NCBI RefSeq assembly: GCF_000007145.1
Contig: NC_003902.1
Coordinates: 757,436 to 789,435 of the forward strand
Source: Xanthomonas campestris pv. campestris str. ATCC 33913
Lineage (GTDB): Bacteria; Pseudomonadota; Gammaproteobacteria; Xanthomonadales; Xanthomonadaceae
Length of the DNA stretch: 32,000 bases
Direction: 5' to 3'
The notes beneath the pieces are model-generated. The model did not search any database, was not told the DNA's origin, and saw nothing but the letters and a program-made list of their open reading frames with translations. The position numbers and the translations under genes are program-made. How positions within the stretch are numbered: the stretch's first letter is position 1; every line of letters begins with the position of its first letter. Positions 1 to 32,000 of the stretch are shown piece after piece.

Positions 1-675
1 GGGCAGCTGCTGCACTAGGTTCTGGTCCAGCCGCTTGATGGTGCCGTTGGTGGTGGTCAGGGTGGTGTCCAGATTGCGCGCGGCGTCGCGCGCGCTGACG
101 ATCAGCGCCTGCATGCCTTCGTCGCGATCGGCGATGCCGCCGCTGATCTTTTCCAGGTTCTGCAGTGTGGCGGTGATGCTGGCCACGTTCTTGTCCGAGA
201 GCATCTGGTCCATGCGCTCGACGATGCGATTGGCGGTGTCGGTGATGTTCTGCAGCGCCGACGGCGTGGTCTGGATGATCGGCGCGTCGCTCTTGTCGAT
301 GGTGGTCAGCGACGGTGCTTCGGGCGTGCCGCCGGAGAGCTGGATGATCGACGGGCCGGTCAGGCTGGTGATGGCCAGCTTGGCGCGGGTGTCGCTCTTG
401 ATCGGCGTGGTGGAGTTCACCCGCACATGCGCCACGACCTGGCGCGGGTCGTTCGGCGCCAGCGTCAGCTCGGTGATCGAGCCCACCGCGATGCCGTTGT
501 ACTGCACCGGGCTGCCGACCGACAAGCCGGTCACCGCCTCGCGGAACACCACCCGGTATTGCTGCCAGGTGCGGTCGGAGGAGTATTTGGCGGCCCACAG
601 CCCGAACAGCAGCAAGGCCAGGCCGGCCACGATGGTGAAGGCGCCGATCAGGACGTAATTGGCTTTGGTTTCCAT
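1..675 (-). CDS. MCE/MlaD-family lipid-transport substrate-binding protein (3' end runs off the window)
   Basis: Reverse translation from ATG at 675-673 gives METKANYVLIGAFTIVAGLALLLFGLWAAKYSSDRTWQQYRVVFREAVTGLSVGSPVQYNGIAVG..., i.e. an N-terminal TM anchor plus an MCE-domain-like sequence. It starts 2 nt after the upstream ATPase stop (TGAgcATG). The + strand ORF 35..658 is its shadow. Confidence 0.8.
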   Translation of the reverse strand, partial: METKANYVLIGAFTIVAGLALLLFGLWAAKYSSDRTWQQYRVVFREAVTGLSVGSPVQYNGIAVGSITELTLAPNDPRQVVAHVRVNSTTPIKSDTRAKLAITSLTGPSIIQLSGGTPEAPSLTTIDKSDAPIIQTTPSALQNITDTANRIVERMDQMLSDKNVASITATLQNLEKISGGIADRDEGMQALIVSARDAARNLDTTLTTTNGTIKRLDQNLVQQLP

Positions 676-677
676 GC

Positions 678-1508
678 TCAGGCGGTCTCGGTGGAGGCGG
701 TCTTGGCCTGGCGCGCGGCACGCGCACGGGGGCCGTGAAAATATTCCTGGATCCAGGGGTGATCGACTTGTTCGATTTCGGCCAGCGGGGCGTTGGCGAT
801 CACCTTGCGATCGGCCAGCACCGCGATGCGGTCGCAGATGGCGTACAGCGTATCCAGGTCGTGGGTGATCAGGAACACGGTCAGGCCCAGGGCCTGCTGC
901 AATGTGCGGATCAGCCGGTCGAAGGCGGCCGCGCCGATTGGATCCAGCCCGGCGGTGGGCTCGTCCAGGAATAGCAGCGGCGGGTCCAGTGCCAACGCCC
1001 GCGCCAGTCCGGCGCGCTTGCGCATGCCGCCGGACAATTGCGAGGGCAGCTTGTCCAGCGCGTCGGCGGGCAAACCGGCCAGCTTGATCTTCAACAGCGC
1101 CAGTTCGAAATACCAGCGCTCGGGGAATTCGCCGTGATGCTCCTTCAGCGGCACCTGCACGTTCTCGCCGACGGTCATCGAGGAAAACAGCGCGCCGTCC
1201 TGAAACAGCACACCGGTGTTGCGGGTGATGTGCTGGCGATCGACGAAACGGCCCGAGCGCGCATCCGCGCCAAGCACCTGGATGCTGCCGGCATCGGGTT
1301 CGCGCAGGCCCAGGATGCTGCGCATCAACACCGACTTGCCGGTGCCCGAGCCGCCGACCACGCCCAGGATCTCGCCGCGGCGCACGTCCAGGTCGAGCTC
1401 TTCGTGGACGACCTGGCTGCCGAACCGGTTGGTCAGCCCGCGCACGGAGATTGCCAGCTGGTCGTCGTCAGTCTCGGGAGTGGTGATTTGGGATTCGGGA
1501 TTGGTCAC
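678..1508 (-). CDS. ABC transporter ATP-binding protein, MlaF-like
   Basis: 276 aa. Walker A GGSGTGKS, ABC signature LSGGMRKR, Walker B LLFLDEPTAGLD, H-loop ITHD. GTG start at 1508 preceded by GAGAGG. Sits between the MlaE-like and MCE genes. Confidence 0.9.
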   Translation of the reverse strand: MTNPESQITTPETDDDQLAISVRGLTNRFGSQVVHEELDLDVRRGEILGVVGGSGTGKSVLMRSILGLREPDAGSIQVLGADARSGRFVDRQHITRNTGVLFQDGALFSSMTVGENVQVPLKEHHGEFPERWYFELALLKIKLAGLPADALDKLPSQLSGGMRKRAGLARALALDPPLLFLDEPTAGLDPIGAAAFDRLIRTLQQALGLTVFLITHDLDTLYAICDRIAVLADRKVIANAPLAEIEQVDHPWIQEYFHGPRARAARQAKTASTETA

Positions 1509-1587
1509 AGCAGGCCTCTCGCGAGCGCGGAGACGCCCGCGCGTGTGCTTTGCACGAATCCCGAATCCCCAATGTCGAATCCCGGCC
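1485..1587. repeat. Palindromic heptamer-repeat element (GGGATTC ... GAATCCC type)
   Basis: Perfect 13-bp inverted repeat gggattcgggatt (1490-1502) / aatcccgaatccc (1557-1569), plus a further gaatccc unit at 1577-1583. Fills the mlaE-mlaF junction and overlaps the first codons of the ATPase. Confidence 0.65.
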
Positions 1588-1590
1588 TCA

Positions 1591-2703
1591 TCACCACCCC
1601 ATCTTCATGAACCACAACGCCGCAATTGCGTCGAGGATGATGACCAAGGAAATCGTCTGCACCACCGAAGAAGTGGTGCGTTCGCCCACCGACTGCGCGG
1701 TGCCGCTGACCTTCAAACCCTCCAGGCAGCCGATCAGGCCGATCACCAGCGCAAACAGCGGCGCCTTCGACAGGCCGACCAGGAAGTGCCGCAGCTGGAT
1801 GGTGTCGTGCATGCGCGCCAGGTACATCTGCGGCGGAATATCCAGATCGAACGCGCCCACGGTGACGCCACCGGCCAGGCCGGCGATCATCGCGATGAAG
1901 GTCAGCAAGGGCAGGGTGAAGATCAGCGCCAGCAGGCGCGGGATCACCAGCAGGTCGATCGGGTCCAGGCCCAGGGTGCGGATGGCATCCACTTCCTCGC
2001 GCGATTTCATCGCGCCGATCTGCGCGGTAAACGCGCTGGCGGTGCGGCCGGCCAGGACAATAGCGGTGAGTAGTACGGCAAATTCGCGCAGGAACGCGAT
2101 CGACACCAGTTCCACCACATAGATCTCCGCGCCGAAGTCGCGCAGGATCGTCGAGCCCAAAAACGCGATCACCGCGCCCACCAGGTACGACAGCAGCACC
2201 ACCAGCGGCACCGCATCCAGCCCCACCTGTTCCATGTGGTGCACGGTGGAGGTGAGCCGGAAGCGGCGCGGTTCGTGGATCAGTCGCGCGATCTTGACCA
2301 GGTTCTCGCCCAGGAAGCTGTTGAGCTCCAGGATGCCCTGGCCCACGCCGTGGGTGGTGCGGCCCAGACGGTCGAGCGCGGCGACAAAGCCGTAATCGCG
2401 CTTGGGCTTGGGGCGCTCGTCGTTGAGTTCCTCGATGGTGCACACCAGTGCCTGGTGCTCGTCGCGGAAATCGATGGCGTCTTCTTTCAGGCCCATGCGG
2501 CTGGCAAAGCGCAGCAGCTGCAGTACCCCGGCCGAATCCAGTTGCCCGATGCCACGCGCGTCGATGCGGCGCACCCCGTCGGGAACGGCTTGCAGCAGCT
2601 CGGCCTGGGGCAGGGCGGTGGCCAGGACCCAACTGCCGGCGAGGCGTACCTCGGCATGGTCCTGCGAGTCTTGTTCTATGCGTGGCGGTTGCGGTTTGAT
2701 CAT
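1591..2703 (-). CDS. MlaE-family ABC permease with N-terminal STAS/MlaB-like domain
   Basis: 370 aa from ATG at 2703 (MIKPQPPRIEQ...). The N-terminal ~100 aa (AEVRLAGSWVL...IDARGIGQLDSAGVLQLLRF) looks STAS-like. The C-terminal ~260 aa is a multi-TM MlaE-like permease (…REFAVLLTAIVLAGRTASAFTAQIGAMKSREEVDA…). The 814-aa track ORF is an upstream over-extension antisense to the next gene. Confidence 0.85.
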   Translation of the reverse strand: MIKPQPPRIEQDSQDHAEVRLAGSWVLATALPQAELLQAVPDGVRRIDARGIGQLDSAGVLQLLRFASRMGLKEDAIDFRDEHQALVCTIEELNDERPKPKRDYGFVAALDRLGRTTHGVGQGILELNSFLGENLVKIARLIHEPRRFRLTSTVHHMEQVGLDAVPLVVLLSYLVGAVIAFLGSTILRDFGAEIYVVELVSIAFLREFAVLLTAIVLAGRTASAFTAQIGAMKSREEVDAIRTLGLDPIDLLVIPRLLALIFTLPLLTFIAMIAGLAGGVTVGAFDLDIPPQMYLARMHDTIQLRHFLVGLSKAPLFALVIGLIGCLEGLKVSGTAQSVGERTTSSVVQTISLVIILDAIAALWFMKMGW

Positions 2704-2868
2704 GGGCGGCCTGTCCGTGGCGTCAGCATACAGTGGCTGGCGTGAGCGAATGATGGGGAGTAGCTGCGCGCACGGCGACAGCGACCGGCGATGGCGACCA
2801 CGGGCCAGGCGTGCTGCGCATACACTGGCGTCCTCGCCCAGGCGCCGCTTCGATCCGACCCGCCACGC

Positions 2869-4128
2869 ATGTCTGCTGCCACCGTTGTTCCATCGTCCGC
2901 CGGCGCAACCTACGCGCAACGTGTCGCCTTCGTGTCGGAAATCGCCGGGCGCCTGCATTCCTATGGCACCACCGCGCAGCGGCTCGAGGCGGCGGTGATC
3001 GGCCTGTCGCAGAAACTGGGGCTGGATTGCGAGCCCTGGTCCAATCCCACCGGCATCATCCTGAGCTTCAGCGACCCGACCAAGTCGATCGGCTCCAGTG
3101 ACATCACCCGCGTGATCCGCCTGGCGCCGGGCGAGAACGACCTCTACAAACTCAGCGTCGCCGACTACGTGGCCGACAGCGTCGCCAGCGGGCGCATGAG
3201 TATTGCCCAGGGCCACACGGCCCTGCGCCGTCTTGACCGCGAGACGGACCGGCGCGGCAAGGCCCTGCAGGTGCTGGCGTTCGGCCTGGCCGCGGCCGGG
3301 GTGGCCGGGCTGTGGAAGCTGCCGTGGCTGGACATCGCCACCGCCGGGGTGATCGGCATGTCGATCGGGCTGCTCACCCAGTACACCGACAAGCGCCCGG
3401 CCACCAAGGAGGCCGGCGAAGCACTGGCCGGGCTGCTGGCCGGCGTGGTCGCTGCGCTGGTGGCCTCGCTGGTCGGCCCGCTCAATCTCAATACGGTGAT
3501 CATTGCCTCGCTGGTGGTGCTGCTGCCCGGTATGTCGCTGACCAATGCGTTCAACGAGTTGGCCAGCCAGCATTGGGTGTCGGGCACGGCGCGCCTGGCC
3601 GGTGCGGTCACCACGGTGCTCAAGCTCACCGTGGGCGCGGTGATTGCGGTGACGTTGACCCAGTTGGTGGGCTTGAACCCGCAGGTCGCCGCGGTGCGCC
3701 CACAGGCCGGCTGGGTGGAATGGGCCTCGCTGCTGGTGGCCGCGTATGCGTTCGCGGTGCTGTTCAAGGCCAATCGCCGCGATTATCTGTGGATCATGGC
3801 GGCGGCCATGTCCGGGTATGTCATCGCACGTTATGCCGGGCATGCCTGGGGCGGGCCGGCCGGCGTGTTCGCATCGGCGATGGCATTGACCGCCGCCGGA
3901 AATCTGTTTGGACGTGTGGTGCAAAAACCCGGTGCGCTGATCCGGTTGCCGGGCATCATCATGCTGGTGCCCGGTAGCACCAGTTTGCGCGGGTTTTTGA
4001 CCCTGGTGCAGCAGCAGGATGTCACCGTCGGCCAAGCTGCACTATTGGCGGTCACCAATATCGTGATGGCTTTGGTGGCCGGATTGCTGTTTGGCAATCT
4101 GCTGATCCCGGCCCGCAAGAATTTATGA
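2869..4128 (+). CDS. Threonine/serine exporter (ThrE) family membrane protein
   Basis: 419 aa from ATG 2869 (MSAATVVPSS...). An N-terminal soluble-like region is followed by about 10 hydrophobic segments, which is the typical DUF1212+DUF3815 layout. Strong GC3 bias. Confidence 0.75.
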   Translation: MSAATVVPSSAGATYAQRVAFVSEIAGRLHSYGTTAQRLEAAVIGLSQKLGLDCEPWSNPTGIILSFSDPTKSIGSSDITRVIRLAPGENDLYKLSVADYVADSVASGRMSIAQGHTALRRLDRETDRRGKALQVLAFGLAAAGVAGLWKLPWLDIATAGVIGMSIGLLTQYTDKRPATKEAGEALAGLLAGVVAALVASLVGPLNLNTVIIASLVVLLPGMSLTNAFNELASQHWVSGTARLAGAVTTVLKLTVGAVIAVTLTQLVGLNPQVAAVRPQAGWVEWASLLVAAYAFAVLFKANRRDYLWIMAAAMSGYVIARYAGHAWGGPAGVFASAMALTAAGNLFGRVVQKPGALIRLPGIIMLVPGSTSLRGFLTLVQQQDVTVGQAALLAVTNIVMALVAGLLFGNLLIPARKNL

Positions 4129-4149
4129 CAGGCCCGAACGGCGCCCAAT

Positions 4150-4179
4150 AAAAAACGCCGGCAGTGCCGGCGTTTTTTA
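4150..4179. terminator. Bidirectional rho-independent terminator
   Basis: aaaaaaCGCCGGCagtGCCGGCGtttttt: a 7-bp GC stem flanked by an A-tract and a T-tract, lying between convergent thrE-family and hns-like genes. Confidence 0.8.
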
Positions 4180-4190
4180 TTTGCCTTGAA

Positions 4191-4661
4191 TCACGCAGCC
4201 TTGGCTTTCTTGGTCGCGCGCTTGGTGGCGGTTTTGCGCGTGGCCTTCTTGGCGGTGGCCTTCTTTGCCGGCTTTGCGCCGCCGTCCTTCTTGATCAGGA
4301 AGTCTTCGACCTTCTTGCCGGCAGCGGTCAATTCAGCCAGCCAGCGCGGCTGCTTGCCGCGGCCGGTCCAGGTTTCCTGGGCATTGGCGGGATTGCGGTA
4401 TTTCGGTGCAACCTTGCCCAGCTTGCGTCCGGCACGCGGACCCGGCTTGCCGGCGGCGGCCGGACGGCCCGGGCCGGCACTGGCGGCGGCGCCGAACAAT
4501 TCTTCAATGGAATAACCCTGGGCTTTCGCGGCGCGGGTCAATTGGGTCCGCACCTTGGCAATCGGCGCGCGCTTGGCGACCACCGTCTGCTGCTTCTTTG
4601 CATTCTTGATCAGTGCGCCCAACTGCTTGGCCGACAGGCCGGTGAGATCGATCGACATCAC
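4191..4661 (-). CDS. H-NS family nucleoid-associated protein (XrvA/Bph3-like) with lysine/alanine-rich C-terminal tail
   Basis: 156 aa. Coiled-coil-like N-terminus (LSAKQLGALIKNAKKQ). H-NS DNA-binding core YRNPANAQETWTGRGKQPRWL. Followed by KPAKKATAKKATRKTATKRATKKAKAA. Confidence 0.8.
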   Translation of the reverse strand: MMSIDLTGLSAKQLGALIKNAKKQQTVVAKRAPIAKVRTQLTRAAKAQGYSIEELFGAAASAGPGRPAAAGKPGPRAGRKLGKVAPKYRNPANAQETWTGRGKQPRWLAELTAAGKKVEDFLIKKDGGAKPAKKATAKKATRKTATKRATKKAKAA

Positions 4662-4808
4662 TACTCCGGAAAATTGAGAGGGAAATTAAGAGCAACTAAC
4701 AAAACGGCGACATATTCGAATGGCAGGCGCGGCCTGCCATCGGTTTTCTCTGGAGCGCGTCCATGCGAAATCCTGCGCACCATCCCAAACCGCACGTCAC
4801 GCTTTGTT

Positions 4809-4829
4809 AGTCGCCCCTGAAAAACCCCC
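4809..4829. repeat. IS terminal inverted repeat (left)
   Basis: agtcgcccctgaaaaaccccc is the exact reverse complement of 6296-6316. Confidence 0.85.
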
Positions 4830-4830
4830 T

Positions 4831-6255
4831 TCAAGCACCAAGTGTCATCGGCGACAGCGGCACGGCGCTAAAGGATGGCCATCCCATCGCCCGCATCCAG
4901 GCACGCAAAAACGCGATCCAGCGCAGCAGCCAGCGCAGGTTGTAGCCGGCGGCGCAGCCGAGTACGTGCAGCGCATCGCCTTGTGCACCTTTCAGCCTGC
5001 AGCGACGCAACCTGCAGTCGTCTTTCAGATGTCCGATCACCGGTTCCACCGCCTGCCGTCGTTTGATCCAGCGCCATTGCCGTCGCGTCAGCGTCTTGGC
5101 CTTGCCACGATGGAGCACCTGCACGCCATCGACCTCGCGCCCGCGATAGCCCAGGTCCACGATCGCCACCGTCGGTTCTACGCTCAGATCCTGCAGCAAC
5201 CCGCGTGTCTGCTCCAGCTGCTCGGCCAAGGTGTCGCCGTCGTACGGGTTGCCCGGGAAGCTACGCGCACCCACGACCAATCCCTTGCAGGCGGTGACCG
5301 CAATGCCGACCTTGACGCCGAATTCGTACGCTTGACGCGCCTTGCCCTTACCGATGCATTCCACTTCCGGGGCATGCAATGCGTACAGTTTTTGTTTGTC
5401 CTTCGGACGCTGCGTGTACAGCCGTTGCGCACGTTCCAGCCAGACCGCGATGCGCTCGCGCACGCCGGGTTCCACCTGGTCCAGCTTGCGCGCGATATCG
5501 CGCAACACCCGCCCCAAGACCGTGCGTTGACGTCGCAGCACGCGCTGCATGCGCTTGAACTGGCGTGCATGCGCATAGCGGCCCGCCTTGCGGCTCAGGG
5601 CCGGACCTTGCCGTGCGTAGCTCTGCCGCAACCCGATGCCGTAACGCTTGGCCAGCAGCACCAGTTTCTTGCGTGCCACCTCCAGCAACCGACTATCGGT
5701 CGGATAGGCAATCGCCTTTTCCTGCACCGTGGTGTCCACGATCACCCGCGACAACTCGCGTGCGTCCACCGCCTGCATGGCATGTGCAGCGTTGATGGTG
5801 TGTGCCAGCAACTCTTCCATCCCCGCTTCGTCAAGCCGCTGACGCCAGCGCGTCAGCGAGCTGGCATCGCACGGCAAGCGCGTCTGGAACACGACCTCGC
5901 CAGTGAAAAACTGCCAATACGGATTTTCCAGCCAACGCTCGCACACCGCCTCATCGGACAGGTCGTAGGCGTGTTTGAGGTAGAGCAAACCGGCGATCAG
6001 CCGCACCGGCAATGCCGGCCGACCGCCACCAGCCTGGGTGGCCGGCAAGCGCGATGAAAGTGCTTGCTCCAACGCCGTCCACGGCATCCGTTGGCTCAGC
6101 TGCGCCAGCGGATGCCGCAGATCGATCTGGTTCTCCAGGCGCGAACGAAACAACTCCTCGGCAGGCATGTGCTCGGCAGCAGGACGGCGTGTATGCATGA
6201 GTGGAAATTGCCAGAAACCAGCCTTCAGCGTAGCGAAAACTGGTAGTTCTGGCAC
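4831..6255 (-). CDS. IS5/IS1182-superfamily DDE transposase
   Basis: 474 aa. InsH-like N-terminal region (LRHPLAQLSQRMPWTALEQAL, LPVRLIAGLLYLKHAYDLSDEAV...W.ENPYWQFF). C-terminal DDE region (VIVDTTVQEKAIAYPTD ... VDLGYRG ... VEPVIGHLK). The true start may be an internal Met (MHTRR.. or MPAEE..). Confidence 0.9.
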   Translation of the reverse strand: MPELPVFATLKAGFWQFPLMHTRRPAAEHMPAEELFRSRLENQIDLRHPLAQLSQRMPWTALEQALSSRLPATQAGGGRPALPVRLIAGLLYLKHAYDLSDEAVCERWLENPYWQFFTGEVVFQTRLPCDASSLTRWRQRLDEAGMEELLAHTINAAHAMQAVDARELSRVIVDTTVQEKAIAYPTDSRLLEVARKKLVLLAKRYGIGLRQSYARQGPALSRKAGRYAHARQFKRMQRVLRRQRTVLGRVLRDIARKLDQVEPGVRERIAVWLERAQRLYTQRPKDKQKLYALHAPEVECIGKGKARQAYEFGVKVGIAVTACKGLVVGARSFPGNPYDGDTLAEQLEQTRGLLQDLSVEPTVAIVDLGYRGREVDGVQVLHRGKAKTLTRRQWRWIKRRQAVEPVIGHLKDDCRLRRCRLKGAQGDALHVLGCAAGYNLRWLLRWIAFLRAWMRAMGWPSFSAVPLSPMTLGA

Positions 6256-6295
6256 GCCACTGCAGACATCAAGGCCTTGCGGGCGTTGGGTGATT

Positions 6296-6316
6296 GGGGG
6301 TTTTTCAGGGGCGACT
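6296..6316. repeat. IS terminal inverted repeat (right)
   Basis: gggggtttttcaggggcgact is the exact reverse complement of 4809-4829. Confidence 0.85.
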
Positions 6317-6388
6317 TGTTAGTTGCTCTCGGAATGCCATTCCGTGGCAGCGCCGGCCATCATAATGACAGAAAACCCATATGACAAA

Positions 6389-6410
6389 TGCGCCGAATTA
6401 CTTCGGCGCA
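6389..6410 (-). terminator. Probable proS terminator hairpin
   Basis: tgcgccgaa-ttac-ttcggcgca: a 9-bp stem 39 nt downstream of the proS stop. On the minus strand it is followed by tttgtcatatgggttttc. Confidence 0.5.
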
Positions 6411-6448
6411 GTGCGTTCATCCAGCGGGAGGATATTGCCCGGGTTTGA

Positions 6449-8143
6449 TCAGTTCCCAAGCCGGGAGAATAACCCGGCCTTATCCAGGTTTTCTGCCGAT
6501 TCGGCGGTGCGGGCGCGATATTCAAAAGTCCCGGCCGCCAATCCACGCTCGGACACCACCACGCGGTGCGGAACGCCCAGCAGTTCCATATCGGCAAACA
6601 TGGCGCCCGGTCGCAGGCCGCGATCGTCCAACGCCGCGTCGATGCCGGCGGCGATCAATTCCTCCAGCAAGTCACCGGCCGCGGCAGCCACCTGCGCGTC
6701 CTGCTTGGGGTTGATCACGCACACCACCACCTTCCACGGCGCCATCGGCGCGGGCCAGACAATGCCGGCGTCGTCGTGGTTCTGTTCGATTGCCGCCGCC
6801 ACGATGCGCGAGATGCCAATGCCGTAGCAGCCCATCTTCATCACCGCAGCCTTGCCGTTTTCATCCAGCACGGTGGCCTGCAGCGCTTCGGCGTATTTAC
6901 TGCCGAGCTGGAACACATGCCCCACTTCGATGCCGCGGGTCAGGCGCAGCTCGCCGCCGTCGCTGGCCCGGTCGCCGTCCACGACATTGCGCACGTCGGC
7001 CACGGTCTCCGGTTCGGGCAGGTCGCGGCCCCAGTTGACCCCGGTCAGGTGCACGCCTACCGCGTTGGCACCGACCACGAAATCAGCCATGGCCGCGACG
7101 TCGCGATCGGCAATAATGCGAATCGGCTGGGCCGGCTGCACCGGGCCCAGGAAGCCGGGCTCGCTGCCCAGGTGCTGACGGATCTCGCTTTCATTGGCCA
7201 GCCGGTAGTCGGCCATGCCGGCGACCTTGGCCAGCTTGAGCTCGTTGACGGCGTGATCGCCACGCACCAGCACCAGCACGAAGCCGGCGGTGGTCATCAC
7301 CGCGATCGACTTCACCGTGCGCTGCAGCGGCAGGCCCAGCAACTGGGCCACGTCTTCGCAGGTCTTCTGGGTAGGTGTGTCCACGCGCTGCAGGGTCTCG
7401 CCGGCAGCCGGGCGCGGTGCGGGCAGGGCGGCGCTGGCGGTTTCCACATTGGCTGCGTAGTCCGAGCCGGTGGAGAACGCCAGCGAGTCCTCGCCCGATT
7501 CGGCGATGACATGGAATTCCTGCGAGGCATCGCCGCCGATTGCGCCGGAGTCGGCCTGCACCGCGCGGAACTCCAGCCCCAGCCGGGTAAAGATGCGGAT
7601 ATAGGCGGCTCGCATGTTGTCGTACTCGCGCGCCATGTCCGCATCGGTGAGATGGAACGAATAGGCGTCCTTCATCAGGAACTCGCGTGCACGCATCACG
7701 CCGAAACGCGGGCGGATTTCATCGCGGAACTTGGTCTGGATCTGGTAGAAATTCAGCGGCAGCTGCTTGTAGCTGTTGATTTCCTGGCGCGCGAACTCGG
7801 CCGCGGCTTCTTCGGCGGTCGGGGTGTAGCAGAACTCCTGTTCCTTGCGGTCCTTGATCTTCAGCAATTGCCCGCCGAACTTTTCCCAGCGGCCGGTCGC
7901 GTCCCACAGCTCGCGCGGCTGGATGGTGGGGAACAGCACTTCCACCGCCCCGGCGCGGTTCATTTCCTCGCGCACGATGGCCTCGACCTTGCGCAGCACG
8001 CGCAAGCCCAGCGGCGACCAGGTGTACAGCCCGGAGGCCAGCTTGCGGATCATGCCCGCGCGCAGCATCAGACGGTGGCTGACCAGCTCGGCGTCGGCCG
8101 GGGTTTCCTTGGTGGTGTGCAGGTGGAACTGGGAAAGACGCAT
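6449..8143 (-). CDS. proS: Proline--tRNA ligase
   Basis: 564 aa. [42 protein letters not shown]..., with class II aaRS motifs and the bacterial-type editing insertion. Full-length. Confidence 0.97.
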
Positions 8144-8256
8144 CGGGCTTCGCTTGAGGCGGAAAGCCGATAGTTTGCCAGTGTCGTGCCCTGCAGGTCA
8201 TCGGCGATGCCTCGGCGGCGCGTTGCGTGCACCGGCGCGTGGCCGGTGCGCAGGGC

Positions 8257-8655
8257 TCAGGTGGTTGGGCCGCCGGCCGGTGCCGGCTTGCAATAGGCCT
8301 TGGCGGCGGCCTCGGCCAGATTGCGCTGCGCGGCGCGCGCTTCCGGGTCCAGCGGGGTGCCAGGCTTGCCGTCGCCGGCGCCCATGGTCACTTCGCCCTT
8401 GCCGCTGAGCAGCTCCAGATTGCGGCGTGCGGTGAGGCAGTCGGCCGATTCGGGCGCGGCCGTTTCCGGGGCGGCGATGGCGGCGGTGCCGCTGCGCGCG
8501 TCGATCCGGCGCGACTCGTAGCGTTGGCCGGTCGGGGGCGGGGTCTCGGTGTAGTGGGTCACGCCCTTGGCGTCCTTCCACTTGTATAGATCGGTGGCGC
8601 CGGCGGCGGCGCTGACCAGCATCAACAGGGCGCAGAGCCCGGACGACAGGTGCAT
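8257..8655 (-). CDS. Secreted DUF4124-domain protein
   Basis: 132 aa from ATG 8655 (GGGGAAG RBS). Signal peptide MHLSSGLCALLMLVSAAAGA, then DLYKWKDAKGVTHYTETPP, the DUF4124 hallmark. Confidence 0.7.
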   Translation of the reverse strand: MHLSSGLCALLMLVSAAAGATDLYKWKDAKGVTHYTETPPPTGQRYESRRIDARSGTAAIAAPETAAPESADCLTARRNLELLSGKGEVTMGAGDGKPGTPLDPEARAAQRNLAEAAAKAYCKPAPAGGPTT

Positions 8656-8790
8656 GAGGCTTCCCCTAGATGATTCCCGCGGCGATTGCAGCATTCAGCG
8701 ACCGCCGTGGCAAGTGATCGATGGGCCGGCAGGGCGCATCAGGCCGGGCCGCGCTACCGCCGGACGGACCTCAGGCCCTACACTTGCCGG

Positions 8791-9564
8791 ATGGATGAAA
8801 TGAGACCGCCCCCGCGTTCGCGCACGATCTACCTGCTGCCGAACCTGTTCACCACCGCCGGGTTGTTCTCCGGCTTCTACGCCATCATTGCTGCCGCCAA
8901 CGGCCAGTTCGTGCAGGCCAGCATGGCGGTGTTCGTGGCCGCGGTGATGGACGGGCTGGACGGCCGCGTGGCGCGCCTGACCAACACCAGCAGCGAATTC
9001 GGCGTGCAGTACGACTCGCTGGCCGACCTGGTCAGCTTCGGCATGGCGCCGGCGCTGGTGATGTATCACTGGTCGCTGTCGGCGCTGAAGTTCGACAGCA
9101 GCGTGATGGGCCGGGTCGGCTGGTCGGCGGCGTTTCTGTATGCGGCCTGCGCCGCGCTGCGGCTGGCGCGCTTCAACACCCAGGTCGGCGTGGTCGACAA
9201 ACGCTGGTTCATCGGCCTGGCCAGCCCGGCCGCGGCCGGCTTGATGATGTCCTTCGTGTGGGCCTTCGCCGACGACAGCCTGGGCCTGGATGGCGAGCAG
9301 CTGCGCTATGTGGCGCTGTGCGTCACCGTGGTGTCGGCGTTGCTGATGGTCAGCCGGATCCGTTTCTGGAGCTTCAAGGGCGGCGAACGCGGCCCGCGTG
9401 CCGACCGGGTGCCGTTCCTGGCGCTGGCGATCGCGGCGGTGGTCATCGCGCTGCTGGTCATCGACCCGGCACGCTCGCTGCTGGTGATCGGCGTGCTGTA
9501 CGCCTTGTCCGGCCCGGTGATGTGGCTGTGGCGGCGCGGACGCAGGACGCCCGAGCTGCCATGA
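8791..9564 (+). CDS. pssA: CDP-diacylglycerol--serine O-phosphatidyltransferase (type II PssA)
   Basis: 257 aa from ATG 8791. CDP-alcohol phosphatidyltransferase motif DGLDGRVARLTNTSSEFGVQYDSLADLVSFG. Multi-TM. Confidence 0.9.
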   Translation: MDEMRPPPRSRTIYLLPNLFTTAGLFSGFYAIIAAANGQFVQASMAVFVAAVMDGLDGRVARLTNTSSEFGVQYDSLADLVSFGMAPALVMYHWSLSALKFDSSVMGRVGWSAAFLYAACAALRLARFNTQVGVVDKRWFIGLASPAAAGLMMSFVWAFADDSLGLDGEQLRYVALCVTVVSALLMVSRIRFWSFKGGERGPRADRVPFLALAIAAVVIALLVIDPARSLLVIGVLYALSGPVMWLWRRGRRTPELP

Positions 9565-10028
9565 GCGAGATGGCCGTCGCGCCGGTGTGGTCGGACCTGC
9601 AGGTGAGCTGCCTGCAGGCGATGGGCCACACCGTGTATCTGGACCGCGACACGGTGGAGCCCGAACCGGCGCCTGCCGTGGCCGAGGCGCCGGCACCGGT
9701 GCGTGAACCTACGCGCCCGCAACACGCCGCGCCTGCGCCCAGCGCAGCACCTGCCGCACGCCGCAACGCACCGGCTGCGCCGTCCGAGCCACCTGCCGAT
9801 GTCAGCGTTCGACCGTCCGCGCCTGCCGCACCGCGGCGTGGCCGTGTGGGCATGCCCGACAGATTGCAGATTGCCTTGTTGCGTGCATCCGGCTGCAATC
9901 CCGGTGATCCGCAGACCCAGGCGTTGATGGCCTCCTGGCCTCTGGCCGAATTGCGCGGCAACCCGGCCGCCAAGCGCGCGCTGTGGCCGCAGCTGCGCGC
10001 CCTGCGCCGGCGCCAGGGCCCGGCGTGA
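9561..10028 (+). CDS. Probable divergent DNA polymerase III psi subunit (HolD-like) with Pro/Ala-rich insert
   Basis: 155 aa. ATG overlaps the pssA stop (ATGA) and the gene lies directly upstream of rimI, as holD does in E. coli. The C-terminal LAELRGNPAAKRALWPQL resembles E. coli HolD LTDLRANPTARAALWQQI, and the N-terminal LQVSCLQAMGHTVYLDR resembles WQLQQLGITQWSLR. Both E. coli sequences are recalled from memory. Confidence 0.55.
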   Translation: MSEMAVAPVWSDLQVSCLQAMGHTVYLDRDTVEPEPAPAVAEAPAPVREPTRPQHAAPAPSAAPAARRNAPAAPSEPPADVSVRPSAPAAPRRGRVGMPDRLQIALLRASGCNPGDPQTQALMASWPLAELRGNPAAKRALWPQLRALRRRQGPA

Positions 10029-10033
10029 GCGCC

Positions 10034-10507
10034 ATGAACGCGCCGATGCCCACTGCCCTGCGCGCGATGCGTGAGAGCGACCTGGACGCGGTGATGGACA
10101 TCGAGCGCCGCGCGTATCCGTTTCCGTGGACGCGCAGCATTTTTCGCGATTGCCTGCAGGCCGGGTATCCGGGCTGGGTGCTGGAGCAGGCCGGGCAGAT
10201 CATTGGCTACGGCGTGATCAGCATTGCTGCCGACGAGGCGCATGTGCTCAACGTCTGCATTGCACCGGAAGCACAGTCGCAAGGGCACGGCCGTGTGTTG
10301 CTGCGCGCGCTGATCAAGGCGGCCTGCGACCGTGGCGCGCGGCGCGCGTTCCTGGAAGTGCGCCCGTCCAATCCGTCGGCGATTGCCTTGTACCACTCCG
10401 AAGGGTTCAACGAGATCGGGCGACGTCCGCGCTACTACCCCGCGCACACCGGGCGCGAAGATGCCCTGGTGATGGCGATCGAGTTGTTCTTCGAAGGCAT
10501 CTCCTGA
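10034..10507 (+). CDS. rimI: Ribosomal-protein-alanine N-acetyltransferase
   Basis: GNAT fold motifs (VCIAPEAQSQGHGRVLLRALI; AFLEVRPSNPSAIALYHSEGF; RRPRYYP). Start is ATG 10034, or alternatively GTG 10025 overlapping the upstream stop (GTGA). Confidence 0.85.
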   Translation: MNAPMPTALRAMRESDLDAVMDIERRAYPFPWTRSIFRDCLQAGYPGWVLEQAGQIIGYGVISIAADEAHVLNVCIAPEAQSQGHGRVLLRALIKAACDRGARRAFLEVRPSNPSAIALYHSEGFNEIGRRPRYYPAHTGREDALVMAIELFFEGIS

Positions 10508-11208
10508 CCGATCGTGTGGCGCGCAGGCTTTGCGACGCCCTGGTGTGACTTGACTGATTGAAGGCTGGCCGCGCCGCTGCGTGGCGGGCGCGTATGTGCT
10601 GACGCTCGGCACCATCATCGAACGCGCATGCAGGTGTACGCGCTTGCACGGCATGCGTGTGTGCATGCGTCACAGCTGACGAAGCGAACGCAACGTGCGT
10701 GCGGCCACTTCTGCTCATCATGCGACGCACGCGCTGATTGATACCCCGCGGTATTGGACGTGTGTGCGCATGATCGATCACTGCGCTGCACATCGCACGG
10801 AAGTGCACGTCACCGGCAATGCGTTTTGCTGCGTTTGTGCGGTCTCCAGCGCTCAGTGATGTGTCCTGATCGCGCTGCTTGATGTGCCCTCTCACATCCG
10901 CGATCACACATCGTGCTTGCGCTGCTGCACGCCACCACGCGCTGCACGTGATGTTGCATTGCAGTGTCCTCGCTGCTGTCTCCGCGTGTCTGCGTCATCG
11001 CGTTTTGTCTTCTCTTGAATGTCCCGCAAGCGTTTGCGTGACAGCGCGTGCACATCGACACATCGCCTAGATACAACCGATTGCGATGCTCCTAGTATCC
11101 GTGTCGCGGAAACTGAAAAGTACACAGATGAAAAGTACGTTCCGCGCGCTCTAGTCGAGCGATGTGCCGCTGCGCGGTGCGTCGAACTTATCCGAGGGAG
11201 ACATCAAG

Positions 11209-12342
11209 ATGAAGCCGAAATTCTCAACGGCGGCCGCCGCGTCGCTGTTTGTCGGGTCGTTGCTGGTGATTGGCGTTGCCAGCGCCGATCCTGCACTGGA
11301 AGTTGCCACGACAGGCTGGGCCACGCAGAACGGTGGCACCAAGGGCGGCTCCAAAGCCGCGGCCGCCAATATCTACACGGTCAAGAACGCTGCCGAGCTG
11401 AAAGCTGCGTTGAAAGCCAGTGTTGGCAGCAACGGACGCATCATCAAGATCAGCGGCGTGATCGACGTCAGCGAAGGCAAGGCCTACAGCACCACGGCCG
11501 ACATGAAGAGCCGCGCGCGTCTGGACATTCCCACCAAGACCACCTTGATCGGCATCACCAGCAACGCGGAAATCCGCGAAGGCTACATGTACGTCAAGGC
11601 GAACGACGTCATCATCCGCAACATCACCATCGAAAATCCGTGGGATCCGCAGCCGGTCTGGGATCCGGACGATGGCAGCGCGGGCAACTGGAACTCCGAA
11701 TACGACGGGTTGACCGTGGAAGGCGCCAGCAACGTGTGGGTGGACCACGTGACCTTCACCGATGGCCGCCGTACCGATGATCAGAACGGCACCGCCAACG
11801 GCCGCCCGAAGCAACACCACGATGGCGCGATGGACGTCAAGAAAGGCGCCAACTACGTGACCATTTCGTACTCGGTGTTCAAGCTGCACGAGAAGAACGA
11901 TTTGATCGGCTCCAGCGACAGCGCCTCCAGCACCGACAGCGGCAAGCTCAAGGTCACCATCCACAACACCATGTTCCAGGACATCGCCGCACGTGCGCCG
12001 CGTGTGCGCTTCGGTCAGGTGCACCTGTACAACAACTACCACGTCGGCAGCACCAGCAATAAGGTGTATCCGTTCTCGCATGCGCATGGTGTCGGCAAGG
12101 AATCGAAGATTTTTTCCGAGCGCAACGCATTCGAGATCAGTGGCGTGAGCAGCTGCGACAAGATCGCTGCCGACTACGGCGGCAGCGTGTACCGCGATCA
12201 GGGCTCGTTGCTCAACGGCAAGGCGCTTTCTTGCTCGTGGAATACCAACATCGGCTGGACGCCGCCGTATACCTACAACCTGCTGTCGGCCGACAAGGTC
12301 GCCGCCGACGTCAAGGCAAAAGCAGGTGCCGGAAAGCTGTAA
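11209..12342 (+). CDS. pel: Secreted pectate lyase, PL1 family (copy 1)
   Basis: 377 aa. GAGGGAG RBS. Signal peptide [28 protein letters not shown]1 hallmarks NVWVDHVTF and [17 protein letters not shown]. Confidence 0.92.
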
Positions 12343-12349
12343 GCGTTAC

Positions 12350-12383
12350 CACGTGCAGTGCCCGGCAACGGGCACTGCACGTG
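12350..12383 (+). terminator. Strong hairpin after pel copy 1
   Basis: cacgtgcagtgcccg-gcaa-cgggcactgcacgtg: a perfect 15-bp stem 7 nt after the stop, with no U-tract. Confidence 0.5.
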
Positions 12384-12579
12384 ATGGGTTGCAGCTATGC
12401 CGAGGGTGCACGTGCAGCATAGCGAAAATATACTTTTAAATAATTTACATAACCGATAGCATCGGTCGTGTCCGCTAGGGGACTGGCCGATTCGGCCTGG
12501 GCGGATGCAGTGCTGTCACGGGGAGCGCGTCGCGCATGCGACGTGTCATTGCATCACTCATTCAAGAGAATTCAACACC

Positions 12580-13722
12580 ATGTCGACTGCATCGACAGTT
12601 GTGGGTCGTACGGTTGTGGGCGTCGTTCTGGGCGCTGCGTTGTTGTCGGGCACCGCGTATGCGGCAGACCCTGCACTGGAAGTGGCCACCACCGGCTGGG
12701 CCACCCAGAACGGCGGCACCAAGGGAGGCTCCAAGGCGGCGGCGGCAGACATTTACACCGTCACCAACGCGGCCCAGCTCAAGGCGGCCTTGAAGGCCAA
12801 GGCCGGCAGCAACGGCCGCATCATCAAGATCAAGGGTGTCATCGACATCAGCGAAGGCAAGGCCTACACCAAGACCTCGGACATGAAGAGCCGTGGTCGC
12901 CTGGATGTGCCGACCAAGACCAGCCTGATCGGCGTCGGCACCAATGCCGAAATCCGCGAAGGCTTTTTCTACGTCAAGGCCAACGACGTCATTGTGCGCA
13001 ATCTCACCATCGAGAATCCGTGGGATCCGGAGCCGGTGTGGGATGCCGACGACGGCGATGCAGGCAACTGGAACTCCGAATACGACGGGTTGACCGTGGA
13101 AGGCGCCAGCAACGTGTGGGTGGACCATGTGACCTTCACCGACGGCCGCCGCACCGATGATCAGAACGGCACCGCCAACGGCCGCCCCAAGCAGCATCAC
13201 GATGGTGCGATGGACGTCAAGAAGGGCGCCAACTACGTGACCATTTCGTATTCGGTGTTCAAGTCGCACGAGAAGAACAGCCTGATCGGCTCCAGCGACA
13301 GTGCATCGAGCACCGACTCCGGCAAGCTCAAGGTCACCATCCACAACACCTTGTTCCAGGACATTGCCGCACGTGCGCCGCGCGTACGCTTCGGCCAGGT
13401 GCATCTGTACAACAACTACCACCTCGGCAGCACCAGCAATAAGGTGTACCCGTTCTCGCATGCGCATGGCGTGGGCAAGGAATCGAAGATCTTCTCCGAG
13501 AACAATGCCTTCGACATCAGCGGCGTGAGCAGCTGCACCAAGATTGCTGGCGACTACAAGGGCAGCGTGTACCGTGACCAGGGCTCGTTGATCAACGGCA
13601 AGGCACTGACCTGCAGCTGGAACAGCAACATCGGCTGGAAGCCGCCGTATACCTACAACATCCTGCCGGCCAACAAGGTGGCAGCGGACGTCAAGGCCAA
13701 GGCTGGCGCCGGCAAGCTGTAA
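12580..13722 (+). CDS. pel: Secreted pectate lyase, PL1 family (copy 2, tandem paralog)
   Basis: 380 aa. Signal peptide [28 protein letters not shown]. The mature region is collinear with and highly similar to copy 1, with the same PL1 motifs. Confidence 0.92.
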
Positions 13723-13737
13723 CGCCGAGCGCATCCT

Positions 13738-13802
13738 GCACCGCTGCGTCATGCAGCGGTGCGAACGCAGCACACAACGCCTGCAGCGATGCAGGCGTTG
13801 TG
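13738..13802 (+). terminator. Two consecutive hairpins after pel copy 2
   Basis: gcaccgctgc-gtcat-gcagcggtgc (13738-13762) and cacaacgcctgca-gcga-tgcaggcgttgtg (13773-13802). Confidence 0.5.
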
Positions 13803-14267
13803 CGTTGTGTGCAATGGCGTGTGTGCTGTGCCGATGGCCTGCGTGGCAGGCCGCGCAGCGTGGGTGACAAGGCCGACCCGGATGCTCGTTTAACGACGCG
13901 CACGGCCTGGCGATTCAGTCGGCGCTGCTGTCGGAGCACGACGTGTTCCGGATCGGTGGGACCCGTGGTTGCAGGGATGGAGTGCAGGGCATCGGTGGCC
14001 GCACCGATCTCGATCGCGTGGAGCAGATCAACGGCGCGCGGATGGTGTGCATGCTCACTACCGCGATCGGTTGGAAGCCGCGTGATGCGTACAGTCGGTT
14101 GCCGAGCACGGCCGTGGCTGCGGCGGTGCTGGCGTATAGGGGCGCCGGAGGACCTTAGACCGGCTAACAAAACGTCGCGTCCGCCTGGCGCCTGCGCAGT
14201 CGTTGTGATCGCTGATTTTAACCGGTAAGTGCCGCAGCCCAATGGCTGCGGACAGTGCATGCATCAA

Positions 14268-14293
14268 ACGCCTGCGCCATCTGGCGCAGGCGT
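14268..14293 (-). terminator. Probable valS terminator hairpin
   Basis: acgcctgcgcc-atct-ggcgcaggcgt: an 11-bp stem 8 nt downstream of the valS stop. Minus-strand tail is ttgatgcatg. Confidence 0.5.
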
Positions 14294-14300
14294 CGTTGCT

Positions 14301-17135
<2,835 letters not shown>

Positions 17136-17248
17136 GGTGGAATCAAAAGGAGACTGGAAATTTGAATGATCGAAGCGGCGCTAGTTAGCACCAGAATGCA
17201 GTTTTTTTCGTTTTTCAGAGATGGGAAGTAAGGTAATTGGAAAATCTG

Positions 17249-17914
17249 TCAGTGATTCATTGCGCCATAAGCTTGTGTCAGCTTACGCAGTCCATCGCGA
17301 AACTTACAGAAGCTTGGAGACTGATTGAGCTCTACATCCATCTTGGGGCAGATATGGTCGGCCCATGCATGCTTGACCTCGCCAGGTAGCGGCCAGCCAG
17401 CTTTCATGATGGCTGCAGATCCGCCAGGGTGAACTGCGTCCGCCAAGAGCTCCCAGGTTCCACAGATGCTGTCCTGCTGGTAGCCCGAAAGTATTTCTTT
17501 TCTTGCTTTTGGATAGGCAGCGAGCACAGCTGGCTTGTCACCCAGGAACCAGGATTCCATTTCCTCGATCGCGAGGCGAAAAAGAGTCTTCGGCGCCGGA
17601 TTGCACCGCTGCAGCACGGCTTTCAAATCGGCCAGGAAAGTAGCGCAGTCGCGTCGATCACTATCTAAGACAACAACTACTGCGTCTACGCCTTGCGTCC
17701 TGCCGTACCCGCTGAGGAGTCTGGGAAGCTGGTTCAATAATGCGCGCTTCGCAGGGTCTGCAGTAGTCGAAAGGCCGGCTGGTAGTCGTCCGATTCCTTT
17801 GTAGGGGTGGATGCGCCACGTATGCGGTTCTCCATGGAGCCCGATGACGGCTGGCAGCAGCATGCTCACCACCTTGGCGCCAGAACTGTCTTCCACAAGG
17901 ACTTCAATATGCAT
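17249..17914 (-). CDS. DUF4276-like small protein with TOPRIM-type acidic signature (putative nuclease effector)
   Basis: 221 aa from ATG 17914, 2 nt after the ATPase stop. MHIEVLVEDSSG (Glu8), VVVVLDSDRRD (Asp84-x-Asp86), AIEEMESWFLGD. No signal peptide or TM segment. Confidence 0.7.
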   Translation of the reverse strand: MHIEVLVEDSSGAKVVSMLLPAVIGLHGEPHTWRIHPYKGIGRLPAGLSTTADPAKRALLNQLPRLLSGYGRTQGVDAVVVVLDSDRRDCATFLADLKAVLQRCNPAPKTLFRLAIEEMESWFLGDKPAVLAAYPKARKEILSGYQQDSICGTWELLADAVHPGGSAAIMKAGWPLPGEVKHAWADHICPKMDVELNQSPSFCKFRDGLRKLTQAYGAMNH

Positions 17915-17916
17915 AC

Positions 17917-19149
17917 TTATTTTGTATCCAAGTAGTCGCCATACCAAAGTCCACCGAGGGGCAATCCTTCTTCTACGAGATTACGCACCAAATCGATATC
18001 GGACGCCCGGCAAATGGTGGAAAATCCATTTTTTCCTTTCTCGAGTATCCAGACTTCCTTGGTTGAAAGTGCATCTACGAAATAGGGCTGGTGGGTGGTG
18101 ACGAAGATCTGTGGGGCGTTCTTCTTTCCCGTGGCATGGCTTCGCAGTTCACTCGCAAGTGAATCGAGTAATCGATGGTAAAGACCGTTCTCGGGCTCCT
18201 CGATGCAGATAAATGGTGGTGGTTCAGGATCTTCCATCAAGAGCAGGTATGCAAATATTTTCAGCGTTCCATCCGACATCTGGCCAGCATAGAAGGGATC
18301 GTTGAAGGCACCATCGTTGAATTGAAGAAGGACGCGTTTGTCTTGCGTCACAGTTGTTCTGATGCTGTGCACGCCAGGAATTTTTGCCGCGATACGGTCA
18401 AGGATTGTTTTGAAACGTTCTTTATGTTCGCGTTCCATATATTGAACGACGTTTCCGATGTTTTCGCCATGCACATCGAGATGTCGCTGAGCCCCGGCCG
18501 AAGGTATGGAGCGTGCAGAGTCCGGGTGGAAATAGGAGAGATGCCAGCCTTTCAGGAAGTCGCGGAAACGCTTGATGCGCGGATGCTCTTTCAATGTGCC
18601 AAGAGTTGCAATTCCCAACTGGCGCAAATCAGTGAGCTCCACATCCTCTTGAGCGCGATCTTCTTCGCCGCTGGATGTTTCCACCGCTTCTTCGCCAGCC
18701 CATACCTTTCCAACGCCGTGATGCAGGCGTAAGAATGGGTAGGGGCGGCCGTGTTTCTGTCCTTTGCGACGTTGCTTGAGAACCTCTGACTCGACGAATG
18801 GTCGCCCGCTGCTGTCCAGATTGATGGCCAGCTCGTAGGTGATGGGGCGTTCGCCCTTGGCTTCTCGGTAATAGATATCGAACCGTATGGATTCCTCAGT
18901 TCCCAAGGAGCGCATGCGCTCAAAGCCTCCGCGTTGTTTATCGTCGCAGGCCGATTCCACGTCCTTCGATAAGCAGTCGGCGACAAAGCCGAAGGCATCG
19001 AATAGCGTGCTTTTTCCGACACCGTTCTTGCCGATGACAACGGTGAAAGGAGTCAGCGGATCACCCTGCTGTTCAGCAGATAGGCGTCCAAGCGTGATAT
19101 CGCGCAGCGCGCGATAGTTGCGGACACGAAAGCCTTCGATTAATGCCAT
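17917..19149 (-). CDS. ABC/SMC-type (AAA_15/AAA_21-like) ATPase
   Basis: 410 aa. Walker A GKNGVGKST (aa 40-48), signature-like QMSDGT (aa 290-295), Walker B FICIEEPE (aa 313-320), H-loop TTHQ (aa 351-354). About 240 aa are inserted between the Walker A and signature motifs. Confidence 0.85.
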   Translation of the reverse strand: MALIEGFRVRNYRALRDITLGRLSAEQQGDPLTPFTVVIGKNGVGKSTLFDAFGFVADCLSKDVESACDDKQRGGFERMRSLGTEESIRFDIYYREAKGERPITYELAINLDSSGRPFVESEVLKQRRKGQKHGRPYPFLRLHHGVGKVWAGEEAVETSSGEEDRAQEDVELTDLRQLGIATLGTLKEHPRIKRFRDFLKGWHLSYFHPDSARSIPSAGAQRHLDVHGENIGNVVQYMEREHKERFKTILDRIAAKIPGVHSIRTTVTQDKRVLLQFNDGAFNDPFYAGQMSDGTLKIFAYLLLMEDPEPPPFICIEEPENGLYHRLLDSLASELRSHATGKKNAPQIFVTTHQPYFVDALSTKEVWILEKGKNGFSTICRASDIDLVRNLVEEGLPLGGLWYGDYLDTK

Positions 19150-19158
19150 ATCCTTCCC

Positions 19159-19584
19159 CTACATGTCGTATTTCGTGAGTTCCAGGCCCAGGGCCTTGTA
19201 CTGCTTCCAGCGTTCGCGCAGCGGTTCGCGGGCGGCGGGGTCGGCGGGCACCACTTCCAGCACGCGGTCGCAGGCGCCCAGGTACGGGTCGTCGCGCAGG
19301 TTGATCACCAGCGGGCGCGAGGGCGCGGCGAACTCGGGCGTTGCGATCAGCACCGGCGCCAGTTCGTCTTCCTCATCGGTGCCGGCGATCTGGTGCGGCA
19401 CATAGGCTTCGTCGTCGAACGCCCACAACAGGTCATCCAGCGCCTCGGCCTGTGCGGCATCGCGCGCCAGGATCAGCGTGGACAGGTTGGCATCGTTGGC
19501 CTTGCGCGCCAGCTCGCAGACCAGCCGCAGCGGTTCGTCGAGGAAGCGCGGTTTGGCGATCAGGTAAAAGTCGGCACGGGGCAT
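19159..19584 (-). CDS. holC: DNA polymerase III chi subunit
   Basis: 141 aa. MPRADFYLIAKPRFLDEPLRLVCELARKA...LWAFDDEAYVPHQ. Located immediately downstream of pepA, as in E. coli. Confidence 0.9.
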   Translation of the reverse strand: MPRADFYLIAKPRFLDEPLRLVCELARKANDANLSTLILARDAAQAEALDDLLWAFDDEAYVPHQIAGTDEEDELAPVLIATPEFAAPSRPLVINLRDDPYLGACDRVLEVVPADPAAREPLRERWKQYKALGLELTKYDM

Positions 19585-19586
19585 CA

Positions 19587-19707
19587 GGGCAGGGAATCGG
19601 GAGAGGAGAGTTGGGAATGGTCACGGCACCGCCGCGACCTCGAAGGTCGCGGCGGTGCCTGAAAGGAAAGGGCTTTCACGATTCCCTATTCCCGATTTTC
19701 AATTCCC
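19587..19707. repeat. Palindromic heptamer-repeat element (GGGAATC ... GATTCCC type) with central perfect hairpin
   Basis: Left arm gggcagggaatcgggagaggagagttgggaatgg. Centre ggcaccgccgcgacc-tcgaa-ggtcgcggcggtgcc, a 15-bp perfect stem at 19625-19659. Right arm attccctattcccgattttcaattccc, which overlaps the pepA stop and its last two codons. Confidence 0.65.
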
Positions 19708-21180
19708 ACCTTCGGCGCGGTCCAGCAACCACTGGGTCAGCAGGCCGACCGGGCGGCCGGTGGCCATGCCGCGCTTGCCTTCGTCGCTGGCCACGCCGGC
19801 GATGTCCAGATGCGCCCAGCGCTGGTTTTCGGTGAAGCGCGACAGGAAGCAGCCGGCGGTGATCGCGCCACCCCAGCGGCCGCCGATGTTGTAGACGTCG
19901 GCGAAGGTGGAATCCAGCAGGCCCTGGTATTCGTCCCACAGCGGCAGGCGCCAGGCGCGGTCGAACACGTGCTCGCCGGCGGCCAGCAGTTCATTGGCCA
20001 GATCGTCGTGCTTGCTCATCAATCCGGCGGTCTGGTGGCCCAGGGCCACCATGCAGGCGCCGGTCAGCGTGGCCACGTCCACCAGCGCTTCGGGGTTGAA
20101 GCGCTCGGCGTAGGTCAGCGCATCGCACAGGATCAGGCGGCCTTCGGCGTCGGTGTTGCCGACCTCGATGGTCTTGCCGGACATGCTGGTGATCACGTCC
20201 GAGGGACGATAGGCATTGCCGTCGATGGCGTTTTCCACCGCCGGCACCACCACCACCAGGTTGATCGGCAGCTCGGCCTTGACCGTGGCCACGAAGGTGC
20301 CGATGACGTTGGCGCCGCCGCACATGTCGTACTTCATTTCCTCGATGCCGCCCTGCGTCTTGAGGTTGACGCCACCGGTATCGAAGGTGATGCCCTTGCC
20401 GACCAGCACGTAGGGGCGCGCCTCGCCGCCGCCGTTCCACTTCAGCACGATCAGGCGCGGGCGGTTGGCCGAGCCACGCGCCACCGACAACAGCGAGCCC
20501 ATGCCCAGCGCTTCCATCTGCTGCTCGTCCAGGATCTCGGCCTCGGCGCCGGGGAACTTGCCGGCGAAGGCGGCCGCGGTCTCGGCCAGGTAGGCCGGGG
20601 TGCAGTAGTTCGGCGGCAGGTTGCCCAGCTCGCGGGCGAACTCCACGCCTTCGGCGGTGGCGATACCCACGGCCAGGGCGCGGGCGTCGTCGCCGGCGAT
20701 CGCCAGGGTGGTCAGGCCGGTGTCGTCGACCTTCTTCTTGCCCAGCGTGGCGGTGTAGCGGTAGGCGGCATGGTCGCTGACGATGACGGCCTGGCGGATG
20801 TTCCAGGCTGCGTCGCGTGCCTTGACGGGCAGTTCGGTCAGGGTGAGCAGGGCGGTGCCGATCGGGCCGGTCTTCAATGCGCGGGCCGCATCGCCGATGG
20901 CCTTGAGGTAGGGCGCCACGCCAAACTTGGCGGCATCGCCCAGGCCCACCACCAGCACGCGCGGGGCCTGCACGCCGGGCAGGTCATGCACCAGGCTGGT
21001 GGTGCCGGTCTTGGTGGCCACATCGCCCCGTGCCACCAGCGCCGTCAGGCGGCCCTGGCTGGCGCTGTCCAGCGCCTGGGCAGCGGGCGAGAGGGTCTTG
21101 TCGGCGAACGCGCCAACCACGATGCAGTCGACGTGGGCGCTTGCCGGCGCGTCTTGGTTCAGGGTGAATTGCAGGGCCAT
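19699..21180 (-). CDS. pepA: Leucyl aminopeptidase
   Basis: 493 aa. M17 family signature [14 protein letters not shown] and [10 protein letters not shown]. Confidence 0.97.
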
Positions 21181-21287
21181 TGATCAGATTCCGTAGGCAA
21201 ATCCGTACAATCGCGGGCTGTTTACGCCAACCTGACTAGGCTGGCGGCGCCGCGAACGAATCCGAGAGTTTAAAACAAGCCCACCCT

Positions 21288-22370
21288 ATGCCGAAGCTCG
21301 ATCGATATCTGCTTAGCGATTTCACCCAGAGCTTCCTGGCAACCCTCATCGTGCTGCTGGTCGTGAGCGTGGGCGGGGTGCTAGTGGATATCCTCGGCAA
21401 TATTGCCGATGGCCGTATCCCCGCGCGGTTGCTGCTGTCCCAGGTGGGTCTGCAATTCGTTGCCTACCTGCCGATCATCCTGCCGCTGGCGCTGATGCTG
21501 GGCCTGCTGCTGGCGCTGGCGCGGCTGTACCGCGATTCAGAAATGGCGGTCATCACGGCGATTGGCATCGGCCCGCGGCGCATGCTGCGCCCGATCCTGT
21601 GGCTGGTGGTGCCGGTGGTGGTGGTGATTGGCGCCTGCTCGTTGTGGCTGGGCCCCTGGGCCAGCCGCACCGCCGAGCTGATGCTGGAAGACGCCAACCG
21701 CAGCGTGGTGATGGCCGGCCTGGAATCGGGCAAGTTCACCCCGTTGTCCGGCGGCGGCGTGGTCTACCTGACCACCATCTCCCCCGACGGCAAGGGCCTG
21801 GGCAAGGTCTTCATGCAGCGCCAGAAGGATGACCGCATCGACGTGGTCACCGCCGAGCGCGGCGCCATGTTCTTCGAGGGCAAGACCGACCGCTACCTGC
21901 GCCTGGAAGATGGCCATCGCATCGAAGGCCCGGCTGGTGCGCAAGGCCTGGACTACCGCTTGATGACCTTCGCCAGCAACGATGTGGCCCTGCCGGACCG
22001 CACCAAGGCGCACGACGCCAACGACCCGGAAGTGATGTCCACGTTCAAGCTCATCGGGGATGCGCGGCCGATCGCGCGCGCCGAGCTGCACCGGCGCCTT
22101 GCCCCGCCGCTGCTGGCGCTGGCCTTCGCATTGCTGACCCTGCCGCTGTCGCGCAGTGCGCCGCGGCAGCAGCGCTACGGCCGCATCATGCTGGCGTTTC
22201 TGGCCTACCTGGTCGGCACCAACCTGATGATCGTCGGCACCCAGTGGATCGCCAACGGCAAGGTGCCGGGCGCGCTTGGGCTGTGGTGGCTCACGCTGCC
22301 GCTGCTGGCGGTATCGATCTGGGCCTATGCCCGCGATGGCCGGTTGTCGCGGCCGAGGGCGCGCGCATGA
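21288..22370 (+). CDS. lptF: LPS export ABC permease LptF
   Basis: 360 aa. MPKLDRYLLSDFTQSFL... with the YjgP/YjgQ topology. Divergent from pepA, as in E. coli. Confidence 0.9.
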   Translation: MPKLDRYLLSDFTQSFLATLIVLLVVSVGGVLVDILGNIADGRIPARLLLSQVGLQFVAYLPIILPLALMLGLLLALARLYRDSEMAVITAIGIGPRRMLRPILWLVVPVVVVIGACSLWLGPWASRTAELMLEDANRSVVMAGLESGKFTPLSGGGVVYLTTISPDGKGLGKVFMQRQKDDRIDVVTAERGAMFFEGKTDRYLRLEDGHRIEGPAGAQGLDYRLMTFASNDVALPDRTKAHDANDPEVMSTFKLIGDARPIARAELHRRLAPPLLALAFALLTLPLSRSAPRQQRYGRIMLAFLAYLVGTNLMIVGTQWIANGKVPGALGLWWLTLPLLAVSIWAYARDGRLSRPRARA

Positions 22371-23473
22371 AGCTGATGCCGCGGGTCCATGACTGGTATG
22401 TGGGGCGCGCCGTGCTGTTCACGGTGCTGCTGACCTGGGCCGTGCTGCTGGGCCTGGACGTGGTCAACGCGTTTGCCAGCGAGGCCAAGAGTATCGGCCA
22501 GGGCAGTTACAGCTTTGGCCATGCCATCGCCTTTGTCGCCTACACGGTGCCGCGCCGGGCCTACACCTTGTTCCCGACCGCGGCGGTGATCGGCGCGCTG
22601 ATGGGCCTGGGCCAGCTGGCGGCGACCTCCGAGCTGACCGCGTTGCGGGCGCTGGGCGTGTCGCGCAAGCGCATGTCTGCCTCGGTCGTGGTGGCGATGG
22701 CCTTGCTCACCGCGACCATGGTAATCAGCGGCGAGACCGTGGGCCCGTGGGCACAGAGTCAGGCCGATACGCTCAAGACCAGCGCCCGCTATCAGAGCGA
22801 TATGACCTCGGCACGGTATTCCGGCCTGTGGGCGCGCGAAGGCGATACGTTCCTCAATGCACTCAGTGGCGAGGAACAGTTGCTGGACAATGGCGGAACT
22901 GCGTTGACCCTGCACGACGTGCGGCTTTACCACCTCGATGCAAACGGGCAGATGCAGCAACTGACCTACGCCGCGGTCGCCGAGCACCGTGAGGGCCGCT
23001 GGACGCTGCGTCAGGTGCGCCGTGATACCTTTCAGGCACGATCCGTGCAGCGCGAGACCTTCCCCGAATTGCCGTGGCAGTCGCAGCTCAACCCCAAGGC
23101 GCTGGCGGCCGGCCTGGCCAAGCCGCGCAACCTGTCTGTACATGATCTGGGGCAGAGCATCGAGTATCGCCGTCGCAACGGCCTTGATGCCAGCGATTAC
23201 GAAGATCAGTACTGGAGCCGCTGGTTCTACCCGCTCAACGTGCTGGCGCTGTGTCTGGCGGCGATCCCGTTCTCGTTCGGTTCGTTGCGCAGCGGCGGCC
23301 TGGGCAAGCGCTTGTTCCTGGGCATCCTGTTCGCGCTGGGCTTCTGGCTGCTGCAGCTGTTTTTCGGACGCATGGCCGGTGCGCTCAAGCTCGACTACCG
23401 CATCGCCTATGCCTTGCCGCCCATGGTGATGCTGGGAGTCTCGGCGTGGTTGTTCCGGCGGCGCAGCAGCTGA
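22367..23473 (+). CDS. lptG: LPS export ABC permease LptG
   Basis: 368 aa from ATG 22367, overlapping the lptF stop (ATGA). MKLMPRVHDWYVGRAVLFTVLL..., YjgP/YjgQ family. Confidence 0.9.
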   Translation: MKLMPRVHDWYVGRAVLFTVLLTWAVLLGLDVVNAFASEAKSIGQGSYSFGHAIAFVAYTVPRRAYTLFPTAAVIGALMGLGQLAATSELTALRALGVSRKRMSASVVVAMALLTATMVISGETVGPWAQSQADTLKTSARYQSDMTSARYSGLWAREGDTFLNALSGEEQLLDNGGTALTLHDVRLYHLDANGQMQQLTYAAVAEHREGRWTLRQVRRDTFQARSVQRETFPELPWQSQLNPKALAAGLAKPRNLSVHDLGQSIEYRRRNGLDASDYEDQYWSRWFYPLNVLALCLAAIPFSFGSLRSGGLGKRLFLGILFALGFWLLQLFFGRMAGALKLDYRIAYALPPMVMLGVSAWLFRRRSS

Positions 23474-23805
23474 TGCGCAAGCGCTGGCTGAGTGTTTTCG
23501 GCCTGGTGCTGTGCGTGCCGTACGCTGTCCTGATCGTGCAGTGCCTGCGTTGGGCACACGATCCGCAGGTCGATTACAAAAGCCGGTTGGTGTGGAAGCA
23601 GTTACCGGTGCTGCTGCAGTCGATGGTCGCAGAAGGCCTGGGCCTGACAGTGCTGCTGGGTTGGCTTCCCTGGGCAATGGCCTATGTGCTGATGGCGGCG
23701 CCCATGTTCGTGGGGCTCTACCTGTTGGGTAAGGTGGTGGAAGACACCATCAGAGGTCATCACCCGTTTTGGAAGGATGCTTCCAACCCCGGTGCAGACA
23801 AGTAG
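23473..23805 (+). CDS. Hypothetical small membrane protein (about 3 TM)
   Basis: 110 aa. The ATG overlaps the lptG stop (TGATG). Three hydrophobic segments. GC3 bias is weaker than in neighbouring genes and no family was recognised. Confidence 0.45.
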   Translation: MRKRWLSVFGLVLCVPYAVLIVQCLRWAHDPQVDYKSRLVWKQLPVLLQSMVAEGLGLTVLLGWLPWAMAYVLMAAPMFVGLYLLGKVVEDTIRGHHPFWKDASNPGADK

Positions 23806-24012
23806 TGAGTTGGGCGCCTCGTTTCCGTGTTTGACAGACGTGCAAACGCGCTGGGTGACACGGTGCAGTGCACGGCCATGCGCCTTGATCGGGTAGTTGG
23901 GCCGTCGAACTGGCACGGTTTTAGCCACCGGCAAGTATAGTTGCGCGGCCGCCGCGTCCCGCTGCGACGGCAGGCGTCCAGGCGGCACCTAACCTCACGC
24001 TGCCCGGGAACG

Positions 24013-24480
24013 TCAGGTCGGTTTTTTTGCGATCCGCTGCAGCCTGGTGCCACTCGCGCGGTCATGCCAGGTCAGCCGGTCGCGATCCAGCCATGCCCAC
24101 CAGAATCCCACGCCGCCCAGGGCCAGCGACAGCGTGCCGACGGCATAGCGGATCCACAACGCGCGCCAGCAGGCTTGCGGGCCGGTCAATGACAGTCGCC
24201 ACGGGCGCATGCCCAGCGTCTGGCCCCCATGGCGCCAACTCACCGTGGCGTAGACACCCGCCGCAATCCAGCAGCACAGCCACAACAGCCACTGCCAGCC
24301 GCTGAAAGGGGCGATGTTCTCGCGCGCCGGATGCCCGGCCAGGGTGAACCCCAGCGTGAAGCCGGCCGAAAGCATCATCCATAGCGCCAGCACCGGCCAG
24401 GCGTCGTAGCACAGTGCCAGCAGTCGCCAGCCCACCAGAGCAGGTGCGCGTGCGGTCAGCGGGGCAGGGATCGAGGTCAT
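24013..24480 (-). CDS. RDD-family membrane protein
   Basis: 155 aa from ATG 24480 (MTSIPAPLTARAPALVGWRLLALCYDAWP...). Ends with ...LDRDRLTWHDRASGTRL, typical RDD-domain residues. The longer track ORF over-extends into the xerD promoter region. Confidence 0.7.
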   Translation of the reverse strand: MTSIPAPLTARAPALVGWRLLALCYDAWPVLALWMMLSAGFTLGFTLAGHPARENIAPFSGWQWLLWLCCWIAAGVYATVSWRHGGQTLGMRPWRLSLTGPQACWRALWIRYAVGTLSLALGGVGFWWAWLDRDRLTWHDRASGTRLQRIAKKPT

Positions 24481-24567
24481 GCACGCGAGCATAGCCGGCG
24501 CGGGCGATCGGGCAAGCGGGCGATGCGGGGCTACCGTCAGCGCAGCGGCAGGCCCTAAGCTTGGGCG

Positions 24568-25539
24568 ATGTCTGCCAGCAGTCCCGCCGAACGCCGCCAA
24601 CGTGCCCAGCAACTGCCGCCCCTGCGGGCGGAGGACGATCAGGCGATCCAGCGCTTCCTGGATCGGTTGTGGGCCGAACAGGGCGTGGCGCGCCAGACCC
24701 TGGACAGCTATCGGCGCGATCTGGAAGGGCTGGCGCGATGGCGCGATGGCGCCGGCGGTGGCCTGCAGGGCGCCGACCGCAGCGCGCTATTCGACTATCT
24801 GCGCTGGCGCACCGAGGCGCGCTACGCGCCGCGCAGCAATGCGCGCCTGCTCTCGACCCTGCGCGGCTTCTACGCGCTGTGCCTGCGCGATGGCGTGCGC
24901 AGCGACGACCCTACCGCGCTGCTGGATCCGCCGCGCTTGCCGCGCTCGCTGCCCAAGGCCCTGACCGAAAGCCAGATCGATGCGCTGCTGGCGGCCCCGG
25001 AGATCGGCACGCCGCTGGGCCTGCGCGATCGCGCCATGCTCGAACTCATGTATGCGGCCGGCCTGCGCGTCAGCGAGCTGGTCACGCTGCCGGCCGTGGC
25101 GATCAACCTGCGCCAGGGCGTGCTGCGGGTCACCGGCAAGGGCAGCAAGGAACGGCTGGTGCCGCTGGGCGAGGAGTCCCAGCACTGGCTGGAACGTTAT
25201 CTGGAGACCGCGCGGCCCACGTTGTCCGAACGCAAGGCGGTGCCAGCGGTGGACGGGCAGGTCCCCCTGTTCATCGACGCCGCGCGCCGGCCGCTGAGCC
25301 GCCAGCAGTTCTGGGGCCTGGTCAAACGCTATGCAGCGGTTGCCGGCATCGACCCGGACACGGTCAGCCCGCATGGTTTGCGGCACAGTTTTGCCACCCA
25401 TCTGCTCAATCACGGCGCCGACCTGCGCGCGCTGCAGATGCTGCTGGGGCACAGTTCGCTCTCCACCACCCAGATCTACACGCTGGTGGCGCGCCAGCAT
25501 CTGCAGACCTTGCACGCCCGGCATCATCCGCGCGGCTGA
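24568..25539 (+). CDS. xerD: Site-specific tyrosine recombinase XerD
   Basis: 323 aa. Catalytic [12 protein letters not shown] and [14 protein letters not shown]. The C-terminal LHARHHPRG matches the XerD-type C-terminus. Followed by dsbC, as in E. coli. Confidence 0.92.
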
Positions 25540-25790
25540 TGCCGCGATTGCGAGCGGTGCGGTGGCTGCGAGCGGTTGCCGCAGCCAGCTAGGCCTTCCC
25601 GATGCTCCCGACCGGTGCGGCACTTACGCTTCGCTCCGGCCGCGTCGCAGTTCGCCTCTGGGCGCTTCGATCCGCCCGCCATTGCATCGGGCGCATGCGC
25701 GGCGCCTGCAACGAAGCGGTCCAGCGAACGCGGCCAAGCTTCATCCGCGCTGTGCGAGAATCGCGCCATCCCACTGCACTGGATGCGTGA

Positions 25791-26585
25791 ATGTATCGTC
25801 TTGCCATCGCCGCATTGCTCGGCGCGATCAGCCTTACCGCCTGCGCGCAGTCTTCGCAGCCGGCCGCGAGCAACACCGCCGCCAAGCCTGCCGCCGCACC
25901 GGCCACGGGCAATGTGGACCAGCGCGTGGGCGCCGCGCTCAAGGCGCTGGACCCGGATTTCAAGCCGGACTACATCGGCGCGGCCCCGTTCCCGGGCTTC
26001 CGCGAAGTGGTCGTCGGCGGGCAGGTGCTGTACGTCAGCGATGACGGCCGGTACCTGATCCAGGCGCAGCCGTTCGACATCCAGAACAAGCAGTTCGCCG
26101 CCAGCGAGGGCCTGCTGGCCTACCGCCGCAAGCAGCTGCAGACCGTTCCCAAGGCCGACCGCATCGTGTTCGCGCCGGCCAACCCGAAGTACACCGTGAC
26201 GGTGTTCACCGATGTGGAATGCGGCTACTGCCGCAAGCTGCACAGCGAGATCGGTGAGCTCAACAAGCAGGGCATCGCGGTGGAATATCTGGCCTTCCCG
26301 CGCATGGGCCTGGGCAGCCAGGACCACAAGGAAATGATCGCGGTGTGGTGCGCAGCCGACCGCAAGCAGGCGCTCACCGCGGCCAAGTCCGGCCAGCCGG
26401 TCAACGCCAAGGACTGCAAGAACCCGGTGTCGATGGAGTACACCCTGGGCCAGCGCCTGGGCGTGAACGGCACCCCGGCGATCTTCGCGCCCGACGGCAC
26501 CCAGCTGGGTGGCTACCTGCCGCCGGCACAGCTGCGCGAGGCGCTGGAAAAGCGCGCGGTCACCACGGCGGGCGGCAGCCGCTAA
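25791..26585 (+). CDS. dsbC: Thiol:disulfide interchange protein DsbC-like, with lipobox
   Basis: 264 aa. Active site CGYC inside a thioredoxin fold (VFTDVECGYCRKLH). N-terminal dimerisation-like domain. Signal sequence ends in LTAC. Confidence 0.85.
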   Translation: MYRLAIAALLGAISLTACAQSSQPAASNTAAKPAAAPATGNVDQRVGAALKALDPDFKPDYIGAAPFPGFREVVVGGQVLYVSDDGRYLIQAQPFDIQNKQFAASEGLLAYRRKQLQTVPKADRIVFAPANPKYTVTVFTDVECGYCRKLHSEIGELNKQGIAVEYLAFPRMGLGSQDHKEMIAVWCAADRKQALTAAKSGQPVNAKDCKNPVSMEYTLGQRLGVNGTPAIFAPDGTQLGGYLPPAQLREALEKRAVTTAGGSR

Positions 26586-26650
26586 GGGCGGTCATGCCGG
26601 GCCAAGCCCGGTAGCGCACGACCGCGGTCTCTGGCCGCGGGACATCAACG

Positions 26651-26683
26651 AAGGCCGGGATGCATGAGTGTCCCGGCCTTTGT
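26651..26683 (+). terminator. dsbC rho-independent terminator
   Basis: aaggccggga-(10-nt loop)-tcccggcctt followed by tgtg: a 10-bp stem 65 nt after the stop. Confidence 0.6.
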
Positions 26684-26916
26684 GCTGTCTGGGCTGCACG
26701 CATGCGCACTTGCCCGCTGCGTGTTGTGTAGGGCATGGGCTGAGGCCAGGTTGAGACCAAGCTCGCCTGGCCGGCCACAGCAGGCCGCAGCGACGGGTCT
26801 ACAGAAGCTCCGCAGCCCGCCTGATCGGCCGGAACGCGGCAAAGGCGCCCGGTCGGCGCCGGCCGGCCAACCTCCGTTACAATAATCGGCCCCGTTTCTG
26901 ACACGGTTCCCCGGAC

Positions 26917-29900
26917 ATGATGGTCCTCGAGGGCGCTTCCGCCCTTTCGCCGTTCCGCCGCGCTCGGCTCGAAACCCGCCTGCAAACGCTCGTCCCCGCG
27001 CTGCGTCTCACTGGCGCCTGGCACGTGTACTTCATCCGTGCCGATGCCGGGCGCACGCCCGACCAGGCCACCTTGCAGCGCATCCTGCAGGCCGAGCCGG
27101 CGCCTGCGCCGCGCGATGAGGCTGCCTCTTCGCGCTACGTGGTGCCACGGCTCGGCACGCTGTCGCCGTGGTCGAGCAAGGCCACCGAGCTGATGCGCGG
27201 AGCCGGGCAGCCGATCCAGCGCGTGGAGCGCGGCACCCGGATCGATCTGGCCGGGTGGCCGGAAGGCGAGGCCGATCAGGCCGCGGTGGCCAAGCTGTTG
27301 CACGACCCGATGACGCAATCGTTGCTCGGCTCGGCCGCAGCGGCCGAAGCGCTGTTCAACGTGCCCGATCCCGGCCAGCTGGAACGCATCCCGCTGGATG
27401 CGCTGGAACAGGCCAATGGCGATCTGGGCCTGGCACTGGCGCAGGACGAGATCGACTACCTGCGCGAGCGCTTTGCCGCGCTCGGCCGCGACCCGGCCGA
27501 CGTCGAACTGATGATGTTCGCGCAGGCCAACTCCGAGCACTGCCGGCACAAGATCTTCAACGCCAGCTGGACCATCGACGGCAAGCCGCAGGAGCGCTCG
27601 CTGTTCCGGATGATCAAGCACACCCACCAGCAGACCCCGCAGCACACCTTGTCGGCCTATAGCGACAACGCGGCGGTGGTGGAAGGCGTGCCGGCGGCGC
27701 GGTTCCGCCCCGATCCGGCCACCGGCGAATACCGCAGCGAAGCGGTGGTGCCCTCGGCCTTCGCCATCAAGGTGGAAACCCATAACCATCCCACCGCGAT
27801 TGCGCCGTTCCCGGGCGCGGCCACCGGTGCCGGCGGCGAGATCCGCGACGAAGGTGCCACTGGCCGCGGTGGCAAGCCCAAGGCCGGCCTGACCGGGTTT
27901 TCGGTGTCGCATCTGCGCATCCCGACCTTGCCGCAGCCGTGGGAAGCGCCGCGCGCGCTGAATCCGCGCATGGCGCCGGCGCTGGACATCATGCTCGACG
28001 GCCCGCTCGGCGGCGCGGCATTCAACAACGAGTTCGGCCGGCCGAACCTGCTTGGCTACTTCCGCAGTTTTGAGCTGGCCGAAGGCCAGGGCCTGACCCG
28101 CGCCTACGACAAGCCGATCATGCTGGCCGGCGGCCTGGGCGCGATCGACCGCAACCAGGTCGAAAAGCTGCGCCTGCAACCGGGCGATGCGGTGATCGTG
28201 CTGGGTGGCCCGGCGATGCTGATCGGTCTGGGCGGCGGCGCCGCCAGTTCGGTGGCCGCCGGTGACAGCGCCGAGGCGCTGGACTTTGCCAGCGTGCAGC
28301 GCGAGAACCCGGAGATGGAACGCCGCTGCCAGGAGGTCATCGACCACTGCGTGGCACTGGGCACCGATAACCCGATCCGCTGGTTCCACGACGTGGGCGC
28401 CGGTGGCCTGTCCAACGCGATCCCCGAGTTGCTGCACGACTCCGGCGTGGGCGGGGTGATCGACCTGGCCAGGGTGCCGAGCGACGACCCGTCGCTGTCG
28501 CCGCTGGAGTTGTGGTGCAACGAATCGCAGGAACGCTACGTGCTCGGCGTGCCGCAGGCGCGCCTGGACGAATTCGCCGCGATCTGCGCACGCGAACGCT
28601 GCCCGTTCGCCGCCGTCGGCGTGGCCACGGCCGAGGAACGGCTGGTGGTGGGGTATGGCGTTTTTGACGCAGCGAATCGGGAATCGGGAATCGGGAATCG
28701 CAACAGCGCGTTGCCGGCTGCCGAGGCCGCTTCCGCCCATTCCCTATTCCCCACTCCCGATTCTCCGCTCCCGATCAACCTGCCCATGGACGTGCTGTTC
28801 GGCAAGGCGCCGAAAATGCACCGCGATGCCGTGCATCCGGCGGCGCCGCAGTGGCCGGTGCTGCAGACCGGGGCGCTGGATCTGCAGGAGGCCGGGTTGC
28901 GCGTGTTGGCGCATCCGACCGTGGCGTCCAAGAGCTTTCTGGTCACCATCGGCGATCGCAGCGTGGGCGGGCTGACCGCGCGTGAACAGATGATCGGGCC
29001 GTGGCAGCTGCCGTTGGCCGATTGCGCGATCACGCTGGCCGGGTTCGAGACCTTCGATGGCGAAGCGATGTCGATTGGCGAGCGCACGCCGCTGGCGCTG
29101 CTGAACGCCGCGGCCTCGGCGCGCATGGCGGTAGGCGAGGCGATCACCAACCTGTGTGCGGCGCCGGTGCAGACGCTGGACAGCATCAAGCTTTCCGCCA
29201 ACTGGATGGCTGCCGCCGGACACGCCGGCGAAGACGCCTTGCTGTACGACGCAGTGCGCGCGGTCGGCATGGAACTGTGCCCGGCGCTGGAGCTCAGCAT
29301 CCCGGTGGGCAAGGACTCGCTGTCGATGCAGGCGCAGTGGCAGGTCGGGAATGGAGAATCGGGAATCGGGAATGGTGAAACGCCAGCACCGTCCGCTTCT
29401 GCCATTCCCGATTCCCGACTCCCGATTCCCGGTGAAACGCTGAAAAGCGTTTCACCGGTATCGTTGATCATCAGTGCATTTGCGCCCGTCAGCGATGTGC
29501 GTACGCAGCTCACTCCGTTGCTGCAGCGCGAGGATGAGAGCGAGCTGTGGTTGATCGGCCTGGGTGGCGGCAAGCAGCGTCTGGGTGGGTCGGTGCTGGC
29601 GCAGGTGTATGCCGATGACAGTGCGTTGCCGGCCTTCGGTGGTGAAACACCGGACCTGGATGACCCGCAGCGGCTGCGCCAGTTCTTTGAACTGATCCGC
29701 GATGCACGCGAGGGTGGATTGTTGCTGGCGTATCACGATCGCAGCGATGGCGGTGCGTTTGCCGCGCTGTGCGAAATGGCGTTTGCCTCGCGCCAGGGCC
29801 TGGATATCACGCTCGACGCCTGGGGCGATGATGCCTTCCGCAGCCTGTTCAACGAAGAATTGGGCGCGGTGGTGCAGATCGCCAATGAAGACCGCGCCGC

Positions 29901-30963
29901 GTTTGCCGATCTGGTCGAGCGGCATGCACTGACCGAATGCGCGCAACGCATCGCACGCCCCACCGGCACCCCGCGCGTGCGTGTCAGCGGCCAGGGCCGG
30001 GTGTTGGCCGAATGGCGCTGGGAAGCGCTGTTCGATGCCTGGTGGTCGGTGACGCACGCCATGCAGAAGTTGCGCGACAACCCGGACAGTGCCGACGAAG
30101 AACGCGCGGTGGCGCGCAACTTCCAGGCGCCGGGGTTGCGCCCGAAGCTGGTGTTCGACCCGTCCGAGGATGTGGCCGCGCCATTCGTGGCGACCGGTGC
30201 ACGGCCGAAGGTGGCGATCCTGCGCGAGCAGGGCGTCAACGGCCAGATCGAGATGGCCTACAACTTCGAGCGTGCCGGGTTCCGTGCGTTCGACGTGCAC
30301 ATGAGCGACCTGATCGAAGGCCGCGTGGACCTGGCGCAGTTTGCAGGATTTGCGGCTTGCGGCGGCTTCAGCTACGGCGATGTGCTGGGCGCCGGCCGCG
30401 GTTGGGCCACCTCGATCCTGGAGCGTGCGGCACTGCGCGATGCGTTTGCCGCATTCTTTGCGCGCAGCGATACCTTTGCGCTGGGCGTGTGCAACGGTTG
30501 CCAGATGCTGAGCCAGCTCAAGGACATCATTCCCGGTGCCGAGCACTGGCCGCGCTTCCTGCGCAACCGCAGCGAGCAGTTCGAAGCACGCACGGCGCTG
30601 CTGGAAGTGGTGGAGTCGCCGTCGATCCTGCTGCGGGGCATGGCCGGCTCGCGCATTCCGGTGGCAGTGGCGCATGGCGAAGGCCGCGCCGAATTCGACA
30701 CGGCGGTGGATCAGGCCGCGGCGCGCGTGGCACTGCGCTTCATCGACGGTGACGGCGCGGTGGCTAGTCAGTACCCGCTCAATCCGAACGGGTCGCCCGA
30801 CGGCATCACCGGCCTGACCAGCACCGATGGGCGCGCCACCATCTTGATGCCGCATCCGGAGCGCACGCCGCGCTCGGTCAATCTGAGCTGGCATCCGGCG
30901 GGCTGGGGCGAGGACTCGCCGTGGCTGCGCATGTTCCGCAATGCGCGGGTGTGGTGTGGTTGA
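26917..30963 (+). CDS. purL: Phosphoribosylformylglycinamidine synthase (large single-chain PurL)
   Basis: 1348 aa. Starts [14 protein letters not shown]. Contains the AIR-synthase-like duplicated core and a C-terminal glutamine amidotransferase domain (GVCNGCQM ... HGEG ... PHPER). Confidence 0.98.
28674..28776. repeat. Palindromic heptamer-repeat element inside purL (copy A, degenerate right arm)
   Basis: (gaatcgg)x3 + gaatcgc at 28674-28701, a 37-nt spacer, then attccct/attcccc/actcccg/attctcc/gctcccg at 28739-28776. Translated in frame as [10 protein letters not shown]...[12 protein letters not shown]. Confidence 0.65.
29347..29456. repeat. Palindromic heptamer-repeat element inside purL (copy B)
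   Basis: Perfect 15-bp inverted repeat gggaatcgggaatgg (29361-29375) / ccattcccgattccc (29402-29416). A second perfect hairpin ggtgaaacgc-tgaaaa-gcgtttcacc lies at 29431-29456. Translated in frame as [11 protein letters not shown]...[19 protein letters not shown]. Confidence 0.7.
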
Positions 30964-30971
30964 GTGATGTG

Positions 30972-31048
30972 ACGCGGCATCGGGTGATGCCGCGTTGAGA
31001 GCGTCAACGAACGGCCGTGTGCAGCAATGCACACGGCCGTTGTTGTTT
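30972..31048 (+). terminator. purL terminator region (two hairpins)
   Basis: acgcggcatc-gggt-gatgccgcgt (30972-30995). Then aacggccgtgtgca-gcaa-tgcacacggccgtt with an extended stem, followed by gttgtttgg (31005-31048). Confidence 0.7.
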
Positions 31049-32000
31049 GGGTGATCGGATCGCACGAAAGCTGCGCGCCCGTCGCTGCAATGCGCGCTGA
31101 TGCCGCCGCAGTTGGCGAGCATCGGCTGTGGGGGGGCGGGGCGCGTACCGCCGAGCTGGCGGGCACCGATTGGACGCGGACGCTACGCCAACATCCACGG
31201 GAGAGGAGGCTCTCCCAGCGTGGCATCGCAATGTTGTTGGCCCGAATCAGGCTCACATGGATGCAGCGGTGCTGGATGAGCGGCGCCTACCAAGGATTGG
31301 GTGCGATTTGGCTGCTGCACGTCAGCTGCGCAGATGCAGGGGGGGGCTGAGTCAGTGCCCTGCACCTGCTCAATCCAGCGTGGCCGGTGGTCGCGTGTCT
31401 GCATCGCATGTTTCTAGAATCTAAAGAAATACCTGATTTTCTATTAACTTAAATGCTGATTGGTATTTATCAAAAAATAATATATTTGCATGCGTGAAGT
31501 TAATCTCATCCGGATCTTGCTTTCAAATGGATTCTGTCGGCGTTGCGAGTTATAAAATTTCTGCCATATTTTTTCGGCATATCTATCTTTTTGCTGCTTT
31601 GCGCTGTCTATTCCGTCGACAAAAGGTGGGCGATTGCGTTTCACTAAACCCTAAGGGCGGCTTGAGCTCACGGGCGTGGTGATTGTTTTCTTCATGCCGG
31701 ACCAATCGCAGTCAGGCCTCAATGAAGCAAACTGAGTTGAATGACGGTCGTGAGCGGCGCGTTTATGGCGGAATGGGTCGCATGCCTGCACGTTGAAAAT
31801 ACGCGGGCGATCGGCACCGTTGCTCGGCACCAGCCAGACCGTGCGCCTCAGCGCGCCGCGTGCCGGCACCTACATCGTCAAACTCGATGGCGCCAGCTTC
31901 GACGGGGTCAGCCTGCTCGCGCGTCAGTGATCCGACACGCCGTGCTGCGCAACGCGCACGGCGACGATTTGTTGGCGCCCGCGACGCATCCGGGCCCGGC

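Follow-up and report, generated by a model that had tools for sequence, protein, structure and literature searches.

A standalone HEC-01-type ATPase–DUF4276 gene pair in the holC–valS interval of Xanthomonas campestris, a candidate anti-phage module

A low-GC islet in the genome of Xanthomonas campestris pv. campestris str. ATCC 33913 was identified, on the basis of its encoded proteins and gene layout, as a copy of the HEC-01 module, which has two genes and here stands alone. HEC-01 is a candidate defence system that pairs an ABC ATPase with a TOPRIM protein (Payne et al., bioRxiv 10.1101/2024.01.29.577857). The islet occupies positions 17136–19158 of the 32,000-nt stretch that was analysed (NC_003902.1, positions 757,436 to 789,435; hereafter the window). 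A first-pass annotation of the same DNA had proposed a candidate defence system, and the PADLOC models for HEC-01A and HEC-01B were both matched; the two genes are adjacent (2-nt gap) and both on the minus strand, as HEC-01 requires. Since PADLOC HEC-01 already captures the pair, it was treated as an added instance and not as a new system. The annotation had also called the pair uncharacterised and without experimental work, which proved incorrect: HEC-01 has been catalogued and phage-tested (10.1101/2024.01.29.577857; 10.1101/2024.09.26.614923), and the related Mad3/Mad4 are needed for MADS defence. The pair, acquired horizontally, is probably an anti-phage system that follows PARIS/OLD logic, with an ATPase sensor and a TOPRIM-type nuclease. 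The anti-phage reading was reached because the HEC-01 models were matched over their full length, the genes are strictly paired, catalytic features are present, relatives occur in methylase, restriction-modification (RM) and Wadjet contexts, others have obtained experimental results, and the pattern of acquisition agrees with it.

The reading frames, their lengths and their junction were as first annotated (Table 1), and both genes are co-directional with the pepA-holC-valS block. The length given for HEC-01B takes the ATG as start, which was preferred because homologues begin MHIE; with a TTG start 11 codons upstream the protein would have 232 aa. The gap between the two genes is consistent with translational coupling, and GGGGAAGGAT in the holC–ATPase junction is a likely ribosome-binding site. 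This junction is too short for a promoter, and co-transcription with pepA-holC was therefore inferred. The spacers of the islet showed neither a sigma-70 nor a terminator consensus, and RNA structure in the AT-rich spacer was not significant (z = -0.06). Overall GC was 52.7% in the islet versus 64.8% in the window, with GC3 of 0.56–0.58 in the islet and 0.85–0.91 in the flanking genes (64–69% GC). The compositional contrast noted earlier was thus real, but the 'roughly 47–50%' given for it overstated the dip, because only some 300-nt sub-windows of the islet reach 47–50%.

Table 1. Features of the islet and its flanks (positions in the window).
Feature	Position	Strand	Basis
HEC-01A, 410-aa ABC-type (AAA_21/AAA_15) ATPase, putative sensor or scaffold subunit	17917..19149	-	PADLOC, Pfam, motifs
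HEC-01B, 221-aa DUF4276/TOPRIM-like protein, putative nuclease effector, intact allele	17249..17914	-	PADLOC, Pfam, AF2 model
2-nt gap between HEC-01A and HEC-01B genes (TAAgtATG)	17915..17916	-	sequence read
9-nt junction, holC stop (TAG) to ATPase ATG	19150..19158	-	sequence read
AT-rich spacer, 113 nt, 41% GC, HEC-01B stop to valS ATG	17136..17248	-	
holC (DNA polymerase III chi), flank	19159..19584	-	Pfam DNA_pol3_chi 3.1e-34
valS (valyl-tRNA synthetase), flank	14301..17135	-	

The larger protein matched PADLOC PDLC04182 (HEC-01A) at E = 1.8e-191 (634.5 bits; residues 1–409 against model positions 1–402 of 406), Pfam AAA_21 at E = 9.7e-37 (128.1 bits; GA 27) and AAA_15 at E = 2e-15 (57.7 bits; GA 32.1). 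All motifs of the ABC-type ATPase that had been proposed were located: Walker A GKNGVGKST at 40–48 (K46), the signature-like MSDGT at 291–295, Walker B FICIEEPE at 313–320 and the H-loop TTHQ at 351–354. About 242 aa separate Walker A from the signature, in agreement with the insert of roughly 240 aa first described. The catalytic motifs are intact. An identical protein was found on 491 X. campestris contigs, and the relatives recovered through PADLOC and Pfam were all defence-type ATPases.

The smaller protein matched PADLOC PDLC04205 (HEC-01B) at E = 5.7e-97 (321.6 bits; 1–211 of 213 model positions), and HEC-01B models were matched by 76 of 76 relatives. Pfam DUF4276 (PF14103) aligned over profile positions 1–191 of 192 (E = 9.7e-5) and scored 23.1 bits, below the GA of 30.2; 75 of the 76 relatives matched it at E ≤ 0.01 (best 1.3e-14). 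The protein was therefore regarded as a divergent DUF4276 member by homology and not by curated cut-off, so that the family suggested in the annotation holds in the former sense only. A few relatives also match OLD-like_TOPRIM, RloB and RT-Toprim models. The Glu...DxD pattern reported earlier was found at E8 and D84-S-D86 and is conserved among the 76 relatives, which extend down to 32% identity; E8, E120, W122 and K181 are invariant, and conservation is 90% or more at D84, D86 and E118.

An AF2 model of HEC-01B was built on the 76 diverse sequences (pLDDT 96.5). It replaced an earlier model from a shallow alignment (30 sequences, 69–91% identity), which had a pLDDT of 60 and gave meaningless Foldseek matches. 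The final model has strands at 2–7, 31–37, 78–84 and 110–115 with helices between them (beta-alpha-beta-alpha-beta-alpha-beta). E8 comes immediately behind strand 1, D84xD86 where strand 3 ends, and E118/E120 behind strand 4. As judged by strand positions and not by sheet order, the model places E8 and D84xD86 at TOPRIM catalytic positions. A TOPRIM arrangement of this kind has been described for DUF4276 (PMC12065111), and HEC-01B was likened to BpOLD in the HEC preprint (bioRxiv 10.1101/2024.01.29.577857). The TOPRIM assignment made in the annotation was not recovered at significance by structure or profile comparison. Foldseek of the model returned no significant TOPRIM from the PDB (best E = 0.021; top matches generic flavodoxin-like folds; M. 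tuberculosis topoisomerase I only at E = 0.2) or from BFVD (best E = 0.009; the weak matches include topoisomerases, a primase resembling DnaG and, with prob 0.82, an RloB-like protein). Comparison of the HEC-01B profile with the OLD TOPRIM by hhalign gave P = 0.015 (probability 2.9%) over 42 columns including LVED/LVEG; the score was not significant because the OLD alignment had very little depth, with 5 sequences taken from phage records. When the C-terminal part of P2 Old was used as query to gather homologues for a TOPRIM profile, 3 fragments only were obtained, and tblastn of plasmids found nothing. PDB sequence searches with the single proteins or the HEC-01B profile returned nothing informative.

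Among 80 Lysobacteraceae species-representative genomes, valS directly follows holC in 79 (gap 65–250 bp), and the pair is therefore an insertion. This confirmed the insertion into the pepA-holC-valS block that had been proposed: the slot is empty in those 79 genomes and the inserted DNA is foreign in composition. The pair was found in the slot of 1 of the 80 species representatives, its presence varies between strains, and the slot is also occupied in several Xanthomonas species (a new observation). Occupancy in the genus is thus patchy and the GC foreign, as opposed to universal conservation with native-like composition. Horizontal acquisition was concluded from strain-level presence/absence together with foreign composition. 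In the window the native holC–valS spacer of ~210 bp is wholly replaced. The final ~20 nt of the 113-nt spacer (..TTGATTCCACCATG) are common to all occupied Xanthomonas alleles, and the holC–ATPase junction also occurs in X. axonopodis L010. The last codons of holC differ synonymously from empty-site alleles, and valS codons 3–4 encode TQ in the window versus TT at empty sites. Neither flanking direct repeats nor terminal inverted repeats were found around the islet, and no tRNA gene was found in the window. A Xer-type recombinase gene (24568–25539), a conserved neighbour at all Xanthomonas loci, and an IS transposase gene 11 kb from the islet are not linked to it.

In 96 of 99 family loci the ATPase gene comes first and the DUF4276 gene second, with HSP gaps of 4–11 nt in 95 of those. 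Among the 72 family loci having upstream sequence, 28 (39%) carry a large N6/N4 DNA methylase gene (930–1030 aa) 3–47 bp upstream on the same strand, which is newly reported here. Behind the methylase-embedded pairs lies a helicase gene of the UvrD or SNF2/ResIII kind. Further neighbours of family loci include Wadjet genes, a gene for a YhcG nuclease and an RM gene of MmeI type. About 60% of loci are without an adjacent methylase or helicase, including every copy examined from Xanthomonas, Burkholderia, Variovorax and Dyella.

Several observations weigh against the defence reading, among them the negative E. coli test of Payne et al. and the Foldseek and hhalign comparisons that fell short of significance. 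The ATPase is 85–91% identical across Xanthomonas, Burkholderia, Variovorax, Pseudomonas and Desulfobulbus (a new finding), and four-fold sites of the ATPase genes in the same comparison are saturated (31–35% identical); constraint of this order is not usual in a protein that senses phage. Plasmids and phages hardly ever carry the clade: it turned up in 13 of 72,556 plasmid records, in none of them at more than 61% identity, and in 3 phage records. Standalone copies lie mostly among housekeeping genes and not in defence islands, with replication and translation genes as recurrent neighbours (holC/valS, glnS, serS, ychF, gyrB, ssb). A general link to aminoacyl-tRNA synthetase genes was considered and rejected, as these adjoin the pair in 2 of 89 neighbour clusters (96 loci); the synthetase neighbours are valS in Xanthomonas and at L164, glnS in Variovorax and serS in Dyella. 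A W174* allele of HEC-01B, also new here and likewise adverse to a defence role, is common in X. campestris (at least 169 contigs), as are N-terminally shortened gene calls. About 500 contigs share the window allele without change, and that allele is intact.

In the proposed mechanism, the pair is probably transcribed by read-through from pepA-holC and most likely acts against phage by abortive infection on PARIS/OLD logic. An ATPase oligomer would serve as sensor and scaffold and hold back the activity of the metal-dependent nuclease, which is of TOPRIM type. A trigger supplied by the phage, along with the binding or hydrolysis of ATP, would free or activate the nuclease, which would then cut nucleic acid (tRNA or DNA) and halt the infection. 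For Xanthomonas, we infer all three of trigger, substrate and defence phenotype.

Four other readings were weighed against the anti-phage one. The Xanthomonas copy may be an orphaned module, either relying on a methylase whose gene lies at another place in the genome or functionless and decaying; this is an unlikely reading. The 28 loci that lie immediately behind a large methylase gene, with a helicase gene after the pair, fit it, as does the frequency of W174* and of shortened gene calls in X. campestris. In MADS, moreover, mad5 can be deleted only alongside deletion of mad2 or mad3, which links the Mad3 ATPase to self-toxicity. Yet ATPases from loci with no methylase or helicase are equally conserved (78–100% identity to the window in standalone loci versus 78–90% in embedded loci), the window ATPase scores 105 bits on the NCBIfam MAD3 model against a cut-off of 420, and the intact window allele is the one shared by about 500 contigs. 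A comparably doubtful proposal concerns the target rather than the partner: the sub-clade PDLC04182/PDLC04205 might be a module under unusual constraint whose monitored target is cellular and invariant (e.g. a tRNA, the state of methylation, or an intermediate of replication or repair) and not a phage protein that varies, and in Xanthomonas its presence or absence in a single fixed slot might be an old polymorphism whose alleles predate the splits between species. This was suggested because the ATPase is 85–91% identical across proteobacterial classes at saturated synonymous sites and because copies are placed directly behind a methylase gene or alone next to core replication and translation genes.

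The same purifying selection, very strong where synonymous sites are saturated, would suit an accessory nucleic-acid surveillance or repair module with no immune role, acting on a cellular structure of DNA or RNA that is conserved, in the manner of RecF (ABC-type ATPase) and RecR (TOPRIM). The repeated replication or translation neighbours, the chromosomal rather than plasmid- or phage-borne distribution and the negative E. coli phage test agree with such a module. It is nonetheless improbable, given the patchy, strain-variable distribution (1 of 80 species representatives), the foreign composition, the many loci inside methylase/helicase systems, the exclusively defence-type PADLOC and Pfam relatives and the lack of generality of synthetase adjacency (2 of 89 clusters); a widespread W174* allele would not be tolerated in a housekeeping role. 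A selfish, toxin-antitoxin-like addiction cassette, in which loss of the ATPase unleashes the nuclease and the host draws no benefit, was judged very improbable. Tight coupling of genes 2 nt apart, spread into conserved intergenic slots without mobility genes or repeats, and the Pfam annotation of AAA_21 as 'putative AbiEii toxin, Type IV TA system' would fit it. However, identity of 85–90% across proteobacterial classes is rare for pure addiction modules, the truncated partner in X. campestris is the nuclease and not the ATPase while the cassette is still kept, and HEC-01 tests gave no experimental sign of toxicity (10.1101/2024.01.29.577857).

Experimental results on HEC-01 conflict, and X. 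campestris offers a natural test bed. In E. coli, none of the phages tried was held off by the representative of Payne et al. (10.1101/2024.01.29.577857), whereas one from a cold seep was reported to defend E. coli B from one or more of T7, T5 and T4 (10.1101/2024.09.26.614923). Three natural states exist: the intact pair (about 500 contigs), the single-nucleotide W174* allele (at least 169 contigs) and the empty holC–valS slot (related strains and species). Phage sensitivity across these states, or allele swaps, could settle whether the conserved HEC-01 clade defends its native host, and the same states could reveal whether the clade needs a methylase partner.

Among known ATPase–TOPRIM systems, AbiL likewise consists of two genes, an AAA_15/21 ATPase and a TOPRIM-superfamily RloB protein. 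AbiLi models match the window ATPase at 2e-24, much more weakly than HEC-01A, and the window small protein does not match RloB, which 1 of 76 relatives matches at E = 6.6e-4. The OLD family, including Gabija GajA and the retron Eco8 effector (class 1–3 OLD), also combines an ABC ATPase with a TOPRIM carrying Glu and DxD, and P2 Old 395–399 aligns with the LVED/LVEG strand-1 motif of HEC-01B. In OLD and GajA the two parts are fused in one polypeptide, whereas in the window a stop codon separates two ORFs; fused ATPase–Toprim models match the window ATPase at 6e-12 only, and the resemblance of OLD to HEC-01B falls short of significance (hhalign P = 0.015; Foldseek E ≥ 0.009). In Rhizobium phage RHph_Y3_1, an OLD-like pair was seen in split form. 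PARIS shares the split into sensor ATPase and TOPRIM effector, with an ATPase from the same AAA_15/21 radiation, and its trigger frees the nuclease, after which tRNA is cleaved (PMC11464382). The AriA match of the window ATPase (1.9e-33) reflects generic AAA_21 extent (115 bits versus 634 for HEC-01A), no AriB/DUF4435 model matches the small protein, and the helical C-terminal half of the window DUF4276 protein differs. In the MADS system of P. aeruginosa, Mad3–Mad4 are likewise an AAA_15/21 ATPase followed by a DUF4276 protein; the pair is listed beside PARIS and AbiL in PMC11464382, and deletion of mad3 or mad4 lowers MADS defence, both being needed for its full strength. The window ATPase matches mad3 models (PADLOC 2.3e-21; NCBIfam 4.7e-30) but falls short of the Mad3 equivalog NF047739 (105.1 bits, cut-off 420), and the window pair is flanked by holC and valS with no mad1, mad2 or mad5-8 nearby. 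HEC-01 (Hma-embedded candidate 1) differs in that the window copy stands alone between holC and valS without an Hma or RM partner, and neither of its representatives tried against phage is known to fall in the sub-clade PDLC04182/PDLC04205, a point against the defence reading. Its two-gene architecture, an ABC ATPase with a TOPRIM-like DUF4276 protein, is the same as that of the window pair, and many relatives of the window clade sit behind a methylase gene, as in the original description of HEC-01.

Both products of the two-gene cassette between holC and valS were matched over their full length by PADLOC-DB models of the candidate defence system HEC-01, the 410-aa protein by HEC-01A (PDLC04182, E = 1.8e-191) and the 221-aa protein by HEC-01B (PDLC04205, E = 5.7e-97); matches to the AriA, AbiLi, mad3 and fused ATPase-Toprim models were far weaker. 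The pair therefore belongs to a known candidate system and is not an undescribed one. The first-pass annotation had proposed an ATPase with a TOPRIM-like DUF4276 partner acting in defence, and these matches bear out that direction; its description of the pair as unstudied is superseded, since HEC-01 was already defined and phage-tested by others. Payne et al. described it, embedded in Hma systems, as an ABC ATPase paired with a TOPRIM-like protein and obtained no protection from a representative in E. coli against any tested phage (bioRxiv 10.1101/2024.01.29.577857). In a later study a cold-seep HEC-01 was reported to protect E. coli B from one or more of the phages T7, T5 and T4 (10.1101/2024.09.26.614923). 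As anticipated, the larger protein, by sequence an ABC-type ATPase, matched Pfam AAA_21 (9.7e-37) and AAA_15 (2e-15); the anticipated DUF4276 match of the small protein was present but scored 23.1 bits, under the gathering score of 30.2. DUF4276 was matched by 75 of 76 small-protein relatives, a few of which also matched OLD-like_TOPRIM, RloB or RT-Toprim models.

Coordinates of features in the window
Feature	Position	Strand
IS-type transposase gene (DUF772 + DDE_Tnp_1)	4831-6255	minus
proS	6449-8143	
pectate lyase gene	11164-12342	plus
pectate lyase gene	12505-13722	plus
978-aa ORF (artefact)	14229-17165	plus
valS	14301-17135	minus
islet	17136-19158	
221-aa ORF (HEC-01B, small protein)	17249-17914	minus
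410-aa ORF (HEC-01A, ATPase)	17917-19149	minus
holC	19159-19584	minus
pepA	19699-21180	minus
purL	26917-30963	
right end of window	31001-32000	

The minus-strand genes from valS to pepA lie divergent to lptF and lptG. The ATPase ATG was found 9 nt past the holC stop, the two ORFs are separated by 2 nt (TAAgtATG), and a spacer of 113 nt (41% GC) separates the small gene from valS. All motifs quoted from the first reading were located where it had placed them. The contrast in composition was likewise recovered (islet GC 52.7%, whole window 64.8%; GC3 0.56-0.58 in the islet, 0.85-0.91 in valS, holC and pepA), but the 47-50% GC first given was somewhat low and applies only to some 300-nt sub-windows. 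The 978-aa ORF antisense to valS was rejected as a high-GC artefact, the real gene being valS; a similar antisense-ORF effect was seen in another locus (L101). Elsewhere in the window, GC is lower (0.57-0.62) around the tandem pectate lyase genes downstream of valS (87% protein identity), the transposase gene adjoining proS, which is unrelated to the islet, coincides with a local GC dip, and GC falls to 0.58 past purL, at the right end of the window.

The holC-valS interval was scanned in one genome per species (80 Lysobacteraceae loci with holC). valS followed holC directly, with a gap of 65-250 bp, in 79 loci, and the pair was present only in X. axonopodis DSM 3585, with an identical junction; the pair is thus an insertion between holC and valS. 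Against the empty sites, the native spacer of ~210 bp was wholly replaced in the window, the last holC codons differed synonymously (CTC ACG AAA ... TAG vs CTG ACC AAG ... TGA), and valS codons 3-4 also differed. Flanking repeats, tRNA genes and linked mobility genes were searched for around the islet and none was found. Empty spacers (L001-L013, about 6424-6640) start with G-rich repeats GGGATTGGGGAGTTGGGATTGGGGATTCG and end with their complement, ..CAATCCCGAATCCCGAA.., a REP-like inverted pair that brackets ~150 bp and is absent from the window.

The exact window proteins were recorded on ~500 X. campestris contigs. The slot was also filled in X. oryzae, X. sacchari, X. translucens and one more Xanthomonas, which has the same ATPase, residue for residue, as X. 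fragariae; strains of X. nasturtii likewise encode the ATPase. For both X. translucens and X. nasturtii the species-representative genome had an empty slot. Xanthomonas ATPases formed one clade, sister to Burkholderia, in a neighbour-joining tree, and all occupied alleles, but no empty sites, carried a ..CGGTTCCACCATG-like junction motif just upstream of valS. Among Xanthomonas slot copies, synonymous divergence was far greater in the cassette than in its flanks, X. axonopodis being the exception: normalised four-fold identity was 0.09-0.49 for the cassette and 0.50-0.77 for pepA, holC and valS, a comparison made imperfect by codon-usage selection on the flanks. Taken together, these sequence patterns suggest one old insertion that has persisted as a presence/absence polymorphism, with recombination in the conserved flanks moving it around. 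Cassette GC3 ranged from 0.44 to 0.79 across four loci (L081, L084, L090, L100).

Copies in Beta-, Gamma- and Deltaproteobacteria were 85-91% identical to the window pair in the ATPase and 72-81% in the small protein. In the comparison with L082, L083, L084, L086 and L088, which covers Pseudomonas, Variovorax, Desulfobulbus and X. translucens, ATPase identity was 85-89% and four-fold degenerate sites were saturated (31-35% identity). This indicates that the copies diverged long ago and that purifying selection on them has been very strong; the constraint is unusually strong for a putative phage sensor.

The small gene is intact in the window but shows decay in some strains. In another allele that is common in X. 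campestris, one G-to-A substitution (window position 17393) turns TGG (W174) into TGA and leaves 173 aa, removing 48 residues including invariant K181. It was confirmed at DNA level in CP155990.1 (L186:3020-3022), the other 320 aligned nt being identical to the window. The W174* protein was recorded on at least 169 X. campestris contigs vs 557 with the intact protein; other calls begin at internal methionines, M18 (204 aa, 66 contigs) or later.

The two genes occurred together in 96 of 99 family loci. Upstream sequence of 1 kb or more was available for 72 loci; in 28 of these a 930-1030 aa N6/N4 DNA methylase lay on the same strand 3-47 bp upstream, the pair usually then being followed by a UvrD-type or SNF2/ResIII helicase; MmeI-type RM, Wadjet and YhcG nuclease genes were further neighbours. 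In the rest the pair stood alone, with core genes as neighbours: holC/valS in Xanthomonas, ychF in Burkholderia, glnS in Variovorax (L083:4751-8645), serS in Dyella (L098:4599-8913), trpA/trpB in P. stutzeri and, on metagenomic contigs, gyrB, ssb and thiC. valS also lies upstream of the pair in a metagenomic contig of unrelated context (L164:2765-7868). A general link to aminoacyl-tRNA synthetase genes was rejected (2/89 neighbour clusters); such adjacency is probably coincidental or due to a tendency to settle next to core genes. Plasmids and phages were both searched, and the clade was essentially absent from them.

Family membership, the motifs and the linkage of the two genes are established by the sequence data; trigger, substrate and phenotype are inferred, the ATPase being proposed to sense infection and license a TOPRIM nuclease. 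This PARIS/OLD-like arrangement is the best-supported reading and a reasonably probable one, favoured by the methylase/helicase embedding of family loci, MADS genetics and the positive phage test. Extreme conservation, the W174* allele, housekeeping-gene neighbourhoods and the phage test without protection argue against a simple defence role. The pair might instead be a nuclease arm orphaned from a methylase-helicase system, which we consider unlikely; a role outside immunity, in surveillance or repair by analogy with RecF/RecR, appears more doubtful still, and a selfish addiction cassette is the least probable. Intact, truncated and empty natural states in Xanthomonas make the function of HEC-01 directly testable.

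The small protein was modelled with AlphaFold from a diverse alignment of 76 sequences (pLDDT 96.5, pTM 0.92). Strands at 2-7, 31-37, 78-84 and 110-115 are interspersed with helices in the N-terminal half, and the C-terminal half is helical. Invariant E8 lies just past strand 1, D84xD86 ends strand 3, and E118 and invariant E120 follow strand 4, so that in the model the motif layout and topology follow the TOPRIM pattern. Foldseek gave no significant match in PDB (best E 0.021) or BFVD (best E 0.009), the weak matches including a RloB-like protein, topoisomerases and a DnaG-like primase, and hhalign against P2 Old or against a shallow OLD alignment was not significant (P ~0.015-0.024).

DUF4276 has been placed in the Toprim superfamily, with Mad4 as a homologue (PMC12065111), and MADS3-4 and AbiL were classed with ABC-ATPase + TOPRIM systems in the PARIS paper (PMC11464382). 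Deletions of mad3 and of mad4 weaken MADS defence. The window ATPase scored 105 bits against the NCBIfam MAD3 equivalog (cut-off 420). OLD homologues share 'hydrophobic strand-E-G' and 'hydrophobic strand-DxD' motifs with the small protein. The two-gene layout of the window pair has a phage-borne parallel in Rhizobium phage RHph_Y3_1 (L184:1204-2902), where a split OLD-like system consists of a 409-aa ATPase gene and, 1 nt further on, a gene for 155 aa with the annotation 'TOPRIM domain-containing protein'.

Follow-up and report, generated by a model that had tools for sequence, protein, structure and literature searches.

The gene pair between holC and valS

The window is the whole stretch of 32,000 nucleotides that was analysed from Xanthomonas campestris pv. 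campestris str. ATCC 33913. It contains a compact pair of minus-strand genes, which lie in an islet between the housekeeping genes holC (DNA polymerase III chi) and valS (valyl-tRNA synthetase). The features of the islet and the evidence used for each of them are listed below.

17136..19158, no strand assigned: inserted islet of about 2.0 kb (composition, empty-site comparison)
17249..17914, minus strand: HEC-01B (DUF4276, predicted TOPRIM-fold nuclease subunit) with motifs E8, G40/G42, D84-x-D86, E118-x-E120, and K181 (translation, PADLOC, Pfam, conservation, AlphaFold2)
17915..17916, minus strand: two-base spacer TAA-GT-ATG from the ATPase stop to the HEC-01B start (sequence)
17917..19149, minus strand: HEC-01A, a 410-aa ABC-type ATPase of Pfam AAA_21/AAA_15 (Pfam, PADLOC, motifs)
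19150..19158, minus strand: nine-base junction TAG-GGGAAGGAT-ATG from the holC stop to the ATPase start (sequence)

The minus-strand translation of 17249-17914 consists of 221 aa followed by a stop codon and has the N-terminus MHIEVLVEDSSG. The plus-strand frame of the same interval contains many stops. The initial annotation named no strand for this interval; the gene lies on the minus strand. The residues Glu8, Asp84, and Asp86 (in VVVVLDSDRRD) are located in the translation where the initial annotation had placed them, with the 76 residues that it had counted between E8 and D84. The third acidic cluster that it had described is real and comprises E117/E118/E120 within AIEEMESWFLGD. The true start of the HEC-01B gene is taken to be the ATG at 17914, because homologues begin with MH.E and because a longer ORF initiated by TTG (17249-17947) runs into the 3' end of the ATPase gene. 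The 3' end of the gene lies 113 bp before valS. The closest protein match of HEC-01B shows 99% identity and is from X. campestris pv. campestris.

The ABC-ATPase motifs of HEC-01A are intact. They comprise Walker A GKNGVGKST (40-48), a signature-like QMSDGT (around 291), Walker B FICIEEPE (313-320), and an H-loop TTHQ (around 351). HEC-01A matches Pfam AAA_21 at 9.7e-37, a family that bears the Pfam title 'putative AbiEii toxin, Type IV TA system'. No match at E <= 0.001 was found when HEC-01A was compared with PDB chains using phmmer. The ATPase stop and the HEC-01B start are separated by two bases, and an equally tight junction is found in other loci. Both genes are read as one operon and are probably translationally coupled. 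The junction at 19150..19158 holds a purine-rich ribosome-binding-like stretch for the ATPase, and neither a sigma-70-like promoter nor an intrinsic terminator was found in 16900-19800. The pair is probably co-transcribed with holC because the nine-base junction is too short for a separate promoter.

The GC content of the islet is 0.527. The GC3 of its genes is 0.56-0.58 compared with 0.85-0.91 in the flanking valS, holC, and pepA. This difference in GC3 directly supports a foreign origin and indicates that the islet was acquired horizontally. Related genomes with an identical HolC protein have a 108-bp holC-valS spacer in place of the islet, and homology to two such empty-site loci (L002 and L004) stops at 19161 and 17126. 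Flanking direct repeats, a tRNA gene, and an adjacent mobility gene were searched for at the islet and none was found. Over the 2.8 kb compared, locus L001 shows 99.8% identity. The pair also occupies the holC-valS site in X. axonopodis, X. oryzae, and X. translucens.

The identity of the pair is directly supported by profile matches. HEC-01B matches the PADLOC profile HEC-01B (PDLC04205) at 5.7e-97, with residues 1-211 aligned on profile positions 1-211 of 213. The ATPase, adjacent and on the same strand, matches PADLOC HEC-01A (PDLC04182) at 1.8e-191. The gene pair is almost certainly HEC-01, which stands for Hma-embedded candidate 01 and has been described as an ABC ATPase with a TOPRIM protein that occur inside helicase-methylase-ATPase (Hma) systems (Payne et al., bioRxiv 10.1101/2024.01.29.577857). 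The match of HEC-01B to Pfam DUF4276 (PF14103) scores 23.1 bits, which is below the cut-off of 30.2 (E 9.7e-5, residues 7-209 on positions 1-191 of 192), and the precomputed annotation of close homologues carries PF14103. HEC-01B has no NCBIfam match, and PHROGs returned nothing useful for this small protein.

The linkage of both genes was examined in 80 genome loci that were retrieved with the DUF4276 profile, and it is directly supported by all of them. In 80/80 loci, ATPase homology immediately precedes the small gene in the same orientation and stops a few bases short of its start, and a full-length ATPase was matched in 77 of them. These loci include Pseudomonadota, Acidobacteriota, Chloroflexota, cyanobacteria, and Planctomycetia labels as well as one archaeal MAG. 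The amino acid identity among Xanthomonas, Variovorax, and Pseudomonas is 86-91% for the ATPase against 70-79% for the small protein. Only six relatives were found in 2.9 million viral contigs.

The flanks of the 80 loci (about 280 ORFs scanned with Pfam) hold 86 different families upstream and 89 downstream, and these are mostly unrelated housekeeping families. Most of the loci, the Xanthomonas window included, sit among housekeeping genes and not in recognisable defence islands. In P. aeruginosa and in a Desulfobulbus MAG, a large N6_N4 methylase directly precedes the pair and a ResIII helicase is found further upstream, and this arrangement is the Hma-type setting. Hma-type flanks (ResIII helicase, N6_N4 methylase, and UvrD, identified using tblastn) occur in about six of the 80 loci, which do not include the Xanthomonas window. 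A preferential link to aminoacyl-tRNA synthetase genes (valS here and in L050, glnS in Variovorax) was considered and rejected, as only about four such neighbours occur in the 80 loci.

Conserved residues and predicted fold of HEC-01B

The relatives of HEC-01B were identified using phmmer against 1.84 billion cluster representatives, which gave 855 relatives at E <= 0.001. The conservation alignment was constructed from 70 full-length homologues that share 32-54% identity, and its mean column identity is 31%. Only six columns are invariant in the 70 homologues (E8, D84, D86, E120, W122, and K181). The residues S11, G40, G42, E118, and D126 are at least 90% conserved in the same alignment. The initial annotation had staked its reading on the conservation of Glu8 and Asp84/86, and these residues are all invariant in the 70 divergent homologues, as is E120. 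Its claim held, since the six invariant columns include four of the six acidic residues that it had named (hypergeometric P = 2.3e-6). The acidic signature of HEC-01B exceeds chance, and the conservation of its motifs is thereby supported directly.

The structure of HEC-01B was predicted with AlphaFold2 from the 70 divergent sequences (pLDDT 96.3, pTM 0.92). This model replaced an earlier one built from 40 close homologues of at least 69% identity, which reached pLDDT 70 and missed strand 4; Foldseek with that earlier model was uninformative. The elements of the model are b1 (2-7), a1 (10-24), b2 (32-37), a2 (59-72), b3 (78-84), a3 (90-102), and b4 (110-115). Their beta-alpha-beta-alpha-beta-alpha-beta order, which is read directly from the model, is that of an alpha/beta (Rossmann-like) domain. 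Residues 120-219 form an all-helical C-terminal domain that carries K181. The sheet of the TOPRIM superfamily consists of four parallel strands in the order 2-1-3-4 between helices.

Three TOPRIM motifs have been described by Schiltz et al., namely a glutamate by b1, a glycine after b2, and DxD by b3 (PMC6755086). All three are in place in the model. E8 lies directly after b1, the G40/G42 pair lies after b2, and D84 closes b3 with D86 in the next loop. The E118-x-E120 motif is located at the start of the helix after b4. The initial annotation would have given up its proposal had the predicted structure lacked a TOPRIM/Rossmann-like fold, and both the element order and the three motifs bear it out. 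We conclude that the small subunit of HEC-01 very probably has the TOPRIM fold.

The catalytic set of OLD consists of E400, D455/D457, T506/E508, and K562 (PMC6755086). Metal B is held by T506 and E508 in the first helix that follows the core, and K562 lies in a helical domain and faces the scissile phosphate (PMC6755086). HEC-01B appears to have counterparts of this two-metal-plus-lysine set in the same order, a match that is drawn by motif order only.

Direct comparison with known TOPRIM proteins pointed in one direction, weakly. The initial annotation had proposed a Foldseek search with an AlphaFold model. The model from 70 sequences had no match at E <= 0.001 in either the PDB or the viral library (BFVD). 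In BFVD, a viral RloB-like protein has the highest match probability (E 0.034, probability 0.84, TM 0.40-0.42). Several DnaG-like primases and topoisomerases come next in the viral list. The first PDB match is M. tuberculosis topoisomerase I (E 0.14), and the remainder are flavodoxin-like folds, with generic folds of this kind scoring about equal to the topoisomerase. The structures of OLD, GajA, and AriB are not among the top 50 PDB matches. With a TOPRIM core that comprises no more than about 115 residues of a generic three-layer fold, we do not take the lack of significant Foldseek matches as a negative result. When PDB sequences were searched with HMMs of both profiles, the matches were at chance level only (Msh2 and designed proteins).

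The Pfam scan of the 70 homologues identified DUF4276 in all 70 (best 1.3e-14). Secondary matches were found to RloB in four members (best 6.6e-4), OLD-like_TOPRIM in four members (best 2.8e-3), OLD-like_TOPRIM_1 in one member, and DUF3226 in five members. The members that match RloB or OLD-TOPRIM are not among the ten most divergent homologues, which were also scanned with Pfam. The PADLOC scan of the homologues identified RT-Toprim_I-C at 1.9e-4 and 4.3e-4, in one member each.

The alignment of class 1 OLD was constructed from 115 sequences, seeded with full-length P2 Old, from which the TOPRIM region was excised; a protein search with the C-terminal region of P2 Old alone gave five fragments. 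The hhalign comparison of the DUF4276 profile with the class 1 OLD TOPRIM region gave a score of 25.8 (P 0.0035, probability 9%, 46 columns), and LVED-S was aligned with LvEGKTE (the Glu motif) through b2. Eight reversed or unrelated controls scored 11.5-16.3 (P 0.14-0.48). The DxD motifs were never aligned by hhalign, including with the single P2 Old sequence and in global and low-MAC modes.

Proposed function and rival explanations

We propose as the probable working model that the pair is an ATPase-controlled TOPRIM nuclease of the OLD/PARIS/AbiL kind, encoded by two genes and serving in defence. In HEC-01B, residues 1 to about 116 would form an N-terminal TOPRIM domain, followed by a helical domain at the C-terminus. 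By motif order with OLD, E8, D84, and D86 would bind metal A. E118 and E120, which open the helix that follows strand 4, would bind metal B, and K181 of the helical domain would point at the scissile phosphate. The HEC-01A ATPase may sense a cue of phage infection and, by binding or hydrolysing ATP, may control the nuclease through its release, assembly, or loading onto substrate. HEC-01B would then cut nucleic acid by two-metal catalysis, so that phage replication or the infected cell is stopped. We infer the binding of metals and which partner senses and which acts. HEC-01B is likely an active metal-dependent nuclease and the effector of the pair. We also lean, with some reserve, towards anti-phage or anti-mobile-element defence as the function of HEC-01. 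The substrate may be DNA (as for OLD/GajA) or tRNA (as for AriB).

The alternatives to this model bear on the fold, on the activity, and on the role of the pair. It is highly unlikely that the N-terminal domain is a generic flavodoxin-/Rossmann-like alpha/beta domain that is unrelated to TOPRIM and uses its acidic residues for other chemistry. Flavodoxins, lumazine synthases, Rab GTPases, and LacI-type domains do dominate the Foldseek lists with scores like those of TOPRIM proteins, and the hhalign probability is low. However, Glu after b1, Gly after b2, and DxD ending b3 are all conserved at the right elements, and the recurring cross-family matches, DUF3226 apart, are to TOPRIM-bearing families (RloB, OLD-like TOPRIM, and RT-Toprim). 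The partner ATPase is also of the type that accompanies TOPRIM in OLD, PARIS, and AbiL. HEC-01B might have a TOPRIM-like fold and still not be a nuclease. It would then be a metal- or nucleic-acid-binding adaptor or a regulator of the ATPase, with the ATPase or an unlinked partner as the effector. RecR uses its TOPRIM domain without cleavage, and nuclease activity of DUF4276 proteins is not reported in the literature searched. The ATPase would be the more conserved protein if the small subunit were the faster-evolving specificity part, as is seen in the Xanthomonas, Variovorax, and Pseudomonas comparison, and the helicases or methylases that lie beside the pair in some genomes could supply the effector activity. 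Against this, the five invariant charged residues (E8, D84, D86, E120, and K181) match the OLD set by motif order, and their joint presence is difficult to account for unless the protein is catalytic. The pair stands alone in most loci, the Xanthomonas window included, which leaves no other effector nearby. We therefore regard a non-catalytic role of HEC-01B as improbable. The TOPRIM assignment itself agrees with two independent published structure-based analyses that put HEC-01B/DUF4276 in TOPRIM (bioRxiv 10.1101/2024.01.29.577857; PMC12065111).

The role in defence has also been weighed against two other roles. A selfish addiction or toxin-antitoxin-like module, or one directed against plasmids or mobile DNA, would persist because its loss is harmful and not for protection against phages. 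The HEC-01 representative that Payne et al. assayed in E. coli gave no defence against any phage tested (bioRxiv 10.1101/2024.01.29.577857), which favours such a module. It is also favoured by the toxin-antitoxin title of Pfam AAA_21, by the compact and tightly coupled build of the pair, by its scattered occurrence next to housekeeping genes across many phyla, and by its rarity on viral contigs. On the other hand, another representative protected E. coli B from one or more of the phages T4, T5, and T7 (bioRxiv 10.1101/2024.09.26.614923), and the related systems of ABC ATPase and TOPRIM (OLD, Gabija, and PARIS) are described as phage defences. The empty site in related Xanthomonas genomes with an identical HolC protein implies that loss or absence of the pair is tolerated, and we consider an addiction module unlikely. 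A housekeeping role tied to holC or valS, such as RNase M5-type RNA processing or replication-linked repair, is extremely unlikely. Co-transcription is likely, as the ATPase start lies 9 bases past the stop of holC and neither a promoter nor a terminator was detected; the pair also fills this site in X. campestris, X. axonopodis, X. oryzae, and X. translucens, and a few other loci adjoin aminoacyl-tRNA synthetase genes as well. This role is disfavoured by the GC3 of the pair compared with that of its flanks, by the absence of the pair from related genomes with an identical HolC protein, and by the heterogeneous flanks of the 80 loci with only about four aminoacyl-tRNA synthetase neighbours. 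Close homologues elsewhere also adjoin restriction-type methylase and helicase genes.

The reading that we favour remains an ATPase-controlled TOPRIM nuclease in defence. The pair is found at the same site in at least four Xanthomonas species, is probably co-transcribed with essential genes of replication and translation, and has a foreign codon composition that differs sharply between species. It is doubtful that the Xanthomonas pair is a long-retained module in the operon pepA-holC-[pair]-valS and not an ordinary transient defence islet. If this were true, housekeeping operons would be recombination-anchored slots in which alleles of mini defence systems are repeatedly swapped. Alternatively, the module would have been recruited for a role in the host, for example to process RNA or tRNA as a TOPRIM RNase. 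There may also be a new HEC-01 substrate or trigger.

The findings in this work demonstrate that the motif reading alone recovered the correct fold assignment, and they add no new kind of system. They point to a predicted OLD-like active site of two metals and a lysine. The published phage-defence data of HEC-01 conflict, with one negative and one positive result. The practical value is modest and lies in a clean stand-alone copy of HEC-01 in a genetically tractable plant pathogen. The residues that we name for mutagenesis are E8, D84, D86, E120, and K181 of the small subunit, and Walker A K46 and Walker B E317/E318 of the ATPase.

Comparison with known ATPase-TOPRIM systems

The initial annotation had likened the small protein to the TOPRIM domains of OLD-family nucleases, AriB, and RloB/AbiLii. 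The TOPRIM signature of this comparison stands, but the protein is not a member of these families at the sequence level and belongs to DUF4276/HEC-01B.

OLD (P2 Old, BpOLD, and TsOLD) and Gabija GajA also combine an ABC-type ATPase (AAA_21/AAA_15) with TOPRIM. They share with HEC-01B the Glu, the DxD, an acidic pair just past strand 4, and a lysine in the helical domain. The ATPase and TOPRIM of OLD/GajA are fused in one chain, whereas the Xanthomonas pair is encoded by two genes. The b2-b3 connection is longer in HEC-01B, with 76 residues from E to DxD compared with 55 in BpOLD. HEC-01B has no match to Pfam OLD-like_TOPRIM at E <= 1, which places it outside the OLD family.

PARIS is the best-studied ATPase-TOPRIM pair in phage defence (PMC11464382) and consists of the AriA ABC ATPase and the AriB DUF4435 TOPRIM nuclease. 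The Xanthomonas ATPase matches PADLOC AriA at 1.9e-33, which is far weaker than its HEC-01A match. HEC-01B has no match to AriB/DUF4435 at E <= 1 and lies outside PARIS, and AriB is a protein of 35 kDa compared with the 221 residues of HEC-01B. A tRNA target and a phage-protein trigger are established only for PARIS.

AbiL (AbiLi and AbiLii/RloB) and RloA/RloB of type I restriction loci are also related, with an AbiLi match of 2e-24 for the ATPase. RloB is the family most often cross-matched by divergent DUF4276 members (4/70, weak). The HEC-01B protein of the window has no match to the RloB/AbiLii models and is not assigned to AbiL/RloAB. The methylation-associated defence system (MADS) contains a Mad3 ATPase and a Mad4 protein of DUF4276. 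The ATPase partially matches MADS (NCBIfam MAD3 4.7e-30, PADLOC mad3 2.3e-21), and the NCBIfam MAD3 match of 105 bits against a cut-off of 420 places the pair outside MADS. No methyltransferase or other MADS gene is present in the islet, whose neighbours are holC and valS. A comparative study of Menshen placed DUF4276 and RloB in the Toprim superfamily and reported Mad4 as a DUF4276 homologue (PMC12065111).

The TOPRIM reading is correct but not new. It is already known because HEC-01 and DUF4276 have been placed in TOPRIM by two publications, and HEC-01 is a catalogued candidate anti-phage pair. The TOPRIM protein of HEC-01 has been reported to be structurally similar to BpOLD TOPRIM with a common metal-binding site (bioRxiv 10.1101/2024.01.29.577857). 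Biochemistry for any DUF4276 protein was not found in the literature searched. The Xanthomonas pair has the same two proteins as HEC-01 in the same order (ABC ATPase then DUF4276/TOPRIM) with near-full-length HMM matches. Compared with HEC-01 as published, the Xanthomonas pair is not Hma-embedded and forms a lone islet inside the pepA-holC-valS housekeeping cluster.

Occupancy of the holC-valS site across Xanthomonas

The holC-valS site is occupied by the same two-gene pair of ABC ATPase and TOPRIM/DUF4276 genes in X. campestris (window 17136-19158), X. axonopodis, X. oryzae, and X. translucens (comparison loci L105 and L108, and L009 from the DUF4276 profile search). The GC3 of the islet exhibits a sharp spread among species: the X. 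oryzae islet has 0.44-0.48, the X. campestris islet of the window 0.56-0.58, and the X. translucens islet 0.75-0.79. The ATPase gene of X. campestris shares 83.5% nucleotide identity with that of X. oryzae, 76.2% with that of X. translucens, and 74.5% with that of Variovorax. Taken together, the GC3 spread and these identities may reflect a single old acquisition of the pair, or the site may be a hotspot where alleles have been replaced repeatedly.

Both subunits were also compared at the amino acid level across distant bacteria (window 17249-19149 versus L105-L108). The ATPase subunit retains 86-91% identity whereas the TOPRIM subunit retains 70-79%. Judged from these sequences, the small TOPRIM subunit is the faster-evolving partner of the pair.

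holC and other parts of the window

The holC DNA (window 19161-19584) is 97.6% identical to that of L002 and L004, two related Xanthomonas genomes with an empty holC-valS site, whereas identity to the same genomes drops to just 87-89% in pepA/lptFG and valS on either side. holC may be a recombination tract that ends exactly at the islet boundary. Related Xanthomonas genomes also have an extra ORF of 118-120 aa between pepA and holC (L002:4631-4993, L105:3974-4330). The pepA-holC gap in the window is 114 bp (19585-19698), which is too short for that ORF.

Other ORFs were observed in the window:
11164-12342, + strand, 392-aa ORF
12505-13722, + strand, 405-aa ORF
14229-17165, + strand, 978-aa ORF antisense to valS

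The first two are tandem paralogs that are very alike in sequence and presumably resemble secreted pectate lyases. The third is read as a high-GC artefact and not a gene. Comparable long shadow ORFs occur on the opposite strand of pepA and of other genes.

Gene neighbourhoods of the pair

The pair is adjoined by aminoacyl-tRNA synthetase genes in several unrelated genomes.

Synthetase genes that adjoin the pair
window 14301-17135, valS
L050:164-3067, valS of a gammaproteobacterial MAG
L107:4751-6565, class Ic synthetase gene of Variovorax

This adjacency is probably a coincidence because only about four cases were identified in the survey of 80 loci.

The flanks of those loci (L009-L088) indicate that this subfamily of HEC-01, to which the window pair belongs, is mostly a solitary two-gene insert amid housekeeping genes. 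TPP-enzyme genes recur upstream of the pair (four ORFs) and ketol-acid reductoisomerase genes recur downstream (three ORFs); these neighbours may denote insertion of the pair in an ilv cluster. The other recurrent neighbours in these flanks are an N6_N4 methylase (n = 3), a tandem second AAA_21 and DUF4276 pair (n = 2-3), and JetD of Wadjet (n = 3).

Follow-up and report, generated by a model that had tools for sequence, protein, structure and literature searches.

The stretch of DNA analysed here (the window: 32,000 nucleotides from Xanthomonas campestris pv. campestris [Xcc] ATCC 33913) contains four members of a family of palindromic elements built from tandem heptamers. Two lie in frame within purL, each with a 4+4 design (four heptamers per arm), and two are intergenic. 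Strand is given in parentheses, a dot marking features without an assigned strand.

26917..30963 (+): purL (phosphoribosylformylglycinamidine synthase), ORF of 1348 aa, host of both in-frame elements
28672..28772 (+): copy A, sister 4+4 heptamer palindrome, in frame, PurL ~586-619 (the other gap relative to Salmonella PurL; repeat #26 of Rehm et al.; AF2 pLDDT < 50)
29346..29431 (+): copy B, 4+4 heptamer palindromic element, in frame, PurL ~810-839 (inverted repeat, fold, Salmonella alignment, repeats #27/#28 of Rehm et al., AF2 pLDDT)
19592..19707 (.): intergenic member in the holC-pepA spacer, GGGAATC type, with a GC-rich inner hairpin
1476..1569 (.): intergenic member with the alternative unit GGGATTC / GAATCCC

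Copy B and its immediate surroundings comprise the following parts.

29347..29374 (+): left arm, four G-rich units GGGAATG GAGAATC GGGAATC GGGAATG (sequence reading, inverted-repeat search)
29375..29402 (+): loop, GTGAAACGCCAGCACCGTCCGCTTCTGC, the ends of which agree with the inner-stem consensus of the family
29403..29430 (+): right arm, four C-rich units CATTCCC GATTCCC GACTCCC GATTCCC (sequence reading, inverted-repeat search)
29374..29383 (+): direct repeat GGTGAAACGC, first copy, opening the loop and contributing to the family inner stem (direct-repeat search, family consensus)
29431..29440 (+): direct repeat GGTGAAACGC, second copy, host codons G-E-T and left arm of the downstream hairpin (direct-repeat search; resembles ancestral PurL)
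29429..29458 (+): perfect 13-bp hairpin, CCGGTGAAACGCT GAAA AGCGTTTCACCGG, host codons G-E-T-L-K-S-V-S-P (inverted-repeat search)

The palindrome of copy B is 86 nt long and its inverted repeat pairs two arms of 30 nt (29346-29375 and 29402-29431; 90% complementary, 26 nt apart). The original prediction of four GGGAATC-like and four GATTCCC-like units around a 26-nt loop in purL was confirmed, with the units at 29347-29374 and 29403-29430, and the perfect 15-bp inverted repeat that it placed at 29361-29375 and 29402-29416 proved correct on reading the sequence. The copy B loop is orthologous to the loops at the same position (site B) in other Xanthomonas. A second hairpin, which had been put at 29431-29456, is indeed perfect but comprises 13 bp rather than 10 (arms 29429-29441 and 29446-29458), and GGTGAAACGC recurs at 29374 and 29431, as had been claimed. 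Judged by its codons, this downstream hairpin lies outside the repeat element proper, because its left arm, GGTGAAACGC, resembles ancestral PurL (GGCGAAACGC in Arenimonas L009) and its right arm consists of the conserved KSVSPV codons; in a cross-species codon comparison it was perfect in Xcc only. The PurL genes of Arenimonas and L005, which have no insert, carry GGCGAA(A/G)CGC at the position of the second GGTGAAACGC.

The window has 18 matches to GGGAATCGGGAAT with up to two mismatches, where 0.66 would be expected and 100 shuffles gave no more than 4; the abundance of the heptamer motif in the window is not due to chance. Folding of the RNA from 29335 to 29470 also bore out the strong mRNA secondary structure anticipated within purL (predicted −71.6 kcal/mol versus −43.5 ± 4.0 for shuffles; z = −7.0). 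No Rfam family was found in the region, and the microRNA-precursor matches returned at permissive thresholds (24-32 bits versus gathering scores of 67-168) were rejected as noise, being generic long-hairpin matches far below the gathering scores. A scan for promoters and terminators found none at the elements.

The PurL of the window is 100% identical to X. campestris PurL (P0121/P0122) and matched Salmonella PurL structures with E = 0. Its ORF (26917-30963) is intact and reads through the copy B region in translation, which suggests, from the open frame and not from proteomics, that the inserts are transcribed and translated with purL. When PurL was aligned with the Salmonella enzyme (6JT9/1T3T), query residues 815-842, with RWQEGNEQ as their upstream flank, remained unaligned between chain residues 801 and 803, giving ~27 extra residues, in good agreement with the ~25 that had been estimated. 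Copies A and B each lie at a 1-2-residue gap site of Salmonella PurL. Relative to Stenotrophomonas L002, each site carries an additional 81 nt or 27 codons (120 versus 39 nt and 102 versus 21 nt), so that the two inserts account for the difference in PurL length (1348 versus 1294 aa). In the AlphaFold (AF2) model, which is mediocre overall (mean pLDDT 63.7), PurL residues 586-614 (site A) and 813-833 (site B) are coil with pLDDT < 50, flanked by confident strands; both inserts are predicted to be disordered loops of ~27 residues, rich in Gly, Asn, Ser and Pro. As three heptamers make 21 nt (3 × 7 = 21), the arms read as cyclic GNRESGI-like and DSRFPIP-like peptides.

The heptamer family and comparable repeat systems

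The GGGAATC or (GGGANTN)n heptamers of Xanthomonas were described by Rehm et al. (2015, PLoS One; PMC4692102) as G-quadruplex-forming simple repeats, with 186 arrays and 70 convergent pairs in X. campestris pv. campestris ATCC 33913; together with the four elements in the window, this shows that the motif is not confined to a single copy. Members of their catalogue have a length of at least 14 bp, at least two tandem GGGANTN units and at least one exact GGGAATC; copy B has four units per arm, exact GGGAATC units included. Their supplementary table lists #26 (GCGAATCGGGAATCGGGAATCGGGAATC), #27 (GGGAATGGAGAATCGGGAATCGGGAATGGTGAAAC) and #28 (GGGAATCGGGAGTCGGGAATCGGGAATG) as "intragenic: purL XCC0656", and these sequences are identical to the window arrays of copy A (#26) and copy B (#27/#28). 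On this identity, the purL arrays are of the same family as, and physically the same as, those of the catalogue, and the repeat was already known. Agreement extends to the favoured number of four units, to convergent pairs and to dispersal over the genome. Rehm et al. left coding copies out of most analyses, however, and gave no account of in-frame translation, mapping to PurL loops or genus-wide persistence, nor of an inner-stem consensus, unit switching in both arms or copying between sites. What is new here is the genus-wide presence of both inserts, their predicted nature as disordered loops, the fixed 4+4 design without target-site duplication, the switching of units, and the near-identical A and B copies of X. 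melonis.

The family design runs from four GGGANTC-type heptamers through a short inner stem (approximately GNNAARGC ... GCTTYYSAC) and a variable loop to four heptamers in inverted orientation. Genic and intergenic copies alike show the 4+4 design and the inner-stem consensus, and the family was found across the order Lysobacterales. No direct repeat indicative of a target-site duplication was found in the flanks of 25 elements, which often prolong the palindrome (gcc before and ggc after the element). The GGTGAAACGC pair (29374 and 29431) was considered as a target-site duplication and rejected: its first member fits the inner-stem consensus, its second fits ancestral PurL codons, and the pair encloses no more than the loop and right arm, half of the element. 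Heptamer arrays are not associated with insertion sequences or transposons (Rehm et al.), and no transposase was found associated with the purL elements. The original proposal that the extra residues derive from an inserted repeat stands in so far as there is an in-frame addition; we infer a first arrival by insertion, with neither a target-site duplication nor a transposase to mark the event.

The likeness to the Rickettsia palindromic elements that had been pointed out holds as an analogy. Those elements (Ogata et al. 2000/2002, summarised in the MITE review PMC10969869) are palindromic repeats of ~100-150 bp, in frame in unrelated housekeeping genes, translated as an extra peptide judged compatible with the host fold; nearly half lie in ORFs. 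The Xanthomonas element is likewise a palindrome translated in frame within a host ORF (86 nt in copy B, +27 codons), in surface loops of housekeeping enzymes, its hosts being purL (twice), valS in X. translucens and mreC (Rehm et al.). It differs in belonging to an unrelated lineage (Lysobacterales), in that 89-93% of its copies are intergenic, and in its low-complexity peptide, which is predicted to be disordered. Its arms are tandem heptamers, whereas those of the Rickettsia elements are unique sequence; to our knowledge, the latter are not known to be tandem heptamers. Like the Rickettsia elements, those of purL are a clear example of a selfish or structural DNA repeat that is translated as part of essential enzymes; here the host is a free-living plant pathogen. 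The ~27-residue segments of PurL, and also those of ValS and MreC, should be masked in alignment, phylogeny and annotation pipelines.

The element would not be a member of the Rickettsia, REP or MITE families. It resembles REP, BIME and REPIN sequences as a short, abundant hairpin repeat, mostly just downstream of ORFs, with lineage-specific sequence variants and inverted doublets that make a long hairpin, but it lacks the GT(A/G)G head and consists of tandem units. In X. campestris, the REP linked to RAYT reads GTAGGAGCGCGCTCGCGCGCGA (Nunvar et al. 2010), and REP/RAYT membership was rejected on finding no motif of that type in 29340-29460. Terminal inverted repeats, as in MITEs, are present (28-nt arms, 75-100% complementary across the AAT, ATT, ACC and ACT unit types), whereas the flanks of the 25 elements lack the target-site duplication of MITEs. 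Tandem G-rich heptamers, often in convergent pairs, are also found in cyanobacteria (Nostoc GGGGA(C/T)T in Rehm et al.; Calothrix); these belong to another phylum, and a mechanism in common or convergence are both possible. With the element peptide as query, small ORFs carrying (DSRFPIP)n, which corresponds to (GATTCCC)n, were retrieved in their hundreds from Moorena, Spirulina and Microcoleus. Among the best 120 matches to the translated element, nearly all were tiny, spurious ORFs. The element also explains numerous spurious "hypothetical proteins" that carry GNRESGI or DSRFPIP repeats.

Distribution and divergence of the purL elements

Sites A and B are both occupied in all of the ~30 Xanthomonas and Pseudoxanthomonas PurL clusters examined and empty in typical Stenotrophomonas PurL, and no empty site was found within Xanthomonas. 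In all ~30 full-length Xanthomonas clusters the inserts are in frame, their length always a multiple of 3. Salmonella, Stenotrophomonas and ~75 other gammaproteobacterial PurL genes lack the copy B segment, and heptamer arrays were found at 13 of 89 purL loci, every one from Lysobacterales. Elsewhere, site A holds solitary arrays or unrelated inserts (Rhodanobacteraceae, Dokdonella, Luteimonas and S. acidaminiphila); the arrays of loci L018, L016 and L010 are solitary and confined to a single strand, and the S. acidaminiphila insert is not heptamer-based, with no second copy found in its locus. One X. arboricola allele (P0132/L081) encodes an intact PurL minus exactly 57 nt between GGYGAAACGC direct repeats, one boundary of the deletion being the first GGTGAAACGC copy (29374), which speaks for dispensability of the insert. 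Half-deleted or decayed elements were seen in natural alleles P0132, P0135, P0147 and P0160.

Comparison of closely related purL genes revealed rapid change within the elements. Xcc and L088 differed by 29% inside the elements and 5.3% at four-fold sites, and L089 and L082 by 22% and 4.2%, respectively, with changes in both pairs restricted to the elements. The host gene can serve as an internal clock, by which the element evolves at 4-6 times the pace of neutral sites, in a patterned manner and with the hairpin mostly preserved. The unit types GGGAATC, GGGATTC and GGGACCC swap between near-identical purL genes, usually in both arms, and their occurrence at the tips of the PurL tree is scattered. 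A change from GGGAATC to GGGATTC by inversion or register shift was rejected, since the reverse complement of the whole element restores the same arms. Loop length (16-110 nt), unit type and peptide sequence all vary, and the site B arms of L082 are non-complementary (MFE −38). Between Xcc and X. arboricola, the elements have diverged by 15.6-17% versus 24% at four-fold sites, and the ATT right arms of L082 and L088 are ~24% different, roughly the neutral level. Similarity of A to B within a genome exceeds similarity between genomes (permutation p = 0.009). In X. melonis, A shares 81% identity with B over ~150 nt, including ~80-nt loops common to both, and the site A loop of Pseudoxanthomonas resembles the site B loop of Xcc.

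Origin and upkeep of the elements

We consider it probable that copies A and B are tolerated passengers in permissive loops, akin to Rickettsia palindromic elements, which are homogenised by copying between family members. Selection on purL would filter variants only for a length that is a multiple of 3 and the lack of stop codons, while ectopic gene conversion or replacement would repeatedly overwrite the element sequence with that of other family copies, exchange between A and B included. Overwriting of this kind would account for the switch of unit type, usually in both arms together, in otherwise near-identical purL genes. An argument against conversion is that perfect matches between AAT and ATT arms extend over no more than 6 nt, which makes RecA-type exchange between unit types difficult to envisage. 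Allele classes have junction details in common across species, and, given the distance between the ATT arms of L082 and L088, part of the pattern could stem from old alleles that were reassorted through allelic recombination over short tracts. It is also possible that genus-wide persistence, or the low element divergence between Xcc and X. arboricola, reflects functional selection instead of homogenisation. In this tractable organism, the origin, upkeep and homogenisation of heptamer repeat families become testable.

Alternatively, the arrays might have been born in place, a proto-unit being expanded by replication slippage and the inverted arm formed by hairpin template switching, without any insertion. 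Candidate proto-units exist in CCCGATC of P-I-D (site A) and AATGG of N-G (site B), as do unit-like seeds in the ancestral sequences of Stenotrophomonas (gcCCCGATCgac, site A) and Arenimonas (GGCGAAACGC, site B). The solitary arrays at site A in L018, L016 and L010 and the missing target-site duplications in the 25 pairs of flanks would also fit, and polymerase slippage is the mechanism favoured for the heptamers by Rehm et al. However, genic and intergenic copies have the 4+4 design and inner-stem consensus in common, and the loops shared between sites (Pseudoxanthomonas A with Xcc B; X. melonis A with B) suggest that whole elements were copied, and not local slippage alone. Slippage by one unit in purL would, moreover, be a frameshift. 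We regard birth in place as unlikely.

A dedicated process, either an element-specific enzyme or structure-directed templated repair, could maintain and rewrite 4+4 hairpins genome-wide, essential genes included, although we think this improbable. Such a process would swap the unit (GGGAATC, GGGATTC or GGGACCC), usually in both arms, while neutral sites change by ~5%, and might also explain why the same heptamer hairpins occur in Lysobacterales and filamentous cyanobacteria. The PurL loops would then be cassette-like hypervariable segments, written at the nucleic-acid level and not by selection on the protein.

It is quite improbable that the elements are kept for purL function, whether as an mRNA hairpin or G-quadruplex that tunes translation, decay or co-translational folding, or as loops that modulate PurL assembly or activity. 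Both sites do persist throughout the genus, arm complementarity survives unit changes, four-fold sites have diverged more than the elements between Xcc and X. arboricola, and the predicted RNA structure is very stable. Assembled transcripts break at the purL repeats in Xac RNA-seq, but these breaks may be repeat-related assembly artefacts. A functional role sits poorly with the freedom of peptide sequence, loop length and unit type to vary, with the half-deleted or decayed natural alleles, with the non-complementary site B arms of L082, and with the PurL of Stenotrophomonas and all others, which works without inserts. As regards a G-quadruplex in copy B, the left arm has just three intact GGG tracts on the sense strand, together with GAG and GG; in the right arm, four G3 tracts lie on the antisense strand (GGGAATCGGGAGTCGGGAATCGGGAATG).

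It appears highly improbable that the arrays serve as a contingency (phase-variation) switch, in which a single 7-nt unit gained or lost would reversibly frameshift purL. Copy A does hold ~3.9 perfect tandem units (28673-28699), heptamer array length differs between Xcc and Xac, and tandem-repeat typing (MLVA) schemes for Xanthomonas exist in the literature. Yet the full-length Xanthomonas PurL clusters (~30/30) are in frame with inserts that are multiples of 3, the units of copy B are imperfect, and Rehm et al. argued against phase variation for the heptamer family. Truncated PurL fragments (P0045, P0005, P0067 and P0041, on long contigs) were considered as a sign of phase variation and rejected, as they end at positions unrelated to the repeats. 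Finally, although these loop positions are length-variable in many lineages, the idea that the segment is an old conserved PurL loop without repeat-element origin is refuted by its absence from Salmonella, Stenotrophomonas and 76 other loci, its nucleotide-level palindromy (fold z = −7), a design equal to that of the intergenic copies and its listing in a repeat family with 186 copies.

Two translated heptamer palindromes in PurL

The ORF at 26917-30963 (1348 codons) is purL, its product being 100% identical to X. campestris PurL, and it contains the heptamer palindrome (copy B) with arms and loop as the original prediction had described them. Reading of the sequence and a repeat finder agreed, the latter returning arms of 30 nt (29346-29375 / 29402-29431; 90% complementary, spacing 26 nt). 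Within the window GGGAATCGGGAAT was matched 18 times at ≤2 mismatches (0.66 expected), and RNA of 29335-29470 folded at -71.6 kcal/mol (z = -7.0 versus shuffles).

Heptamer elements in purL (window coordinates)
29347-29374: copy B left arm, four G-rich heptamers read in sequence (gggaatg gagaatc gggaatc gggaatg)
29403-29430: copy B right arm, four C-rich heptamers read in sequence (cattccc gattccc gactccc gattccc)
28672-28772: copy A, a 4+4 palindrome in frame in purL (GCGAATC GGGAATC x3 ... cattccc tattccc cactccc gattctc)

With PurL of Xcc (strain ATCC 33913 of X. campestris pv. campestris) as query, alignment to solved Salmonella PurL structures broke into three pieces, leaving residues 584-617 (chain 603->606) and 815-842 (chain 801->803) without a Salmonella counterpart; the gap at 584-617 is the second element, copy A. 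Relative to Stenotrophomonas PurL (1293-1294 aa), the positions of copies A and B (sites A and B) each carried an additional 81 nt (27 codons), which explains the whole length difference and bears out the extra segment anticipated at copy B. An AlphaFold2 model of residues 201-1010 (mean pLDDT 63.7, mediocre overall and confident around both sites) predicted coil for both inserts (586-614 and 813-833, pLDDT <50), the latter flanked by two strands.

The second perfect hairpin claimed after copy B, given as 10 bp, was recovered as a perfect 13 bp (29429-29441 / 29446-29458); the repeat finder also returned GGTGAAACGC as a direct repeat (29374, 29431). The left arm of this hairpin, GGTGAAACGC, codes G-E-T and resembles ancestral PurL (GGCGAAACGC in Arenimonas and GGCGAAGCGC in the relative's purL locus L005, both without insert), and its right arm AGCGTTTCACCGG codes invariant K-S-V-S-P with A/T-ending codons (AAA, GTT, TCA), GTT TCA being common to clade-II Xanthomonas. 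This hairpin is therefore host sequence, not repeat element. Perfect in Xcc only, where GGT stands for GGC, it either pairs by chance or drifted towards pairing.

An intact PurL of 1329 aa from X. arboricola (P0132/L081) is without exactly 57 nt between two GGYGAAACGC repeats, corresponding to loop and right arm, and inserts were shortened or decayed in X. fragariae, X. protegens and several metagenomic PurL proteins, which argues that the insert peptide is not required. We consider the purL elements most likely to be passengers, with reasonable confidence.

A catalogued repeat family and its hosts

GGGAATC/(GGGANTN)n repeats have been catalogued as 186 arrays in Xcc and 183 in X. citri 306 (Xac), with four units preferred, 70-75 convergent pairs per genome, 89-93% of repeats intergenic and G-quadruplex formation demonstrated in vitro (Rehm et al. 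2015, PMC4692102). The supplementary table of that study lists #26, #27 and #28 as “intragenic: purL XCC0656”, identical in sequence to the window, as well as #155-157 in Xac purL and intragenic arrays in mreC. Copy B thus belongs to a repeat family that has already been catalogued, and its purL location is likewise known. The comparison with Rickettsia palindromic elements is supported as an analogy, the likeness being an in-frame, translated insert. Rehm et al. did not discuss the coding consequence of the purL arrays and left coding copies out of their transcript analysis; not previously described is the nature of the purL copies as a genus-wide translated insert in two disordered loops, subject to concerted rewriting. 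Their Xac RNA-seq assembly notes record one transcript that “starts within 155 ... middle of gene” and a 632-nt transcript containing #156/157, at best a hint of RNA processing and possibly an assembly artefact. By its sequence the heptamer element is not the REP that is associated with RAYT in X. campestris (GTAGGAGCGCGCTCGCGCGCGA); it matched no Rfam family, and a scan of it found no promoter-like or terminator-like site.

Some 45 convergent pairs, taken from the window and from the surroundings of purL in ten relatives, followed a fixed design: most copies had 28 nt (four units) per side, and a short inner stem (left beginning ~GNNAARGC, right ending ~GCTTYYSAC) enclosed a variable loop of 16-110 nt. 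Flanks often prolonged the palindrome (gcc outside the left arm, ggc outside the right) and contained no target-site duplication.

Intergenic members in the window
19592-19707: between holC (19159-19584, minus strand) and pepA (19699-21180, minus strand)
1476-1569: GGGATTC ... GAATCCC type, between ORFs 678-1508 (minus strand) and 1591-4035 (minus strand)

The right arm of the element at 19592-19707 adjoins the pepA stop codon, and its loop holds a 15-bp GC-rich inner hairpin (GGCACCGCCGCGACC TCGAA GGTCGCGGCGGTGCC); in the relatives' loci L088 and L082 a 120-123-aa ORF fills the holC-pepA space instead. The element at 1476-1569 shows that GGGAATC and GGGATTC types coexist in the Xcc genome.

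All Xanthomonas examined, from both major clades, had both PurL sites filled, as did Pseudoxanthomonas and a single “Stenotrophomonas sp.” (MMGLT7); in typical Stenotrophomonas PurL the sites were empty. The three-unit pattern GGGANTNGGGANTNGGGANT occurred in 13 of 89 purL loci, all Lysobacterales (Xanthomonas, Pseudoxanthomonas, Chiayiivirga, Dokdonella and a Rhodanobacteraceae genome), and was not found in the remaining 76. Site A is a permissive spot that has been used repeatedly, with solitary in-frame arrays in a Rhodanobacteraceae genome (AESRIPNPESRV), Dokdonella and another Lysobacteraceae genome, and unrelated inserts in Luteimonas and S. acidaminiphila. Luteimonas sp. RC10 purL (L006) carries non-heptamer inserts at each site (QSLPPHAGEGARRAEGGEAASGGNASQH at A, DTAGASVSSSAPSQSADNVT at B); both loops take unrelated extra sequence. 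The S. acidaminiphila insert (L090 ~7735-7860; 29 aa, non-heptamer, GC-rich hairpins CCCGGCGC-AGC-GCGCCGGG) could represent another, REP-like repeat that has colonised the site A loop; the 16-kb locus contained no second copy.

Other essential genes, valS and mreC, also carry arrays: X. translucens ValS (L084 375-408) has an in-frame solitary (GGGACTC)4 array, reading GRDSGLGTRDS, that is lacking in Xcc ValS. A protein search with the translated consensus matched 511 proteins, and nearly all of the best 120 were tiny ORFs, some from Xanthomonas and others, which was unexpected, from cyanobacteria (Moorena, Spirulina and Microcoleus). The cyanobacterial matches are hundreds of “hypothetical proteins” translated from the same GATTCCC/GGGAATC arrays; the unit is abundant in this unrelated phylum, and the tiny ORFs are probably annotation artefacts.

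Switching of unit types and the source of new sequence

Unit types of the arms
GGGAATC: Xcc, some X. arboricola, P. mexicana
GGGATTC/G: X. sacchari
GGGACTC and GGGACCG: X. translucens
GGGACCC: X. melonis

Unit types were scattered over the tips of a PurL tree built without the inserts, arm complementarity was kept at 75-100% across them, and intergenic arrays of purL neighbourhoods tended to match the unit type of their genome. In two independent close pairs, elements differed far more than four-fold sites (Xcc and X. campestris-lineage L088: 29% versus 5.3%; X. arboricola L089 and X. sp. MLO165 L082: 22% versus 4.2%), with changes limited to the elements plus ≤ ~10 nt; from Xcc to L088, A is replaced by T in every left-arm unit, and the right-arm units change to match. 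Between Xcc and L089, which share a unit type, four-fold sites differed by 24% and elements by only 16-17%; the elements therefore occupy discrete states, any one of which is more conserved than neutral sites, and switch rapidly from one to another. Site B of L082 was a half-switched intermediate (GGGAATC left arm, CAATCCC right arm; MFE -38 versus ~-52).

Site A was closer to the site B present in its own genome than to those of other genomes (permutation p = 0.009). In X. melonis (L083 11777-11917 and 12494-12646) the two sites were 81% identical over ~150 nt, including ~80-nt loops lacking in other species, such that one protein contains two near-identical ~45-residue peptides (GTRDPGPGTRE...VPGPG). 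Both observations indicate that whole elements are copied over one another. The purL elements would be rewritten by ectopic gene conversion from, or replacement by, other members of the family, and selection on purL would let through only in-frame, stop-free variants; all measured inserts (21/21) were multiples of 3. Part of the pattern could instead come from old alleles that short-tract allelic recombination has moved around, as the ATT-type right arms of L082 and L088 have junction details in common and diverge by about the neutral amount. Unit types have only 6-nt perfect runs in common, which makes a recombination route from one type to another hard to envisage. We infer that gene conversion or replacement among copies, filtered by purL, is the best explanation. 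At the valS-holC intergenic site, two X. arboricola differ in unit (L081 2469-2577, GGGAATC; L089 ~2390-2565, GGGATTC), and unit switching is thus not peculiar to purL.

Follow-up and report, generated by a model that had tools for sequence, protein, structure and literature searches.

A heptamer inverted repeat translated within purL of Xanthomonas campestris, probably an old passenger in a permissive PurL loop

The purL gene of Xanthomonas campestris pv. campestris str. ATCC 33913 (Xcc) carries within its reading frame two inverted-repeat elements made of 7-nt units. The upstream one, copy A, occupies positions 28672-28765 of the window, that is, of the whole 32,000-nt stretch analysed here (NC_003902.1, positions 757,436 to 789,435 of the forward strand), and all of it is in frame with purL. 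Copy A is translated, its arms co-vary, and the peptide that it encodes is poorly conserved. We regard it as probably an old copy from the GGGANTN inverted-repeat family that has been inherited vertically and is carried as a passenger in a permissive loop of PurL past the first AIRS_C subdomain.

The ORF that hosts both elements (26917..30963, forward strand), taken from the ORF list and its translation, encodes a phosphoribosylformylglycinamidine synthase of 1348 aa: Salmonella PurL structures match its product at E = 0 in phmmer, and the Pfam domains agree. The exact 1348-aa PurL is also present in X. campestris pv. campestris 8004 (CP000050.1), and the index of the assembly collection lists the identical protein for 321 blocks. 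The initial annotation, made from the sequence alone, had named the gene and translated the stretch around copy A into 49 residues, both correctly. Copy A thus behaves as an in-frame palindromic element does, with the frame kept and the element translated inside an uninterrupted 1348-aa ORF.

All features of copy A lie on the forward strand, and its sequence has the layout of the family, in which a G-rich arm and its C-rich complement stand on either side of a spacer. The G-rich arm (28672..28699) consists of one GCGAATC unit followed by three GGGAATC units and encodes A-N-R-E-S-G-I-G-N-(R). The spacer (28700..28737, 38 nt in the GGG register) contains near its 3' end a GCTTCC motif (28729-28734), an instance of the GCTT[CT][CT] that recurs family-wide ahead of the C-arms of most members, and the decayed C-rich arm (28738..28765) reads CATTCCC, TATTCCC, CACTCCC and GATTCTC and encodes H-S-L-F-P-T-P-D-S. 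The same repeat had been described at first in another register, with three gaatcgg units (28674-28694), one gaatcgc (28695-28701), a 37-nt spacer (28702-28738) and five right-hand units, attccct, attcccc, actcccg, attctcc and gctcccg (28739-28773), followed by atc to 28776. Units, spacer and positions are as described, and at 28674-28700 Tandem Repeats Finder detects 3.9 perfect copies, but the fifth right-hand unit, gctcccg with its atc, is probably flank that merely resembles a unit, because the segment in which it lies (cgctcccgatc, 28766..28776, encoding P-L-P-I) aligns to the native gcgccgatc of the empty Stenotrophomonas site. This segment is kept as gc[ta]cccgatc across alleles, irrespective of arm type. 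In the minimum-free-energy fold the C-arm pairs with the G-arm, with a hairpin z of -2.54 (2 of 200 shuffles fold equally well). The sense strand has only three intact GGG tracts, since the first unit begins with GCG, and so falls short of the four or more units with intact tracts that a G-quadruplex takes; the X. arboricola allele, whose spacer is 83% identical, has four.

Judged from the alignments, copy A is an insertion relative to both Stenotrophomonas and Salmonella. The phmmer alignment breaks at Xcc residues 583/618, facing Salmonella chain positions 603/606, so that insertion A (codons 584-617, 28666..28767, forward strand), absent from Salmonella PurL, sets 34 residues against 2; at copy B, Xcc residues 815-842 face a single residue. 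The earlier statement that enteric PurL has only a few residues at this place is therefore right, and the orthologue alignment proposed as a check on it reveals a length difference at site A against Salmonella and Stenotrophomonas alike. Between common anchors, sites A and B measure 72 and 58 aa in Xcc versus 45 and 31 aa in Stenotrophomonas, a net gain of 27 codons at each site. This supports the estimate of about 30 repeat-derived residues for copy A, and the further claim that the two insertions account for the extra length of the protein holds against the Stenotrophomonas PurL of 1293-1294 aa. Across the Xanthomonadaceae, where PurL ranges from 1293 to 1388 aa, the size differences stem from the same two patches, sites A and B. 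The empty site A reads ...GCC GAT GCG CCG ATC GAC in three Stenotrophomonas loci, and against it no target-site duplication is visible at copy A; no transposase stands next to the elements in the loci read. Among the matches listed, two genomes of the Lysobacteraceae/Lysobacterales (L005 and L009) have site A filled and site B empty, an occupancy that fits the earlier suggestion that copy A is older than copy B. The decay of the right arm, on which that suggestion had been based, is nevertheless no clock, because Pseudoxanthomonas and Xanthomonas sp. MLO165 keep four perfect right-arm units at site A.

Copy B (29347..29430, forward strand; G-arm 29347-29374, spacer 29375-29402, C-arm 29403-29430) lies 0.65 kb downstream of copy A in the purL ORF and is a 27-codon insertion, better preserved than copy A, with a hairpin z of -8.17. 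It is accompanied by a direct repeat of 10 bp, GGTGAAACGC, at 29374-29383 and 29431-29440, and by a perfect 10-bp hairpin of the native flank at 29431-29456 (the whole feature spans 29374..29456, forward strand). The direct repeat is a candidate target-site duplication, although one of its copies lies inside the element. In the X. arboricola allele L088, precisely the spacer, the C-arm and one copy of GGTGAAACGC are missing from site B (57 nt).

The window holds four further arms or arm pairs besides copy A. A non-coding member at 1474-1584 has a G-arm of the GGGATTC type (1475-1503) and a C-arm of the GAATCCC type (1556-1584), and another between pepA and holC (19592..19707) has a GC-rich hairpin (19625-19659) in the middle, between a G-arm and a C-arm that reads GATTCCC, TATTCCC, GATTTTC and AATTCCC. 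The palindrome, which had been presumed to belong to a family, is indeed common to both of these, to copy B and to orthologues in other species. When searched with at most 2 mismatches, GAATCGGGAATCG gave 14 matches in the window versus 0.88 +/- 0.89 in shuffles, none of 100 shuffles reaching 14. Heptamer arrays number 2-7 per 24 kb in the Xanthomonas and Pseudoxanthomonas loci, with none in 38 kb of Stenotrophomonas, and occur in every Xanthomonas locus examined save that of X. fragariae; the family is thus dispersed in many copies per genome. Within 250 nt, arm pairs were detected roughly 40 times, some of them overlapping or orthologous; in all of these the G-arm comes first, and the pairs have in common an inner module of the type GTGAAAAGC...GCTTTTCAC. 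Copy A conforms to this paired class, with a convergent opposite-strand array nearby and the G-arm in front. Its arms also form terminal inverted repeats as those of MITEs do, though built of tandem units. In the consensus fold of eight orthologous copy A elements 92% of the cells are paired, and compensatory A-U/U-A swaps left 10 doubly changed cells, versus 5.0 +/- 1.3 in shuffles and 0-2 in slid controls. A scan of the window at the Rfam gathering thresholds returned no matches, so the element fits no curated RNA family, and viral contigs yielded 3 exact (GGGAATC)3 matches only, with no sign of phage carriage.

Heptamer repeats of this kind were catalogued in Xcc by Rehm, Wurmthaler, Li, Frickey and Hartig in 2015 (PLoS One, PMC4692102) as a GGGANTN family of 186 loci with 70 convergent pairs. 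Copy A agrees with these repeats in unit, organism and convergent layout of G-arm and C-arm, and satisfies their definition of at least two tandem units (14 bp) with at least one GGGAATC. In the supplement (PMC4692102), the G-arm of copy A is repeat #26, 'intragenic: purL', a single repeat with no partner arm; copy B is #27/#28, the pepA-holC element #24/#25 and the X. citri orthologues #155-157. The G-arm of copy A was thus already catalogued, and #26 stands there as partnerless because the decayed C-arm had gone unrecognised. The repeats were studied as G-quadruplex formers; 56% of the family members are G4-competent, the consensus repeat forms a G4 in vitro, and an RNA-seq table places a transcript boundary within the orthologous X. 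citri repeat (PMC4692102). They are treated there as G-quadruplex-forming SSRs, a description that copy A in Xcc does not fit for want of the required four intact G-tracts. The sections consulted contain no discussion of in-frame translation, of the PurL loop, of the empty site in relatives, of arm covariation or of the GGGACTC and GGGACCC types (PMC4692102), and our search of the literature found no protein-level account of the purL repeat.

As passenger DNA, copy A would be a loop of PurL with no role of its own. The ribosome would read the arms as a low-complexity peptide, (GNRESGI)n followed by a (DSRFPIP)n-like stretch, which is predicted to form a disordered surface loop. Two properties may explain the survival of the element: the heptamer arms are free of stops in any frame or orientation, and extra residues would be tolerated at this place in PurL. 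Every unit type indeed lacks stop codons in 3 frames and 2 orientations, and the predicted peptides are those observed. Selection on PurL would demand only a total length that is a multiple of three, and this frame requirement would block the one-unit (7-nt) slippage that varies the length of intergenic copies; the point changes of the Xcc right arm would merely have accumulated. By Pfam, the AIRS_C subdomain comprises residues 421-579 and insert A begins 5 residues later, and copy B breaks into the end of a PurM_N-like domain. The AlphaFold model of PurL is poor overall (mean pLDDT 62.6), and was used for this reason solely for local contrast near the inserts. It gives the insert a pLDDT of 35-44 versus 87-90 in the preceding blocks and no predicted secondary structure for most of its length, values which, given the quality of the model, speak weakly for disorder.

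The comparison of alleles is consistent with these expectations. All site-A alleles retrieved, from 55 to 93 aa, are in frame and stop-free; an intein, an intron or translational bypass was discarded on this ground, since removal of the insert would require neither. The site-A region is 72 aa long in X. campestris, X. arboricola, X. hortorum and X. cucurbitae, the alignment of Xcc with X. arboricola has 0 gaps, and PurL is 1348 aa in 15 of 15 members listed in the X. campestris cluster. The variation in unit number between strains that had been predicted was thus not seen in this cluster or these four species, and copy A lacks the frame-switching unit changes of a contingency (phase-variable) SSR. 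Xanthomonas heptamer repeats serve as typing markers, and MLVA typing uses variable-number heptamer loci at which 7-nt units are gained or lost between strains. Copy A differs from these loci in being constant within the X. campestris cluster listed and the four species, as expected because one-unit changes would be frameshifts in an essential gene. Complete loss of the insert was not found among the Xanthomonas examined, which yielded partial deletions only, at site A in X. fragariae (most of the insert lost) and at site B in X. arboricola L088. Between the same-type alleles of Xcc and X. arboricola, the element has diverged by 15% at the nucleotide level versus 23% at the third codon positions of purL (4.9% and 2.8% at positions 1 and 2 of the core gene), and a count on the retrieved protein sequences gives about 10 differences among 40 residues of the insert.

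Passive inheritance alone leaves one puzzle, namely that Xcc 8004 and X. campestris L085, whose purL genes are 98.2% identical, have different subfamilies at both sites. Most of the gene has 0-4 differences per 100 nt between them, with one window at 8, and the differences are concentrated at the two elements, with 15+15 differing positions at site A and 17+17 at site B. A single big recombinant tract covering both sites is ruled out by the ordinary divergence of the intervening 500 nt, and an inversion between the arms as the source of the switch between AAT and ATT units was rejected on logic, because an inverted palindrome regenerates identical arms. A rather unlikely solution is that the element is overwritten in place, its arms and sometimes its spacer being re-copied from other family members so that site A is repeatedly re-colonised; ectopic gene conversion after breaks at a hairpin or G4, or structure-directed homing, may provide the route. 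The insert has the same site-A boundaries, within about 2 codons, in every Xanthomonas and Pseudoxanthomonas PurL retrieved, yet four unit types occur there according to species (GGGAATC, GGGATTC, GGGACTC and GGGACCC), with both arms changing together, as in the four CAATCCC opposite GGGATTC in Pseudoxanthomonas or GGGTCCC opposite GGGACCC in pv. badrii, and with the left arm holding four units while its type switches. X. translucens L092 has GGGACTC-type arms with unrelated spacers at three places (pepA-holC, dsbC-purL and purL site A), whereas L091, 95.1% identical to it in the purL core, has other types at all three. Chimeric arm pairs occur as well, at site B of L086, which combines two arm types, and at site A of L091, where GGGAATC faces GAATCCC with an A.A mismatch in each unit. 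However, the 15% divergence of the same-type alleles of Xcc and X. arboricola, similar to or below that of neutral sites, implies that the element can stay put for long periods, and old allele classes spread by ordinary homologous recombination would explain equally well that AAT and ATT types are both found within X. campestris and within X. arboricola. No donor copy was identified; the L085 spacer is 61-64% identical to every comparator and does not tell whether L085 combines an Xcc-like spacer with foreign arms, and the family is nearly absent from viral contigs. We know of no candidate enzyme for such overwriting.

Several observations are counted against a mere passenger: the arms stay paired across taxa, so that selection on DNA or RNA structure is possible, the divergence of the element (15%) lies below that of third positions (23%), the insert is never wholly lost in the Xanthomonas examined, and a transcript boundary falls within the orthologous X. 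citri repeat (PMC4692102). The same observations, together with the in vitro G4 of the consensus (PMC4692102), the compensatory changes that keep the arms complementary over eight taxa and the position of both purL elements at or beside subdomain ends, could speak for a role at the nucleic-acid level, in which a hairpin or G-quadruplex tunes transcription or mRNA stability and processing, or slows the ribosome for folding. We consider such a role quite unlikely for copy A, which in Xcc has three intact GGG tracts and a weak hairpin. Nor is pairing obligatory, as the mismatches of L091 and the site B chimera of L086 illustrate; the PurL of Stenotrophomonas, of Salmonella and of most other bacteria has no insert; loops at domain ends also simply tolerate insertions; and the covariation could come from the way in which arms are generated or converted, with no need for selection. 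That the roughly 27 residues have been domesticated, and now take part in the function, regulation or interactions of Xanthomonas PurL, is very improbable. The insert is retained genus-wide, its region is constant at 72 aa in four species, and certain residues recur among GGGAATC-type alleles (G-I-G-N, P-x-P-D-S-P-L-P), but these are the residues that the heptamer units dictate. Other species have quite different peptides at site A, of 55 to 93 aa (e.g., GTRDPGPG...VPGPGSRVPGP and GFEIRKSDSS...NPQSPIP), little of the insert is left in X. fragariae, and the predicted structure combines low confidence with little secondary structure. The initial annotation had seen copy A as possibly in the process of domestication, an idea that finds no support where peptide and length vary so freely between species. 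Scarcely credible is the derivation of copy A from a local microsatellite grown in situ from native purL, with a fortuitous likeness on the right-hand side. The right arm of Xcc is degenerate and the native flanks are faintly unit-like (CCCGATC at the right edge of site A, GGCGAA at site B), but the orthologous alleles of Pseudoxanthomonas and pv. badrii have clean complementary right arms, and the G-first layout and the inner motif ahead of the C-arm are common to intergenic copies. C-first pairs, which local growth would produce as often as G-first pairs, were not seen, and genomes that lack the family, as in the Stenotrophomonas loci, have empty sites; this derivation is already largely refuted.

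If copy A is only a passenger, it is a tidy but ordinary example of its kind. The purL copies nevertheless give, unlike intergenic ones, exact filled and empty sites in an essential and highly alignable host gene, and the reading frame acts as a filter by which slippage can be told apart from substitution or conversion; arm covariation and the turnover of subfamilies at fixed boundaries are clearly seen in them. Were overwriting true, the family would be self-renewing, its arms and spacers swapped for those of another subfamily at fixed boundaries, even within an essential ORF and between genomes with 98% identical flanks, by break-induced ectopic conversion or structure-directed copying, undescribed for bacterial heptamer repeats, and the two frame-locked purL copies would be natural reporters of the copying process. 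Both PurL patches are best masked before phylogenies are built or selection is analysed.

In-frame palindromic elements are known chiefly from Rickettsia; with the purL copies the phenomenon also reaches a plant pathogen that lives freely, and a repeat whose units are 7 nt long. The Rickettsia palindromic elements (RPEs) and other intragenic MITEs (PMC10969869) likewise form short palindromic families inserted in frame in unrelated housekeeping genes, and RPE-type inserts are translated as an extra peptide thought to be compatible with the fold of the host protein. RPEs, however, are about 150 bp long, encode a conserved peptide and are not tandem heptamers, whereas the peptide of copy A is a by-product of a 7-nt unit of which all three frames are read; the architecture differs and the sequences are probably unrelated, so this is a likeness of behaviour and not of membership. 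Xanthomonas is not mentioned in the intragenic-MITE review (PMC10969869). The family of copy A resembles the REP/BIME elements, which are abundant, mostly intergenic hairpin repeats of gamma-proteobacteria, often just downstream of genes and with species-specific variants. REPs, however, are single imperfect palindromes of 20-40 nt that begin from a different plan, with a conserved head of the GTAG type and a RAYT gene linked to them, whereas the arms of copy A are built of tandem heptamers and lack that head. The RAYT-linked elements were reportedly described by Nunvar et al. in 2010, the SMAG repeats being the Stenotrophomonas example; the Xanthomonas heptamer repeats are not known to have a RAYT link. 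Heptamer repeats of Nostoc and Anabaena, such as the STRR repeats, consist of G-rich 7-nt tandem units and are abundant and mostly intergenic. The heptamer given as GGGGAYT in Rehm et al. (PMC4692102) resembles that of Xanthomonas in being a G-rich tandem 7-nt unit, and differs in phylum and in the unit itself. Heptamers are reported to be the commonest intergenic tandem repeats in many prokaryotes, with 'no clear clue' for the periodicity (PMC6344855). That site A tolerates inserts is also indicated by S. acidaminiphila, which has an unrelated, GC-rich hairpin there, and by Luteimonas, which has a further insert.

Copy A lies wholly in frame within the ORF at window positions 26917-30963, the product of which is a 1348-aa PurL that matches Salmonella PurL structures with E = 0, carries the full Pfam domain set, and is encoded identically by Xanthomonas campestris pv. 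campestris (Xcc) 8004 (CP000050.1) and many more Xcc assemblies. The DNA of 28660-28780 agrees with the description in the initial annotation. In the GGG register, the left arm (G-arm) reads GCGAATC GGGAATC GGGAATC GGGAATC (28672-28699) and is followed by a spacer of 38 nt (28700-28737) and by the right arm (C-arm), CATTCCC TATTCCC CACTCCC GATTCTC (28738-28765). A fifth right-arm unit had also been proposed (gctcccg + atc, within cgctcccgatc at 28766-28776); it is counted here as flank because gc[ta]cccgatc is kept whatever the arm type, and it aligns with the native gcg ccg atc of Stenotrophomonas. Tandem Repeats Finder reports 3.9 perfect copies at this place, and GAATCGGGAATCG, allowing at most two mismatches, has 14 matches in the window against 0.88 expected, so the repeat is far above chance. 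Folded arm against arm, the copy A hairpin is modestly better than shuffled sequences (z = -2.54), and that of the sister element in the same ORF, copy B (29347-29430), has z = -8.17.

The unit and its arrangement match the GGGAATC/GGGANTN repeats published for Xanthomonas (Rehm et al. 2015, PMC4692102). That paper reports 186 repeat loci in Xcc, 11% of the repeats being intragenic, and 70 cases of two convergent arrays on opposite strands. The DNA repeat of copy A is already catalogued, since the supplement lists its G-arm as repeat #26, "intragenic: purL", without a partner; copy B is the pair #27/#28, and the X. citri orthologues are #155-157. The passages of the paper examined here take up neither the degenerate partner arm nor the fact that the repeat is translated as part of PurL, and they make no comparison across species at these sites. 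Copy A is a member of this family by its unit and by its tandem, paired, and dispersed character, but this copy lacks G4 competence. Further members in the window are a GGGATTC-type pair at 1475-1584 and a GGGAATC-type pair at 19592-19707 that encloses a GC-rich hairpin. The former is flanked by the stop of the long minus-strand ORF 1591-4035 and by the start region of the ORF that follows (678-1508), whose annotated 5' end its G-arm overlaps.

A survey of arm pairs within 250 nt took in about 230 kb of loci from Xanthomonas and Pseudoxanthomonas, with a few relatives added. All of the approximately 40 detections, some of them overlapping or orthologous, have the G-arm first, and none the C-arm first. 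Most pairs also contain an inner module, with GTGAAA(A/C)GC, GCAAC.GC, or GTCACRGC after the G-arm and GCTT[CT][CT]..C before the C-arm; for example, GCTTTTCAC is the reverse complement of GTGAAAAGC, and in copy A the G-arm is followed by GCAACAGC and the C-arm preceded by GCTTCC. The universal order and the common module are what descent from one palindromic progenitor predicts, because a palindrome is identical in either insertion orientation, and they argue against independent microsatellite birth at each locus. Rfam holds no family matching the element, and the repeat is nearly absent from viral contigs. Beyond Lysobacteraceae proper, G-first pairs of the GGGATTC/GGGAATC type are also present in a Rhodanobacteraceae MAG (L022, 12709-15859, with eight heptamer arrays in 16 kb) and in Chiayiivirga (L011, 12347-12456); their purL genes are apparently without inserts, as judged only by match lengths of 3,894 and 3,876 nt.

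A tandem heptamer under translation runs through all three frames and yields a 7-residue peptide repeat. The units GGGAATC, GGGATTC, GGGACTC, GGGACCC, GGGAGTC, GGGAATG, and GGGGATT give no stop codon in three frames and both orientations, and the peptides that they predict (GNRESGI, DSRFPIP, HSPFPIP, NPQSPIP, GTRDPGP, and VPGPGSR) are exactly those of the PurL inserts. Aligned to Salmonella PurL, the Xcc protein breaks twice, with residues 584-617 facing 2 residues and 815-842 facing 1. Among the best 120 listed PurL relatives, lengths were measured between the fixed anchors RERCPF...DVLFGK and GKDSLSM...[ST]AF: Stenotrophomonas proteins (1293-1294 aa) have 45 and 31 residues and Xcc has 72 and 58, and therefore the inserts are +27 and +27. 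The earlier proposal that two insertions explain the extra length of PurL thus stands, as they fully account for the 1348 aa. Furthermore, in the DNA of three Stenotrophomonas loci site A is empty (...ggc gcc gtg ccg ggc cac acc ccg gcc gat gcg ccg atc gac...), as is site B.

Insert A starts five residues past the end of the first AIRS_C subdomain (421-579), and copy B interrupts the PurM_N-like subdomain (671-811; profile positions 1-141 of 160) in its final part. The AlphaFold model computed for residues 190-1040 has a mean pLDDT of 62.6, which is poor overall, and is informative locally: the blocks before insert A score 87-90, insert A has values of 35-44 and no secondary structure over most of its length, and insert B stays below 50. 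Insert A would be a disordered loop, presumably without a function of its own. Between Xcc and X. arboricola, which share the unit type, site A aligns without gaps and shows 22 differences in 144 positions, the purL core differing by 4.9%, 2.8%, and 23.1% at codon positions 1, 2, and 3. The nucleotides are not hypervariable within one unit type. About a quarter of the insert A residues differ by hand count, several times the rate in the remaining protein, and the peptide is therefore weakly constrained. For the suggestion that copy A is being domesticated, nothing was found in support.

The purL DNA of nine further genomes was fetched and both sites were extracted. Site A is occupied in every Xanthomonas examined, in both major clades, and in Pseudoxanthomonas, with boundaries equal to about two codons. 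The left and right units are GGGAATC and ATTCCC-type in Xcc and one X. arboricola; GGGATTC/GGGATTG and GAATCCC/CAATCCC in a second X. campestris (L085), Xanthomonas sp. MLO165, and Pseudoxanthomonas; GGGACTC and GCGTCCC in one X. translucens (L092); and GGGACCC and GGGTCCC in pv. badrii and X. melonis. In two Lysobacteraceae/Lysobacterales loci (L005 and L009) site A is filled and site B empty, and in some Stenotrophomonas and Luteimonas site A holds inserts of unrelated kinds, such as a 29-codon insert of another kind with a GC-rich palindrome (cccggcccggcgc agc gcgccgggcg) in S. acidaminiphila (L094:4726-4875); Luteimonas RC10 has nonheptamer inserts at both sites. Site A is therefore generally permissive and, relative to site B, either older or occupied in more genomes; the claim that copy A is the older of the two fits the distribution.

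X. campestris, X. arboricola, X. hortorum, and X. cucurbitae all have 72 aa between the site A anchors, and the Xcc protein cluster has 1348 aa in each of its 15 listed members; the copy-number variation for which the initial annotation suggested a comparison was not seen in these. Copy A thereby behaves differently from a phase-variable locus. In intergenic DNA, the arrays of this family have between 2 and 26 units (PMC4692102). On the simplest reading of the frozen length, slippage by one unit would frameshift an essential gene and be removed by selection. These intergenic arrays are reportedly used as MLVA typing markers.

Taken together, the initial observation is confirmed and its core interpretation supported: copy A is probably a passenger, an old and inherited member of the heptamer inverted-repeat family that is frame-locked in a permissive PurL loop. 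The data establish its insertion, translation, family membership, constant site, and poor peptide conservation. It adds another in-frame case to a known repeat family and to a known phenomenon. In its behavior it resembles the palindromic elements of Rickettsia and other intragenic MITEs that form in-frame fusions (PMC10969869), to which it is unrelated; that review of intragenic MITEs makes no mention of Xanthomonas. The head motif of RAYT-type REPs is missing.

A further rival is a role at the nucleic acid level, with a hairpin or G4 acting on the purL mRNA or a translational pause at the subdomain ends. It is favored by the covariation of the arms, since the variable fifth base of the left unit changes together with its right-unit partner. 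In the consensus hairpin of eight aligned AAT/ATT-type elements (22 pairs, 92% of cells paired), three pairs, one per unit in three units at the fifth base, are swapped from A-U to U-A, each in three sequences. There are 10 doubly changed cells; column shuffles give 5.0 ± 1.3, none of 500 getting as high as 10, and slid controls give 0-2. A transcript boundary reported for X. citri (PMC4692102) points the same way. However, arm pairing is not obligatory, as a second X. translucens (L091) combines GGGAATC left and GAATCCC right units at site A, an A.A mismatch in every unit. Such tolerated mismatches weaken this role, as do the three-tract G-arm and weak hairpin in Xcc.

Switches of element type between close genomes do not fit neatly with a passenger copy. 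The purL cores of Xcc 8004 and L085 are 98.2% identical, with 0-4 differences per 100-nt window over most of the gene and 8 in one window, but 15+15 differences fall at site A and 17+17 at site B, the 500 nt between them being ordinary. The changes are concerted: the fifth base goes from A to T in three of the four left units, three of the four right units show the matching complementary change, and as many units are present as before. Both unit types also occur within X. arboricola. In X. translucens, L091 and L092 have purL cores 95.1% identical. The arms of L092 are of the GGGACTC type, with unrelated spacers, at pepA-holC, dsbC-purL, and purL site A; L091 has other types at these places, GGGAATG/GGGATTC at several orthologous positions. 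The differing elements lie at about 2870-3070, 9750-9960, 11740-11890, and 12470-12600. At site B (12398-12568) Xanthomonas sp. MLO165 (L086) is chimeric, with a left arm 100% identical over 32 nt to the Xcc GGGAATC-type arm, despite about 10% species divergence, and a CAATCCC-type right arm as in L085. Possibly, old allele classes were kept and shuffled by ordinary recombination while their flanks were homogenized; it is also possible that elements were overwritten in place via conversion from other copies. A spacer-similarity test of these two readings gave 61-64% identity to every comparator, alike for all. With its fixed boundaries, co-varying arms, subfamily turnover, and length lock, the comparative result gives the purL copies value for studying the biology of heptamer repeats in bacteria.

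Several minor observations accompany these results. In X. melonis (P0136; L090, 11675-11953 and 12455-12685) both elements are of the GGGACCC type and their spacers are alike (…REEQTQERDSASSAGGASVAADPAV… and …REKQPQTQERDSASLADGASVAVDPAV…), as though one were a copy of the other or the two had a common source. Copy B has a 10-bp direct repeat, GGTGAAACGC, at 29374-29383 and 29431-29440, and its native flank forms a perfect 10-bp hairpin (29431-29456). X. arboricola L088 retains only the G-arm at site B (L088:12392-12508; PurL 1329 aa) and is 57 nt shorter, as if by deletion between the direct repeats. The entire dsbC-purL intergenic spacer between the arms differs between L091 and L092. Between Xcc 8004 and L085, holC (19161-19584) is only 90.8% identical, its neighboring genes being about 98%, and the stretch between lptG and an RDD-domain gene (23525-24009) is also strongly divergent. 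Finally, a low-GC island of about 2 kb (17121-19160; 50-55% against about 65% GC around it) between valS and holC is missing in L085; its two ORFs on the minus strand match the PADLOC candidate defense system HEC-01, namely HEC-01A (17920-19149; E = 1.8e-191; Pfam AAA_21) and HEC-01B (17252-17947; E = 6.8e-97; weak DUF4276).
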